A DNA stretch of 64,000 nt from contig VGPU01000001.1 of NCBI GenBank assembly GCA_016882525.1, positions 77,378 to 141,377 of the forward strand. The letters are read 5' to 3'. The number at the start of each line of letters is the position of its first letter. The first letter of the stretch is position 1. The translations under genes were made by a program, and so were the position numbers. Origin of the DNA: Cyanobacteria bacterium M_surface_10_m2_119 (GTDB lineage: Bacteria; Cyanobacteriota; Cyanobacteriia; PCC-6307; Cyanobiaceae). This document shows, in pieces, positions 1-64,000 of the stretch. The notes beneath the pieces are model-generated. The model saw only the letters and a list, made by a program, of their open reading frames with translations, had not been told where the DNA came from and did no database searches.

Positions 1-138
1 CTCCTCGAGCAGCCGCTCCACGATCTTCCCGCGGCTGCGCAGTCCGTATTCCGCCTTCAGCCCGTCGATCTGCTCAATTAGGGCTTCGGGGAGCTTGAGG
101 TTGATGGACCGGCGAACCCGCTGCTGCTCCTCATCCAT
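1..138 (-). CDS. Small ribbon-helix-helix (CopG/Arc-like) protein, N-terminal 46 codons; the gene runs off the window start
   Basis: My own reverse-strand translation from the ATG at 138-136 gives MDEEQQRVRRSINLKLPEALIEQIDGLKAEYGLRSRGKIVERLLEE. This shows the strand-helix-helix pattern of RHH DNA-binding proteins. It is not in the ORF track because it is short and partial. Confidence 0.4.
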   Translation of the reverse strand, partial: MDEEQQRVRRSINLKLPEALIEQIDGLKAEYGLRSRGKIVERLLEE

Positions 139-165
139 CCCGGCTGCTCAGCAATGGATTGGCAC

Positions 166-1734
166 TCAGCGGCCCATCAGGCCACGGATGATCTCCTGCT
201 GTGCCTCCAGGGCCTCCCGATAGCGATCCTCAAGGGGTTGTTGGGCCGGGAGGGTGCCCACGGGCGGCTGCCTGAACTGCGGCAGGGGCCTGGGCATGGT
301 CCGTTCTGCGGAAGGCTGCAGGGGCCTTGGGCCGAGCAGGGGGTTCGGGGTCTGCGGTTGCGGCCTGGTCGGCGCGGGCATGGCCGGAGGGCTTGCAGTT
401 GCAGCGGCAGTCTGCTGAGCCTGGCGGGCCTGCACAACCGCCAGCTGGCTGGCTGGCACCACGCTCAGCAGATGGCCCGGTGTGGCATCGGCTGGGTAGA
501 CCAGGCTCACCCGAACAGGGTTGACGACCCCGGGCTTGAGATTGAGCGTGGTGAGCGCATGGCTATCCCCGGAACGCATGCCCAGGTGCATCTCCTGCAA
601 CCCTTCATCCGTGCGCACCTGCAGGGAGCCCCGGAAGGCGACAAAGGGCCTGCCTCCCGCCAGGGTTGGATGGCTCAGCACCAGCTCATAGGGTCCCGAT
701 CCCTTCAGTTTCAGATCAACGTCAAAGCGCACTCCATAGGTGCCGACGTTGTCGAGTGAAGAGTCGAGCATGCGGCTGGCGAGCGGATTGACCTGCACAT
801 CGCGGGTTCCGAAGTGATGCCGGCTGGTGCTGGTGAGAGGCACATGCAGCGCACCCTCCGCCTTCAGGTCGTGACGGAGCGACGCGGTGTAGGTGTCTCC
901 GATGGCCACGCCTCCCACCCTGGAGAAGACCCGCCGGCTCTGGATGTCGGCAATCCGGTTGAGGTACACCCGGCCAGGAGCAAGGCGTCGCTGGTCCAGA
1001 ACGGCCACCAGATCCGCGTCACTGCCCGGGCCTGGTGCGGCGACCACCGCCATCTGGAACGGGCCGTTGCTCCGGCCCCTCAGCAGGCCGTTGGCGATAC
1101 CCAGGGCAGGCAGCTGGGTGCGCAGCAGCACGATCCTGCTCCGGGGGGGAATCACCACCAGGTCGCTGAGATTGCGGTCGAGCTGGTCGCGCAGCATCTG
1201 CACAGCAGTGGCATCCCCGGGTCCGGTGTTCCAGGGACGCCGACCCAGGGGTTTCACCCCGAGCAGGTTGTTGGCCAGGTAAGGGGCCTCAAAGCTGTTG
1301 CGAACGGCACCGCGATCGAACTGGATGCTGACGGGGACCCGTCCTGGGTTGATGAGGATCACTCCCAGGGTGAGCTCGGTGCGCCGCTCACCGGCTCGGA
1401 TCTGGCTGCGGTAGCTCGGGAAGTATTTGTGATGCATGTGCAGCCCGAACTCACCGTTGAAGGTGTATTCGGCGTTCCGCAGGGCCATGCCGTTCTCGGC
1501 GGCGTAGGAGACGCCTGGCGTCGTGGAGATCAGGATGCCGGGGCCCTCCACCTCCTCGGGCTGGTTCGAGTGGAGCACCGGCACCTGGTTGAAGGTGCCG
1601 TTGAGCGGCTTGGCCCGTTGACCGGACATCAGGGCGACATCGGCCAGGGCTGCCGGATGGGGCGCCACGGCCGTGAGACCCAGAAGCACTGCTGAGACCG
1701 AACGCAGGGCCGTGGCGGGGACGAGGAAACTCAA
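166..1734 (-). CDS. Conserved cyanobacterial secreted protein (DUF3370-like; family name recalled from memory)
   Basis: 522-aa ORF with a signal-like N-terminus (MSFLVPATALRSVSAVLLGLTAVAPHPAALA), a large non-repetitive body and a Pro/Gln-rich C-terminal tail. It has a TTG start and a TGA stop. Codon third positions are G/C-rich, like the neighbouring genes. Confidence 0.65.
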   Translation of the reverse strand: MSFLVPATALRSVSAVLLGLTAVAPHPAALADVALMSGQRAKPLNGTFNQVPVLHSNQPEEVEGPGILISTTPGVSYAAENGMALRNAEYTFNGEFGLHMHHKYFPSYRSQIRAGERRTELTLGVILINPGRVPVSIQFDRGAVRNSFEAPYLANNLLGVKPLGRRPWNTGPGDATAVQMLRDQLDRNLSDLVVIPPRSRIVLLRTQLPALGIANGLLRGRSNGPFQMAVVAAPGPGSDADLVAVLDQRRLAPGRVYLNRIADIQSRRVFSRVGGVAIGDTYTASLRHDLKAEGALHVPLTSTSRHHFGTRDVQVNPLASRMLDSSLDNVGTYGVRFDVDLKLKGSGPYELVLSHPTLAGGRPFVAFRGSLQVRTDEGLQEMHLGMRSGDSHALTTLNLKPGVVNPVRVSLVYPADATPGHLLSVVPASQLAVVQARQAQQTAAATASPPAMPAPTRPQPQTPNPLLGPRPLQPSAERTMPRPLPQFRQPPVGTLPAQQPLEDRYREALEAQQEIIRGLMGR

Positions 1735-1918
1735 ACTGCGTGGGGGTTCGGAGTGGCGGTCGTCCTGGCCCCACCAGGTCTGACGGGCTCAGAACGAGGG
1801 AGCAGGCTGGGGGCCGGACGGGGCCTCAGGGATCGGGAGTTGGGCTGAGGAGAGCGGGAGACCGATCGGTACAGATCACGCTCGCCATGGGCGGGCGAGT
1901 GGCTAGAACCGTGAAACT

Positions 1919-2125
1919 TTGGAGCATAAGGCCATGCTTCCGCTGTTCAGCTGCTGCACCGATTCCAGTTCCGCCGGTGACGCCCTGCGTCGCCACCAGG
2001 AACGCAAGCTGCGCATGCTGCGCTTCTGGCGCGATGGGGCCGAACGTCAGGTGGCAGCCCTGGAAGCCGCCATCAGCACCCTCGAACGGCAGATGCAGCG
2101 GGATGGCAGCCAGGCCCAGGGCTGA
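1919..2125 (+). CDS. Small hypothetical protein (likely starts at the ATG at 1934: MLPLFSCCTDSS...)
   Basis: 68-aa track ORF (TTG) with an in-frame ATG at residue 6. It has genome-typical GC3 codon usage and a coiled-coil-like C-terminal half (RQVAALEAAISTLERQMQ). It overlaps the 3' end of the convergent sigma-factor gene by 53 nt. Confidence 0.4.
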   Translation: MEHKAMLPLFSCCTDSSSAGDALRRHQERKLRMLRFWRDGAERQVAALEAAISTLERQMQRDGSQAQG

Positions 2126-2813
2126 GCTGCTGACGAAGCCCGTCCAGGCCCCTCCGTAGCCGCCTCTGCACGGTCATCGCGCTGATCTCCAGGGCCTTTC
2201 CGGTGCGCCGGTAGCTCCATCCAGCCAGCACGACCCGTTCGAGCACCTCGCGCTGGTCATCCGGCAAATCCCGGAGCAGTTTCCTCGGATCGAGCTCAGG
2301 CCCGTTTGCTCCCTCTCCGGCGGCCTCCAGCCCCGGGCCTGGCACATCCTCATCCGGAAGGTCATCCAGGTTGAGAGGGCGGCGGCTTGCACCGGCAGCG
2401 AGCAGCCGCTGCCACTGCCCCTCATTGATGCCCAGCTGCTGCTGCATGGCAGCGGCGGACATGGCCTGCGGCTGAAGCCCCTGCAGTCGGATCAGTTGCA
2501 GACGCTGTTCCTCCAGTCGGCGTGGCAGCCGCACCACCGGGGCTTCATCGCGCAGGTAGTGGAGGATGGATCCCCTCACGTGGGGGCGGGCAAAGGCTTC
2601 GAAGGGAATGCCACTCTCCTGGCGATAGAGCTCGGCGGCTCGCAACAGCCCCAGCAGTCCCACCTGCACCAGGTCATCGAGGGGTTCGGCGCAGCGCCGG
2701 TGGTAGTGCAGGGCGATCGGCCGCACCAGGTGGCGGTACTGCTCGATCCTGGCGTTGCGCCGCTGAATGGCCTGGCGGCCCGTGCAGAGTCGCTTGGCGG
2801 CTGTGGTGGTCAT
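2073..2813 (-). CDS. Group 3 (SigF-like) sigma-70 family RNA polymerase sigma factor
   Basis: 246 aa. A region 2-like segment (DDLVQVGLLGLLRAAELY, FEAFARPHVRGSILHYLRD) and a region 4 helix-turn-helix (SYRRTGKALEISAMTVQRRLRRGL) are present. There is no region 1.1 or long spacer. Confidence 0.85.
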   Translation of the reverse strand: MTTTAAKRLCTGRQAIQRRNARIEQYRHLVRPIALHYHRRCAEPLDDLVQVGLLGLLRAAELYRQESGIPFEAFARPHVRGSILHYLRDEAPVVRLPRRLEEQRLQLIRLQGLQPQAMSAAAMQQQLGINEGQWQRLLAAGASRRPLNLDDLPDEDVPGPGLEAAGEGANGPELDPRKLLRDLPDDQREVLERVVLAGWSYRRTGKALEISAMTVQRRLRRGLDGLRQQLSPGPGCHPAASAVRGC

Positions 2814-2912
2814 GGCTGTGGCTGAACAGAGAAGGGAATCGCGTCGATGGCTGGATCGAGCGAGCGGGTCGCCGGCTGGCTGCCCCTTTCCACCCAGCTC
2901 CAGCAGCCCGAC

Positions 2913-3812
2913 TCAGCGCAACCGGGAAACCACCGAATCGCTCGAAGGAGTGGCCACCTCCTGCAGCAGGCGCCAGGGACCGTGCTGCTCCAGCCACTTC
3001 AGATCGGAACCTGTGGTGGCCAGCAGATAGCCGGCGAAGCCCAGGGCATTGAGGCTGAAGCCGGCGCAGTGCTCCCGTTCGCGCCGCACCATCAGGAACC
3101 AGTCGTCATCGAACAGCAGGTTGTAGGGGTGGCGGGGTTGCGGATCCCCTGCGGGGTCACCGAGTCCCAGGTGGGCCGCATGCTCCCGGTAGAGCTGATT
3201 CAGCTCCTGTGCGACGTCATGCCTTGAGGGCTTTTGCCGGCCTGCAACCACCGGTGGCAGCAACCGCCTGCCCAGGCTGTAGCACCAGGGCCAGCGACTC
3301 TGCTCACCCGCCAGCTGGGCCAGGAGGTGGGGGGCCAGGGGACAGCTGACCGATCCGGCTTTCCGGGGGAGCAGCTGCAGATGGCGATGGGGCTGGCTGG
3401 CGCCGGCTGCGGCGCAGCTGTTGAAGAACCACAGGCCCCCGGTGTCCGCCAACACCTGGGCCACGGCTCCCCAGTCAGTGGGCTGGAGCCAGCCACCCTG
3501 GGGCTGCCACTGCTGGGTGATCACCAGCAGGTGGCCGGGCTGCACGGGAAATTTGTTGAGGAGCAGCACATGGTCCTCGCCAAGGCTGTCGACCTGGAGG
3601 CTGGGCTCCCAGGGCAGGAACGGGTTGGGCCTGGGCCCGCCGGCCCGCAGGTGCTTGGGGGTGCGGCTCAGGAGTCTGCGCAGCACGAACGGCTCCATCC
3701 CCCGGCCCGCCATCACCTCGGTCGTGAGGGGTACGAGGGCTCCCACCTCCAGGGCCTCCTCGGAGCGCTGCAGCGCGGCCTGCCAGAACCGCCCGTGCCG
3801 CTCCATCGTCAC
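2913..3812 (-). CDS. ATP adenylyltransferase / Ap4A phosphorylase II-like HIT-superfamily protein
   Basis: 299 aa. It has an LLNKFPV..GHLLVIT segment, a histidine motif QPHRHLQLLP, and C-terminal ...YNLLFDDDWFLMVRRERE typical of the Apa2-like family. Its GTG start overlaps the stop of the upstream SpoIID gene. Confidence 0.7.
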   Translation of the reverse strand: MTMERHGRFWQAALQRSEEALEVGALVPLTTEVMAGRGMEPFVLRRLLSRTPKHLRAGGPRPNPFLPWEPSLQVDSLGEDHVLLLNKFPVQPGHLLVITQQWQPQGGWLQPTDWGAVAQVLADTGGLWFFNSCAAAGASQPHRHLQLLPRKAGSVSCPLAPHLLAQLAGEQSRWPWCYSLGRRLLPPVVAGRQKPSRHDVAQELNQLYREHAAHLGLGDPAGDPQPRHPYNLLFDDDWFLMVRREREHCAGFSLNALGFAGYLLATTGSDLKWLEQHGPWRLLQEVATPSSDSVVSRLR

Positions 3813-4765
3813 CCGCCGGTCCCGGCCTTCAGACGGGCCAGGGAGGCCCCCCGGTAGTAGTGCCCGAGGATCTGGTTGTAGCGGTACCCCTTCTCGGCCA
3901 GGTCCTGGGCGCCGTGCTGGCTCATGCTCGCCCCGAGGTGGCCATGGGCCTCATTGACGATCTGCTGGGTGGCGGCGTAGAGGGACTCGACGATCCCCCC
4001 TTGATAGCTGAGGATCAGTCCAGCTGTGCTGGCAGCAACCTGCTGGGTGCGGGGATGGACGCTGCCAAGTCCACGATAGGCCTGCCATCGGGTGGTGTCC
4101 CCCAGGTGCCAATGCCGGTTGGCGGGTCTGGCCATATGGGCCAGGGCATAGGAGCGGGCGGCGACGGCCTGGGCACGCAGGGCCTCCATGGACCAGCTGC
4201 TCGGCATCTCAGCCCCCACCACCGAGCTGATGTAGCGCTCCAGCCCCAGGTGATTGACCAGGCGCAGTCCACCGTCCTGCTGGATGAGCCGCAGACGGCC
4301 GGCGTAGGGGGCCCCATTCACGAGCAGGGCATCACCGCCGGTCTGCAGCCAGGCCTCCGGGCCAGCAGCCCAGAGGTTGTCGAGCTGCACCCTCTCCCCG
4401 GCCTGGCCCTGCTGTAGCAAGGAGCCATCGCGGCCGACGAGTTGCCACGGCCCCGTCGCCGAGAGCTGGGGGGAGGAGCCTGCCCGCAGCAGGGCCACCC
4501 GGATTTCGAGATCCACAGGTGCAGCCGCAGCAGGCTCCACCAGGCCAGCGGGCTGGCCTTCGGGCGTCGGGGAGCCCGGGGCAGTGCCCTTGCCGCGCAT
4601 CGCCTGCAGCTGGCTCAGCGGGTCACTGGTGGCGCCGGTCTCCACTGGGGTGTTCTCTGGCGGCACCTCCAGCAGCGTGTCAAGCAGCTCGGCATCGCTG
4701 ATCGCCTGGGGACGGGGCACCAGGCCCTGGGCCGCGAAGCCGACGGTGAGCGCCACGGCACCCAT
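3809..4765 (-). CDS. SpoIID/LytB domain-containing protein (peptidoglycan remodelling)
   Basis: The C-terminal ~250 aa of the 568-aa track ORF carry the SpoIID signature (LERYISSVVGAEMPSSWSMEALRAQAVAARSYAL ... ILSYQGGIVESLYAATQ ... GASMSQHGAQDLAEKG). I placed the start at residue 251 (MGAVALTVGF..., ATG at 4765) because upstream codons overlap the PhzF gene. A slightly more upstream non-ATG start is possible. Confidence 0.85.
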   Translation of the reverse strand: MGAVALTVGFAAQGLVPRPQAISDAELLDTLLEVPPENTPVETGATSDPLSQLQAMRGKGTAPGSPTPEGQPAGLVEPAAAAPVDLEIRVALLRAGSSPQLSATGPWQLVGRDGSLLQQGQAGERVQLDNLWAAGPEAWLQTGGDALLVNGAPYAGRLRLIQQDGGLRLVNHLGLERYISSVVGAEMPSSWSMEALRAQAVAARSYALAHMARPANRHWHLGDTTRWQAYRGLGSVHPRTQQVAASTAGLILSYQGGIVESLYAATQQIVNEAHGHLGASMSQHGAQDLAEKGYRYNQILGHYYRGASLARLKAGTGG

Positions 4766-4809
4766 CGGCAGGGCCAGGAGTAACTGACGGCTCAGAGGGT
4801 TGCGGAGCC

Positions 4810-5742
4810 TCAGCCCAAGAGGGAGCTCCAGGCGTCGGGGTCGGAAGGCGAGCACCCGTTGGCACCAAGTTGCAAGGTTCCGTCCCACAGGAGATGCCCC
4901 GCACCCGTCAGGCGGATCATGCCTGAGGAAACGGCCTCGCAGCGCATGCCACCCGGCCGGTGTGAGCACTGCCATCCCACGGTGTGCGTCCTGCCGAGCC
5001 GCTCCAGCCACCACGGGGCCACCAGCGCGTGGGCCGACCCGGTGACCGGATCCTCCGGAATGCCCAGGCCCGGGGCCAGGAAGCGGAGCTGGTAGTCGCA
5101 GGGCTCGCCCAGCACCTGGGGCGGGGAGCCGGCCACCCCGCCCTCGAGGGGCTGCATCAGCAGCAGGCCGCCCCGCTCCGCCTGCGGCATGCCCTCCACC
5201 GGCAGGTGGGCAGCGGCCAGGGGGGCAGCGGCGGTGAGCAGCACCACCCGATAACCGAGGGGCGACTGCCAGTAGGCCTCGGGTCGGGCCCCCAGGTGCT
5301 GGTGCAGGTACGCCAAAAGGTTGGCACCGGCCTCTGCTGGCACCAGGCCACTGCTGGGGAGCACGATCGAGGCCCGCGTCGGCCCGGTGGTGGCCCGCCC
5401 ACCCAGGCGCACGTCCAGGGCGCCACTGCGGCTGTACAGGGCCAGCGATTGCCGGGCCAGCAGCTTGCCCCAGTGCCCCAGGGCCAGGGTGGCGGCCAGG
5501 GTGGCATGGCCGCACAGCGCCACCTCACAGGTGGGGGTGAACCAACGCAGCAGCCAGGCACCCGAAGGGTGCTGCCAGAGAAAGGCTGTCTCTGACTGGT
5601 TCAGGCTGCGGGCGATGGCCTGCAACGGCGGCGCCGGCAGGGGCCGTTCGAGCAGCACCACGGCGGCTCCATTGCCGCCGCAGGGCGTCTCGGTGAATGC
5701 CTCCACGAGCACCGCCGGCAAGGCGCAGGGGCTGGAGATCAT
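4810..5742 (-). CDS. PhzF-family (phenazine biosynthesis-like) isomerase
   Basis: 310 aa. The family text is VEAFTETPCGGNGAAVVLL ... SETAFL ... RWFTPTCEVALCGHATLA ... EDPVTGSAH. It shares a 4-nt ATGA overlap with gpsA upstream. Confidence 0.85.
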   Translation of the reverse strand: MISSPCALPAVLVEAFTETPCGGNGAAVVLLERPLPAPPLQAIARSLNQSETAFLWQHPSGAWLLRWFTPTCEVALCGHATLAATLALGHWGKLLARQSLALYSRSGALDVRLGGRATTGPTRASIVLPSSGLVPAEAGANLLAYLHQHLGARPEAYWQSPLGYRVVLLTAAAPLAAAHLPVEGMPQAERGGLLLMQPLEGGVAGSPPQVLGEPCDYQLRFLAPGLGIPEDPVTGSAHALVAPWWLERLGRTHTVGWQCSHRPGGMRCEAVSSGMIRLTGAGHLLWDGTLQLGANGCSPSDPDAWSSLLG

Positions 5743-6671
5743 GCGACGGAGTGCGGCGGAACCGATTCCGGACGCAGGTTGCGCCCCATCAAGGCTCGGC
5801 TGGCCTCCAGCGGACTCCTGCGCGCCTCGATCACCTCCACCACCTGCTCACAGATGGGCAACGACCATCCCTCGCGCAGGGCCAGCGCCACGGCTGCGGA
5901 GGCCGTGCGCAGGCCTTCGACCGTCGCATCGATGCGACGCAGGGCCTCCACCGCCGGGCAGCCCTCCGCCAGCAGGAGGCCGCAGCGGTAGTTGCGGCTG
6001 AGGGGGCTGGTGGCGGTGGCGAGCAGGTCCCCCAGCCCGGCCAGGCCGTAGAGCGTGGAGGGGCAGCCGCCAAGACCCTGGAGCACCACCCCCATCTCGG
6101 CCAGCCCGCGGGTGAGCAGGGAAGCACGGGCATTGGCACCGAGTTGCAGGCCATCGCACAGGCCGGCAGCCAGGGCCATCACGTTTTTCAGCGCGCCCGC
6201 CACCTCCGTGCCGATGGGATCACTGTTGGTGTACAGGCGAAGGGTTTCTCCACTCAGTTCGCCCTGCAGACGGGCGGCCAGACCAGGATCCGCACTCGCG
6301 ATCACGCTGGCGGCCGGCAATCCGCTTGCGAGTTCGCTCGCCAGGTTCGGCCCGCTGAGCACGGCCATGGGGGTGAGGAGCTGCTGCTCCCAGAGCTGGG
6401 TGGCGCTCAGCAGCCGCTTGGGGTCGATGCCCTTGGTGCAGCTCAGCAGGGGCAGGGCCTCAGGCCAGTGGGGAGCCAGCTGCACCGCTAGGGGCTTCAC
6501 GCCGGCCATGGCAACGGCCGCCACCGCCAGATCACAATCCCCGAGCAGGGCGGCTGGATCTCCCCCCTCGCGGCGGGTCCAGCTGCGCAGCTGGTGCCCC
6601 TGCCGCTGCCAGAGCTCCAGCAGGGTGGTGCCCCAGGCGCCTCGGCCGAACAGGGCAATCCGCAGGGGCAT
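5739..6671 (-). CDS. gpsA: NAD(P)H-dependent glycerol-3-phosphate dehydrogenase
   Basis: 310 aa. It has an N-terminal Rossmann motif (IALFGRGAWGTTL) and GpsA core motifs (SGPNLASE, TEVAGALKNVMALAAG, GLGDLLATATSPLSRN). Confidence 0.9.
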   Translation of the reverse strand: MPLRIALFGRGAWGTTLLELWQRQGHQLRSWTRREGGDPAALLGDCDLAVAAVAMAGVKPLAVQLAPHWPEALPLLSCTKGIDPKRLLSATQLWEQQLLTPMAVLSGPNLASELASGLPAASVIASADPGLAARLQGELSGETLRLYTNSDPIGTEVAGALKNVMALAAGLCDGLQLGANARASLLTRGLAEMGVVLQGLGGCPSTLYGLAGLGDLLATATSPLSRNYRCGLLLAEGCPAVEALRRIDATVEGLRTASAAVALALREGWSLPICEQVVEVIEARRSPLEASRALMGRNLRPESVPPHSVA

Positions 6672-6729
6672 CGGCCAGGCGCCTCAGCAGAACTGACTGC
6701 CATCATGCGCCAGACCTGCACCGCTGCCG

Positions 6730-7512
6730 GTGTCCGGATCCATCACACCGGCGTCCCCCTCCCCGCCATGGGCTGGTGGGCCCCTGCGTGAATGGCAGGG
6801 TCGGGCCCTGGTGGTCGGGGGCGGCGGCATCGGTCGGGCCCTTGTGGCTGATCTGGCTGAGCGGGCCCCCGCACTCGAGCTGGTGATGACCTCGCGGTCA
6901 CCGCAGCCCCCCGACCTGGCGACACGCGTCCGGGTGCTCGCTGTCGACCTGGCCACCGACCAGAGCCTCCTAGGCCTGCGGGAATCACTGACTGGGGGGG
7001 CACCCCTGCGGCTGGTGGTGTGCTGCGCGGGTCTGCTGCACGCTCCTGATCTCCAGCCGGAGAAGCGGCTGGCCCAGGTGCGGCGATCTGCGCTCGAGCG
7101 CTCGTTTGCCGTGAATGCCTTCGGCCCTCTGCTGCTGGCCCAGGCTCTCGAGCCGTTGCTCCCCCGAGACCTCCCCTTCCATTTCGCCAGCCTGTCCGCC
7201 CGGGTGGGGAGCATCGGCGATAACCGCCTCGGCGGCTGGTATGCCTACCGGGCCGCCAAGGCGGCCCAGAACCAGCTGCTCCACACCCTGGCCCTGGAAT
7301 GGCGCCGCAGGCTGCCCCTGGCCTGCGTCAGCCTGATGCACCCCGGCACCACCGCCACGTCCCTGTCAGGCCCGTTTCAGGGGTCGGTACCACCAGAGCG
7401 GTTGTTCAGCCCCCGGCGGGCGGCCAGCCAGCTGCTGGATGTGCTGGAGCGACTCACCCCCGAGCAGAGCGGTCAGTTCTGGGCCTGGGACGGGCAACCC
7501 ATCCCCTGGTGA
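6730..7512 (+). CDS. Short-chain dehydrogenase/reductase (C-factor-like SDR)
   Basis: 260 aa. It has the glycine-rich motif ALVVGGGGIGRAL, NAFGPLLL, and the catalytic YAYRAAKAA (YxxxK). It has a GTG start and is divergent from gpsA. Confidence 0.75.
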   Translation: MSGSITPASPSPPWAGGPLREWQGRALVVGGGGIGRALVADLAERAPALELVMTSRSPQPPDLATRVRVLAVDLATDQSLLGLRESLTGGAPLRLVVCCAGLLHAPDLQPEKRLAQVRRSALERSFAVNAFGPLLLAQALEPLLPRDLPFHFASLSARVGSIGDNRLGGWYAYRAAKAAQNQLLHTLALEWRRRLPLACVSLMHPGTTATSLSGPFQGSVPPERLFSPRRAASQLLDVLERLTPEQSGQFWAWDGQPIPW

Positions 7513-7519
7513 GCCCGTC

Positions 7520-7915
7520 TCAGGCTGCGTGTTGGCGCAGAAGGTCCAGGGAAATCACCTCCAGGGTTCCCAGGGCCGTCGCGGTCAGACGCACGGGGGG
7601 TGCCATGCCGTCCTCGTAGGCCTCCAGCCAACGCGGCGCACAGACGCACCAGTGGTCCCCGGGCCGGAGCCCGGGGAAGCCGTACTGGGGAGCAGGGGTG
7701 CTCAGGTCGTTGCCCTGGGCCCGGCTGTAGCTCAGGAAGGCCTCGTTGACGACGCAGCAGACGGTGTGCCGCCCCAGATCACTGGGATGGCTCTGGCAGT
7801 AACCATCACGGAACCAACCGGTGAGCGGGGCACAGCTGCAGAGCTCGAGGGGCTCCCCAAGCACGTTCAGGGCGCTCTCTGCTGCGGAAGGATTGCTGGG
7901 GTTGGGGGAGGTCAT
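7520..7915 (-). CDS. DUF2237 family protein
   Basis: The start is taken at the ATG of residue 14 (MTSPNPS...). The conserved Cys-rich text is LELCSCAPLTGWFRDGYC ... HTVCCVVNEAFL ... GDHWCVCAPRW. Confidence 0.65.
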   Translation of the reverse strand: MTSPNPSNPSAAESALNVLGEPLELCSCAPLTGWFRDGYCQSHPSDLGRHTVCCVVNEAFLSYSRAQGNDLSTPAPQYGFPGLRPGDHWCVCAPRWLEAYEDGMAPPVRLTATALGTLEVISLDLLRQHAA

Positions 7916-8068
7916 CGGTGCGGTCTGGATGGGCAATCGGCACGGCCAGGCCAACGGCAGGTTCAGCGGTCAGCCCGGGAAAACTGGCCCAGGTGGTTGA
8001 CGGATTGCGGGGGTGAGGCATTAGAGGTCGGTGACGCGTTACATCCGTCGTTCTGCGCGCCCCCCTTC

Positions 8069-8296
8069 ATGAGCTGGGAATTCACCGAAGATGCGGCCTT
8101 TCTGGCCCTCTGTGACGCCTACAAGGAGAGCGGTGAACCCTCCGCCATGGAGTTCCTTGCCCACGGGGAAGGGGCCTTCCATTTCCAGGAGCTCACCCAG
8201 AACGCCGCCGGTGAGGGCATCGATCTGAGTGATTCCTCCGATCTGGAGGAATTCCAGCAGGAAGTGATCGACGCCCTTGAGGACCTCTGCAGCTGA
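8069..8296 (+). CDS. Small acidic hypothetical protein (75 aa)
   Basis: It begins at an internal ATG of the long shadow ORF 7439..8296: MSWEFTEDAAFLALCDAYKESGEPSAMEFLAHGEG...EEFQQEVIDALEDLCS. The amino-acid composition is realistic and GC3-biased, unlike the Arg/Gly/Ala-rich upstream part of the ORF. Confidence 0.45.
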   Translation: MSWEFTEDAAFLALCDAYKESGEPSAMEFLAHGEGAFHFQELTQNAAGEGIDLSDSSDLEEFQQEVIDALEDLCS

Positions 8297-8303
8297 GTTG
8301 GCC

Positions 8304-8576
8304 TCAGCCGTAGAAGAAGGCGACCTCCTTGGGTTTGAGGCCGTCCCAACCCGCGGCCTGCAGGCGCGCATCGAGCGTGGCCTGGTCCAAGTGCTTCGAA
8401 CCGGTCTTGACGATGCGGTTGCGCATGGACTTCTTCACCCCACTGCGAGCGCGCTGGGCCTCAAGGTCCATCACCTCGTTGTAGAGGGCCAGCATTTCAG
8501 CCGGGATCGGCGTGCCGTCGAGGTCAAAACCTGCCTTGATCGCCGCATCCACGCCGTCGGGACCTGCAATTGCCAT
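8304..8576 (-). CDS. Conserved hypothetical protein (90 aa)
   Basis: MAIAGPDGVDAAIKAGFDLDGTPIPAEMLALYNEVMDLEAQRARSGVKKSMRNRIVKTGSKHLDQATL... The composition is balanced and Lys-containing, which is unusual for a shadow ORF at this GC content. The overlapping plus-strand ORF looks like a shadow. Confidence 0.55.
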   Translation of the reverse strand: MAIAGPDGVDAAIKAGFDLDGTPIPAEMLALYNEVMDLEAQRARSGVKKSMRNRIVKTGSKHLDQATLDARLQAAGWDGLKPKEVAFFYG

Positions 8577-8634
8577 GGGGTCTTGGATCGATGCCAGCCC
8601 AGGCTAGGGCTGGGGCCCTGGGGGCTGGTGCCAA

Positions 8635-11600
8635 TCAGGCACTGAAGTAGCGGGCCTTGCTGTGGAGCGCCACTAGGGCCGTGGTGCTCTGCTCGGGATG
8701 AAGCTGCTCGCTGTCATCCATGCTCAGCCCGATGCGCTCGGCGCCCAGCCAGGCCAGCTGCTGGCGGGAATCACCGACGTTGGGGCAGGCCGGGTAGCCG
8801 AAGGAGTACCGGCTGCCGCGGTAACGCTGGGCCAGCACGTCCCGCAGGGGCATGGTGGCGGGATCAGGGTGCCCGAGCTCCGCGCGGATGCGGGCGTGGG
8901 TCCACTCGGCCAGCGCCTCAGCCATCTGAACGGCCAGACCGTGGAAATAGAGGTAATCGGTGTACTGGTCAGCGGCGAAGAGCTGCTGGGCATAGCGGGA
9001 GGCCTGCTCCCCCATGGTCACTGCCTGCATGGGCAGGACATCCCCTGCGCAGGCCGATCCACCGGCGTCGACCTGGAGGTCGCGGTAGAAGTCGGCAATG
9101 CAATAGCGGTTGCCGGCCCGCTGGCGAGGAAGCAAGAACCGGCCCAGCTCGGGCCCCGCTGCCGCCGCTGGCGCACCCTGGGCCATGCCCTCGGGATCGA
9201 ACACCACGACGGCGTTCCCGACCCGTCCGCAGGGGAAATAGCCGTAGGCCACCCGGGGTTGGAGCAGTTGCTCCTGCAGGCAGCGCTCCATCCACTCCTG
9301 AAGCACAGGCTCGGCCTTCTCGACCAGCATGGCCTCGTAGTCGGAACGCGACTGCTGCTGGCCCTTGCGCAGCTGCCACTGGCCCGCGAACAGGGCATTG
9401 CGGTCGAGGTAAGCGAACACCTCAGCCAGGTCGATGTCGGCCTCCGTGAGCACCCGGCTCCCCCAGAACGGAGGCATCAGGACCGGCTCCTCTGGCACAG
9501 CCTCGGAGCGGCTGTCGTTCGGGCCAGGAGTGACGGCCTCTCCACCGGCATGGGCTGGAGTGTCAGCCGTGGGGGCTGCCTCCTCCTCCCGGGGGCTCGG
9601 ACCATCGTGATTCTCACCATCGCCTGGCTCGGCCAGCCCCAGTCCTTCGGGAGCACCTTTGAGGAAACCGCGCCCGTCATCCCAGGTACCGGCTGCTTTC
9701 GCCTCCATCAGGGCATCCATGAACCGCAGGTCGGCGAAGGCATCGCGCCCATAGATCACCTGGCCTTTGTAGGCGGCACGGCAATCCCCGTTCACGAAGC
9801 GAGGGGTGAGAGCTGCACCGCCGAGAATCACCGGTACGGCGATGCCGGCGTCATTAAAGGCCTCCAGGTTGTCCTTCATGAAGGCCGTGGACTTCACCAG
9901 CAGCCCGCTCATGGCGATGCAGTCGGCCTGGTGCTGCTGCTGAGCCTCGATGATCGCCTCGCAGCTCTGTTTGATGCCCAGGTTGATCACCTCATAGCCG
10001 TTGTTGGTGAGGATGATGTCAACCAGGTTCTTGCCGATGTCGTGCACATCGCCCTTCACCGTGGCGATCAGAAACTTGCCCTTGGCCGAGCTCTCGCCCT
10101 CCACTTTTTCCATGTGGGGCTCCAGATGGGCAACGGCGGTCTTCATCGTCTCGGCGCTCTGCAGAACGAAGGGCAGCTGCATCTGGCCACTGCCGAACAG
10201 TTCTCCCACCACCTTCATGCCATCGAGCAGGAAGGTGTTGATGATCTGCAGGGGGGGATAGCTCTGCAGCGCCTCATCGAGTGCGGGCTCAAGGCCGATG
10301 CGCTCGCCATCAATGATGTGCTGCTTGAGCCGTTCTTCGATCGGCAGATCGGCGAGGGATGGTCCCGAAGCGCGGGCTTCCTTGGCGCTGACCCCTTCAA
10401 ACAGGGTGGTGAGAGCAGTGAGTGGGTCGTAGGTGCAGATCGCCCCCGGTTGATCACTCTCAAAGCGGCGCCGGTCGTAGATCAGATCCAGACACACTTG
10501 CTGGTGCTCGTCGCTGATCTTGGCCAGCGGCAGGATCTTGGCCGGGCTCACAATGGCAGCATCCATGCCTGCCTGACAGCACTCATGCAGGAACACGGAG
10601 TTGAGCACAATCCGAGCGGCAGGGGAGAGGCCGAAGCTCACGTTGCTCACACCCAGCACCACATGCACGCCGGGTAGACGCTCACGGATCATGCGGATCG
10701 ACTCGACCGTGGCGGCGCCGTTGTTGCGATCCTCCTCGATGCCGGTGGAGATTGGTAGGGCGAGGGGGTCGTAGAAGAGCTCGTGGGCCGGAATCCCGAA
10801 TTCGAGGGCATCGCGGTAGGCCCGCTGGGCGATCTCGAATTTCTTCGCGGCCGTGCGGGCCATCCCCTCCTCATCAATGGTGCCGATCACCACGCCGGCG
10901 CCGTAATCCCTGGCCAGTTCCAGCACCTTGAAGAAGCGCTCAGGGCCATCCTCGTAGTTGGTGGAATTAAGCAGGCACTTGCCGCCTGCCACCTTGAGGC
11001 CGGCCTCCATTTTCTGCCACTCGGTGGAGTCGAGCATCAGCGGCAGGTTCACGTTGGTAACCAGACGGCTCACCAGCTCCCGCATGTCGCGCTCGCCATC
11101 GCGACCGACGTAGTCGACGTTGACGTCGAGCACGTGGGCGTTCTCCTTCACTTGGCCGCGGGCCACGGCCACCAGCCCGTCCCAGTCCTCCTCGGCCAGA
11201 AGCTCCCGCACCTTCTTGCTGCCGCTGGCATTGAGCCGCTCGCCGATAATCAGGAAGGAGTTGTCCTGCAGATAGGGAGTGGTGCCGTAGATCGAGGCAG
11301 CGGCAGGCTCCACCTGGAGCAGTGGACGCTCATGCTGGCTCTGGGGGGTCCGTACCGGACGCGATGCCGCCTTCAGGTCGCGCGCCAGTTCCACGAGCGC
11401 GCCGATATGGGCGGGCGTGGTGCCGCAGCAGCCGCCGATCACCTGCACCCCCAGGTCTTCGACGAAGTGCATCAGCTGCATCTTCATCTCCACCGGCGTC
11501 AGCCGGTAGTGGGCCACGCCGCCGATGTTCTCCGGCAGACCGGCGTTGGGGATGCAGCTCACCACGAACGGGCTGTGCTCGCTCAGGTAGCGGATGTGCT

Positions 11601-12354
11601 CCTTCATCTGCTCCGGCCCGGTGGCACAGTTCAGGCCGAGCACGTCGATCGGGAACGGTTCGAGGATCGCCACCACGGCGGCGATGTCGCTGCCCACCAG
11701 CATCGTGCCGGTGATCTCCATCGTCACGCTCACCATCAGGGGGCGGCGCTGGCCGGTCTTGGCGAAAGCCGCCTCAATTCCCTGCAGCGCCGCCTTGATC
11801 TGCAGCACGTCCTGGCAGGTCTCAACGATGAAGAGATCGACATCGCCGGCGATCAATCCCTCCGCCTGCTCGGCGAAGGAGGCCTTCATCGTGTCGAAAT
11901 CAATGTGGCCGAGGGAGGGCAGCTTGGTGGTGGGCCCCATCGAGCCGGCCACGAAGCGGGGCTTCTCGGGGGTGGAGTAGGCATCGGCCATCTCGCGGGC
12001 CAGCTCAGCGGCGCGCTTGTTGATGGCGAAGGCCTGGTCCTGCAGGTCGTATTCCGCCAGCACGATCGACGCCGCGCCGAAAGTGTCGGTCTCGATCACA
12101 TCAGCGCCCACCTCCAGGAACTGGCGGGCGACCTCCTGCACAGCATCGGGGCGCGTGAACACCAGGTTCTCGTTGCACCCCTCCAGGGCCGGGCCACCGA
12201 AATCCTCGGCGGTGAGGTTCATCTGCTGCAGCGAGGTGCCCGTGGCGCCATCGAAGACCAGCACCGGCCGCCCAGGGTTGTGCAGCCGCTCGAGAAAGCC
12301 GACCCGCTGGCTGGTCGCCAGCGCCTCTTGAACCCCGGAGCTTGCCACCACCAT
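8635..12354 (-). CDS. metH: Cobalamin-dependent methionine synthase
   Basis: 1239 aa. It contains the Hcy-binding, pterin-binding, B12-binding ([11 protein letters not shown]) and AdoMet-activation modules in the canonical order. Its start overlaps the ilvE stop by 1 nt (TGATG). Confidence 0.95.
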
Positions 12355-13271
12355 CAGCCGTCGATGCGCACGCGTGTCACCCAGTGGTCATAGGCGGAAT
12401 CACGGCCCTCCGTGATCGCCGTCAGGCGCTCGCGGATCCGCTCCATCACAGGCCGCGCTGCGGGCAGATCGGTGCTCTCCACCCGACGCACCGGCGTCAC
12501 CTTGGCAGCGGTGCCGCTGAGGAACACCTCGTCGGCCACAAACAGCTCGCTCTTGTCGACCGCCCGCTCGATCACCTCGATGCCCATCGCCTTGGCCAGT
12601 TCGATCACGCTGGCGCGGGTGATGCCCTCGAGGATGTCCTGATCCACACCCGGGGTGATCAGCGCCCCATCCCGCACGATGAACAGGTTCATGCCGCTGG
12701 CCTCGCTCACCTTGCCGCGGCTGTTCAGGAGCAGGGCTTCATCGAAACCGCTCTTCACCGCCTCGGTCTTGGCCAGGGAGCTGGTGATGTAGGCGCCGCT
12801 GATCTTGCCGCGCAGGGGGAGGGAGCGGTCCTCCTGGCGGGTCCAGGAGCTGATGCGACAGCTCACCCCTTCGGGGGAGAGGTAGTCGCCCAGCTCGAGG
12901 CCGTAGATGAGAAAGTCGGTTTCGATGTTGTGCAGCCGCGGGGCAATTCCCAGGTCGCTGGTGTAGACGAAGGGCCGCAGGTACACCGGACAGGTCGGTT
13001 TGTTGGCCTTCAGGAAGGCGGCAATGGCGTCGTGGATCGTCGCCTCCGGCAGCTCGGTCAGCAGCAACCGCGCGCTCTGGCTCAGGCGGCGGGCGTGGCG
13101 ATCGGCCCGGAACAGCAGGATCTCGGCTGCATCACTGGGGTTGGGCAGGGCCCGCATGCCCCCGAAGGCGCCGGTGCCGTAGTGCAGAGCATGGGTGGCC
13201 ACGGACAGGGTGGCCTCCGCGAAGGGCACGCACTTGCCACCGAACCAGGCGTAGGGGAGGAACTGGTGCAT
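12354..13271 (-). CDS. ilvE: Branched-chain amino acid aminotransferase
   Basis: 305 aa. It shows class IV aminotransferase text throughout ([47 protein letters not shown]). Confidence 0.92.
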
Positions 13272-13339
13272 GGCAGCGGGACGGGGGCGTGGCGCCGGAC
13301 GTGCCCCGATCTTCTCACTGCAGCCAGCAGGATGGGGGG

Positions 13340-16300
13340 ATGCACAGGCTGGCGGCGATCCCGGGAGCGGCGGACGAAGGTTCGGCCGCCTTCATCGAGC
13401 AGGCACCGGCCCCGGTGCTGCTCCTCACCAGCGCCGACACCGACCTGCTGGTGCTGGAGGCCCTGCTCGAGGCGGAACCCCAGCTGCTGGGTGCTGAACT
13501 GCGGGGATTGAACCTGGCAGCCCTCGCCCACCCGGCGGTGGTGGATCACTATCTGGCAACCACGGCCCAGACGGCGCAACTGGTTGTGGTCCGGCTGCTG
13601 GGCGGGCGGGGCCACTGGAGTTACGGCCTGGAACGCCTGTGCCATTGGGCTGATGCAGGGTCTGGCCGCCAGCTGTTGGTGCTGGCCGGCACGTCAGAGG
13701 AGGAACGAACGCTGGCGGAACTGGGTACGGGTGATCCGTTGCTTGCGGTGGGCCTGGCCCGCTGCCTGCGGGAGGGGGGACCGGCCAATGGCCGGATGGT
13801 GCTGGGGGCTCTGGGTGGCCTGCTCAGGGGGGAGTCAGTCGATCCCCCGGTGCCCCTGCCCCTCGCCGATCCCCTCCCCCACGACTGGCGCCGGGACGCC
13901 GGTGAGCGCATCGGCGTGATCGCCTATCGGGCCCTGTGGCAGGCAGGCGACCTGGCGCTGATGGAAGATCTGCTGGCCCGCCTGCGCGAGCGGGGGCTCT
14001 GCCCCCGGGCCCTGTGGGTGAGCAGCCTGCGCGAAGGCGCCGTGCAGCGCGGTGTGCAGCAGCTGTTGGCGCGGGAACGGGTGCAGGCGGTGCTGTGCTG
14101 CACCTCCTTCGCCTCCGTGCAGTTTGCGGAGGCGAGCCTGGGGGCGCCCCTCTGGGAGGCCCTCGATGTGCCGGTGCTGCAGCTCCTCAGCAGCAGCCAG
14201 CCCCGGCAGCGCTGGCAGGCCAGCAGCATCGGCCTCTCCCCCACCGACCTCACCTTGCAGGTGGCCCTGCCGGAGCTCGACGGCCGGATCACCACCCGGA
14301 TCGGCGCCTTCAAGGAGTGCGTGGGGGCAGGGGAGAACCTGGGGGCCGCCCTCCAGCGTTACCGCCCCGATGGCGAGCGGCTCGGGTGGGTGTGCGAGCT
14401 GGCTGCCAATTGGATCAGCCTGCGCCGCACTCCGGCCGCCGAGCGGCGGGTGGCCCTGGTTCTGGCCAATTACCCCACCCGCAACAGCCGGCTGGCCAAC
14501 GGGGTGGGGCTGGACACCCCCGCTTCGGCGGCAGCGATGCTGCAGTGGCTCCAGGTCGGGGGCTATGGCGTGGTCGGTCCCCTGCCGGCCGACGGCCAGG
14601 CCCTGATCGAGGCCTTGCTGGCCGGCCGCACCAACGATCCGGAGAGCGGCCACCGCGCCGCCCTCGACCACCTTCCCCTGGCCAGCTACCAGGCCTGGTA
14701 TCAGCAGCTGCCCGCAGAGGGTCGCGAGCGCCTGGAGGCGGTGTGGGGAGCACCGGAGCATGATGGCGGCCTCGAGACCCTGGCCGATGGCGGGCGGGGA
14801 TTTGCGGTGTTCGGCCTGTGCTTCGGCCATGTCTGCCTGCTGGTGCAGCCCGAGCGGGGCTACGACCGCGATCCGAGCCTCAGCTATCACTCGCCCGATC
14901 TGCCCCCCACCCACGCCTATCTGGCCCAGTACCTCTGGTTGCGCCAGCACTTCGGCGCCCAGGCCGTTGTGCATGTCGGCAAGCACGGAAATCTCGAGTG
15001 GCTGCCTGGCAAAGGGCTGGGGCTCTCCCCGGCCTGCTTCCCGGAGTGGGCCCTGGGCCCCATGCCACATCTTTACCCCTTCATCGTCAACGATCCGGGA
15101 GAGGGCTCCCAGGCGAAGCGCCGTAGCCAGGCCGTGATCCTCGACCACCTCCCCCCCCCCCCCCCCCCTGGGACGGGCCGGTCTGCACGGCGACCTGCAG
15201 CAGCTGGAGGCCCTCCTCGATGAGTACTGGGAGGCCTGCCAGGTGGGCAGCCATGAACGGGCCTCCCTGCTGCGTCGCCAGCTCGATCAGCGGCTGGCCG
15301 CCCTGGAGCTGCCCCATGGCAGCTCCGCTGATCTGGAGGCCCGGCTGGAGGCTGCTGATGGCTACCTCTGCGAGCTGAAGGAAGCCCAGATTCGGCTTGG
15401 GTTGCACCGTTATGGACAGCTGCCGGAGCCGGACGAGCTGGCGGAACTGCTGGCCTGCCTGGCGCGTGCTCCGCAGGCGGGCCTGCCCGGGCTCACCCAG
15501 GCCCTCGGCCGCGATCAAGGGCTGGAGCTCGACCCCTGGGCTGACCCGGAAGAACAACCCCTGAGCACGGCTGATCAGCAAGCTCTCGCACCCGCCCGGC
15601 GGGTGGGGGATGGCGTCGTGCAGCTTGAGCGCCAGGCGCTGGATCTCTGCCGTTGGGCCCTGGCGGGGGGGGGCGAGCAGCCGTCGGCTCCACCAATGGC
15701 AATTGGCCCCCACACGGCGCCGGTGCTGGAGCATCTGCAGCGGGTGCTGCTGCCACGGCTGCTGGCCTGCGGTGAGCAGGAGCAACTGGCCTTCCTGGCG
15801 GGTCTGGATGGCCGCCGGATTGCCGCCGGTCCCTCCGGGGCTCCCACCCGCGGCCGGCCCGATCTGCTGCCGACCGGTCGCAACTTCTACTCGGTGGACC
15901 TGCGTGGCCTGCCCACGGAAGCCGCCTGGGACCTCGGCCGCCGCAGCGCCGGGCTGCTGCTGGAGCTGCACCTGCTGGAGGAAGGGGAGCACCTGCAGAG
16001 CCTTGCCCTGTCGGTGTGGGGGACAAGCACGATGCGCAACGGTGGCGAGGACATCGCCCAGGCCCTGGCGCTCTTGGGGGTGCGGCCGGTGTGGGATGGC
16101 CCCACCCGCCGGCTGGTGGACCTGGAGGTGGTGCCTCTGCCGCTGCTGGGCCGGCCGCGGGTGGATGTGACCCTGCGCATCTCGGGGCTGTTCCGCGACG
16201 CCTTTCCCCAGCTGGTGGCCTGGATGAACCGGGCCACGGCTCTGGTGGCCGCCCTCGATGAGCCGGAGGCCGAGAACCCGCTGGCGGCAGCGGCCCGGCG

Positions 16301-17087
16301 CGAGGGCACGGCGGCCCGGGTGTACGGCTCGGCACCGGGGGCCTACGGCGCCGGTCTGCAGGGGTTGATCGACAGCGGCCACTGGGAAAACCGCGGCGAT
16401 CTGGGCGAGGCCTTCCTCAGCTGGAGCAGCTGGCGCTACGGCGCTGCCGAGGGCGCGAGCGAGACAGGGGGTGGCCTCGGCGGCGGCCCAGGGGGCGGCG
16501 CTATCGAGGCAATGGCCGATCGACAGGGTCTCGAGCAGCGGCTCCGCGCGGTGCAGGTGGTGCTGCACAACCAGGACAACCGCGAGCACGACCTGCTCGA
16601 TTCAGACGACTACTACCAGTTCCAGGGGGGGCTGAGCGCTGCCGCCGAAACCCTCCAGGGCCAGGCCCCGGCGGCCTGGTTCGGTGACCATTCCCGCGCC
16701 GCCCGGCCCCGGTTGCACCGGCTGGAGAAGGAGTTCGACAAGGTGCTGCGCTCCCGTCTGCTCAATCCCCGCTGGATCGAGGGCATGCGTCAGCACGGCT
16801 ACAAGGGGGGGTTCGAGATGGCCGCCAGCCTCGACTATCTGTTCGCCTACGACGCGAGCACGGGGCGCGTGCCCGACTGGAGCTACGGCGCCGTTGCCGA
16901 TCGCTGGCTGGGCGACCCTGCGGTGCGGGGATTTCTGGAGGGGGCCAATCCCTGGGCCCTGCGGGACATGGCTGAGCGCCTGCTCGAGGCCCACCATCGG
17001 GGCCTCTGGAGCAACGCCACTGAGCAGCAGTTGCAAGACCTGCGGCACCTGGTGCTCGAGGCAGAGGGGCTCGTCGAGCAGCGCTGA
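13340..17087 (+). pseudogene. cobN: Cobaltochelatase large subunit CobN, split into two frames by an 18-C homopolymer
   Basis: The N-terminal half is 13340..15223 (MHRLAAIPG... to ...QAVILDHLPPPPPPGTGRSARR*). The C-terminal half continues in another frame that is open from 15138 (...LGRAGLHGDLQQLEALLDEYWEACQVGSHERASLLRRQLDQ... to 17087). Together they give a full-length CobN of about 1250 aa. The family motif DHL-x-PP-L-x-RAGL spans the break. Confidence 0.9.
15151..15168. repeat. Poly-C (C18) homopolymer inside cobN
   Basis: A direct count gives cacct + 18 C + tggga. The count agrees with three track frames: + LDHLPPPPPPGTG, - SQGGGGGGGGRGS, and the GTG start of the - ORF at 15148. Confidence 0.95.
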
Positions 17088-17100
17088 GCCCCGGGGGACC

Positions 17101-17643
17101 TCAGCCGTTGAGGTCCTTCACCATCTGCTTGAAGGGGTCGATGGCGCCGGGCTTGGCCGTATTCAGTGCCGAGGTGGCAGGAGAGGCCTGCCCTTGGGCG
17201 GCACTCTGCTCATCCTTCTCCATCTTGATGGCCGCCGGCCCACCGGGCACGTTCACACCCACGGCCGAGCCCTTCTTGCGCTGGTCGAGTTCGGCCTGCG
17301 ACATGGGCTTGGCGAAGGTCTTCTTCACCGGCTTGGGCACCCCACCGGTGAGGCTCATCGACTCCTCGGACGCGGCGGCGCCAGGCAGGCCCTCGGAGAC
17401 CTTCTCCAGCTTGGCCTCCATCGAGGCCACCTCCGCCACCATCTCCTTGTTGCCGGGGTTGTCGGCGGTGCCGGGGAAGGTGCGGCGGATGGTGTTGGAA
17501 CGACGCATGAAGTTCACGTCGCCCAGGCTGCTGGCCTGATCGGCGTCGAGGAAGACCGTCTCAGCGGGTTTCTTGGCTTTCGGGCCGCTGGAGGCGCTGT
17601 TCGCGCCAGAGCCGGAAGAGAACAGGCGATCAAACAGACCCAT
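17101..17643 (-). CDS. Hypothetical protein, largely low-complexity, with an N-terminal MGLFDRLF motif
   Basis: The start is taken at the ATG of residue 10. The 180-aa protein is Ala/Gly/Ser/Lys-rich and has a conserved-looking block VFLDADQASSLGDVNFMRRSNTIRRTFPG. Its codon usage is genome-typical. Confidence 0.55.
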   Translation of the reverse strand: MGLFDRLFSSGSGANSASSGPKAKKPAETVFLDADQASSLGDVNFMRRSNTIRRTFPGTADNPGNKEMVAEVASMEAKLEKVSEGLPGAAASEESMSLTGGVPKPVKKTFAKPMSQAELDQRKKGSAVGVNVPGGPAAIKMEKDEQSAAQGQASPATSALNTAKPGAIDPFKQMVKDLNG

Positions 17644-17673
17644 CGACAGGCAAGGGGAAAGCGTCAGCAAACC

Positions 17674-18333
17674 CTAGCGGCCATGCAGCGCCAGACCATG
17701 GGTGTCCGTACCACAACTCTGCAAAAGGCCACGCCTGGTCAGATCGCGGGCGATCGCCTCGCACACCAGGGGCGTGGGCTGCCAGCGGGGCTGCATGGCG
17801 TAGTCGTACCAGGTTTCCGCCCCGTCAAAGCCCAGTTTTGCTGCCGCTGCGATCAGGCGCGGGAAGGGGAGCCGGTAGCGGGCGGGATGGGCCAGCAGGG
17901 CCAGGCCACCCGCCTGGCGGATGGCCTCAATCACGGCCTCGGCTCGCAGGGCCTCTCCCGCGACGCTGCTGCCCTGGAGATAGGGGAGGAGGCTTGGGTG
18001 CTCCTCGCGGAAGCCCAGGGCCAGCACGTGCACGAGGCAGCCCTCCAGGAGACAGCTGATCTCCACCCCGCGCCAGAGCATCGGAACGGCCAGCCCCCGC
18101 AGCTGGGCAGCACTGAGGGCGCTGGCGACCCGCTCACTGCCCGCGATGGCGTGGTGATCCGTGACCGCCAGGTGCTCCAATCCGAGGGCGATGGCCTGCT
18201 CGGCCAGGGCCTCCGGCTGGAGGCTGCCGTCACTGCAGACGGTGTGGCAGTGGAAGTTGAGGCGGCTGGGACAGCACTCTGGAGTGACGGTCGCCAACAC
18301 CGCCGCCAGGGGGTGGTCGCTGGCTGGGGCCAT
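17674..18333 (-). CDS. PHP-domain metal-dependent phosphoesterase (TrpH/YciV-like)
   Basis: It has LNFHCHTVCSDGSLQP, LAVTDHH and a C-terminal CGTDTHG. The start is taken at residue 21 (MAPASDH), just after the hemJ stop. It ends in a TAG stop. Confidence 0.75.
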   Translation of the reverse strand: MAPASDHPLAAVLATVTPECCPSRLNFHCHTVCSDGSLQPEALAEQAIALGLEHLAVTDHHAIAGSERVASALSAAQLRGLAVPMLWRGVEISCLLEGCLVHVLALGFREEHPSLLPYLQGSSVAGEALRAEAVIEAIRQAGGLALLAHPARYRLPFPRLIAAAAKLGFDGAETWYDYAMQPRWQPTPLVCEAIARDLTRRGLLQSCGTDTHGLALHGR

Positions 18334-18334
18334 C

Positions 18335-18931
18335 TCAGGTGTTGACAGCCGCCGCCGCCTCGCGTTCGGCCCGCAGTCGCCGCCAGCGGGCATAGAACTG
18401 GATCGAGGCCGCCATGAACACCACCAGGGCCACGATGAACCAGGTAGCGGCGCCGGTGGGGAACTGGTTCTTGAACACCACCAACATGACCACGATCACC
18501 AGCAGCAGGGTGGGCAGCTCGTTGAGGGCCCGCAGCTGGCGGCCGCTCCACTGGCAGGCCCCCTGGCTCAGCCGCCCCATCAGCCTGTAGCAGAAGGCGT
18601 GGTAGGCCAGCAGGGCCAGAACGAAGGCCAGCTTGGCGTGCATCCAGCCCTGCTGCAGCCAGGCGGTATTCACGCTGAGCAGACCCACCGCGCACACCAC
18701 CGTCACCACCATCCCGGGGGTGGTGATGATGTTCGCCAGCCGCCGCTCCATCAGCGCGTACTGGCCTTCAAAGGCCTCGCGCAGGGGGGACTCCAGCTCT
18801 GCCGCTTCGCGGTGGTAGATGAACAGGCGCACCAGGTAGAAGAGCCCGGCGAACCACACCACCACCCCCACGATGTGCAGGGTCTTGAACCAGAGATAGG
18901 CCTCCGGGGGCCACACCAGGGCGAGCTCCAT
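18335..18931 (-). CDS. hemJ: Protoporphyrinogen IX oxidase HemJ (slr1790 family)
   Basis: It is a membrane protein with the family-typical text YLWFKTLHIVGVVVWFAGLFYLVRLFIYH and several further predicted TM segments. The start is taken at MELALV (residue 8). Confidence 0.75.
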   Translation of the reverse strand: MELALVWPPEAYLWFKTLHIVGVVVWFAGLFYLVRLFIYHREAAELESPLREAFEGQYALMERRLANIITTPGMVVTVVCAVGLLSVNTAWLQQGWMHAKLAFVLALLAYHAFCYRLMGRLSQGACQWSGRQLRALNELPTLLLVIVVMLVVFKNQFPTGAATWFIVALVVFMAASIQFYARWRRLRAEREAAAAVNT

Positions 18932-18975
18932 TCCGTTGATGCGTCCGCTCAAGCGGGTCTTTCGCAGCGGCCAGG

Positions 18976-19674
18976 CTAGGGGGGGCCGAGTCGATCCACC
19001 CAGCGGGGGAGCACCTCGGGGCTGCCGTACCAGCGCTCGGCAAACCAGCCCCCGTGGCCCACCCCCTCCAGCACCAGCGGCTCAGCACCGTCCAGCAGGG
19101 CCGAGCTCACGGGCACCAGGCCATCGCCGCGGCTGGCGGGGTCGTTGTTGATCGCCCGGTAGGAGCGCTGCACGAGCGGCCGCACCCGCGGCCGCAGTTC
19201 GGCGGGCTCGATCGCCCCGGCCACCGCCAGATAGGCGAGCTCCCCGGCGTAGGGCGCCCCGGGATAGAGCGCCGCCACCTCCCGGCGCAGGGCCGTTCCC
19301 CGAACCGCCTGGTGTGGACTTCCCAGCGTGACGAGGCTCTGCACCCGGATGCGATCGGCGTACACCCGGCCTGCGAATGGGTGATCACCAAGCAGCAGCC
19401 GCAGCATCACCCCGCCGGAACTGTGGCCAACCAGGTTCACCCGGCCGACTGGAGACTCTGCTGCGAGGGCCAGCAGCAGGTCGTGGCTGCGATCGAGCAA
19501 CCGCCGCCAACCGGGGCGGCCGCCTGTGCGCAGCCACTCCAGGCGTGTCGTTGGCACCACCTGGACCGGTTGTCCCGTCTGGGCGGCAATGGCGGTCGCC
19601 ATCGGCCCGTAGGCCTCGGGCGTGATCAGAAAGCCACCAAGAATCAGCGTTGGCGCTGGGGGCAGGGCAGTCAC
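18976..19674 (-). CDS. Alpha/beta hydrolase fold protein
   Basis: The nucleophile elbow is VNLVGHSSGG, followed by downstream D and H candidates (GDGLVPV, GVGHGG). A GTG start at residue 148 of the track ORF avoids overlap with the rhomboid gene. It ends in a TAG stop. Confidence 0.65.
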   Translation of the reverse strand: MTALPPAPTLILGGFLITPEAYGPMATAIAAQTGQPVQVVPTTRLEWLRTGGRPGWRRLLDRSHDLLLALAAESPVGRVNLVGHSSGGVMLRLLLGDHPFAGRVYADRIRVQSLVTLGSPHQAVRGTALRREVAALYPGAPYAGELAYLAVAGAIEPAELRPRVRPLVQRSYRAINNDPASRGDGLVPVSSALLDGAEPLVLEGVGHGGWFAERWYGSPEVLPRWVDRLGPP

Positions 19675-19703
19675 GGGGAGGGCTTGCGGAACAGCGGGTG
19701 GGC

Positions 19704-20279
19704 TTACTCGCGATGGATCGCCAGAGCGGCCAGGATTCCGCCCAGGAAACCGCTCAGGTGGCCGATCCAGCTCACGCCACTGGGCGAGAACAGGGGGATG
19801 AGGCTGGGCAGAACACCGCCGTAGCCCACCAGACAGATCACCGACAGAAGGATTGACAGGGGCCGCTTTTCCAGCCACCCAATGATGAGCAGGTAACCCA
19901 GCAGTCCATACACCACTCCGGAGAGCCCGTGGCTGCCCACCGGCCAGAGCAGCCAGAGGGGAACGGCGCAGAGGAGCACGCCCACCCAGACGGCCAGGTA
20001 ATCCCGGCGGCCCCGCAGCAGCACCAGCCAGGAGAGGGGAAGGAACACCAGCGTGTTGGCCATCAGATGGCCGAAACCGCTGTGGCTGAAAGGAGCCGTG
20101 AGCACCCCCCACCAAGGCCCTCCCGGCAGCATCGGCAGGTTCCAGCGCCCACGGAAGAGCAGCTGGTCGATCAGTTCCTGCAGCCAGGCCAGCGCGAGCG
20201 GCAGCAAGGGCAACAGCAGGTTCACCCCGAGACGGGCGAGCTGGGAATCGACGCGCCGGGCCAGGGACTGGTCAGCCAT
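19704..20279 (-). CDS. Rhomboid-family intramembrane serine protease
   Basis: It has multiple TM segments, a catalytic GxSG (HGLSGVVYG) and a downstream His (IGHLSGFLGG). The start is taken at MADQSL (residue 14), 5 nt after the upstream stop. It ends in a TAA stop. Confidence 0.8.
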   Translation of the reverse strand: MADQSLARRVDSQLARLGVNLLLPLLPLALAWLQELIDQLLFRGRWNLPMLPGGPWWGVLTAPFSHSGFGHLMANTLVFLPLSWLVLLRGRRDYLAVWVGVLLCAVPLWLLWPVGSHGLSGVVYGLLGYLLIIGWLEKRPLSILLSVICLVGYGGVLPSLIPLFSPSGVSWIGHLSGFLGGILAALAIHRE

Positions 20280-21228
20280 GGAGCAGGTTGATCCCGTAGA
20301 GCACCTCTTCCAGGGCATCGGCTGCCGTCAGGGCTGCGAACCGCTGGGGATGCTCGGCATCGATGCAGCTGGCCAGAGGGTTGAGCACGGTGGAGGGCGT
20401 GGGGTGGCAGAACTGCACCACGCTCAGGCGCGCCTCGGTGGAGCCTGCCGGTGCCACCACCCGGTGCCAACCCGTGGGAATGCGCCCATTGCTCAGCCGT
20501 TCAAGCATCAGGCCACTGTTCAGGATCACCTGCCCGTCTGGTGCGAGCGCGTCCCGCCATTCTCCCTCCACCAGCACCTGCAGACCTGCCGCGGTGGCCC
20601 GGGGCAGAGCGGTGATCAGGTTGATGTCGCCATGGGCGGCGGCCCACACATGGCCCTCAGCTGGCGCCGTCGGCATCGGCGGGTAGTGGATCGCCCGGGT
20701 GAGGGTCGGTCCGTCCCGCACCACAGCCTCGAAAAAGTCGATATCGAGCCCGAGGCCTGTGGCGATGATCCGCAGAAAACGTCGCTGCAGATCGGCGACG
20801 CTGCGGTGAAAGCGTTCGAGCACCGCGGTGATCCCCGGCACCGCAGCCTCGGGCAACACCTGGTCGGGGTAGAGGAGGGGGTACCGCCGCCGCAGGGGGT
20901 GGTGCTGGGGCAGGGGTAGGCCCCAGTTCAGCATCTCCTTCCAGTCGGGGAGGGTTTCCCCGGCGGCCGTCTCCACCAGGGTGCCCGTATAGCCCGTCTG
21001 GCCTGCAGCCTTGGGGCTGTGGAATCCCTGCTTGGCCACCTCCGGCAGGGCAAAGAAGGTGGCCAACAAGCCGTAGGCCTCGTCGAGGACTGCAGCGGGG
21101 AGATCGCTGCGGGTGAGCACAAAGCCCGTACCGAGGCTGCGCATCACCCCGTCGACCGTGGCGGCCTGCTGGCCCCGGCTGCCGCGCTCAAAGGCCAGGA
21201 GATCGACCTCGAGGATGGATGGGCCCAT
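20272..21228 (-). CDS. 2-oxoglutarate/Fe(II)-dependent oxygenase (isopenicillin N synthase-like)
   Basis: It has a HxD...H facial triad context (AAAHGDINLITAL ... GWHRVV) and RLSVVQF. The length of about 318 aa is typical. Confidence 0.8.
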   Translation of the reverse strand: MGPSILEVDLLAFERGSRGQQAATVDGVMRSLGTGFVLTRSDLPAAVLDEAYGLLATFFALPEVAKQGFHSPKAAGQTGYTGTLVETAAGETLPDWKEMLNWGLPLPQHHPLRRRYPLLYPDQVLPEAAVPGITAVLERFHRSVADLQRRFLRIIATGLGLDIDFFEAVVRDGPTLTRAIHYPPMPTAPAEGHVWAAAHGDINLITALPRATAAGLQVLVEGEWRDALAPDGQVILNSGLMLERLSNGRIPTGWHRVVAPAGSTEARLSVVQFCHPTPSTVLNPLASCIDAEHPQRFAALTAADALEEVLYGINLLHG

Positions 21229-21290
21229 CGGTGCTCCCAACACGCACCAGCCTGGCTCAGCAGCAGCTGCCGCGGGGGGCCCCCATCCCC

Positions 21291-21767
21291 TCAGACCACG
21301 GGTGCGTGGAGCACCTCCATCAGTCCGAGCATGGCCTGGGTGTCTGCGGTGGAGAGCTCCAGGGTGTCGGCCAGGGTGCTGAGGATGTTGCGCTCATCCG
21401 GCTGCAGAGGGCCGTCAGACCGCATGATCTCGGCAGCGGTGGCAAATGCGGTGCGCCGGAGCTGGGGACTGAGCACCCGGGCCGCCTTGAGCATCAGTTG
21501 TTGGGCACCCTGCAGGCGCAGGCGCTGCAGGAGGTCGTCGATGCCCTGCACCAGCTCCTGGTCGCTGAACGTGCAGAAGGGCTGGCGGTAGTCGATGGCA
21601 TGGCGGAGCGCCCTGGTGCCGGCGGGGCTGAGCACGCCATCCCAGGAGACGGCAGCCAGGGCGACAGCCAGAAAGGCCTGGTCGGCACTGAAACCGTCTG
21701 GATGCTGCCGGGCCTCGGTGCAGGACTCGGGCGCGGCTGCAGGCGCTGGACCGTTGCTGATCACCAT
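21291..21767 (-). CDS. TerB-like (tellurite-resistance TerB fold) hypothetical protein
   Basis: 158 aa. The helical text FLAVALAAVSWDGVLSPAGTRALRHAI ... RRTAFATAAEIMRSDGPLQPDERNILSTLADTL resembles two TerB-type repeats. The family assignment is from memory only. Confidence 0.5.
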   Translation of the reverse strand: MVISNGPAPAAAPESCTEARQHPDGFSADQAFLAVALAAVSWDGVLSPAGTRALRHAIDYRQPFCTFSDQELVQGIDDLLQRLRLQGAQQLMLKAARVLSPQLRRTAFATAAEIMRSDGPLQPDERNILSTLADTLELSTADTQAMLGLMEVLHAPVV

Positions 21768-21862
21768 CGGAAGGGGTGTGAACGCTGAACTTCAGTTCAT
21801 GCACGCCCCCGGGGTGGCTGCGGTGGCCATCCACACCGAAGTCTGAGGTTGAGTGCTTGTGC

Positions 21863-23221
21863 TCAGTTGGGCATGGTCACGAATTCTTCAGCCACCGAAG
21901 GGTGCAAGGCCATCGTGCGGTCGAAGTCGGCCTTGGTGGCGCCCATGCCGATGGCGATCGCCGCCATCTGGATGATCTCGGCGGCGTGCTCGCCCACCAT
22001 GTGGCAGCCGAGCACCTTGCCCGAGGCGCGCTCCACGATCAGCTTGAGCAGCACCCGCGGGCCACTGGCGGGCAGGGCCTGGCTCATCGGCCGGAAGCGG
22101 GCCCGGTGCACCTGGATCGCCTCCTGGCCATGGCGCTCCAGCGCCTGCTCCTCGGTGAGGCCCACGCCGGAGAGTTCCGGCTGGCTGAATACGGCGCTGG
22201 CGATCAGGTCGTGGTCGACCTGGCGAGGCCGCTTGCCATACACCGTGTCGGCAAAGGCACGGCCCTCGTCCACGGCCACGGGGGTGAGGTTCACCCGGTC
22301 GGTCACGTCGCCTACGGCATAGATATCGAGCACGTTGGTGCGCTGGTCGGCGTCCACCGGGATGCGGTGGCCCTCCACCGCCACGCCGGCGGCCTCCAGG
22401 TTGAGGCCATCGAGAAAGGGCCGGCGGCCGGTGGCCAGCAGCACGCCGCCGCAGGCCAGCTCTTCGCCGCTCTGGGTGGTGAGGGTGAGGTTGCCGGGCT
22501 CACCGCTGATGGCGGCGGGGGAGTGGGCAAAGCGGATCGCGATGCCGTCGGCCTGCATCGCTTCGGCCACCGCGTCGCTGGCCTCGCGGTCGAAGCCGCG
22601 CAGCAAGTGATCACCGCGCACCAGCTGGGTCACCTGCACTCCCAGGCCATGGAGGATGCAGGCGAATTCGCAGGCGATGAAGCCGGCGCCCACCACCACA
22701 ACGGCCTCCGGCAGGCTCTCCAGCAGGAACATGTCGTCGCTCACCCAGGCCAGCTCGGCACCGGCAATCGCCGGCCGGTGGGGCCGGCCGCCCACGGCGA
22801 TCAACGTGCGCTCCCCCTTGAGCAGGCGCTCGCTGCCGTCGCTGGCTCGCACCAGCACCTCCCCGGGAGCCTGAAAGCGCCCCCAGCCGCTCACCAGCTC
22901 CACCCCGGCCTTCTGCAGAAAGCCGATGTGCAGCGTGTTGAGGCGATCCACCTCGGCCCGCACGTTGGCCAGCAGCCGCCCCGGATCGCGGCGCACCTCG
23001 CCCGGGTCCCAGCCGTAGCTGGGGGCGGCCTCGAGCAGGTGGCGGTAGGCCGAGCCGTACACCAGCAGTTTCTTGGGCACGCAGCCGCGGATCACGCAGG
23101 TGCCGCCCACCCGGTCGCCCTCCACGATCGCCACCCTGGCGCCGTAGGAGGCGGCGCGCTTGGCGGCGGCCAGGCCTCCGGAGCCGGCGCCAAGCACGAT
23201 CAGGTCGAAGCAGTCAGCCAT
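21863..23221 (-). CDS. gor: Glutathione-disulfide reductase
   Basis: 452 aa. It has an FAD motif (LIVLGAGSGGLAAA), a redox-active disulfide GGTCVIRGCVPKKLLVYG (GR-type VPKK rather than the IPSK of lipoamide dehydrogenase) and a C-terminal HPSVAEEF. Confidence 0.9.
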   Translation of the reverse strand: MADCFDLIVLGAGSGGLAAAKRAASYGARVAIVEGDRVGGTCVIRGCVPKKLLVYGSAYRHLLEAAPSYGWDPGEVRRDPGRLLANVRAEVDRLNTLHIGFLQKAGVELVSGWGRFQAPGEVLVRASDGSERLLKGERTLIAVGGRPHRPAIAGAELAWVSDDMFLLESLPEAVVVVGAGFIACEFACILHGLGVQVTQLVRGDHLLRGFDREASDAVAEAMQADGIAIRFAHSPAAISGEPGNLTLTTQSGEELACGGVLLATGRRPFLDGLNLEAAGVAVEGHRIPVDADQRTNVLDIYAVGDVTDRVNLTPVAVDEGRAFADTVYGKRPRQVDHDLIASAVFSQPELSGVGLTEEQALERHGQEAIQVHRARFRPMSQALPASGPRVLLKLIVERASGKVLGCHMVGEHAAEIIQMAAIAIGMGATKADFDRTMALHPSVAEEFVTMPN

Positions 23222-23287
23222 GGGAGTGCGGTGGTGAGAAGCGTGGGACGGGGAATGCTGGGCTGGGCTGGAGAGCCGGTGGCTGGT

Positions 23288-23854
23288 TCAGCCCTCGAAC
23301 GCGCGGCGGGGGGCGGTCACGCCGGCGGGCTCACTGCCCTTGAGGTAGGCCAGCATCGTGTCGGCATCGGACACCTCGAAGGGGTCGAGCGGGCAGTTGT
23401 CGTCGATCTCCGGTTCGCGGAAGATCTTCTCGATCCGGCCGTCGTTCACCAGCATCGAGTAGCGCCAGGAGCGCATGCCGAAGCCCAAGTTCGACTTGTC
23501 GATCAGCATGCCCATCTTGCGGGTGAATGTGCCGTTGCCGTCGGGCAGCAGGAACACGTTTTTTGTCCCGATCTGCTTGCCCCACTGGAACATCACGAAG
23601 GCGTCGTTCACCGACAGGCAGATGATCTGGTCCACGCCGTGGGCGCGGAACTCCTCGTAGAGCTCCTCGTAGCGGGGGAGGTGGTTGGAGGAGCAGGTGG
23701 GGGTGAAGGCGCCGGGCAGGGCGAACAGCACCACCTTGCGGCCCTTGAAGATCTCGTCGCTGGTGAGGTCCTGCCAGCGGTAGGGATTGGGGCCGGGCAC
23801 CGACTCATCCCGCACGCGGGTGTGGAAGGTGACGCTGGGAACGTGGTCAGGCAT
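23288..23854 (-). CDS. Type II (Prx5-like) peroxiredoxin
   Basis: 188 aa. The peroxidatic Cys context [10 protein letters not shown] and the overall PrxII text ([24 protein letters not shown]...) are present. Confidence 0.9.
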
Positions 23855-23938
23855 GGGGGATTCCGAGACGGGGGTGTGAAGCAGATGGCCGCGAACCGAA
23901 GGGGCGCCGAACCGGCGCTGACCCGATCCGGGGCCCGT

Positions 23939-23998
23939 CCATGGAGACAGCCTAACTCATAGTTACTCCGGATAAGGCTCCATGGGCATAAACCCATG
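23939..23998. promoter_or_regulatory. Relatively AT-rich island with nested inverted repeats upstream of the peroxiredoxin gene
   Basis: CCATGGAG (23939-23946) pairs with CTCCATGG (23978-23985), enclosing the palindrome TAACTcatAGTTA (23953-23965). A further hairpin is CATGGG-cataaa-CCCATG (23981-23998). The island lies about 85-145 nt upstream of the prx start. Its function is not established. Confidence 0.25.
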
Positions 23999-24240
23999 TT
24001 GGGCTCGATGGCCGCCCCGGGGGTTCGCAGAACGGTCTGGGCGCGGTAGTGTTAGTGAGCTGGTTGAAGCTGGCGGGCGATGCAGGCCCTCCTCACCGGC
24101 CCCTCGATCACCGTTCCGCTCACGCGGGCTCCGCACCGACGCATGCCTGCGCTTCCCGGCAGCGTCCCCCCGGCCCAAGGGCCTGTGGCAATTCTCTGGT
24201 GCGTTCATCGATATCCACCCCATTCCCTTTTTGTTCTGTC

Positions 24241-24435
24241 ATGTCCAATTCCCACAACGTCCGAGCCACTGCCGCTCGGCCCCTCAGGAAGACGTCCAAA
24301 GGTCGTTCCGGTCCCCACGGCACCACCTCGCGAGCTGCCGTCCCCAGTCCGCCCCCTGCCGTTCAGGGGGAGTCGCTGGTCCATCGCGGCGACGAACCGC
24401 AGCTCACCTGGGATGAGCTGTTCGGGCTCCGCTGA
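24241..24435 (+). CDS. Possible small protein (64 aa), function unknown
   Basis: An ATG at residue 65 of track ORF 24049..24435 gives MSNSHNVRATAARPLRKTSKGRSGPHGTTS...LTWDELFGLR. A T-rich stretch precedes it. There is no recognisable family, so it could be non-coding. Confidence 0.3.
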   Translation: MSNSHNVRATAARPLRKTSKGRSGPHGTTSRAAVPSPPPAVQGESLVHRGDEPQLTWDELFGLR

Positions 24436-24439
24436 GCCC

Positions 24440-24844
24440 TCAGCCGCGCTGCCGCCACCGGCCACTGGCGATCCGCGGCCTGCCGCGCACCTGGTGGGCA
24501 CGGCCCAGATAGATCCAGGCCTTGCGCCCATCGGCCAGGGGCCAGGCCTCGCGCTGATACTTTCTCGGGTGATCCTCCAGTCGGTCGAGCTCCAGCAGCA
24601 GGCTCCACGAGAGGCCATAGAGCTCGGCCTCGAGCTCGGCGTCTGCTGGGCCGGTTGACATCTCCGCAGCTCTGACGGCCATCGGGTAGGGCCCCAGGTC
24701 ATGGAGCACCAGCCCCGCCAAGGCCATCCGCTCCAGCAACGGCGCTCCTGCCAGCCAGTGGTGGTTGCACTCGCCGGCCATCAACGTGCCATAGACGAGC
24801 ACCAGCTCCGGGCCCCCCGCATCCAGGCGCCGGTTACCTGTCAT
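24440..24844 (-). CDS. Gamma-glutamylcyclotransferase-like (GGCT/AIG2-like) protein
   Basis: 134 aa. It has an N-terminal LVLVYGTLMAGECNH (YGTL motif) and LDRLEDHP. It shares a 4-nt ATGA overlap with the sbcC stop. Confidence 0.7.
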   Translation of the reverse strand: MTGNRRLDAGGPELVLVYGTLMAGECNHHWLAGAPLLERMALAGLVLHDLGPYPMAVRAAEMSTGPADAELEAELYGLSWSLLLELDRLEDHPRKYQREAWPLADGRKAWIYLGRAHQVRGRPRIASGRWRQRG

Positions 24845-27800
24845 GGCTCTTGGGTGCTGACGCCCACCACCAGCCGCGACCCCCGCTCGGAGCTGTGCAC
24901 GGCAATGCCGCTGCGGATGCGCTCCCGCAGGGCTGCCACATGGCTGATCAGACCGATCATGCGCCCCCCCTCCCGCAGGCGATCGAGTTCATCCATCGCC
25001 AGCTGCATGCTCTCCGGGTCGAGGCTCCCGAATCCTTCATCGATGAACAGGGTGTCGAGGCGCACGCCACCGCTGTGGGCCTGCACCGTGTCGGCCACGC
25101 CCAGGGCAAGGGCAAGGGAGGCCTGGAACGTCTCTCCACCGGACAGGCTGGACACCTCGCGCTCCTCCCCCGTGAAGGCATCGAGCACCCGCAGGCCCAG
25201 GCCGGCCTTGCTGCCCTTGCGCAGGCCGACGGCATCGCTGAGGCGCAGCTGGTAGCGACCGCTTGTCATCGACTCGAGGCGCTGGTTGGCAAAGCTGCAG
25301 ATCTCCTCGAGGTAGGCCGAGAGCACCCAGCGCTGCAGGGAGATGTGGGGGCTGCTGCGGCCAAGGGCACGGTTGGCCACCCCGGCGAGCAGATCCGTGC
25401 GTCGCTGAAGGGCCTCGGCCTCCAGGGAAGCCTGGCGGTGCTGGCCAAGCAGCTGCTCCAACCGGCCCTGGGCGGCCTCGGCGCGCCCCAGTTGGCTCAC
25501 AGCCCCATCCCGCTCTTCGCTCGCCTGCTCCAGGGCTGATCCCACCGCCTGCAGGTCCGGACACTGTTCAGGAAGCGCTTGCAGATCCGGATCCCGAAGC
25601 AGGGCGTCATGGCGCTGGCGGGCTTCGTCGTGGGAGGCGATCTGCTGCTGCCAGGCGCTTCGCTCCGCGCTGCCGGCCAGCGCCTGCTCCAGGGCCGCTC
25701 CGCTGCTGAACCCCGCCGCCTGGCAATCGGCGTTGAGGCGGTCCTCCAGTTCCAGGCGCTGCCCGGCCAGCACGCGCCTCTCCTGGAGCTGCTCCCCCAG
25801 GGTGCCCAGCACCTGCTGGAGGCCCTTGTGCTGCTCCAGGATCAGGGCAGGGTCCTGGTCGCCCGCCGGGCCAAGGCTGGCGCGCAGACGCCCCTCCAGG
25901 CCCTGCACCTGTGCCTGCAGCCCCTGGCGCTGTTCCTCGCCCACCCGCTGCTCCAGCCGCCGCTGCACCAGCCGTTCCTGATAGGCCTCCAGCTTCCGCT
26001 GCAGCTCCTGCACCTCCTGGCTGAGTTGCTCGGCCCGGGCTGCCCCTTCCCGGGCCTGCCTCAACTGCAGATCGGCTTCGGCGGCCTGGCGATGGAGGCC
26101 CTGGGGGTCGCTGGCGGCAGCGCCGGCCTGCTGGCGCAGGGCCTGCGCTTGAGCCTGGGCGGCACTGGAGGCCGCCAGGGCCTCCTGAAGCTCCTGGTCG
26201 GCCTGACGTCGGGCCTCCGCTGCACGCTCCAGCTCCGCCGGCGCGAGGTCTGCATCGGCGGCCGACGCGGGTTGGGGGTGCTCGTGGGAGCCGCACACCG
26301 GGCAGGGCTGATCGGCCTGGAGACCGGCCGCCAGGGCTGCGGCCATGTTCTGGAGCTGCCGCTCCCGCAGGGTCTGGTCGAGCTCCCGGCAGTGCTGGTG
26401 CCTGCTGCGCGCCGTGAGGAGTTGCTGCTGCGCCGCCAGGGCCCGCCGGTCGGCCTGCTCCAGCCGCTGCAGCAGCGCCAGGGCCTGGCGGGCCGCCGTG
26501 TTGGCCTGCTCCAGCCCCGTTAATTGATCCTGGGCGCGGCGGGCCAGCACCAGGGCCTGCTCCGCCCCGGGCAGCTGGGCGCGCACCTGGGCCAGCAGGT
26601 TCTCTCCTTTCTGCACGTTCTCCGCCAGGGCCGTGAGGTCGCGCTCGCGCTGCTGCAGGCCCTGGCGGCCCTCATCCCGCTCGCGCACCAGGACCAGCAG
26701 GCCCTCGAGATCCCGCTGGCTGGCGGCCAGGGCCGTGAGGGCTTCGGTGAGCTGGATGGAGGACACCTCCCAGGGCAGCTCCCTGGGCAGGGGCAGCGCC
26801 CGCACCGCCTCGGGCAACAGCGGTGTGCGGTCGCGGCAGACAGCGGCCTGCTGCAGAGCGCCAATCAGGGCGGCATCCACCGCCTCCAGGCGCCGGCACA
26901 GCTGCAGCAAGCCTTCGAGTGCGGGCCGCAGCTGCTCGGCCCGATCCGCCCGCTGAAGACGCTGGCGCAGCGCCTCGATGGCCTGCTGGTCGCGGCTGAG
27001 GCCAGCGAGGGCCTCGCGGGCAGCCTGGCGGCGCGTCCACTGATCGGCCAGTCGCGTCAGCTGCAGCTGCTCCTGCTGGAGGCGCTGCACCGCAGCCTCC
27101 GTTGCCAGGCGCTGTTGCTGGGCGGCCACGACCACCACCGCCAGGGCTTCGCGGGCTTCTCCCAGCCGGGCCGCACCACGTGCCTCGCCATCGCCCCAGG
27201 GCTCGAGCAGGGCCTGCGCCTGCTCCTCCAGCCCGGCCAGTCGGCGTTGGGCCTCGGCCAGGTCGGCCTGGGCCTTTCGGGCCTGGTCCTCCAGCCACAG
27301 GCTGGCCCGCTCGTAGAGCCCCGTATCGAAGAGGGTCTTGAGCAGGGCCTCCCGCTGCTCGGGCCCAGCTCGCAGCACCTCGGCGAAGCGGCCCTGGGGC
27401 AGCAGGATCACCTGTCGGAACTGGGCGGCCTCCAGCCCCAGCAGGTTCACCACCTCGCGGCCCACGTCCGTGACGTTGCCGGCGATCGGCGCCTCCGCGC
27501 TGTCCCAGGCCTGGCCGTCGCGGCAGCGCCAGAGGACGGCTCGCGCAGGCCGGGAGGTGGTGCCTTCCCCGCGGACACGGGGCACCTCACAGGCCGGCTG
27601 TCGCTCCACCCGCCAGCGGCCCCCGGCCGCCGAAAACTCCAGGGCCACCCGCGGCACCTGGCCGGGGGGGGCGTGATCGGAGCGCAGTCCCCTGGGGCTC
27701 CGGTCCCCGGTCACCTCGCCATAGAGGGCGAAGCAGAGGGCATCGAGCAGGAAGGTCTTGCCCGCTCCGGTGCTGCCGTGGATCAGAAACAGGCCCTCCC

Positions 27801-27879
27801 GGGCCAGGGGGTCGAAGTCGACCCGCACCGGCTCGGCGTAGGGCCCGAAGGCCTCCAGTTCCAGGCAGTGGGGGCGCAT
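24841..27879 (-). CDS. sbcC: Exonuclease SbcC (Rad50-like ATPase)
   Basis: The start is at residue 94 of the track ORF (MRPHCLELEAFGPY...). It has a Walker A (HGSTGAGKTFLLDA), long coiled coils, a zinc hook (CPVCGS), a signature motif (LSGGETF) and a Walker B (LFIDEGFGSLD). Confidence 0.9.
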   Translation of the reverse strand: MRPHCLELEAFGPYAEPVRVDFDPLAREGLFLIHGSTGAGKTFLLDALCFALYGEVTGDRSPRGLRSDHAPPGQVPRVALEFSAAGGRWRVERQPACEVPRVRGEGTTSRPARAVLWRCRDGQAWDSAEAPIAGNVTDVGREVVNLLGLEAAQFRQVILLPQGRFAEVLRAGPEQREALLKTLFDTGLYERASLWLEDQARKAQADLAEAQRRLAGLEEQAQALLEPWGDGEARGAARLGEAREALAVVVVAAQQQRLATEAAVQRLQQEQLQLTRLADQWTRRQAAREALAGLSRDQQAIEALRQRLQRADRAEQLRPALEGLLQLCRRLEAVDAALIGALQQAAVCRDRTPLLPEAVRALPLPRELPWEVSSIQLTEALTALAASQRDLEGLLVLVRERDEGRQGLQQRERDLTALAENVQKGENLLAQVRAQLPGAEQALVLARRAQDQLTGLEQANTAARQALALLQRLEQADRRALAAQQQLLTARSRHQHCRELDQTLRERQLQNMAAALAAGLQADQPCPVCGSHEHPQPASAADADLAPAELERAAEARRQADQELQEALAASSAAQAQAQALRQQAGAAASDPQGLHRQAAEADLQLRQAREGAARAEQLSQEVQELQRKLEAYQERLVQRRLEQRVGEEQRQGLQAQVQGLEGRLRASLGPAGDQDPALILEQHKGLQQVLGTLGEQLQERRVLAGQRLELEDRLNADCQAAGFSSGAALEQALAGSAERSAWQQQIASHDEARQRHDALLRDPDLQALPEQCPDLQAVGSALEQASEERDGAVSQLGRAEAAQGRLEQLLGQHRQASLEAEALQRRTDLLAGVANRALGRSSPHISLQRWVLSAYLEEICSFANQRLESMTSGRYQLRLSDAVGLRKGSKAGLGLRVLDAFTGEEREVSSLSGGETFQASLALALGVADTVQAHSGGVRLDTLFIDEGFGSLDPESMQLAMDELDRLREGGRMIGLISHVAALRERIRSGIAVHSSERGSRLVVGVSTQEP

Positions 27880-29072
27880 CAGGGGGTCTCCCGGACAGCC
27901 GCCAGGGCCTGCCGCAGCAGCTCCTCCTCCTCCCGGTGGGGCGCGCGCCCCTGCTGGTCGGCGAAGAAGGCCAGGGTGCGCTCCAGGGGGCCGGTCGCGG
28001 CCCGGATGCGCTGGGTGCGGGCACTGCTGCTGAGGGCTTCGGAGCGGGGCGGCCGGTGTCGCAGCTCCACGGCATGGGGAAAGCGCTGCTGCAGCCGGGC
28101 CATCGCCTGGGCCGGCAGCTGGTCGTCGAGCAGCACAGCCCGCACCCAGGCACCGCAAGCCTCCTCGAGGGCTGAATCCGCCAGCAGCTGTTCCAGGGTG
28201 CCCTCCAGGCTGCGCAGTGGTCGGCCCACGTCGATGGGGACCGTCTCCGCCGTCACCGCGCCGCTGGCATCGAGCTCCAGCAGGCGCACCCCCTTGCGCT
28301 GGCCTTCTTCGGAAAAGGAGTAGGCCAGCGGGCTGCCCGCATAGGCGAGCCGCGGACCATCCAGCTCCTGGGCGGCGTGGAGGTGGCCGAGGGCCACCAG
28401 ATCGAAGTCGGCAAAACTGGGCACCCCCACCACCTCCACGTTCCCCACCGAGAGGTCCCGCTCCGACTCGCAGGAGCGGCCACCGGCGACGAAGGCATGG
28501 GCCACCAGCACGCTGCGGGTGCCCTGGCGGCGGGCCCGATCGGCCTGGATCGCAGCGAGGGCCAGATCCATCACCTCCTGGTGGCGCAGCCGCTGGCCCA
28601 TGGCCGCTCCACCGGCCTCAGCAGGCTCCGAGGCCCCTGCCAGCAGGGCGGGACCATCCACCAGGGGTTCGAGGTAGGGCAGGGGGTAAACCGCGACGGC
28701 ATCTCCCCCTCGCCGCGGATGCACGAGCACGGGTTCCACGGCCCGGCGCCAGTCGCCGCGCACGCTCACCCCGAGGGCACCCAGCAGCTCGTCGTAGACG
28801 GAGACCCGCACGTGGCTGTCGTGATTGCCCGCGATCGCCACCACCGCGGCACCATTGGCCCGGAGTCGGGCCACCGTGTCGGTGAACAGGGCCACGGCGG
28901 GAGCCGGCGGGATGGCCCGGTCGTAGAGATCGCCGGCGATCACCACCAGATCCACCCCTGCCTCGCGGCTGAGGTCGACGATCCGGTCCATGGCCGCTGC
29001 CTGGTCCTCCAGCAGGGAGGCGCCATGGAAGTTGCGCCCCAGGTGCCAGTCGGAGGTGTGCAGCAGCCTCAC
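27879..29072 (-). CDS. sbcD: Exonuclease SbcD (Mre11-like nuclease)
   Basis: 397 aa. The phosphoesterase motifs are MRLLHTSDWHLG, VIAGDLYD, GNHD and GHLH. Its stop overlaps the sbcC start by 1 nt. Confidence 0.92.
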   Translation of the reverse strand: MRLLHTSDWHLGRNFHGASLLEDQAAAMDRIVDLSREAGVDLVVIAGDLYDRAIPPAPAVALFTDTVARLRANGAAVVAIAGNHDSHVRVSVYDELLGALGVSVRGDWRRAVEPVLVHPRRGGDAVAVYPLPYLEPLVDGPALLAGASEPAEAGGAAMGQRLRHQEVMDLALAAIQADRARRQGTRSVLVAHAFVAGGRSCESERDLSVGNVEVVGVPSFADFDLVALGHLHAAQELDGPRLAYAGSPLAYSFSEEGQRKGVRLLELDASGAVTAETVPIDVGRPLRSLEGTLEQLLADSALEEACGAWVRAVLLDDQLPAQAMARLQQRFPHAVELRHRPPRSEALSSSARTQRIRAATGPLERTLAFFADQQGRAPHREEEELLRQALAAVRETP

Positions 29073-29076
29073 GCGT

Positions 29077-30012
29077 TCAGTCCCAGCGGGTGGGGTCCTG
29101 GCTGGGCCGGAAGGGCCCCATCTCCAGCTGCCGATCCATCAGATCCGCGCTGATCGTGCTGCACAGGCTATTCAGCGGCAGCGAGAAACAGCTGCCGTCC
29201 CGATCGAAGGGTCCCTCCACGTAGGAGCCGATGCGCTCCGCCACCAGAAAGCCGAGAAACAGCACAGCCCCTACCTTGATCGAGGACTGCCCGCGGAATT
29301 CAAGGAGCAGTTGCAGGCCATACAGCCAGGTGACCAGGCGCACGAAGACGTCGTAGGAGGCAGGAATCGGCGTGTTGCGGATCCGCTGGAGGTCGCCGAT
29401 GGAGTCGAGGCAGCGGTTGGCCACTTCCACCAGCTGCTGGCGGCCCCAGTCGTCCACCCAGCCATCCCGATGCAGGGCATGGATGATGGCGGCCCGGCGG
29501 CGGCAGAGGTCCTGGAGCCACAGGCCGGCCGGCAGTCCCAGCTCGGCGAGCAAGCGGTCCACGCCCGCACGCACCTCGCTGCGCCAGTAGTTGCGCAACT
29601 CGAAGTTGAGCAGCCACACCTGGGCCACCTGGATCTCGATCAGGCGCTGGCCTCGGGCCGTGCGCAGCCGGGTTGGACCAACGTGGGCGATCAGGGTGTC
29701 ACGCCATTGGCGGCTCTGGTTCACCACGGCTCCCCAGAGCATGCGGGCCTCCCACCAGCGCCCGATGGCCTGGGTGTTACGGAAGGCGATGAAGATCGAC
29801 ACGGCAATCCCCAGCACCGACAGGCCCATGGGCGTGATGGTCCAGGGCAGGGGGGTGGCGCCCCGCCTCCAGGCGATCAGGCAGAACCCTGCCCAGATCA
29901 GCAGGTCGAAGCGCATTCGCACCAGCAGCTGGAACAGCACGAGGCCGTAGTCGAGCCGTTGGGTGCGCGGCGGATCGCCATGGGGACCGGTCTGGATGGA
30001 GAGTATGGCCAT
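29077..30012 (-). CDS. Bestrophin-like (UPF0187/YneE) putative anion channel
   Basis: 311 aa. It has TM segments and the family motif IFIAFRNTQAIGRWWEARMLWG. It ends 4 nt upstream of the sbcD start. Confidence 0.75.
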   Translation of the reverse strand: MAILSIQTGPHGDPPRTQRLDYGLVLFQLLVRMRFDLLIWAGFCLIAWRRGATPLPWTITPMGLSVLGIAVSIFIAFRNTQAIGRWWEARMLWGAVVNQSRQWRDTLIAHVGPTRLRTARGQRLIEIQVAQVWLLNFELRNYWRSEVRAGVDRLLAELGLPAGLWLQDLCRRRAAIIHALHRDGWVDDWGRQQLVEVANRCLDSIGDLQRIRNTPIPASYDVFVRLVTWLYGLQLLLEFRGQSSIKVGAVLFLGFLVAERIGSYVEGPFDRDGSCFSLPLNSLCSTISADLMDRQLEMGPFRPSQDPTRWD

Positions 30013-30062
30013 GGCCGCTGCGCCTGCTGGCCCATCCCTAGCTCAGCAACCTCCCGCTTCTG

Positions 30063-31001
30063 GTGCTGCGGAGAATGGAACGCGACCTGCTCCAGCCGCC
30101 ACTGTCCCCCCGTCTCGCCCCGCTGCCCCTGGAGCAGTTGCCCGACCTGCCGCCCCTTCCCCTGGCCGTTGTGGGCCATGTGGAGGTGGTCAGCTTCCTG
30201 GCGGTCGAGCAGCTGCCGGTGGCCGGTGCCGTGGCCCGGGCCAGTCGCTTTGCGGAGGAACCTGCTGGTGCAGCGGCGGTCGCTGCCGTGCAGATGCATC
30301 GACTCACCGCTGCCCCGGTGGTGCTGTTCACTGCCCTGGGGCGGGACCGGGCCGGCGAAGCAGCGGCTGAGCGGCTGCAGGCACTCGGCCTGGAACTCGT
30401 GATCGCCTGGCGGGAAGGCCCCACCCGGCGCGGTGTGAGCCTGGTGGATGCCAGTGGCGACCGCAGCATCGTCGTGGCTGGGGAGCGGCTCGCCCCCGTG
30501 GCAGCCGATCCGTTGCCCTGGGAGCGCCTCAGCGCCTGTGCCGGTGTGTTCGTGACCGCCACCGACGCGGCGGGGCTGACCATGGCCCGACGGGCACCGG
30601 TGCTCACCGCGACGCCGCGCCTGCGGCTGCCCGTGCTCCAGGAGGCGGGCGTGCATCTCGACGCCCTGATCGGCAGTGCCCTCGATCCCGCCGAACAGGT
30701 GCCGGCGGGTGCCCTGAACCCCGCTCCAAGGCTGCAGATCGCCACGGCCGGTGCCGAGGGAGGCGTGGTGGCACCCCTGGGGCCCTTTGCTGCCCCGCGG
30801 AGGGATCGGACGGGAATCGACAGCTACGGCGCTGGCGACTGCTTCGCAGCGGGCGTCACCGCCGCCCTGGCCGCGGGCTGGGATGCGCGCGCCGCCATCA
30901 GCCTCGGCTGCCATTGCGGCAGTGCCTGCCTCGATGGCTTCGGGCCCTACGCCGGCCAGCTGGTCCGGCGGGACAGCGAGGGGGCTGCGCCATCGCCCTG
31001 A
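30063..31001 (+). CDS. PfkB-family carbohydrate/nucleoside kinase
   Basis: The ribokinase-like C-terminal motif DSYGAGDCFAAG and an N-terminal beta-rich region are present. The exact start is uncertain (alternative ATG at 30075). Confidence 0.7.
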   Translation: MLRRMERDLLQPPLSPRLAPLPLEQLPDLPPLPLAVVGHVEVVSFLAVEQLPVAGAVARASRFAEEPAGAAAVAAVQMHRLTAAPVVLFTALGRDRAGEAAAERLQALGLELVIAWREGPTRRGVSLVDASGDRSIVVAGERLAPVAADPLPWERLSACAGVFVTATDAAGLTMARRAPVLTATPRLRLPVLQEAGVHLDALIGSALDPAEQVPAGALNPAPRLQIATAGAEGGVVAPLGPFAAPRRDRTGIDSYGAGDCFAAGVTAALAAGWDARAAISLGCHCGSACLDGFGPYAGQLVRRDSEGAAPSP

Positions 31002-31028
31002 TGGGGCGGCCGGAGCAAAGGAGGCGAA

Positions 31029-32600
31029 TCAGCGGAGGGGTTCCGTTGGGCGGTGGCTGGCCGCCGTGCTGCGGATGGCCACCAGCTCCGGGGCCGGGAT
31101 CTTCTCCAGCTGCTTGAGGACCAGCCCCATGCGTGGATTGCGGCCCAAGCCCTCGCGGTTGCGCGCCAGAAAATCCCAGTAGAGGGCGTTGAAGGGGCAG
31201 GCGTCCGCGCCGCTGCGCTGCTTCGGGTTGTAGCGACACCCCTTGCAGTAGGTGCTCATGCGGTTGATGTAGTTGCCGCTGGCCGCATAGGGCTTGCTAG
31301 CCAGCAGGCCCCCATCAGCGAACAGCCCCATGCCGATCACGTTGGTCTGCATCACCCAGTCGAAGCCGTCGATGAACATGCGGTGGAACCAGGCGGTGAA
31401 CGCCTGGGGATCCAGCCCGGCAATCAGGCCGTAGTTCGCCAGCACCATCAGCCGCTGGATGTGGTGGGCGTAGCCGGTGATCGCCAGCTCCCCCAGCACT
31501 GTGTCAAGGCAGGCCATGCCGCTGCCCCCCAGCTGCTCCAGCCAGCCCGGCAGGGGGCGAACGGCGCCGAAGTGATTGCGCTGGGGGTAGTCGGGACCGA
31601 ACCACCAGTAGAGGCCGTGGGTGTATTCGCGCCACCCCAGGATCTGGCGGATCACCCCCTCCAACGAGGCTAGCGGCGTGCCCTGCTCCAGCCCGGCCTG
31701 CTCCAGCCGGCGGATCACCTCCAGGGGGTGGAGCAGGCCCAGGTTGAGGTAGGGCGACAGAAGGGCATGCCAGAGGGTGGGCTGGCCGCTCACCATGGCG
31801 TCCTGGTAGGGGCCGAAGCCATCCAGGCGGCTGGCGATGAAGTGCTCCAGCACCGCCAGGGCCTGAGCGCGGGTGACCGCCCAGGCGAAGGGCTGGCTCT
31901 GGCCCGGCAGCCCGGCATCGCCCGCCGCCTCCATCGCCTGCGCGAGCTCCTCCACCTTGGTGATCACGGCCCGGGTCACGGCATCGGGCTCGAACCGCAG
32001 CGGCGGCGGACCGCTCAATCCCCTGGGCGGTGCCTTGCGGTTGTCGTGGTCGTAGTTCCACTGGCCGCCAAGGGGCTGGGAGCCGGGCGGATCGGCAGCC
32101 GGATCCATCAGCACGCCAAAGCGGCGGCGCCCCTCCCGGTAGAACAGCTCCATCCGCAGCTGCTTGTAAGGCGCAGCCCAGGCCGAAAACGCTTCCCGGC
32201 TCCAGAGGAAGGCGTTGGAGGGGTGCCACTGCAGCGGAATCGGCAGCTCCAGGCGCTCGATCGCCTGGCGGAAGGGGCGTTCGGCCGGCTCCATCACCGC
32301 CAGGGCGCGGATGCCGTGCTCGGCGATCCAGGCGGTGAGGGCGTCGCCAAAGCTGCTGGCCTCGCGCTGATCCACCAGCCAGCCAGCCTCGCGCAGCTCG
32401 GCTGCGAAGTGGCGCATGGCAGTCCACACCAGCACCAGCTTCTGGCGGTGATAGCGGCGCCAGGCGAGCACCGAGGTGCTCTCGATCAGCAGGAGGCGGC
32501 AGCGGCGGCGGGCTTCCTGGGGGCCATGGTCTCGCTCAAGCGCCTGCAGGGCGGGATGGGCGGCGTTCAGTTGGTCGCCGAGGATCCAGATCCCTTGCAT
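31029..32600 (-). CDS. Cryptochrome/photolyase-family protein of the FeS-BCP type (PhrB/CryB-like (6-4) photolyase)
   Basis: It has the family text GIWILGDQL ... LESTSV..RYHRQKLVLV-type N-terminus. Its C-terminal Cys cluster YCKGCRYNP...ACPFNALYWDFL is typical of the [4Fe-4S]-binding bacterial cryptochrome/photolyase group. The start is taken at MQGIW. Confidence 0.8.
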   Translation of the reverse strand: MQGIWILGDQLNAAHPALQALERDHGPQEARRRCRLLLIESTSVLAWRRYHRQKLVLVWTAMRHFAAELREAGWLVDQREASSFGDALTAWIAEHGIRALAVMEPAERPFRQAIERLELPIPLQWHPSNAFLWSREAFSAWAAPYKQLRMELFYREGRRRFGVLMDPAADPPGSQPLGGQWNYDHDNRKAPPRGLSGPPPLRFEPDAVTRAVITKVEELAQAMEAAGDAGLPGQSQPFAWAVTRAQALAVLEHFIASRLDGFGPYQDAMVSGQPTLWHALLSPYLNLGLLHPLEVIRRLEQAGLEQGTPLASLEGVIRQILGWREYTHGLYWWFGPDYPQRNHFGAVRPLPGWLEQLGGSGMACLDTVLGELAITGYAHHIQRLMVLANYGLIAGLDPQAFTAWFHRMFIDGFDWVMQTNVIGMGLFADGGLLASKPYAASGNYINRMSTYCKGCRYNPKQRSGADACPFNALYWDFLARNREGLGRNPRMGLVLKQLEKIPAPELVAIRSTAASHRPTEPLR

Positions 32601-32670
32601 GGCCAGCGCCCGTCGCAATACCCCCCAGCCTGGGGGAGCGGTGCCCCCTCCGGGCGGTACTGCTGGGCCC

Positions 32671-33651
32671 TCAGGCTGAACCGAAGGCCACCTGACAGGC
32701 TGCGTTCAGCAATTCGGCCTCGGCTCGGGACGCGGGCACCAGGCCATCGAGGGTGCTGCGATCACAGTCGGCGGTGAGATCAATCTCGTCGCCATCGGCC
32801 ACCACCGCAAAGGTGGTGGAGCGACTGCCGACAGGGCGCACCGTGCCGTAGAGGAGCAGGTAGCTGCTGTTCGGCACAACGATGTACGTCGTGTTGCGGG
32901 AGACCGCGTTGTCGACAGCTGCGTTGATCAGGGCGGCGGTCGCAAGGGTGGTGATGCCCCAGGCCGCGGCGCTCGGCCCCCACCAGCTCCAGCGGGGACT
33001 TGACCAGCCCCCATACCAGCCCACTGGCCAGGGCCGTGCCGCACCCCAGCCCGGACGGGCCCAGCCGGGGTAGCCGTACCAGCGGTCCCAGCGATCCCAG
33101 CGGCGCCGGGTGCTCCGCCAGCGGTCGTCCCGGCGGTCCCGCCGCTGATCGAGACGGTCATCCCGCCGATCACGCCGCTGGTCCAGGCGATCCTGACGGC
33201 TTCGATCGGCTGAGCGACTGCGATCTGCCAAGCGGGAGCCCGCTGCTCCCTGGTTGCGGTTGCGGTGGTTTGCTTCTCCCCCCCGGTTGCTGCCGCCGAT
33301 CGAAGGCGTTCCCCGCCCCCGACTGTTGCTCGACCAGCCACCCTCGGGCTGACGCGAACCCTGGGTCATGCCCGCTGCGGCGTTGCGAAAGCCCGACTGG
33401 CCACCCCCGCTCCGGCCCCGATCGCGGTTGCGACCGCCCTGCGAACCACCACCGGCATTGCGTTGCCCAGCCGCTGCGCTTCGACGGGTACCGCCCCCAG
33501 GGCTTCCGCCTATCCGGCTACCACTGGTTCCTCCGGATGGACGCCGGAGCTGGGCCGTCCAGCTGCCGGTATCTCCCCCCACCGCCGGTGGTTGGGCCAG
33601 AGCCGGCTCCGACAGGCCCGCCGGCAGCAGCAGCAGGCCAGCGAGCACCAC
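32671..33651 (-). CDS. Secreted low-complexity protein: Gly/Arg/Ser/Asn-rich region, Arg/Asp tandem repeat, Trp-rich segment and C-terminal globular domain
   Basis: 326-aa ORF with a hydrophobic N-terminus ending in ALAQ. The tandem unit DRLDQRRDRRD occurs twice, followed by a WDRWDRWYGYPGWARPGWG...WSWWG block. The C-terminal ~90 aa have ordinary composition and two Cys. GC3 codon bias supports this strand. It has a GTG start, and no in-frame ATG lies upstream before a TGA. Confidence 0.55.
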   Translation of the reverse strand: MVLAGLLLLPAGLSEPALAQPPAVGGDTGSWTAQLRRPSGGTSGSRIGGSPGGGTRRSAAAGQRNAGGGSQGGRNRDRGRSGGGQSGFRNAAAGMTQGSRQPEGGWSSNSRGRGTPSIGGSNRGGEANHRNRNQGAAGSRLADRSRSADRSRQDRLDQRRDRRDDRLDQRRDRRDDRWRSTRRRWDRWDRWYGYPGWARPGWGAARPWPVGWYGGWSSPRWSWWGPSAAAWGITTLATAALINAAVDNAVSRNTTYIVVPNSSYLLLYGTVRPVGSRSTTFAVVADGDEIDLTADCDRSTLDGLVPASRAEAELLNAACQVAFGSA

Positions 33652-33686
33652 GCTCGCCAGGGGGTGACGGCCAGGCTTCGGTTCGC

Positions 33687-34205
33687 TTATGGCAGAGCCT
33701 CACAACCCTGGTCGTAGCAGGTCAGCAGCACCCGCCCATCGCCGTCAAAGCGCACCAACACCCGATCACGCCCCTCGAGTTCGTCGACACGCTCCTCCCG
33801 CACGCTGTTGAGATAGTTCGGATTGAACACACACAGGTCCCGGCCGTCGAAGCAGATCGTGTTGGAGGAGAACTGCGCTTCCGCCGATCCCAGCAACCGC
33901 CACGCACCCGTCGCCGGGTCCAGACGGGCCATCCGCAGCGGACCATCGCTGATGCGGATCGTCTCCACAACAGGGCCGATGCTGTGGCGGTACAGGGTCG
34001 CTTGGTCGTCCTGTAGGGCCTCCACCACACAGTCCACCGCCTTGGCGCCGCGGATCGAGCAGGTGGTTTCCAGCCGGTAGAGGAGTGTCGGAGCGGGAGG
34101 GCTGGCCGCCCACCCGGGCCCCGATGTGAGAGAGATGCCCAGGAGTGGCGCCAGGGCTGTCTGCGCCAGGGTGACGATCAACGACGGCCAGAGACGGTAT
34201 GGCAT
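33687..34205 (-). CDS. Secreted hypothetical protein with six Cys
   Basis: The start is taken at MPYRLWPSLIVTLAQTALAPLLG (residue 17 of the track ORF), which is signal-peptide-like. The mature part has non-repetitive composition with Cys pairs (TTCSIRGAKAVDC, TICFDGRDLC, LTCYDQGC). Confidence 0.5.
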   Translation of the reverse strand: MPYRLWPSLIVTLAQTALAPLLGISLTSGPGWAASPPAPTLLYRLETTCSIRGAKAVDCVVEALQDDQATLYRHSIGPVVETIRISDGPLRMARLDPATGAWRLLGSAEAQFSSNTICFDGRDLCVFNPNYLNSVREERVDELEGRDRVLVRFDGDGRVLLTCYDQGCEALP

Positions 34206-34343
34206 CGGAAATCCGGTGGGCGGGCCTGCCCCTGCGATCGCCAGGGTCGACAAAACATCACTGCCGCTGGATCAGCGCCGAGCGGCTCAGGTCCTTTGCA
34301 CTTGGTCACCGCTGGCACCGGGAAGCGCCGTGAACGGCTCGGT

Positions 34344-34667
34344 TCAGGCCCCAGCGGCAAGCCGGCAGGCACGGCGGGCGGCGGCGGTGCCGTAGCCCCG
34401 GTCCACGAGGCCGCCACGGGGGCTGAGGTCACCGCTGCGGCAGTCGACCACCACCCGCTCGTGGTGGCCCTGCTGGTCAGAGAGCCGCAGCCGCAATTGC
34501 CAGTGGTGCTTGGCGCTGCGGCTGATGTCGTCGGCGCAGACCGGCCCGACGCACACCCCGGGGGAGGCACCGGCCATGCCCACCAGGCCAGGGGATGCAA
34601 CCGCCAGGACCACCGCGAGAGCAATCCTGAGGGCGGTCTGCAGCAGGCGGAGCAACGGCGCGATCAA
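34344..34667 (-). CDS. Small secreted hypothetical protein (107 aa)
   Basis: It has a signal-like N-terminus ([34 protein letters not shown]) and four Cys in the mature part. Its ATG overlaps the uvrC stop (ATGA), which suggests translational coupling. Confidence 0.5.
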
Positions 34668-36793
34668 CGAACGGGCTCCAGGCGGGTGGCAAGGTCCGCA
34701 TCCTCGGCGGCCAGCGTCACGGGTTCGTCGGCACTGGGCCTGTCGTCGATGTGTTCATCCGCGCTTGGATGGAAGTAGTCCCACACCTGCCGCGCCAGGG
34801 CCGGACCCATGCCGGGAGCAGCGGCGAGCGCCTCCACACTGGCCAGCTGGATGGCGTCGATCGAGCGGAAGTGGGAGAGAAGCTCCCGGATCCGCTTGGG
34901 GCCGAGGCCGGGAATATCGGAGAGGCGGGAGCGCGTCATCCGCTCACCGCGCTGCTGGCGGTGGAAGCTCACGGCGAAGCGGTGCGCTTCATCGCGAAGG
35001 CGTCGCAACAGCTGCACCCCCAGCTGGTCGGGCTCGCTCTCCAGCGGCTCCCTGGCCCCTGGCACAAACACCTCCTCCCGCTGCTTGGCCAGGGAACACA
35101 CCACCAGCTCCTGGTCGAGGTTCAGTTCCCGCAGGGCCTCCATCACGGCCGAGAGCTGGCCCTTCCCTCCATCAATCATCACCACATCCGGCCAGTCGTT
35201 GAGGCCGCCGGTGTGCAGGGCCGTGCCCGCCGCCCGCCGCAGCTCCCGCAGATCAGCGCCTTCGGCCTTGGCCTGGGCCCAGCGGCGGAAGCGGCGGCGA
35301 ATCACCTCCGCCATGCTCATGAAGTCGTCGGAGTGGCCGGCCCGCACGGCGCTGCTTCGGATCTTGTACTTGCGGTAGTGCTGCTTGGCCGGCAGCCCAT
35401 CGACGAACACCACCTGGGACGCGACCGCATCGCTGCCCTGGATGTGGCTGATGTCGAAGCCCTCGATCCGCCGGGGTGCGCTGGCCAGCTCCAGCAGTTG
35501 GGCCAGGTCTTCCGTGGCCAGCAGGTTCTGTTCACTGGCCCGCTGGGCCCGCTGCAGCTCGTAGCTTGCGTTGCGCACCACCAGCCCGATCAGGTCGGCC
35601 TTCTGCTGGCGCTGGGGCACCGCCAGCTTCACGCGACGTCCGCGCAGCTCGCTCAACCACTCCTCGATCAGGGCCTGCTGGGGCAATGGATGCTGCACCA
35701 GCAACTCGGGCGGAATCTCCACCCCCTCCACCTGGCTGTAGTGCTCCTCGATCACCGTCTGGAGGATGCGCCCGAGTGCCTCACGCCGCTCGGACGATGG
35801 AGGCAGATCCCCCCCAGTCCCCTCCTCGGCCGCTGGGGTGCCCTCGGCGTTGGCCGTAAAGCCCAGTCGCCCCACCAACTTGCCGGCCCGCATCTGGAAC
35901 AGCTGCACTGCCGCCACCCGCCCGTCGGCCGCCAGGGCGATCACATCCCGGCTCACCGAGCTGTCGCCGAGGCTCATCTTCTGGTCGGCCGTGAGCGTGT
36001 CGAGCCCCTGGATCTGGTCGCGCACCCGGGCAGCGCTCTCAAAATCCAGCCGCTCCGCATAGCGCTCCATCTGCTCCTGCAGCAGCTCCAGCAGCTCCTC
36101 ATTCCGTCCCTGGAACACCATCGCCACCTGGCGCAGCGTGCGGTGGTAGTCCTCTGAACTGATCTTTTCCTGGCACACCCCAGGGCAGCGGCCGATGTTG
36201 TAGTTCAGGCAGGTGCGGTCCTTGTAGAGCGGCTGGGGACGCTGCCGCAGGGGAAACACCCGCTTCACCAGGGCCAGGGTGCGGCGCAGCAGACCCACAT
36301 CCACATAGGGCCCGTAGAAGCGATCGAGGGGCGAGCGGAAGCGGCGCCGCCGGGTGATGAAGATGCGCGGGTAGGGCTCGCTCCAGGTGATGCAGAGGTA
36401 GGGATATTTCTTGTCGTCCTTCAGCAGCACGTTGAAGTGCGGCTGGTTCTGCTTGATCAGGTTGGCCTCCAGCGCCAGCGCCTCGGCCTCGCTGTCGGTG
36501 ACGATGAACTCGATCTCGACTACCTGCCGCACCATCAGCCGGATGCGGGGGCTGTGGCCGTGGCCGCTGCCGCTCTGGAAGTAGCTGCGCACGCGGTTGC
36601 GCAGCATCTTGGCCTTGCCGATGTAGAGGATGCGGTCCTCACCGTCGCGCATCAGATAGCAGCCCGGCTCAGGGGGCACCTCCCTGAGCCGGGCCTTGAG
36701 ACGATCGGGTTGCTGCAGCAGGGGCTGGACGCTCAACTCAGCCGCCGTACTGCCAGCCGGTGCTGGAGAGCTCCAGGGCCGGACCATCCGCAT
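34664..36793 (-). CDS. uvrC: Excinuclease ABC subunit C
   Basis: It has a GIY-YIG N-terminus ([30 protein letters not shown]), a UVR domain, an endonuclease V-like domain and a C-terminal (HhH)2 ([16 protein letters not shown]). The track start overlaps the upstream flavin reductase gene by 56 nt. A TTG at 36736, 1 nt after that gene's stop, is a plausible true start. Confidence 0.92.
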
Positions 36794-37226
36794 GGAGTGT
36801 GGCGGTCTTCACCGCGCCCACGAAGACGGTGTGATCGCCGTGGGCCACCTGACCCACCAGCTCGCACTCCACGCCCCCCACGGCGTCGTTGAGGATCGGC
36901 AGGCCCAGCTCGCCCAGGGTGAAGGGGGCGGCGTCGAAGCGGCCCCCCACCCCCTTCTGGGGCTTGAAGAACACGGCGGCCAGGTCCTTCTGGTCGGCCT
37001 TGAGCACATTGAGTGAAAAGCGGCCGGTGCGCTGGATCATGCCGTTGCTGGTGCTGTCGGCCCGCACCGCCATCACCACCAGGGGCGGCTCGAAGCTGCC
37101 CTGGGTGACCCAGCTGGCGGTGAACCCGTTCACCTCCTCGCCCTCTGCCACCCCGCAGATGAACACCCCGTGGGGGATCTTGCGCAGCAGGGTCTTCTTG
37201 GCGTCGGCGTTGAGAGTGGAAGCCAT
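36738..37226 (-). CDS. Flavin reductase-like FMN-binding domain protein
   Basis: 162 aa. It shows the flavin reductase domain text [35 protein letters not shown] ... [11 protein letters not shown]. Confidence 0.8.
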
Positions 37227-37313
37227 GGCGGGCAGGGGGCGCGAGGGGCGCCGGCAACTCAGCCGACTCTAGAAACGGGCCCCGGCCGCAGGCGCGGCCC
37301 ATAGGCTGGCGCC

Positions 37314-37817
37314 ATGCGTGCCCTCTATCCCGGCAGCTTCGACCCGCTCACCCTCGGCCATCTCGATCTGATCGAGAGGGCCGCCCGCCTGTTTGACGGC
37401 GTGATGGTGGCGGTGCTGCAGAACCCCAGCAAGACTCCGGCCTTCAGCCTCGAGCAGCGGCTCAACCAGATCCGCACGGCCACGGCCCATCTCCCTGGCG
37501 TGGAGGTGGCCAGTTTCGACGGGCTCACGGTGGAGTTCGCCTCCCGTTGCGGTGCCGGCGTGATCCTGCGGGGCCTGAGAGCCCTGAGCGACTTCGAATT
37601 CGAATTGCAGATCGCCCACACCAACCACAGCCTCGCTCCGGCTGTGGAGACCCTGTTTCTGGCCACCGCCGTTCAGCACAGCTTTCTGAGCAGTTCGGTG
37701 GTGAAGGAAGTGGCCCGCTTTGGTGGGGATGTGGCCCATCTGGTGCCACCGGGTGTGGCGCTCGACCTGGCGAGGCTTTTTAATCGGTGCGATTCGTCCC
37801 AGGGCAGCCATGGCTGA
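37314..37817 (+). CDS. coaD: Phosphopantetheine adenylyltransferase
   Basis: 167 aa. It has [19 protein letters not shown] (the T/HxGH motif) and ISSS-type SSSVVKEV. Confidence 0.93.
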
Positions 37818-38712
37818 GGCCAGCATCACCGTGCTCGATCAGCTCGACCAGCTCGAGGAGATCGTGCTGGAAGGCACGCGGATCCCCTTCAGCGGTGGTC
37901 GCCTGGTCAACGAGCAGGACGCCATCGAGGTGATGGATGCCGTGCGCGAGTCCCTGCCCGGCCAGCTCAACCAGGCCCTTGATCTCCTGCGGCAGCGCGA
38001 GGAGTTCATCAGCCAGGCCCGCCGCCAGGCCGAGGAGATTGTCGCCACCGGCCAGCGGGAGCGGGAGCAGCTGATCAACAACGCCTCGATCCGCCAGGAG
38101 GCCGAGCGGCAGGTGGCCGAACTGCGGGAGCAGGCTCGCCAGCAGTGTGACCAGCTGTTGCTGCAGGGCCGCCAGCAGGCGGCGAAGGCCGAGCAGGAGC
38201 ACCAGGCCATCCTCGCGCAGATGGAGCAGCAGTTTGCCGCCCGCCGCCAGCAGCTCGAACAGGAGGCTGCCGAACGCAATCGTCTGCTGCTTGAACAGCA
38301 CGAGCGCAACCGCCAGCAGGCCATGGGCGAACTGGAGCAGATCCGCCAGGAAGGTCTGCGGGTGCAGCGGGAGAGCCAGGCCGAGGCGGAGCGCCTGCAC
38401 AACGATGCCCTGCAGTTCCGCCAGCAGACCCAGCAGCAATGTGACCAGCTGGTGGCGCGCAGCCGCCAGGAGGCCGCAGCCATCAGCGAAGGGGCCAATC
38501 GCTATGCCGAGCAGGTGCTCGGTGAGCTGGAGGGCCGCCTCAAGGACATGGGCCAGGTGGTGATGGCTGGTCGCCGGGAGCTGGTGCGCCTGCAGGTGCG
38601 CGAGGGGGGCAGCGCCGCGGAGGCAGCAGCGGCCACTCCGGCCCCCTCGGCTACCCCCCGCGACAGCAAGCGCCGGCGGGTGGCTAACACCCTGCGCCAG
38701 CTGGCGGGCTGA
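37810..38712 (+). CDS. Conserved cyanobacterial coiled-coil protein (ATP synthase b-like / DivIVA-like heptad repeats)
   Basis: An ATG at residue 31 of the track ORF overlaps the coaD stop by 8 nt. The ~300-aa protein is dominated by Gln/Glu/Arg/Ala heptad-like repeats after a conserved N-terminal block ([30 protein letters not shown]). Confidence 0.7.
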
Positions 38713-38817
38713 TCCCACCCCAGCCACCGGTCGCAGATCAGTGTTGCTGGGCCCAGTGCTACTGGGCGTTGGCGGCAAACCCTGAGGGGTGTGCGCCTAC
38801 CCCTCAGGCTTCCCCCC

Positions 38818-40158
38818 TCAGAGCGGACAGAGCCCGGGTGTCTGGCTGGCCCGCAGCACCTGGCCGATCACGGTGTTCGGGTTGCCGGCGCCATTGGAAA
38901 TGGCACTCACGTAACGGGGGCCTTCAGCAGTGAGCAGCACCCCGCTGATCGCGCGCACCCCCGTGAGGGTGCCGGTCTTGCCATAGAACTGCCCCTGCAG
39001 GCTGCTGCCGTTGTAGAGGTTGCGGAGGGTGCCGCGCTGGCCTGCGACGGCCATCGAGGCGAGGTAGTTGCGACCGTAGGGGTGCTGATCCATCCGCATG
39101 AGCAAGGCGGCCAGAAAGCGACTGGTGAGCCGGTTGGCGCGGTCGAGCCCACTGCCATCGGCGATGCGCACGCCCTGCATGGGCAGGCTCTGGGCCATCA
39201 GCCAGTCCTGGGTGCGCCGCTGGGCCTGGGCCAGATCCCAGCTGCCGGCGGCCTGGCGCATCAACACCTCGGCGGTGAAGTTGTGGCTTTCGCTGTTCGC
39301 CAGGCTCAGCAGGTTGTGCATCGGCGCCGAGGGCTCCTCGTGCAGCAGCACCGCGTCAGCCGGCAGCGGGTTTCGGGCTGACACCAGGGCGAGCTGGGCC
39401 TGGCCTCCCTGCTGATCCACGGCCCGCTGCAGGAGGGTCTGCAGACGGGAGGGCGGATTCATCACCGCATCGTGGATGGCATTGCTGGTAACCGCCAGGC
39501 GGGTGATCGGCGCGCCGTAGGCATAGGTGCGGTCCGCCGGATTCCAGCCACTCGGCCACCACTGCTGCCGGGGTTCCTCCGCCAGTTCCAGGCGCACGCT
39601 CGTGCCGGGTGGCCCGGAGCTGCCGCCCGATCCGAGGGCCAGTTTGGCGAAGCGCTGGAGCTGGGGCAGTGCGAGGTCGGGATCGCCCTCGCCTGTGAGC
39701 CGGAAGCTGCCGTCCGGCAGACGCCAGAGCCTGGTGGACAGGCGGTAGTCGGGGCCCAGCCGATCCAGGGCATAGGCCGTGCTCACCAGCTTCTGGTTCG
39801 AGGCCGGCACGCGGGGGGTGAGGCCATTGACCTCCGCCAGCAGGCGACCGCGGGAGTCGGCGATGCTCACGCTCCAACCACCACTGGCACCGGCAAGGGT
39901 GGCCTGCAGGCGCTGCTGCAGGGGGCCGCAGCTCACCTGCCCCTGCAGCAGCGGCAGGCCGACGGCCGGGGGCGGGGGAGGCAGGGTCGCCATCGGTGCC
40001 GGCCCCAGCTCGGCCAGGTCGGGCCCGGGCACGCTCACCGCGCTGCGGGCGGGGGGCTGGGCCAGGGCGGTGCCCGCCAGCAGCGGCAGGATCAGCGGGG
40101 GGAAGCCCAGCAGCAGCGGGCCCAGGCGGCGGGCGGTGGTCAGGGGGGGATGGGTCAT
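38818..40158 (-). CDS. dacB: D-alanyl-D-alanine carboxypeptidase/endopeptidase (PBP4, peptidase S13)
   Basis: It has a signal-like N-terminus, SxxK (PASNQKL), SxN-like SESHN and KTG (GKTGTL). The start is taken at MTHPPL. Confidence 0.85.
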   Translation of the reverse strand: MTHPPLTTARRLGPLLLGFPPLILPLLAGTALAQPPARSAVSVPGPDLAELGPAPMATLPPPPPAVGLPLLQGQVSCGPLQQRLQATLAGASGGWSVSIADSRGRLLAEVNGLTPRVPASNQKLVSTAYALDRLGPDYRLSTRLWRLPDGSFRLTGEGDPDLALPQLQRFAKLALGSGGSSGPPGTSVRLELAEEPRQQWWPSGWNPADRTYAYGAPITRLAVTSNAIHDAVMNPPSRLQTLLQRAVDQQGGQAQLALVSARNPLPADAVLLHEEPSAPMHNLLSLANSESHNFTAEVLMRQAAGSWDLAQAQRRTQDWLMAQSLPMQGVRIADGSGLDRANRLTSRFLAALLMRMDQHPYGRNYLASMAVAGQRGTLRNLYNGSSLQGQFYGKTGTLTGVRAISGVLLTAEGPRYVSAISNGAGNPNTVIGQVLRASQTPGLCPL

Positions 40159-40162
40159 CGGC

Positions 40163-40699
40163 TCAGCCCTTCTCCACGGCAATGGCAGTGACGGTGCCGT
40201 TCACCCGGAAGCCTTCGCCCTCCAGCTCCACCGGGGCTCCCACCTTCAGCTTCTGGTTGCCGAACACCACCCCTCCGCCGGTGCGGCGCCCCTCACCGCG
40301 CAACTGGAAGCGGGCGTCGAGGTTGCTGAACACGGCCTGGTTGGGATCGGCTGCGGTCACCACCGATCCATTGGGCTGCACCGCCACCAGCCGCCGTTGC
40401 AGGGGCTCCACCGCCGCCACCTTCACGCTGCCGTGGGGCTGGTTGCGGATCACGATCTCCACCCTCCCTTCCTGCCGCACCGCGGCGATCAAGCCCTCGG
40501 GGTTGACCACCGGAATGCCCCGCACGTCCACCGACACGGTGACGGGCACCATGGCGCCGGTGGCCTTGGCCACGGCGCCGGAGAGTTTCGGACTCCACAC
40601 CACCCCGCCGATGGCGGCCAGCACGGCCACACCGGCCGCCAGATCCACCAGGCTCCAGCGGCGGGACGACCCCTGGGGAAAAGCGGCAGCCATGGGCAT
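40163..40699 (-). CDS. DUF4330 domain-containing membrane-anchored protein
   Basis: It starts at MPMAAAF (residue 113 of the track ORF). It has one TM segment (LVDLAAGVAVLAAIGGVVW) followed by a beta-rich domain (VPVTVSVDVRGIP ... VEIVIRNQPHGSVKV). The family name is recalled from memory. Confidence 0.6.
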   Translation of the reverse strand: MPMAAAFPQGSSRRWSLVDLAAGVAVLAAIGGVVWSPKLSGAVAKATGAMVPVTVSVDVRGIPVVNPEGLIAAVRQEGRVEIVIRNQPHGSVKVAAVEPLQRRLVAVQPNGSVVTAADPNQAVFSNLDARFQLRGEGRRTGGGVVFGNQKLKVGAPVELEGEGFRVNGTVTAIAVEKG

Positions 40700-40745
40700 C
40701 AGCGCAGTCGCGCCAGTGTAAGGAGATCCACCCGAGCCCACCAGC

Positions 40746-41441
40746 TCAGCTGCGCAGCCCCTCGATGAAGGCATCGAGCGCCCGCAGGTTGCCCCCCACG
40801 CCGGGCCCCTGCTCGCCGGCCAAGGCCTCCATCTGGGCCTCCAGGTCAGGCTTCTGATCGAAGCGGGCGGCCAGGCGGAAGCCATCGGGATCCTGGCGAT
40901 AGAGCTCCCAGGGCCCCGGGTAGGCGAACCGCAGGGCTGCCCCCTCCTGGGGCTGGAGGGCGTAGGCCGGCTGCCAGGCGGCCAGAAAACCGCGACGGCG
41001 CTCCCGGGCCACACTGCCGATGCCCACAGCCGCATCCTCCAGGGTGCCGTTGAGCATCACCACCGGCCCGGCGTGGGTGGCGCAGAGCTGCTCAAACTCC
41101 TCGTAGTCGGGTTGGGCGGGCGCCAGGGCGAGCAGCAGATCAGAGCTCGGCATGCTGGTCTCCTGGTTCCGGCGCATCTGGCCGCGGAAGTCAGCCACCT
41201 GCTCCGCCAGCTCCGGGGCATCCCGACGGGCCAGGGCTGCGGCGCCAGCATCCGGGCAGAGCAACCGGGCCCCATGCCCGGCTTCCAGCAAGGAGGCACA
41301 GAAGCGCAGGGCCACCGGCAGCAGGCGTAGGCCCTCGAAGCGCCACTCCACGCTCCAACGCCCCCGGGTCTGGGTTGGCAGGGCAGCCAGCACGGCCTCC
41401 AGGGCCTGGGCTTCGGCGCTGCGCAGGTCGGCGGGAAGCAT
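40746..41441 (-). CDS. DUF1995 domain-containing protein
   Basis: 231 aa with the text RWSVEWRFEGLRLLPVALRF ... ARLLCPDAGAAALARRD, typical of this cyanobacteria/plastid family. The assignment is from memory. Confidence 0.6.
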   Translation of the reverse strand: MLPADLRSAEAQALEAVLAALPTQTRGRWSVEWRFEGLRLLPVALRFCASLLEAGHGARLLCPDAGAAALARRDAPELAEQVADFRGQMRRNQETSMPSSDLLLALAPAQPDYEEFEQLCATHAGPVVMLNGTLEDAAVGIGSVARERRRGFLAAWQPAYALQPQEGAALRFAYPGPWELYRQDPDGFRLAARFDQKPDLEAQMEALAGEQGPGVGGNLRALDAFIEGLRS

Positions 41442-41468
41442 GGAGCAGCGGCCTGAACTGGCGCGACC

Positions 41469-42638
41469 CTACGGGGTCGCCGCCAGCTCCTGGCGTGCCT
41501 GCTCGAGGGCAGCCGGGAAGCCCTCCACATCGGCCGGGGCCAGCCACGGCCCCAGGCTGATCCGCAGCCCGCTGCCGGCCTCCGCCTCGCTCAACCCGAG
41601 GGCCCGCAGCACCGGACTGGCGGCCGTGCCCGAGCTGCTGCAGGCCGAACCGCTGCTCACCGCATAGCCCAGCCGATCCAGGGCCCGCACCAGCGCCCGA
41701 CCCGGCAGGGGGCGACCCTCGGGGTCTGCCACCCGCAGGCTGAGGTGGTGGGGCAGGCGGCGTTGGGGCTGCTGCAGGGGGTCGGGACCGGTGAGCGTGA
41801 GGCCAGCAAGGGGATGCAGCTGTTGCCAGAGGCGATCGCGCAGCCTGGCGAGGGGATCCAGTCCCCCCGAGCCGGCGAGTCTGGACACGCCCAGCTCGAG
41901 TGCCAGGGCCAAGCCAACCGCCAGGGCCACCGGTTCGGTGCCGGCCCGGCGGCCGCCCTCCTGGCCCCCACCTCCCTGAAGGGCATCCAGGGCATGACCG
42001 GAGCGCACCAGCAATGCTCCGATGCCCCTGGGCCCCTGGATCTTGTGGCCCGCCAGGCTGAGCAGATCCACCGGCAACTGGGCGAAGTCGATCGGCAGAT
42101 GGCCCACCACCTGCACCGCATCCACGTGCAGGGGCACCCCTGCCTCCCGGCAGCGGCGACCGATCAGCTCGAGATCCTGGAGGGAGCCCACCTCGCTCTG
42201 GCCCCAGATCAGGGATACCAGCTTCGTGGGCGGCTCCAGGGCCTCGTCCAGGGCATCCAGATCCAGCAGGCCGCAGGCATCGACCGGCACGCGTTGCACC
42301 GTCCACCCCCGGCACTCCAGTTGCCGGGCCGCCGCTTCCGTGGCTGGGTGTTCCACACTGGAGATCAGCAGCCGCCCAGGAGCGCCGCGGTCTGCCGTAC
42401 CCAGCAGGGCCAGATGGATCGCCTCCGTGCCGCCGGAGGTGAACACCACTTCATCCGGCTCACAACCCAGGGCGGCGGCGCTCTGCCAGCGGGCCCGTTC
42501 CAGGGCCTCGGCCGCCGCCTGGCCCTGGCGATGGAGGCTCGAGGGATTGCCCCAGGCTTCAGCCTGCACCGCGGCCATCGCCTCCAGCACCGCCGCGGCG
42601 GGTGGGGACGTGGCGGAGGCGTCCAGGTAGACCGCCAT
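41469..42638 (-). CDS. Cysteine desulfurase (class V aminotransferase, NifS/IscS-like)
   Basis: 389 aa. It has YLDASATSP, NPSSLH, a PLP-lysine context SLAGHKIQGPRGIGAL and an active-site loop SSGSACSS. Confidence 0.88.
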   Translation of the reverse strand: MAVYLDASATSPPAAAVLEAMAAVQAEAWGNPSSLHRQGQAAAEALERARWQSAAALGCEPDEVVFTSGGTEAIHLALLGTADRGAPGRLLISSVEHPATEAAARQLECRGWTVQRVPVDACGLLDLDALDEALEPPTKLVSLIWGQSEVGSLQDLELIGRRCREAGVPLHVDAVQVVGHLPIDFAQLPVDLLSLAGHKIQGPRGIGALLVRSGHALDALQGGGGQEGGRRAGTEPVALAVGLALALELGVSRLAGSGGLDPLARLRDRLWQQLHPLAGLTLTGPDPLQQPQRRLPHHLSLRVADPEGRPLPGRALVRALDRLGYAVSSGSACSSSGTAASPVLRALGLSEAEAGSGLRISLGPWLAPADVEGFPAALEQARQELAATP

Positions 42639-43775
42639 TCAGCCGGAGAGACCGGTGTCGCGCTCGAAGCGCGCGCGCGTGCGGGCTTCGAGGGAATTGG
42701 TCGCCAGCGCCACCAGGTCGTCGAGGGAACTGCTGTTGAGCAGGGCCTCCACCCGGGCGCGGGCCTCGGCGGAGGGGCAGGCCTCGGGGCGGATGCAGCC
42801 GTTCACGCAGGCGACGGCGCAGTCAACGGCATCTCCTGATGGAGCGGAGGCTGCCGAGGGTGCAGCTGTTGCAGAGGCGCGTGGCTCGACCGCCTCGACT
42901 GCCCCCTCCGGCTCGCCCTCCCAGAGCTGCGGCGCGACGACGGCATCGAAGACCGCCTCCGCAGGCCCGGTCATCAGGATGTGGCCACTGGCCTCATCCC
43001 ACAGAATCTCGAGTGGGCCGCCGGGAAGATCCATCCGAGCCTGGCGGTCCGCCAGGCCGAGGCGATGGCACACCACCAGGGTGGCGCAGGCCCCCGTGCC
43101 GCAGGCAAGGGTGGGGCCGGCCCCCCGCTCCCACACCTTCATCACCAGGTGGCCGCGATCCAGCACTTGCACGAAGTGCACGTTCGTCTTGGCGGGGAAG
43201 GAGGCATGCACCTCCAGGGCCGCCCCCCACGTCTCCAGATCCACTGCCGCCAGGTCGGCCACCGGAATCACCACGTGGGGATTACCCATGCCAGCGGCGC
43301 CAACGGCAAAGCTCTGCCCTGCCGCCTCGAGGGACCCCTGGGGAATGCCGCTCTCCCCCAGGGGCAGGGTAGTGGGCACGGTCTCGGGCTGGAGGAAGGG
43401 GGCGCCCATGTCCACGCAGATGGTGCCGTCGGCCTGGAGCTCGGGCACGATCCGGCCGGCCAGGGTTTCGATCTGCCAGCGGCGTCCGCTCTGATCACCG
43501 TCACTGTCTGCCAGGAAGCGGGCCAAGCAGCGGATGCCGTTGCCGCACATCTCCGGTTCGCTGCCATCGGCATTGAAGATCCGCATGCGCAGTTCCCCGT
43601 CCTGGCGGGGCGGCAGGGCCAGGATCACGCCATCGGCGCCGATGCCGAAGCGCCGGTCACAGAGCCGCTGCACCCGCTCCGGCGTGAATCCCAGGGTGTC
43701 GTCATCGCCCGCCGAGCGACCGTCAACCATGAGGAAATCGTTCCCCAGACCTTGATACTTGCTGAACTGGAGCAC
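42639..43775 (-). CDS. dapF: Diaminopimelate epimerase with an atypical 93-aa Cys-containing C-terminal extension
   Basis: Residues 1-285 are canonical DapF, with FSKYQGLGNDFLMVD and catalytic Cys contexts (EPEMCGNGIRC and TLACGTGACA). Residues 286-378 are an Ala/Pro/Ser linker followed by CAVACVNGCIRPEAC and a helical tail. It has a GTG start. Confidence 0.9.
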   Translation of the reverse strand: MLQFSKYQGLGNDFLMVDGRSAGDDDTLGFTPERVQRLCDRRFGIGADGVILALPPRQDGELRMRIFNADGSEPEMCGNGIRCLARFLADSDGDQSGRRWQIETLAGRIVPELQADGTICVDMGAPFLQPETVPTTLPLGESGIPQGSLEAAGQSFAVGAAGMGNPHVVIPVADLAAVDLETWGAALEVHASFPAKTNVHFVQVLDRGHLVMKVWERGAGPTLACGTGACATLVVCHRLGLADRQARMDLPGGPLEILWDEASGHILMTGPAEAVFDAVVAPQLWEGEPEGAVEAVEPRASATAAPSAASAPSGDAVDCAVACVNGCIRPEACPSAEARARVEALLNSSSLDDLVALATNSLEARTRARFERDTGLSG

Positions 43776-43807
43776 GATGGGAGCGTCCGGAGCCAGGTGC
43801 GAATCCT

Positions 43808-44047
43808 ATGCAGAGCTTTCTCGAACGCCGCTCGCCGACGCTCGATACGGCCCAGCCCAGCATTCGCCACATCCAGGAGCTGATTCGCCGCAAGGCCCCG
43901 ATCGCCCTGATGGTGAGCGGTGGCCATGAATACGAAGGAATCCTGCGCTGGCAGGACCTCCAGTACTTCGCCCTGGATCCGGGCGAGAACCGTCCCCTGA
44001 TCCTGATCAATCGCCACAGCGTCAGCGTGCTGCGGGCCCTGGCCTGA
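43808..44047 (+). CDS. hfq: Cyanobacterial-type Hfq (Sm-like RNA-binding protein)
   Basis: 79 aa. QPSIRHIQELIRRKAPIALMVSGGHEYEGILRWQDLQYFAL matches my recollection of Synechocystis Ssr3341 ([35 protein letters not shown]). The divergent dapF neighbour fits the arrangement I recall from other cyanobacteria. Confidence 0.75.
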   Translation: MQSFLERRSPTLDTAQPSIRHIQELIRRKAPIALMVSGGHEYEGILRWQDLQYFALDPGENRPLILINRHSVSVLRALA

Positions 44048-44089
44048 ACGGGCCTGTGGCACCATCACAGGCCAGCCGCCCGACCTGTC

Positions 44090-46696
44090 GTGAGCGACGC
44101 CTCCCGCTACCAACCCCAGGCCATTGAGGAACGCTGGCAGCAGCACTGGCAGGCCCAGGGGGCCGATGCCACTCCTGAGCCGCAGGGCAGAGCAGCACAA
44201 CCCTTCTACGCCCTCTCGATGTTCCCCTATCCCTCGGGGAACCTGCACATGGGGCATGTGCGCAACTACGTCATCACCGACGTGATCGCCCGGGTGCAGC
44301 GGATGCGCGGCTGCAACGTGCTCCATCCGATGGGCTGGGATGCCTTCGGCCTGCCTGCAGAGAACGCGGCGATCGAGCGGGGGGTCGATCCGGGCGACTG
44401 GACCGACCGCAACATCGCCGCCATGCGGGCCCAGCTGCAGCGCCTCGGCCTCTCGATCGACTGGAGCCGGGAGGTGGCCACCTGCCACAGCGACTACTAC
44501 CGCTGGACCCAGTGGCTGTTCCTGCAGTTCCTGGAGGCGGGCCTGGCATACCAGAAAGAAGCCACCGTCAACTGGGATCCGATCGATCAGACGGTGCTGG
44601 CCAACGAACAGGTGAACAGCGAGGGGCGTTCCTGGCGCTCCGGCGCCCTTGTGGAGAAGCGCAAGCTGCGCCAGTGGTTCCTGAAGATCACCGCCTACGC
44701 CGACCAGCTGCTCGACGACCTGCCCAAGCTGGAGGGCTGGCCCGAGCGGGTGCGCACCATGCAGGCCAACTGGATCGGCCGCAGCACCGGCGCCGAGCTC
44801 AGCTTCCCCGTGGTCGCCGCCGATGGCAGCGACACCGGCGAGGCAATCACCGTGTTCACCACCCGGCCGGACACCATCTTCGGCGCCAGCTATGTGGTGC
44901 TGGCCCCCGAACATCCGCTGGTGGCCGAGCTCACCACCGCCGAGCAGGCGATCCACGTGGAGGCCTTCTGTGATCTGGTGGCGCGCCAGAGCGAGCAGGA
45001 GCGCACGGCCGATGACAAACCCAAGCGTGGCGTGCCGATCGGCGCCCGGGTTCGCAATCCGGCCAACGGGGAGCTGATTCCTCTGTGGATCGCCGACTAC
45101 GTGCTCGCTGAATACGGCACAGGCGCGGTGATGGGCGTGCCCGCCCACGACCAGCGCGACTTTGTCTTCGCCCGCCAGTACGAGCTGCCGGTGTGCCAGG
45201 TGATCATCCCCGAGGGCAGCGACGAGCACGCCTATGAGGGCGGTGCCTGGACTGAGCCCGGGGTGCTGATCCACTCGGGCCGCTTCGATGGCCTGCCCAG
45301 CGGTGAGGCCAAGGCGGCGATCACGGCGGCGGCTGAAGCAGAGGGCTGGGGCCGGGCCCGCACCACCTACCGCCTGCGCGACTGGCTGATCTCCCGCCAG
45401 CGCTACTGGGGCTGTCCGATCCCGGTGATTCAATGCGACAGCTGCGGCGTGGTGCCGGTGCCGGCCGACCAGCTGCCGGTGGAGCTGCCCCGCGATGTGG
45501 CGTTTTCGGGGAAGGGCGGATCCCCCCTGGCCCAGCTCGAGAGCTGGTGGCGTGTCGACTGCCCCTGCTGCGGCAGGCCCGCCCGCCGGGAAACAGACAC
45601 CATGGACACCTTCATGTGCTCCAGCTGGTATTTCCTGCGCTACAGCGATCCCCAGAACACGGCCCTGCCCTTCTCCCGGGAGGCGGTGGATTCCTGGCTG
45701 CCGGTGGATCAGTACGTGGGCGGCATCGAGCACGCCATCCTGCACCTGCTCTACGCCCGTTTCTTCACCAAGGTGCTGCGCGACCGGGGCCTGCTGGGCT
45801 TCGATGAACCGTTTGCCCGCCTGCTCACCCAGGGCATGGTGCAGGGCATCACCTACAAGAACCCCCACAGCGGCAAATACATCGCCCCGGCGGATGTGGC
45901 CGACCCCAGCGATCCCCGCGACCCTGTCACGGGCGAGGTGCTGGAGGTGTTCTACGAAAAGATGTCGAAGTCGAAGTACAACGGCGTGGATCCGGCCGTG
46001 GTGATCGACAAATACGGCGCCGACACCGCGCGGATGTTCATCCTGTTCAAGGCACCACCCGAGAAGGATCTGGAGTGGGACGATGCCGATGTGGAAGGCC
46101 AGTTCCGCTTCCTGCAGCGCATCTGGCGGCTGGTGGACGGGGCGGTGGAGCGGGGCCTGGGCCTGGCGGACAGCGCCGAGCTCTCCCTGCCTGAGGCCAC
46201 AGCCCTCAGCCCAGGGGAGAAGGAGCTGCGCCGCGCCGTGCACACGGCCATCCGCTCGGTGAGCGAAGACCTCGAGGGCGAGCTGCAGTTCAACACTGCC
46301 GTGGCGGAGTTGATGAAGCTCAGCAATGCCATGGGCGAACATCTGGCCGCCGCCAGCGAGCCGGTGGCCTGCGAAGGGCTGCGCACCCTGCTGTTGCTGC
46401 TGGCGCCCTTCGCCCCCCACCTGGCGGAGGAGCTCTGGGAGCGGCTGGGCGCCACCAGCATCCACCGGCAACCCTGGCCCGCGAGCGACGCTGCGGCGCT
46501 GGTGCGCGACACGGTGCCCCTGGTGATCCAGGTGAAGGGCAAGGTGCGCGGCAATCTGGAGGTACCCGCCGACGCCGACAAGGCCACCCTGGAGCAGTTG
46601 GCGCTTGCGAGCGACATTGCCGCCAAGTGGCTGGAGGGCAGGGCCCCCAGCCGGGTGATTGTTGTTCCCGGCAAACTGGTGAATTTGGTGCCCTGA
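44090..46696 (+). CDS. leuS: Leucine--tRNA ligase
   Basis: 868 aa. It has HIGH ([15 protein letters not shown]), KMSKS ([11 protein letters not shown]) and a CP1 editing domain. It has a GTG start. Confidence 0.96.
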
Positions 46697-46974
46697 TGCA
46701 GGCGATCTGGAACGGCCAGGTGATCGCCACCAGTGACGACATCGTCACGGTGGAGGGCAACGCCTATTTCCCTTCGGACTCCCTTGATCCGCAGTCCATC
46801 CAACCGTCCACCCACCGCAGCCACTGCGGCTGGAAAGGGGAGGCCCACTACTACGACGTGGTGGTGAACGGCCAGGTGAATGCCCGGGCGGCCTGGTTCT
46901 ACCCCGATCCCAAACCGGCTGCAGCAGACATTCGGGGCAGGGTGGCGTTCTGGAAAGGCGTGCAGGTGCGCTGA
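46696..46974 (+). CDS. DUF427 domain-containing protein
   Basis: 92 aa: [26 protein letters not shown] ... CGWKGEAHYYDVVVNG ... AAWFYPDP. Its ATG overlaps the leuS TGA by 1 nt. Confidence 0.65.
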   Translation: MQAIWNGQVIATSDDIVTVEGNAYFPSDSLDPQSIQPSTHRSHCGWKGEAHYYDVVVNGQVNARAAWFYPDPKPAAADIRGRVAFWKGVQVR

Positions 46975-47154
46975 CTTCCCGAACGACCAACGGCCTGTCG
47001 ATAACGCCGGAGTTGACGGATCGCGCCCATCTCAGCTGAATCGCATCACAAACTGGCCTTATCAGAGAACAGTGCGCTTGTGAATCCATCCGTCACAAAT
47101 CATCCTCCGGGATCTCCTGGTCCCTACGGTTGAAGCAGGGAAAAGGCAGGCGGG

Positions 47155-50100
47155 ATGGCGGATCTGGGCCTCAGTCCGGAGCTCTCAGCGGTCAGCCGCA
47201 GCCGCCTCCTTGACTTCTGCCTGATCGCCGACATCAGCGGACTTGACCTGCTCGTCTTCGACGCCGCATCAGGCCGGTTTCTGGCCTGCAGCCCCTCGGC
47301 AGCAGAGCATCTCGGCTACTCCATCGATGAGCTGCTCCAGCTGCCGCCCGAGGCACTCGAGGCAGACCCCGATCACGACGCCGCCTGGGTGGCGGAACGA
47401 CGGCAGGAGCTCCTGAGCCAGGGAGGGGTTCTGTTCCAAGCGCGCCACCGCACGAAGACGGACGCGATCCTGGAGGTGGAGGCCAGCCATCGGGTCTTCG
47501 CCCTCGACGGGCGCCCGGTGATCCTCAGCCTGGTGCGCGACCGCCGTGCCGCCCAGGAACAGGAATCGCAGCTCCTCGAGCAACTGCACCTGCTGAATGA
47601 CGGCGAAGCTCTCAGTGGGATCGGGGTGTGGGACCTGCGCTTAGCTGACGGGCGGATGCGCTGGTCGGAGCAGATGCGGCGCCTCTGCCGCTCGAGCGCC
47701 GCCACTCCCGACACCACCTTCTGGGCCTATGGCGCCCTGGTCCATCCCGACGACCGCCTGCGCTGGCGCCAGGAGTTTCAGCGGGCCGTGAATCGGGGGG
47801 ATCCTTTTCGCCATCGGCATCGCCTGGCTTTCCTCGACGGCACCGATCTGCTGGTGCAGGCCGAGGCAAGCTTCAGCTATGACGACAGCGGCCAGCCCGT
47901 GCGGGCCATCGGCACCCTCAAGGATGTGAGTGAGGAGCGGCTGTTTCTGCAGGAGCAGGCCTTGGAGCGCTCCAGCGATCCCCTCACGGGCCTGCCCAAC
48001 AAACTGGCCAGCCTCGATGAACTGAACCGCCGCCTGAATGGGCGCAGTTACAACAACTCCCTCTCCCTCTTCAGCCTCGATGTGGATGGCTTCCAGGAGA
48101 TCAACGACAACTTCGGTTCCGATGTGGGTGACCGGGTGCTGCAGGTGTTGGCCCCACGGCTGCGCCAGCTGGTTGGCGAGCAGGCCTGGCTGGCTCGCCT
48201 GAGCAGCGATCAGTTTCTGATCGTGCTGGAGGACTAGATCAACTCCCTGGGTGATGCGATGAACCTGGGGCGACAGCTGCAGCAACGCTGGAGTCTGCAG
48301 AATCCGATCATGGGGGAACTGCCGGTGTTTCCCACCTTTTCGATCGGTCTGGCCACCTATCCCGAACATGGCCAGGATGCCAAGAGTCTGATCGAGTGCG
48401 CCAACACGGCGCTCACCAAGGCCAAGGCGCAGGGACGCATCCAGTTCTGTGCCTACTCCAGCACCATCAGCCGCCAGATTCAGGAGCGGATGGAGCTCAA
48501 TGCCGAGCTGGCCCAGGCGATCAACCACCATCAGCTGCGCCTCGTGGTGCAGCTGCAATTGCATCGCAACGGCCAGCTGGTGGGCGGCGAGATGCTGCTG
48601 CGCTGGACCAACCGCATGGGGGTCGCCGTGCCCCCCAGCCACTTCATCCCTCTCGCCGAAGAGAGCGGAATGATCCTCCAGCTTCTGCCTGGGGACTGAG
48701 CACCACGGTGCAGCATCTGGCTCGCTGGCGTCAGGCGGGTCTGCAGACCCCCCGTCTGGCCCTCAATGTCTCGCCACGGGAGCTGGAGATGCCGGGCCGG
48801 CGCTACATCAGCGCCCTGCTCGATGGACTCAGTGAACACAAGCTCAGCCCCGATCAACTGGAGCTGGAGATCACCGAAACCGCCCTGCTTCGCAACCCCC
48901 TGCTGGCCCGCGAGCAACTGCGCGTGCTCGCGGATCAGGGCTTCCGCATTGCCATCGACGACTTCGGCACCGGCAACTCCTCCCTGGAGCTGCTGCGCAC
49001 CCTGCCGGTGCACCGGCTCAAGATCTACCGCACCTTTGTGCAGAGCATCAACGCCTCACCCCAGGACCAGACGATCGTGCGCGCCACGATCACCCTGGCC
49101 CACGGCCTCGGCATGGAATGCATTGCCGAAGGGGTGGAAACCATCGAGCAGCCCCAGCTGCTGGAGGACCTGGGCTGTGATCTCTTCCAGGGCTATCTCT
49201 GCGGCCGCCCCATGGAGCTCGTCGACTTTGAGGCGCTGCTCCATCAGGCCCGTTCAGAGGCCGACCCTGCAGCCTCGCCTGCAGTAACGCCGCCCACCTT
49301 CACGCCCGTGCATCACCACCGGATTGGCGAAGGAGCCACGGTGCCGAGCACGTTCGAGCAGCTGGATCTGCTGCGGATGGCGTTCGACACCGCCGATGAC
49401 ACCTTCCTGCTCCTCCAGGTGCACCTGCGCCACGACGGCCACGTGGATGACCTGCTGATTCTGGAAGCCAACCAATCGGCATGCCGTTACATGCAGCAGG
49501 AGCGGGAGGCCATCGTGGGCCAGAGCATGCTGTCGATCTTCCCGCAGATGCAGCACAACGGCTTGTTGGATCTGTTCATTGATGCCGCTGAAAACAACAC
49601 CCCCTCCACGATCACCGACTTCGCCTACCAAAACCACGATCTCTTCAAAGACAACCGCTGCTACGACATCCAGATCCTTCCCACCAAGGGATTTCTGGTG
49701 GTGAGCTGGCGCGATGTCACCGAGCGCTTCCGCGCCGCCCGCAGCCTGGCGGAGGCGGCCGCCCTCTACCGCCTGCTCACCGAGAACATCGTGGAGGTGG
49801 TGGCGCTCCTCAACAGCAGCGAGCAGGTGGTGTGGGTCTCTCCCTCCCTGCAGCCGATGACCGGCTGGCAGCAGGAGCAGTAGCAGGGGAAGGCCTTCCG
49901 TGACCTCTTCGCCGCCGCGGAAGGGCGGCCGGAACCGGTGCACCTGGAGCGCTGGCTGCAGGATGCCGGCCCGATCCGCCAGGGACGGCTGCGGCTGGTG
50001 GATCCCAAGGGCGGCTGGTGCTGGGTGCAGCTGAGCGTGCGGCGACTGGGGGCGACCGGCACTCGCAACCAGGACCTCGCCGATGGCGGCCCATTCCCCG

Positions 50101-50678
50101 AGGTGGCCCTGGGGGGCGATGACGGCTATGTGATCACCCTCCAGCCCATCGACGAGCAGGTGCAGGAAGAGCGCCGGCTGCTCCAGCGGGCCAACACCGA
50201 TCCGCTCACCGGCCTGGAGAGTCGGGCGGTGATTCTCGGCTGGCTGGAACAACGGCTGCTGGATGACAAGCGGCGCACGGCCCAGCCCCTGGCCCTGCTC
50301 TTCTGCGACTTTGACGACTTCAAGGGCATCAACGACACCTATGGCCATGCCGGGGGTGACGTCGTTTTGCAGACGGTGGCCCAGCGCATCAGCGGCGTGC
50401 TGCGCCGCCGCGATCACGCCGGCCGCCTGGGGGGCGATGAATTCCTGGTGCTCCTCGATGGGGTGCAAACCCTGGAGGCGGCCCTGGGCGTGGCGGAGAA
50501 ACTGCAGCTCCTGATCAGCGAACCGATTGCCTGGGGCGATCAGCGCATCCTCGCGTCGGTGTCGATCGGCGTGGCCCTGCACGGCGCCGGCGAGGACGCA
50601 TCCCTGTTCCTCAAGCGGGCCGATCGCCACATGTATGCCGCCAAGGCCGCCGGCCGCCGCCGCGTTGTGGCCCTCTGA
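47155..50678 (+). pseudogene. Disrupted multidomain c-di-GMP signalling gene: PAS-PAS-GGDEF(degenerate)-EAL(degenerate)-PAS-PAS-GGDEF(intact)
   Basis: Four track ORFs (47155..48237, 48259..48699, 48396..49883, 49938..50678) join into one protein. They are separated by an in-frame TAG at 48235-48237, a 1-nt frameshift near 48684 and an in-frame TAG at 49881-49883. Domain text is continuous across every break. Confidence 0.8.
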
Positions 50679-50717
50679 GCCGGCCACGTAACTTGAGCGG
50701 GCCCTGATCGTGCCTGC

Positions 50718-51329
50718 ATGCGTGCCCTGCCGCTCCACTTCGATGCCGGCAGCGATCTGCACCGCAGCCTGGAGGCCTACGCCGCCGAGCAGGGGTTGCA
50801 CGGTTTTGTGATCAGCGTGGTGGGCAATCTCCGCCAGGCGGCCTTCCAGTGTCCCGGCCAGGCGCAGCCCACGGTGCTCCAGGGCGATCTGGAGGTGATC
50901 ACCCTTCAGGGCACTCTGGCCCCTGACGGCGTGCACCTGCACCTGAGCCTCTCGGATGGCCACTGCCAGGTGTGGGGGGGCCACCTCGAGCCGGGCACCC
51001 TGGTGCAGAAGGGGGTCGATCTGTTGGTGGGCGTGCTCGATGTAGCCGCGCCGGCGCCGGAGCAGGCGCCCAGCACCGCGGCCGCGGCGCCCCAGGCGCC
51101 GCCGGCGAGCGGTGAACGGGTGCAGCTGGTGGTGCGGGCGGGCTGTCCCTGGTGTCGCCGGGCCCAGCGCCTGCTCGACGGGCTCGGGATTCCCCACCAG
51201 GCCGTGGAGGCCACCAGCCCTGGACCGGTGCCCCAGGTGTGGGTGGATGGGCGCTGGATCGGCGGCTATGACGCCCTGGTCGACCTGAAGGTGCGGGGGC
51301 AGCTCCAGGGCCTGGGCCCGGCGCGATGA
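50718..51329 (+). CDS. PPC/DUF296 domain fused to a glutaredoxin-like domain
   Basis: The N-terminal ~135 aa match DUF296 text (LHFDAGSDLHRSLEAYA...LEVITLQGTL...HLHLSLSD...WGGHLEPG). After an Ala/Pro linker comes VQLVVRAGCPWCRRAQRLLD...VWVDGRWIGGYDALVDL, a Grx fold with a CPWC motif. Confidence 0.7.
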   Translation: MRALPLHFDAGSDLHRSLEAYAAEQGLHGFVISVVGNLRQAAFQCPGQAQPTVLQGDLEVITLQGTLAPDGVHLHLSLSDGHCQVWGGHLEPGTLVQKGVDLLVGVLDVAAPAPEQAPSTAAAAPQAPPASGERVQLVVRAGCPWCRRAQRLLDGLGIPHQAVEATSPGPVPQVWVDGRWIGGYDALVDLKVRGQLQGLGPAR

Positions 51330-52042
51330 GCGCCCTGGCCCTGCGTCTGAGCACGGCCCCCGGCTGCAGCCTGGCGATCAACGCCTACCCCCGCTTCCGC
51401 TACAACGCCAGCGGTGGCGGCGGGACGGGCGTTCTGCTGACGACCAGTGCTGGGGGATGCGCTGCTGATCGTGGTGGAGAGTCCCGCCTGGCCTGCCACT
51501 TTCCCCCCGGGGAGCTGGTGATCCCCCCGCTCAACTGGCGCAGCACCCGCCTGCTGGGCCTCCCCCTGCCCCCCGGCCTGGAAATCCGCATCGAACCGCA
51601 ACGCCTCGAGGGCTGGCTGAATCCGGCCGAGGGGGAGCTTGAGCTCCACTTCTCGGCCCGCTTCCACTTCAGCGCTGGTCCTTACCGTCCGCCCCACCTG
51701 CAGGTCGATGCCGTGCTGAGTACGGGCCCTTGCGCACCGGCTCGCCATCCCCGCTGGGGGCAGCTTCGCGGCGAGCCCCTGGATGGGGCCGGGAGGGGCC
51801 TGCTGGTGGGGGTGGCCGCTGTCCCCCCCTGCGGCGACCCCTGGCTCGATCGCTGGCTGGGGTTGCCGGGGGAAGCACTCGCCCAGCTGCGCGTCAGGCT
51901 CTCAGGCCAGGAAGCGATCGAGGAAGCAGCCCTCCGGCAGGGTGCAGTTGTGGAAGGCAAATCCCGCGAAGGGCTTGCCGGTGCTGCTGTCGAGCCAGCA
52001 GAGCAGGGCATCCAGTTCGAGCACCGAGGCGTCGAAGCCTGA
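51326..52042 (+). CDS. Conserved hypothetical protein
   Basis: 238-aa ORF whose ATG overlaps the previous stop (ATGA). The first ~190 aa have plausible composition. The last ~46 codons overlap the convergent PilZ gene, so the 3' end may be artefactually long. Confidence 0.5.
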   Translation: MSALALRLSTAPGCSLAINAYPRFRYNASGGGGTGVLLTTSAGGCAADRGGESRLACHFPPGELVIPPLNWRSTRLLGLPLPPGLEIRIEPQRLEGWLNPAEGELELHFSARFHFSAGPYRPPHLQVDAVLSTGPCAPARHPRWGQLRGEPLDGAGRGLLVGVAAVPPCGDPWLDRWLGLPGEALAQLRVRLSGQEAIEEAALRQGAVVEGKSREGLAGAAVEPAEQGIQFEHRGVEA

Positions 52043-52333
52043 ATGCAGCTGTAGCCGGGCCAGGGAGGGAGCCTCGAGCTCCAGCTCGCCGGAGAGCAGC
52101 AGGCACACCCCACCCCGGCTCACATCCCAGAGCATGCCCTCGCAGAGGAAGCCGTCGGGCGTGTGCAGCGTGCAGCGGAAGTGGGCGGCAGGCAGGGAAA
52201 TGGTGCGGCGCTCGTGTTCCCGCGGCACCTTGAACACCTCCGGCACGGCGTAGGTGCGCTGGCGTCGCAGCTGCGTACCCGAGGGTGGCTGTTTGCCCGA
52301 GGGTGGCGGAGACGGCGACCGAAAGCCAAACAC
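51902..52333 (-). CDS. PilZ domain protein (c-di-GMP receptor)
   Basis: 143 aa. It has the RxxxR motif (REHERR) and, 27 residues later, D-x-S-x-x-G (DVSRGG). The size is that of a single PilZ domain. It has a GTG start. Confidence 0.65.
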   Translation of the reverse strand: MFGFRSPSPPPSGKQPPSGTQLRRQRTYAVPEVFKVPREHERRTISLPAAHFRCTLHTPDGFLCEGMLWDVSRGGVCLLLSGELELEAPSLARLQLHSGFDASVLELDALLCWLDSSTGKPFAGFAFHNCTLPEGCFLDRFLA

Positions 52334-52343
52334 CAGCCACGCT

Positions 52344-52376
52344 GCAGATCTGCCTCAACCTATGCAGCCTCTGCAT
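52344..52376. promoter_or_regulatory. Two adjacent GCAG..CTGC palindromes just upstream of the PilZ gene start
   Basis: GCAGATCTGC (52344-52353) and ATGCAGcctCTGCAT (52362-52376) lie 11-43 nt upstream of the GTG at 52333 on the minus strand. They could be an operator or 5'-leader hairpins. Confidence 0.25.
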
Positions 52377-52482
52377 CTCCTGCCCAAAGGGCTTGACAGC
52401 TCCATCCCCTTCGTGACATTCCGTTCCATTCGCCGCAGGCCGCGGCAACCCCAGCAGACTGCACCCAGTCGCCAGACCTGCC

Positions 52483-52665
52483 ATGTCCGTGGGAGCTGTC
52501 TTCCTGGAGGCCCTGAGCACCGGCGTGATCACGCCGGCTGAGCTGCAGTGGCTCACCACCAATCAGCAGGAGTTCAACCGGGTGGAGGAGGCCACAGCCC
52601 TGCGCCTCGGCCGGCTCCTCGACGCGGGCACCATTCAGCTGGGCTGCCGGCTCATGCCGGCCTGA
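52483..52665 (+). CDS. Small hypothetical protein (60 aa)
   Basis: MSVGAVFLEALSTGVITPAELQWLTTNQQEFNRVEEATALRLGRLLDAGTIQLGCRLMPA. It has an ATG start, strong GC3 bias and realistic composition. It overlaps the convergent pgi stop by 14 nt. Confidence 0.45.
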   Translation: MSVGAVFLEALSTGVITPAELQWLTTNQQEFNRVEEATALRLGRLLDAGTIQLGCRLMPA

Positions 52666-54235
52666 GCTGGGTGAACACCAGCGACGGGGGTTCGGCCCAG
52701 TCGCCTTCCACCCGCAGCGTTGGATCGTTGGCACTCCGGTGCCGCAGGATCCAGAACAGGGGCTCGGGACTGGTTTCGTCTAAGTCGCGGGCCAGGGAGT
52801 CGAGGCTGTGGGGCTGGCCATCGGCGATCCGCTCCTCAAGGCGGGTCTGCAGGGAGAGCACGGCGGCGGCGGCCTTCTTGCCCGCCTCCACCCCGGGCTG
52901 GTCGTAGGCGTTGATGTCGATGAGCTCGGCGTAGAGGCCCACGGCCCGCTCGAACAGGGCCACCAGGGCGCCGAGATTGCGGGCATCAAAGCGGCTGAGG
53001 GTGATCGAGAGGCTCTGGCGCCCCCCCTCCAGCAGGGCGGCCCGGGTGCCCTGCAGGAAGCCATCGAGCACATCGCCGGGCCTACCATCGCCGGAGACCA
53101 CCAGATCAGCGGGGTCGGCGAGCACCTCGATGAAGGTGACGAAGAAGTTGTCGAGGCCATCGCGCAGTTGCTGCACGTAGGCGTGCTGGTCGGTGGAACC
53201 CTTGTTGCCATACACCGCCAGACCCTGGTGGACCTCCTCGCCCCGGCGGTTGAGGCGCTTGCCGAGGCTCTCCATCACCAGCTGCTGCAGATAGCGGCTG
53301 AACACCTCCAGCCGGTCGCGGTAGGGCAGCACCACCATGTCGCGGCGCCCCCGACCCTCGCCGGCGGCATACCAGGCGGCCGCCAGCAACGCGGCCGGAT
53401 TGCGCGCGAGCACGGGCACGCGCGTGAGCGCATCCATGGCGCCAGCTCCCTCCAGGAAGCTGCGGATGTCGACCCCCAGCAGGGCCCCGGGCAGCAGACC
53501 CACCGCACTGGTGATGCTCGTGCGGCCCCCCACCCAATCGAACATGTCAAAGCGGGCCAGCCAGCCCTCCCGCTCGGCGCGCTGGTCGAGCTGGCTGCCC
53601 AGCATGGTCACGGCCACGGCTTGCTCGGCCCACTGGCCCCCCAGGCTCTCCAGCCGCGCCCGCACCTGCTCCATGCCGATGCGCGGTTCGGGGGTGCTGC
53701 CCGATTTGCTCACCACGACCACCAGAGTGGAAAGCAGGCGATCCCCCAGGGAAGCGAGGGTCTCGCTGATCCCCTGGGGATCGACGTTGTCGATGAAGTG
53801 AAGCGGCAAGCCCCGATCCTTCTGGCCCAGGGCCCGCTGCATCAGCAGGGGGCCGAGCCCCGAACCGCCAATACCGATCCAGAGCACGTCGCTGAAGCGC
53901 CCCCGGGCCTGCTGCTCAGCGGCGAACTGCTCCATCCGCCGCACTTCCGCCTCGATGTGGTCGGCGATCGCCGGCTCGGGGGCGAGGGAGGGGGTGCGCA
54001 GCCAGTAATGGCCCACTTGGCGCTGTTCATCGGCATTGGCGATGGCCCCGACTTCGAGTGCCGCCATTGCGGCGAAGGCCGCGTCGAAGCGGGGCGCCAG
54101 AGCCTCCAGATCGCGTGCACTGAGCGCCATGCGGCTCACATCGAGCCAGATCTGCAGACCGGGGTCGAACCACAGCAGATCACAGAACCGCTGCCACTGG
54201 GTGGCCGGATGGGTCCGATCGAGGTCGGCGGTCAT
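52652..54235 (-). CDS. pgi: Glucose-6-phosphate isomerase
   Basis: The start is taken at residue 79 of the track ORF (MTADLDRTHPATQWQRF...). PGI text runs throughout (VLWIGIGGSGLGP, VVVSKSGSTPE, FDWVGGRTS, GNKGSTDQHAYVQQL). Confidence 0.93.
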   Translation of the reverse strand: MTADLDRTHPATQWQRFCDLLWFDPGLQIWLDVSRMALSARDLEALAPRFDAAFAAMAALEVGAIANADEQRQVGHYWLRTPSLAPEPAIADHIEAEVRRMEQFAAEQQARGRFSDVLWIGIGGSGLGPLLMQRALGQKDRGLPLHFIDNVDPQGISETLASLGDRLLSTLVVVVSKSGSTPEPRIGMEQVRARLESLGGQWAEQAVAVTMLGSQLDQRAEREGWLARFDMFDWVGGRTSITSAVGLLPGALLGVDIRSFLEGAGAMDALTRVPVLARNPAALLAAAWYAAGEGRGRRDMVVLPYRDRLEVFSRYLQQLVMESLGKRLNRRGEEVHQGLAVYGNKGSTDQHAYVQQLRDGLDNFFVTFIEVLADPADLVVSGDGRPGDVLDGFLQGTRAALLEGGRQSLSITLSRFDARNLGALVALFERAVGLYAELIDINAYDQPGVEAGKKAAAAVLSLQTRLEERIADGQPHSLDSLARDLDETSPEPLFWILRHRSANDPTLRVEGDWAEPPSLVFTQLRPA

Positions 54236-54366
54236 GGCCCTGGTGGTGGTGGCGAGCTGGCGAGGGAAACCTAGTGCTGATCCACAGCTGGCCCCTCGGT
54301 TAGGGCCGGCCCACAGACCGCTCCCCGGCCGCAGACAAGACCGAAAAAGTTCATTAAGCTCCAGCG

Positions 54367-55254
54367 ATGACCCGTTGGTTGGCTGCAATTGCGGGGAGAG
54401 GGGCCAGCGGCCCTGATACGGCGCCCGCCCAGACCCCCGTTGCGCTGCACCCTTCGACCACGACTCCACTTCGGCGTTTCCGGCGCCTGATCCCGATCGC
54501 CAGCAGCCTGCTGGTGGCTGCGCTGATGCCCTTCAGCGCCCCTCGGCCGCGCCCCTGGGTGGGGTTGGATGCCTCCCCGGCAGCTGAGCGCAACGGTGCC
54601 CTGTTGCCGGCCGATCCACTCCAGTTCAGCGCCGAGGAACTGGCAGAACTTCGTCGCCGCTTCGGCGTGCACGGGCCCCAGCCGCGCCTGGCCCAGCTGT
54701 TCAGCGACGGGATCGACCAGCTCCAGCCCCTCCGTCACCACACCCTCGGCCGCCTGGAGGAGCTGCGGCCGGTGATCCTGCAGGAGAGCCGCCGCCATCG
54801 CATCAACCCGATGCTGGTCACCGCCGTGCTCTTCGACGAGATGCGGCACGCCAAGCCCGGCGAGAACCACCCGATCGCCGCCCACTCGGGCCTGTTCCAG
54901 ACCCATGGCCTGGCCCAGCTGGGGGTGGGGGAGATGGTGCATCAGGGTCTGCTGCCGCCGTCCCCCTCCGCCGAGCAGCTCAGCAGGGCCCGCGATCAGC
55001 TGCTCGATCCCGAGCAGAACGTGCGGCTCCTGGTGGGCAAATTCGCCCGCTTGAAGGGTGCCCTGGAATTGCCTGAGGGCCAGATGCTGCAGGCCAGCGG
55101 CAGCGCCCACGATGCCAAGGGCCTGGCCACCCTGGCCTACCTGCACAACGGCAAGCTCGACTATCCCCGCCGCATCCTGGCCTCGATGCAGGACCCCGAG
55201 CTCCATGCCCTGCTCTACGGCCAGCGCAAGCCCCTGCTCTCCCCACTCATCTGA
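54367..55254 (+). CDS. Membrane-anchored hypothetical protein (possibly lysozyme/transglycosylase-like fold)
   Basis: 295 aa. It has one hydrophobic segment (LIPIASSLLVAALMPF) followed by a helical domain (ESRRHRINPMLVTAVLFDE ... THGLAQLGVGEM) that is weakly reminiscent of SLT-type domains. That similarity is an inference only. Confidence 0.5.
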   Translation: MTRWLAAIAGRGASGPDTAPAQTPVALHPSTTTPLRRFRRLIPIASSLLVAALMPFSAPRPRPWVGLDASPAAERNGALLPADPLQFSAEELAELRRRFGVHGPQPRLAQLFSDGIDQLQPLRHHTLGRLEELRPVILQESRRHRINPMLVTAVLFDEMRHAKPGENHPIAAHSGLFQTHGLAQLGVGEMVHQGLLPPSPSAEQLSRARDQLLDPEQNVRLLVGKFARLKGALELPEGQMLQASGSAHDAKGLATLAYLHNGKLDYPRRILASMQDPELHALLYGQRKPLLSPLI

Positions 55255-55265
55255 GGCGACCAGCC

Positions 55266-56141
55266 TCAGCAGAGCACCCCGAGATCCTGAAGTCGCTGCT
55301 GCAGCGCCCTCCAGTTGAAGCTGCGAGGATCGGCGCGTTCCCCCCCCAGATCCACGGCCCGATGGGTGGTGATGTGGTCGAGGGGAATCGGGTAGGTCTG
55401 CATCCACAGGGCCAGAAGCGCGGCCAGGCCGTCGTACTGGGCGGCGGTGTAACCGCTGTGGCGCGGCCCGGCGTGCTCGCCGTCGACGGGGGTCTCCAGG
55501 CTGATGTGCAGGGCGAAATTGTTCACCGATCCGCCCACGGCCGGGTTCGTCACCGCCCACTGGCCACGGAACGCCGAGTTCCCGGCTCCGAAGGCCCGCT
55601 TGCTGGGGTCGAGCAGCTTCACCACCGAGCCATCAAGGCCCACCAGCGCGTGGTAGCTCACCTGATCCACATCCCGGGGATGGGGCGTGCGGAAGGTGTT
55701 GATGGCCGAGCTCATCCCGTAGACGGTCTCGTGCAGCACCACGACCCGCGGGGTGGGGTCGAGGGGGTTGCCGAAGGCATCGTGGCTGAAGCGCTCGCCG
55801 AAGTTGGTGGGGTCGATCGCCACCCGCCGCGGCGAGCGCCGCAGCTGCTCCACGAGCTGGCCGAGCCGCTGCCGTTCTGCCGGCCGGCTGGGGGCGCAGC
55901 TGCTGGCCAGGGGCGACTGCCAGCTGGGATGGCGGGGGGGGAGGGGGGCCGGCCGCGGCAAGGGCTCCTGGCGCTGACCGCCGGCGGGCTGCCCCACCTC
56001 CTCGAGCAGATCGAGCAGAGAGCGGCTGGAGCTCTCCTCTCCGCCCGCCGTCAGATCCCTGGCCAGCCAGCCAATCCCACCAAGACCGAGCACGGCGGCT
56101 CCGAGGGCGGCGAGCAGTACGGGTTGGGGACGGGGGTTCAT
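55266..56141 (-). CDS. N-acetylmuramoyl-L-alanine amidase (amidase_2/PGRP fold) with an N-terminal membrane anchor
   Basis: It starts at MNPRPQP with a 4-nt ATGA overlap on the upstream M61 gene. It has a TM segment, a Pro-rich linker and an amidase_2 domain (VVVLHETV ... SYHALVGLDGSV ... ITTHRAVD). Confidence 0.8.
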   Translation of the reverse strand: MNPRPQPVLLAALGAAVLGLGGIGWLARDLTAGGEESSSRSLLDLLEEVGQPAGGQRQEPLPRPAPLPPRHPSWQSPLASSCAPSRPAERQRLGQLVEQLRRSPRRVAIDPTNFGERFSHDAFGNPLDPTPRVVVLHETVYGMSSAINTFRTPHPRDVDQVSYHALVGLDGSVVKLLDPSKRAFGAGNSAFRGQWAVTNPAVGGSVNNFALHISLETPVDGEHAGPRHSGYTAAQYDGLAALLALWMQTYPIPLDHITTHRAVDLGGERADPRSFNWRALQQRLQDLGVLC

Positions 56142-57880
56142 GCCACCTCCAGCGCCAGCCATTGTCGCCGGCGCTCCACCGCCGCTGGCGCGGCCCCCGC
56201 ATCCGCCTCCAGCAGCCAGCGCTCCACCCGCGGGGACTCGTGCCGCAGCTCGGTTTGGCGCAGGCGACCATCGCGGGCGTACACCAGCGGCAGCACAGCG
56301 GCGTCAGACTGGGCGGTCAGCACCGGCGCCAGATCGTCGGGTCGCTGCAGGCGCCAACCGGCCAGGCCCACCAGCTCATCGCCCACCATCAGACCGGCCT
56401 GCTCGGCCGGACCAGCCCGCAGCACCCGCTGGAGCTGCACCCCGCCGCCGGCCGCCGCCTCCACCTGCCAGCCCAGCCAGGGCTCGGCGGCCAGCTGGGG
56501 TTTGAGCACCATGCCCACGTCGGCCAGGTAGCCCTCGAGGTCGGGGTCCTCATGGCCGTGTAACCACTGGGGCAGCAGCTGTCGCAGGTCGGCAGCCACC
56601 CCGCAGAAGGCGTCCAGCAGATCGCTCTGGCGATAGCCGCGCCCCACGCGCCCGAAGCGCTGCCAGAGCAGACGCAGCACAGCGGGCAGGCCGCTGCCGT
56701 GGCGGCGCAGGTGCAGGTCGAGCACCAGGGCCAGCACGGCTCCCTTGAGGTAGTAGCTCACCTGGCTGCTGATCGCATAGGCATCCGCCTTGTAGAGCTT
56801 CACCCAGGCCTCCTCTGCGCTCTCCACCAGGCTCTGCACGGCCCGCCCAGGGCTCTGGCGGTAGCGGCTCAGCTCCATCCCCAGATCCTCAAACAGCTCG
56901 GCCTCGCTGCTGCAACCGGCCGTGAGGGGCAGGAACTGGTCGAGGTAGCTGGTCACCCCCTCGGCGAACCAGAGGGTGGGCACGATCGTGGGCCGGTCGT
57001 AGGCATAGGGCGTGAGTTCAGCCGGGCGCAGCCGGCGCACATTCCACTGGTGCAGGTACTCATGGGCCACCAGTTGCAGGAGTTTGCGGCGGCCATCGGG
57101 CTTGAGCAGGCGGCGGCGGCCGTACTGCAGCACGCTGCTCCGGTCATGCTCCAGGCCCCCGTAGCCGTTGTCCGTGAGATGGAGGATGAAGAGATAGTCA
57201 TCAGCAGCAGGAGACCGCTCTCCCATCAGCCGGCAGCAGGCGTGGCAAACCCGCTGCACATCCCTCAGGAGATCCGGGTCACCCTCCATCGGATCCACCC
57301 CCGCCAGCGTGACTCCCCAGCTCACCCATCGGTGACCCACCTCCCCCACCGCAAAGCGGTGAGCGCCATGGGGGCCGACTTCGATGGGCGTGTCGATCAA
57401 CTGGTCGAAATCCCGAGCCGTCCAGCCGCCACCAGCCTCCTGGGGCAAGGTGAGGAAGGCCTGCCAACCATCCGGCAGGGCCAGGCTGAGGTGATGGGGC
57501 TGCCAGCGCTCCCCTTCCACCGCAAGAACCACCGCCGCCAGGCAGAGGAAGCCATGGTCAGCATCGAGATGGCTGGTGCGCACCGTCAGCTCCGGAGCCA
57601 GCAGCCTGTAGCGCAGGGTGAGCGGTTCCTGGTCCGGCAGCTCCGCTTGCCAGGCCGCCACGTCCATCCTGCGCAGCGGCAGGCTGCGGCCAGCCTGCTC
57701 CAGCTGCAGCCCCTCCAGCTGCCGCACGTAATCGCGGATCAGATAGGAGCCAGGAGTCCAGGCCGGAAGAGCCAGCCGAAGGGTCTGCTGGCGAGGACGA
57801 AGACGGATCTCCACCTGCACGAGGTGGGCGCTGGCTGCGCGGAGATCGATGTGGACCTGCGGACCGGACGCGTCAATCAC
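56138..57880 (-). CDS. M61-family metallopeptidase with a C-terminal PDZ domain
   Basis: 580 aa. It has a zinc motif (HEYLHQWN), YGGLEH upstream, and a C-terminal PDZ-like segment (GPAEQAGLMVGDELVGLAG). Confidence 0.85.
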   Translation of the reverse strand: MIDASGPQVHIDLRAASAHLVQVEIRLRPRQQTLRLALPAWTPGSYLIRDYVRQLEGLQLEQAGRSLPLRRMDVAAWQAELPDQEPLTLRYRLLAPELTVRTSHLDADHGFLCLAAVVLAVEGERWQPHHLSLALPDGWQAFLTLPQEAGGGWTARDFDQLIDTPIEVGPHGAHRFAVGEVGHRWVSWGVTLAGVDPMEGDPDLLRDVQRVCHACCRLMGERSPAADDYLFILHLTDNGYGGLEHDRSSVLQYGRRRLLKPDGRRKLLQLVAHEYLHQWNVRRLRPAELTPYAYDRPTIVPTLWFAEGVTSYLDQFLPLTAGCSSEAELFEDLGMELSRYRQSPGRAVQSLVESAEEAWVKLYKADAYAISSQVSYYLKGAVLALVLDLHLRRHGSGLPAVLRLLWQRFGRVGRGYRQSDLLDAFCGVAADLRQLLPQWLHGHEDPDLEGYLADVGMVLKPQLAAEPWLGWQVEAAAGGGVQLQRVLRAGPAEQAGLMVGDELVGLAGWRLQRPDDLAPVLTAQSDAAVLPLVYARDGRLRQTELRHESPRVERWLLEADAGAAPAAVERRRQWLALEVA

Positions 57881-57890
57881 CGTGGGTGCA

Positions 57891-58235
57891 TCAGAGGCCG
57901 ACGCTCACCTCGGCCCCGCGGAAGTGCCGCTCGGCCTCCTGCAGGGCGAGGGCGGCGGCATAACGCCGGGTGATCCGGCCCAGCAGGTCATGCACCCGGG
58001 TGGTGTGGCTGAGTCGCTGGAGGTCGCCCACAAGGGCCAGGGAACCATCCGGTTGCTGCCGCCATCCCAGGATCAACTCCCGGGACACAGGGACCTGCAG
58101 GTCCACCGGTTCCCGTTCCCCTGCGAATCCCTTCACAACCCCGCCCCGGCTGGGTTGGAATCCCAGCGCCTCCAGACAGGACGCCAACAGCGCGGCGTCG
58201 CGGAGAACGGTTGGCAGGATGGAGAGATGGGACAT
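57891..58235 (-). CDS. DUF1257 (Ycf35-like) protein
   Basis: 114 aa starting at MSHLSILPTVLRDAALLASCLEALGF, the family-typical N-terminus (residue 169 of the track ORF). Confidence 0.7.
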   Translation of the reverse strand: MSHLSILPTVLRDAALLASCLEALGFQPSRGGVVKGFAGEREPVDLQVPVSRELILGWRQQPDGSLALVGDLQRLSHTTRVHDLLGRITRRYAAALALQEAERHFRGAEVSVGL

Positions 58236-58242
58236 GGACCGG

Positions 58243-58914
58243 ATGCCCGCTTTTCCTGACCCTAGCGAGACCGACTGCGCCGTCCAGTGGCCGTTGCCAC
58301 CGCAGCCTGGCGCCAGCGGCACCCAGCGCTCCGCCCTGCGACTCGGGGTCATGGCCTCCGGAAGTGGCAGCAATTTCGAGGCCCTGGTGGAGGCCTGTCG
58401 AGCAGGCAGGCCGCAGGCGGAGGTGGTGGTGCTGGTGGTCAACAACCCCGGCTGCGGCGCGGCCCAGCGCGCCGATCGGCTGGGCGTGCCCTGGCAGCTG
58501 CTCGACCACCGCGTCCACTCCGACCGAGCTGCCCTGGATCGCGCCCTCGTGACCGTGTTCCACGAGAGAGGGGTGGATCTGGTGGTGATGGCGGGCTGGA
58601 TGCGGATCGTCACGCCGGTGCTGATCGGAGCGTTTCCGGATCGCCTGGTGAACATCCACCCCTCCCTGCTCCCCAGCTTCCGCGGCGTGGATGCCGTGGG
58701 CCAGGCCCTGGCCGCGGGGGTCACCCTGGCGGGCTGCACCGCTCACCTGGTGAGCGAAGAGGTGGATGCAGGACGGATCCTGGTGCAGGCCGCCGTGCCG
58801 GTGCTGGCCGGGGACGACCGCAGCAGCCTGGCGGCACGCATCCAGCGCCAGGAACACCGCATCCTGCCGCTGGCGGTGCAGCTGGCCGCCGATCGGCTGG
58901 CACCTCAGGGATAG
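58243..58914 (+). CDS. purN: Phosphoribosylglycinamide formyltransferase
   Basis: It has LRLGVMASGSGSNFEAL, VMAGWMRIV, NIHPSLLPSFRG and HLVSEEVDAGRIL. The start is ambiguous, with in-frame ATGs at 58219, 58234 and 58243. I chose 58243 to avoid overlapping the divergent gene. It ends in a TAG stop. Confidence 0.88.
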   Translation: MPAFPDPSETDCAVQWPLPPQPGASGTQRSALRLGVMASGSGSNFEALVEACRAGRPQAEVVVLVVNNPGCGAAQRADRLGVPWQLLDHRVHSDRAALDRALVTVFHERGVDLVVMAGWMRIVTPVLIGAFPDRLVNIHPSLLPSFRGVDAVGQALAAGVTLAGCTAHLVSEEVDAGRILVQAAVPVLAGDDRSSLAARIQRQEHRILPLAVQLAADRLAPQG

Positions 58915-59990
58915 AACGGCAGCAGGGGCAGGCCCGTGGCGGGCGCCAGGCCGGCCATCAGGTTGAGGCACTGCACCCCCTGGCCGGCCTGGCCCTTGAG
59001 CAGGTTGTCCACGGCGCCCATCACGATCAGCTGCCCGGTGCGGGTATCCGCCTGCACCGAGAGCAGCGCCCGGTTGGTGTGCCGCACCCACTTGGTGGAG
59101 GGGTAGGTGCCCACGGGCAACACCTCCACGCAGGGGCTTTCGCGGTAGGCCGACCGCAGCACGGTGGTGCAGTCGTCGGCGGTGAGACCTGGATCGCGCA
59201 GCCGGCAATAGACGGTGGAGAGCAGGCCCCGCACCATCGGCAGCAGGTGGGGGGTGAACTGGAGCTGGATCTGCAGACCCGCCACCTGGGAGGCGATCTG
59301 TTCGATTTCGCTGGTGTGGCGGTGGCCCACCACCCCATAGGGAGCCACGGCCTCGGCAGCTTCCGCCAGCAACAGGTGTTCCTTGGCCGCCCGGCCGCCG
59401 CCGCTGGTGCCGGTCTTGGCATCGATCACGATGCCGCCCACATCGACGAGTCCCTGCTTCAGGAAGGGAAGCAGGCCGAGCAGGGAGGCGGTGGGGAAGC
59501 AGCCCGGAGCGGCCACCAACCGCGCCTGGGCAATCCGTTCGCCGTGCCATTCCGGCAGGCCGTACACCGCTTCGTCGCAGAGGTCGCTATCGCTGCGGGG
59601 GAAACTGCGGGCCTCACTGGCATACACCTCCTGCCACTGGGCAAGGGAGCGATAGCGGTAGTCGGCGGAGAGATCCACCACGCGCACGCCTCGCTCCAGC
59701 AGGGGCGGCACGAGCTGGGATGCCAGGCCATTGGGGAGGCTGAGCACCGCGAAATCGGCCGCCGCGGCGATCGCCTCGGGCTCGGGCACCTGCACCACCG
59801 GGTCGTCCGGCAGGGGCAGAAAGGGGGTGAGCTCACTCCAGCGCTTGCCACTGCTGCGCTCCCCCCCCAGGAAGGTGACCTGGAAGTGGGGATGGCCCTC
59901 CAGCAGGCGCAGGGTCTGCAGGCCCCCGTAGCCGCTGGCCCCGATCACGGCGACCCGCTGGGGGGCTGTGGAGGGGCTGGCCATGGCCAT
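58905..59990 (-). CDS. argC: N-acetyl-gamma-glutamyl-phosphate reductase
   Basis: 361 aa. It has VAVIGASGYGG, an active-site region AAPGCFPTA and a C-terminal DNLLKGQAGQ. Confidence 0.93.
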   Translation of the reverse strand: MAMASPSTAPQRVAVIGASGYGGLQTLRLLEGHPHFQVTFLGGERSSGKRWSELTPFLPLPDDPVVQVPEPEAIAAAADFAVLSLPNGLASQLVPPLLERGVRVVDLSADYRYRSLAQWQEVYASEARSFPRSDSDLCDEAVYGLPEWHGERIAQARLVAAPGCFPTASLLGLLPFLKQGLVDVGGIVIDAKTGTSGGGRAAKEHLLLAEAAEAVAPYGVVGHRHTSEIEQIASQVAGLQIQLQFTPHLLPMVRGLLSTVYCRLRDPGLTADDCTTVLRSAYRESPCVEVLPVGTYPSTKWVRHTNRALLSVQADTRTGQLIVMGAVDNLLKGQAGQGVQCLNLMAGLAPATGLPLLPFYP

Positions 59991-60008
59991 CGAGCAGACG
60001 TGCTGGGC

Positions 60009-60016
60009 TTTATAAA
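60009..60016. promoter_or_regulatory. Palindromic TTTATAAA (-10-like) element in the 32-nt argC/ribBA divergent spacer
   Basis: It is the only AT-rich octamer between the argC ATG (59990, minus) and the ribBA TTG (60023, plus). It reads TATAAA on both strands. I see no clear -35 element. Confidence 0.2.
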
Positions 60017-60022
60017 GGATGA

Positions 60023-61783
60023 TTGAGCCAGGGCCCAGCGGCCCGCCCGCCGTTGTCCGCCATCCGGTCGTCAGCCATCAATCCCCCCGGGAGCTGGGAC
60101 CTCGGGAGCAACGGAGAGATCGGCACGCAGTCAGGCACCAGGGAAAGCGATCAGGACCCCATTCACTTCGATGCCATCGCCGATGCCCTGGCAGCGATCC
60201 GCAACGGCGAGTCGATCGTGGTGGTCGACGATGAGAACCGGGAAAACGAGGGCGACCTGATTTGCGCCGCCCAGTTCGCCACGCCGGAGCAGATCAACTT
60301 CATGGCCACCGAGGCCCGGGGCCTGATCTGCCTGGCGATGGAAGGGGAGCGGCTGGACACCCTCGATCTGCCACTGATGGTGGATCGCAACACCGATGAG
60401 AACCAGACCGCCTTCACCGTGAGCGTGGATGCAGGGCCGGAAAACGGTGTGAGCACGGGGATCTCCGCCGAAGACCGGGCCCGCACGATCCAGGTGGCCA
60501 TCCACCCGAACACCCGCCCCTCCGATCTGCGCCGCCCAGGGCACATCTTTCCGCTGCGAGCCCGGCAGGGCGGCGTGCTCAAGCGGGCGGGCCACACGGA
60601 AGCGGCCGTCGATCTGGCCCGGCTGGCGGGGCTCTATCCAGCCGGAGTGATCTGCGAGATCCAGAACGCCGATGGTTCGATGGCGCGGCTGCCCCAGCTG
60701 GCGGCCTATGCCCGTCGCCATCGACTGCGCCTGATCTCGATTGCCGATCTGATCCGCTACCGGCTCGATACGGAGCGTTTCGTGCGCCGCCAGGCTGAGG
60801 CGGCCCTCCCCAGCGCCTTCGGCCAGTTCCGGGCCATCGGCTATCGCAATGAGCTGGATGGCAGCGAACACGTGGCGATCGTCAAGGGTCACCCAGAAAC
60901 CGCCAGCGATCCCGTCCTGGTGCGGGTGCACAGCGAGTGCCTCACCGGCGATGCCTTCGGATCCCTGCGCTGTGACTGCCGGCCCCAGCTGGAGGCCGCG
61001 CTGCGCATGATCGAGGCGGCGGGCGAAGGGGTGGTGGTCTACCTGCGCCAGGAGGGACGCGGCATTGGCCTGATCAACAAGCTCCGGGCCTATTCGCTCC
61101 AGGACACCGGTCTGGACACGGTGGAGGCGAACGAGCGCCTCGGCTTTCCCGCCGACCTGCGCAACTATGGCGTGGGAGCGCAGATCCTCAGCGACCTCGG
61201 CGTGCACCGCCTGCGTCTGATCACCAACAACCCCCGCAAGATCGCCGGCCTGGGCGGCTACGGCCTGCAGGTGGAGGACCGGGTGCCCCTGGTGATGGAT
61301 CCGGGCGACCACAACGCCGCCTACCTGGCCGCCAAGCGCACCAAGCTGGGTCACCTGATGGGCGAAGGACCCAGTTGTCCGATCGGGGGGCCATCGGTCG
61401 TTTTGGCCTGGCACGGCGCGGACAGTGCCTCACCGCCCCCGGCCCGGCAACAGGACCTGCTGGCCTGGGCGCAGGAGCAAGGACTGCGCCTCGAGCCCGA
61501 GACCAGTGCACGCCTGCAGGCCCTGCTCCACCAGCCTCGGCTCAGCCTGCACCTGAGCGGACTGGAGAGAGGTGAACCGTTCCAGGAGGCCGTGGGCCAT
61601 GCCCTCGCCCAGCTGGGCCACTGGCCGAGCACGGAGCGGGTGAGCCTGATCTGCGCACCCGATATGGAGCACACCAGTCATCCAAGCGCCGATCTGGAAC
61701 CCGAGCTGCGGGCGCTGCCCGAACTCCAGAACACGCCGTCCCGACTGTCGCTGGAGCCGGGGACCTTTGTAATCTGGCGCTGA
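60023..61783 (+). CDS. ribBA: Bifunctional 3,4-dihydroxy-2-butanone-4-phosphate synthase / GTP cyclohydrolase II with a C-terminal extension
   Basis: The RibB text is [15 protein letters not shown] and GHTEAAVDL. The RibA text is [20 protein letters not shown] and [10 protein letters not shown]. About 170 further residues of unknown function follow. It has a TTG start at 60023 or 60053. Confidence 0.92.
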
Positions 61784-61834
61784 GGGCCGGGTCCCCGAGC
61801 CGTTGCCGGCTGGGGGACCCAGGGATCCCGAGCA

Positions 61835-62275
61835 TCAGTCCTGAATGGTGACCTTGTTGATGCGGCTGCCGTTTTTCAGCGCCAGCACCACATCCATGTT
61901 GCCGGTGTGGCCGAACACGGTGTGCATGCCGTCGAGGTGCGGCTGGGCCTCATGGCAGATGTAGAACTGGGATCCCCCGGTGTTGCGGCCGGCATGGGCC
62001 ATGGCCAGGGTGCCGGCCTGATGCTTCTGGCTGTTGATCTCGCAATCGATCATGTAGCCGGGACCACCCGTGCCGGCCATGCCGCGGGAGCCTTCCCGGC
62101 TGTTGGGGCAGCCACCCTGGGCCATGAAGCCGGGAATCACGCGGTGGAACGCCAGGCCGTCATAGAAGCCTTCCTTGGCCAGCTTCACGAAATTGGCAAC
62201 GGTATTGGGGGCGTCGGCGTCGAACAGCTCCAGTTCAATGCTGCCGGCATCGGTCTCCATCACGGCTTTGGTCAC
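61835..62275 (-). CDS. Peptidyl-prolyl cis-trans isomerase (cyclophilin type)
   Basis: It has [50 protein letters not shown] ... GGSQFYI. The start is a GTG at 62275 or an ATG at 62260. Confidence 0.88.
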
Positions 62276-62353
62276 AGCGGAAGCAGCGCAAAGCCCGACT
62301 GTATGGGGCCGTGCTGAGAATGGAGGTTCGCGTCGTCTGATCCATCTCCGCCG

Positions 62354-63286
62354 ATGAGCAGCTCCTCCAGCACCAATGCCCCCACGCTCGACCTCAGCCA
62401 GGCCCGGCTGGGCGTGCTCGGAGGCAGCGGTCTCTATGCGATGGAGGGACTCGAGGAGGTGCGCGAGATCACCCTCGAAACCCCCTACGGAGCCCCCTCC
62501 GACAGCCTGCGCCTCGGCCGGATCGGCGGGATGGAGGTGGTCTTCCTGGCCCGGCACGGCCGCCATCACAGCTTCACCCCCAGCGAAGTCCCCTACCGGG
62601 CGAACCTCTGGGCCCTGCGGTCCCTGGGCGTGCGCTGGATCCTGTCAGTGTCGGCGGTGGGTTCCCTGCAGGAGCAGTTCCGTCCCCTCGACATGATGGT
62701 TCCCGATCAGTTCATCGACCGCACTCACCAGCGGCCGCTGTCGTTCTTCGGGGAAGGCGTGGTGGCCCACGTGGCGGCGGCTGACCCGTTCTGTCCCACC
62801 CTCAGCCGTCTGCTGGCGGACGTGGGCGAGAGCCTGATGCCGGCCGGCCGCCAACTCCATCGGGGGGGCACCTACCTCTGCATGGAGGGTCCGGCCTTCT
62901 CCACCAGGGCCGAGTCCGAGCTCTACCGCAGCTGGGGCTGCGGCGTGATCGGCATGACGAACCACACCGAAGCCCGGCTGGCACGCGAGGCGGAGATGGC
63001 CTACTCCACCCTGGCGATGGTCACCGACTACGACTGCTGGCACCAGGAACACGCCTCGGTCACGGTGGAGCTGGTGATCGAGAACCTGCGCACAAACGCC
63101 ACCCTCGCCCAGCAGATCGTGCGCACGGCAGCGGAGCGCATCGCCGCCCAGCGTCCTGCCAGCAGCGCCCATCGGGCCCTCCGTCATGCCCTGATGACGC
63201 CGATGGAGCACGTGCCCGCCACCACCCGCCGGCGGGTGGACCTGTTCACCGCCCCCTACTGGGGGGCAGTGGACGGAGGGAGCTGA
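62354..63286 (+). CDS. mtnP: S-methyl-5'-thioadenosine phosphorylase
   Basis: 310 aa. It has [29 protein letters not shown] and [18 protein letters not shown]. Confidence 0.9.
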
Positions 63287-64000
63287 GCGCCGCAGGCCTC
63301 GAGGGCCTGGCGCAGGCCAGGCCCGTGCTGGCGCAGCTGGTGGCGAGCGGCATTGGCCTCCAGACCGGTCGCCGCCATCAGCAGAGCCAGCTTCACCGAG
63401 CCATCGGCGGCCGCCAGCAGGGCTGCGCCCCGTTGCCGGTCCACGCCGGCCAGGTCGCGCAGAATCCGAAGGGCCCGGTCCTCCAGTTTGCTGTTGGTGA
63501 CCGCCACATCGACCATGCGGTTGCCGAAGACCTTGCCAAGGCGGACCATCACGCCGGTGGAAAGAATATTGAGGGCTATCTTGGTGGCCGTTCCCGCCTT
63601 GAGCCGGGTGGAGCCTGTCAGCAGCTCAGGGCCGGTGAGCAGGCGGATCTCGATGTCGGCCGGCATGGGGGCCTGTTCCGACGGCACACAGGCCATGGCG
63701 ATGGCCAGGGCACCGATCGCACGGGCATGCTCCAGCGCGCCGAGCACGTAGGGGGTGGTGCCCCCGGCGGCGATCCCCACCACACAGTCACCCGGGGCGA
63801 AACCTCGGCTGATCAGATCCTCACGGCCGCTGTGGCGCAGGTCCTCCAGTCCCTCGGAGCTGCGCAGAAGGGCCGGTGCCCCGCCGGCCAACACCCCCTG
63901 CACCAGCTCGGGATCGGTGCAGAAAGTCGGCGGACATTCGGCTGCATCCAGCACTCCCAGGCGCCCGGACGTCCCGGCACCGATGTAGAAGAGCCGGCCA
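63256..64000 (-). CDS. murQ: N-acetylmuramic acid 6-phosphate etherase (N-terminus beyond the window end)
   Basis: The reading frame is open to the window edge. It shows SIS-domain text (GAGTSGRLGVLDAAECPPTF, VVGIAAGGTTPYV, TGSTRLKAGTATK, GNRMVDV). It overlaps the 3' end of the convergent mtnP by 31 nt. Confidence 0.85.
   Translation of the reverse strand, partial: GRLFYIGAGTSGRLGVLDAAECPPTFCTDPELVQGVLAGGAPALLRSSEGLEDLRHSGREDLISRGFAPGDCVVGIAAGGTTPYVLGALEHARAIGALAIAMACVPSEQAPMPADIEIRLLTGPELLTGSTRLKAGTATKIALNILSTGVMVRLGKVFGNRMVDVAVTNSKLEDRALRILRDLAGVDRQRGAALLAAADGSVKLALLMAATGLEANAARHQLRQHGPGLRQALEACGAQLPPSTAPQ

Follow-up and report, generated by a model that had tools for sequence, protein, structure and literature searches.

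The cobN gene in the window, a 64,000-nucleotide stretch of the Lake Tanganyika MAG Cyanobacteria bacterium M_surface_10_m2_119 (sample M_surface_10, IMG Ga0194123), is broken into two reading frames by a run of 18 cytosines. Comparison with other assemblies of the same lake population suggests that it is most likely an intact, ordinary cobaltochelatase gene, and that the C18 length and the frameshift arose artificially, in Illumina sequencing or in assembly, at a spot prone to errors. A biological frameshift in cobN is most likely not a real feature of this organism. The sequence at the site is not reproduced between assemblies, the changes seen there lie on one side of the tract and are biased to G or C, and the other assemblies are in frame; from these observations we infer an error mechanism acting at the level of the reads.

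The C run occupies exactly positions 15151 to 15168 (cacct + C18 + tggga on the plus strand; in wider context, 5' to 3', GATCCTCGACCACCT + C18 + TGGGACGGGCC, and with shorter flank strings ATCCTCGACCACCT-C18-TGGGACGG). It is the longest homopolymer in the window by a factor of two, the second being a G9 at 15665-15673 and the next four being runs of 8, and since only ~6e-4 C or G runs of at least 18 nt would be expected in the window by arithmetic from its composition (C = 0.346), C18 is not a chance feature of the contig. The 5' frame of cobN opens with an ATG at 13340, reads ...QAVILDHLPPPPPPGTGRSARRPAAAGGPPR* and stops at 15223, and the 3' part lies in the +1 frame, reads ...PPPPPLGRAGLHGDLQQLEALLDEYWEA... 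and extends to 17087. IMG calls the 5' fragment as a 627-aa protein (P0180; 13340-15223, plus strand), whose last 16 residues are out of frame before the stop. The 3' part (15168-17087, plus strand) begins at the Leu codon CTG of LGRAGL and is called from a GTG at 15243 as a 614-aa protein (P0181). An uninterrupted cobN frame is absent from the deposited sequence, which yields these two products split at 15151-15168. With one C deleted, translation from the ATG at 13340 yields 1248 aa, a protein that matches the CobN model TIGR02257 with 1593 bits (cut-off 822), passing the equivalog cut-off and covering model positions 1-1225 of 1226, and no second lesion was found in the 3.7 kb of the window cobN. 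The sequence, the two frames and the stop at 15223 bear out the initial annotation, which had described an 18-nt poly-C tract splitting cobN and had placed the next-longest homopolymers at about 9-10 nt. Its statement that 17 or 20 C would rejoin the frames is correct, as would be 8, 11 or 14, but the in-frame state encountered here is C11 (DHL-PPP-L) and not C17 or C20.

Exact matches to six neighbouring proteins put the window on a contig of 191,980 bp in the M_surface_10_m2_119 MAG. In the Lake Tanganyika project, 24 samples were run on the HiSeq 2500 (2x150) and went one by one through assembly with metaSPAdes 3.12 (PMC8245535), so that every JGI contig from another sample shows the same lake community through a separate library and a separate assembly. 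Exact matches to ilvE and to the 180-aa gene downstream of cobN served as anchors for sibling loci, and 16 loci were retrieved. Four JGI loci from other Tanganyika samples (L083, L086, L087 and L088) match the window at 99.77-99.86% identity across 6.5-12.9 kb and therefore represent its population. The tract site is covered by L083, L087 and L088 and by a further JGI contig, L093, L086 stopping inside cobN at 14283; all of the same-population assemblies come from one project and one platform, and none is an error-free reference for this population.

The total length at the site is that of the 11-nt version in all four site-covering siblings, and the additional 7 nt are found in the window only. 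L087 (Ga0194119) reads GACCACCT followed by a clean C11 and is in frame with DHLPPPL, and the window (Ga0194123) reads the same GACCACCT followed by C18, +7 nt and frameshifted; this pair, 18 versus 11, is the only case among the five assemblies of a tract-length difference with otherwise identical flanks, and no intermediate length between C11 and C18 was seen among them. Variation in the other siblings consists of flank substitutions toward C or G and not of stepwise length change. L088 (= L092, Ga0194118) carries C11 together with T15141C, which turns ILDHL into IPDHL in a cobN called at 1246 aa. L083 (= L090, Ga0194130) has the same length as the C11 version and is in frame, but carries six substitutions (GT>TG, T>C, T>C, A>C, T>C) that lengthen the run to C17 and convert AVILDHLTPP to AWTPDPPPPP in a cobN that is nevertheless called intact at 1246 aa. 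L093 (Ga0194122) carries five substitutions that make a C14 run at the in-frame length, its contig ending 31 nt upstream of the TGGG flank. The window and its four sibling libraries accordingly show five different sequences within ~35 nt at the tract, and over the remaining 6-13 kb the assemblies differ by scattered SNPs only, many of them common to several samples; away from the tract, the window cobN differs from L087 and L088 by 2-3 SNPs. The source contig is the only one on record for either frameshift product, P0180 (627 aa) or P0181 (614 aa), and seven other members of the 90% CobN cluster are 1246 aa long.

About ten SNPs in the region 6376-12331 (for example 6376, 6489, 6685, 9658, 10498 and 10534) are common to L083 and L086 and absent from the window, indicating that at least two ~99.8%-identical haplotypes coexist in the lake. 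Contigs from other samples also end inside cobN, namely L093 (~15131, exactly at the tract), L086 (14283), L087 (16639) and also L091, and in sample 3300020220 cobN is divided between two contigs. Such breaks would fit strain heterogeneity in cobN as well as problems of coverage or error there.

The substitutions at the site are clustered and directional. All 12 flank substitutions in L083, L088 and L093 relative to L087 fall at 15132-15150, on the 5' side of the tract on the plus strand, 11 of the 12 introduce G or C, and the 3' side of the tract is free of them in all three assemblies. The affected segment (15132-15150, plus strand) codes for the invariant A-V-I-L-D-H-L and is intact in the window but altered in three sibling assemblies. 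Read on the minus strand, the site runs through the G run, A, GGT, GGT and CGAGGA, and the affected bases are the next to be read after the G run. It is a known Illumina error that the base directly after a homopolymer is replaced by the homopolymer base, and GGT is the trimer most associated with errors, most strongly on the HiSeq 2500 (PMC8002175, Stoler & Nekrutenko 2021). Because L083 and L088 wreck a motif that is invariant in ~200 homologues, they cannot be functional alleles fixed in a sample, and errors therefore demonstrably reach the assembly consensus at this site. Given that, the lone length variant is most economically a product of the same problem, and the features expected of an artefact are present both in its absence from the independent same-population assemblies (+7 in none of the four siblings) and in the bias of the flank differences toward the homopolymer base. 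Illumina errors are mostly substitutions, however, and a clean +7 insertion with a perfect flank is an atypical Illumina error that counts against an artefact.

The artefact could have arisen as follows. The Leu-Thr-Pro-Pro-Leu codons (CTC ACA CCC CCC CTG in the nearest relatives) are C-rich to begin with, and in the Lake Tanganyika population they most likely read CTC CCC CCC CCC CTG, a genuine C11 with Thr replaced by Pro. The minus strand would then present G11 followed by A-GGT-GGT-CGAGGA, at which HiSeq 2500 reads may over-call the homopolymer base and mis-read GGT. Such error-laden reads could give a different consensus in each per-sample metaSPAdes assembly, the outcome for sample M_surface_10 presumably being the seven extra C. 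Other origins were considered and rejected. A diversity-generating retroelement does not fit changes that are not adenine-specific and that fall in an invariant enzyme motif; a chimeric contig join does not fit two tract flanks that are contiguous cobN; and a poly-G read-tail artefact does not fit a sequencing platform with 4-colour chemistry.

Relatives have a shorter segment at this site. Homologous CobN protein fragments retrieved with a 243-aa query region (120 fragments, all shorter than 430 aa, the near-identical 1246-aa CobN cluster not being among them) show the motif in 119 of 120 cases, the great majority as DHL-T-P-P-L/M-x-R-A and a few with T replaced by I, M, V or L; Pro at the Thr position, or an insertion, occurs in none. 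A genome survey of 80 loci, with one genome per species, gave 78 that are readable at the motif, and all 78 are in frame, 76 with DHL-TPP-L/M and two with DHL-IPP-M, in line with the DHL-x-PP-L-x-RAGL family motif given in the initial annotation. The closest of these loci (Cyanobium sp. CACIAM 14, Synechococcus sp. UW140, Aphanothece stagnina and 'Microcystis elabens' FACHB-917; 78-83% amino acid identity) read GACCACCT-CACCCCGCCCC-TGGG, that is, 11 nt where the window has 18. Relatives carry CACACCCCCCC or CACCCCGCCCC in place of C18, so that the window differs from the family by +7 nt and by C in place of the interrupting A and G. Much closer copies, of which ENA, Logan and NCBI (GCA_036728425.1) supplied five with 94.8-97.8% identity, share the reading CTC ACA CCC CCC CTG, encoding DHLTPPL with a C7, and P0179, a sixth member of the 90% protein cluster, has DHLTPPL too. 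Every sibling and relative has a segment of 11 nt in the place of the tract, which in the window exceeds it by 7 nt, and this comparison supports the earlier proposal of a two-Pro ancestral state and an expanded tract. A long tract is not maintained in related strains, the 95-98% relatives having a C7 interrupted by A and the 78 distant loci runs of at most 9. That maximum of C9 occurs in frame in two loci, L022 and L069, which belong to unrelated filamentous cyanobacteria (a Leptolyngbya MAG and an Elainellaceae MAG) and read ACC CCC CCC CT at the Thr-Pro-Pro-Leu codons; the CobN motif site drifts toward poly-C in GC-rich genomes with its frame unbroken.

Two in-frame states, C11 and ACA-C7, have to be weighed as the true sequence in the Tanganyika population. 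At the two positions that are A in the 95-98% relatives, each of the five Tanganyika assemblies has C, and hence Pro for the near-universal Thr of the CobN DHL-T-PP motif (15151-15161), a replacement found in none of ~200 other homologues. The siblings agree throughout on the other G7-G9 runs of the compared region, including G7 + TT at 16805-16811 and the G9 at 15665-15673. The latter sits within cobN, codes for part of AGGGEQ and is the same in all sibling assemblies, indicating that the same data handled run lengths up to 9 correctly. With C in all five assemblies and the other G7-G9 runs free of error, C11 is likelier than a systematic double miscall at G7-T-G-T; the alternative that ACA-C7 is the true state, miscalled to C at both positions, is less likely, as every assembly has C at both and the G7+TT site in cobN is error-free. 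We regard a genuine C11 run, with Thr replaced by Pro, as probable in this population, if well short of certain. If genuine, it would be an unusual core-motif substitution that itself creates the C11 run, and a true C11 would also explain why there is an error hot spot at the tract and nowhere else. Being slippage-prone in vivo, a genuine C11 would be expected to bring some real length heterogeneity.

This last expectation leads to the alternative that the tract is hypermutable, a poly-C of at least 11 nt in cobN of which C18 is a true OFF allele dominating the 10-m Mahale sample, in effect a phase-variable switch. G/C runs of such length slip at high rates in bacteria, as at contingency loci, and an intragenic homopolymer of at least ~8 nt that sets the frame is present here (C18 in the window and, in the cleanest of the siblings, C11). 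That the run is real and at least C11 long is also suggested by the C in five of five Tanganyika assemblies where relatives have A, given the stability of the other G7-G9 runs, and the flank in the window is clean, as that of a true length variant would be. Against this, the length differs in only one of five assemblies, by +7 and without intermediates, the other variation at the site consists of substitutions to C or G that wreck the invariant DHL motif and so is error, the frameshifted product occurs on a single contig, and relatives have no comparable tract (maximum C9 among 78 loci, in frame). We consider such a hypermutable tract unlikely, though it carries more weight than the other biological accounts, and it is slightly less probable still in the fuller version whereby a genuine poly-C of at least 11 nt in the DHL-TPP catalytic core of CobN slips, subpopulations switch pseudocobalamin synthesis off, and C18 is a real OFF allele that came to dominate a single surface sample. 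The phase-variable switch raised by the initial annotation finds no support in a frameshift that stands on one contig beside four siblings at the in-frame length, and of its four unranked readings it is the first, sequencing or assembly error, that the irreproducibility across sibling assemblies favours.

Genuine loss of cobN, as a plain pseudogene in the strain behind the MAG, would account for the frameshift standing in the deposited contig and for the lack of an NCBI protein between MBM5823842 and MBM5823843. A stably lost gene sits poorly, however, with the lack of any further lesion in 3.7 kb, with 99.8% identity to intact sibling copies, with the B12-dependent metH kept next door and with in-frame siblings from the same lake, and the intact copies and missing second lesion make this reading, too, improbable. 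Programmed recoding, in which a slipping RNA polymerase, or ribosomes shifting to +1 on CCC-C, would produce full-length CobN from C18, has in its favour that the shift needed is a single nucleotide and that long homopolymers are known to promote transcriptional slippage, as do the poly-A tracts of endosymbiont genes. Yet none of the nine siblings and near relatives, and none of the 78 distant loci, has the out-of-frame arrangement, and there is no sign of selection keeping it; in addition, a poly-Pro insert of varying length would come at a cost in the catalytic-core motif that contains the site. Transcriptional slippage or EF-P-dependent +1 frameshifting as a means of rescue, as had been suggested, is accordingly unsupported, and recoding is the most remote of the readings considered here by a clear step.

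On its upstream side, the start of cobN is adjoined by ilvE and metH, confirming the earlier placement of metH upstream of cobN. The branched-chain amino acid transaminase gene ilvE (MBM5823842.1) lies at 12354-13271 on the minus strand, its identity confirmed by Pfam matches on sibling loci, and metH, encoding a 1239-aa B12-dependent methionine synthase, lies at 8635-12354 on the minus strand, with PF02574, PF00809, PF02607, PF02310 and PF02965 matched on the sibling gene. The metH start overlaps the ilvE stop by 1 nt (12354, minus strand), an arrangement shared by all sibling loci (locus coordinate 6918), and this one-base overlap suggests translational coupling of the aminotransferase and the B12-dependent methionine synthase. 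The accessions of ilvE (MBM5823842) and of the gene just past cobN (MBM5823843) are consecutive, which implies that NCBI issued no CobN protein and that cobN is presumably annotated as disrupted.

Were the frameshift real, it would represent a slippage switch of B12 synthesis in an abundant lake picocyanobacterium, with a bearing on the cobalamin supply of the plankton, and a truly slipping tract would put a vitamin pathway of a free-living cyanobacterium under a contingency-type switch. With an artefact as the preferred reading, the value of the case is cautionary: per-sample assemblies of the same population allow a test, even without reads, of a MAG "pseudogene" at a G/C homopolymer, and B12 auxotrophy inferred from the disrupted cobN of the M_surface_10_m2_119 MAG would probably be wrong.

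Among known systems, the gene itself corresponds to the CobN large subunit of aerobic cobaltochelatase (TIGR02257, PF02514), with a full-length match after frame repair and DHL-x-PP-L at the tract. Phase-variable poly-G/C contingency loci are known from Neisseria, Haemophilus, Campylobacter and Helicobacter, and cobN shares with them an intragenic G/C homopolymer whose length decides the frame. Those loci, however, show one- or two-base stepwise polymorphism with identical flanks, lie in surface or restriction-modification genes and have tracts conserved across strains, whereas cobN shows one length variant, erroneous flank substitutions, a housekeeping cofactor function and no such tract in relatives. 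Transcriptional slippage at homopolymers reportedly rescues frameshifted endosymbiont genes, as Tamas et al. are said to have found in 2008, and the likeness to that system lies in a long coding-region homopolymer with a one-nucleotide frame defect; the endosymbiont tracts are poly-A and occur in many genes of AT-rich reduced genomes, in contrast to the single poly-C here, which is not reproduced in siblings. The site also resembles the Illumina errors associated with homopolymers and GGT, sequence-specific errors of that platform having reportedly been described by Nakamura et al. in 2011. As there, the errors at cobN follow directly on the G run as it is read, the homopolymer base is what is wrongly called, GGT motifs and the HiSeq 2500 are involved, and the outcome varies between independent libraries; the window differs in gaining 7 nt without substitutions, which would need an added, putative contribution from the assembler.
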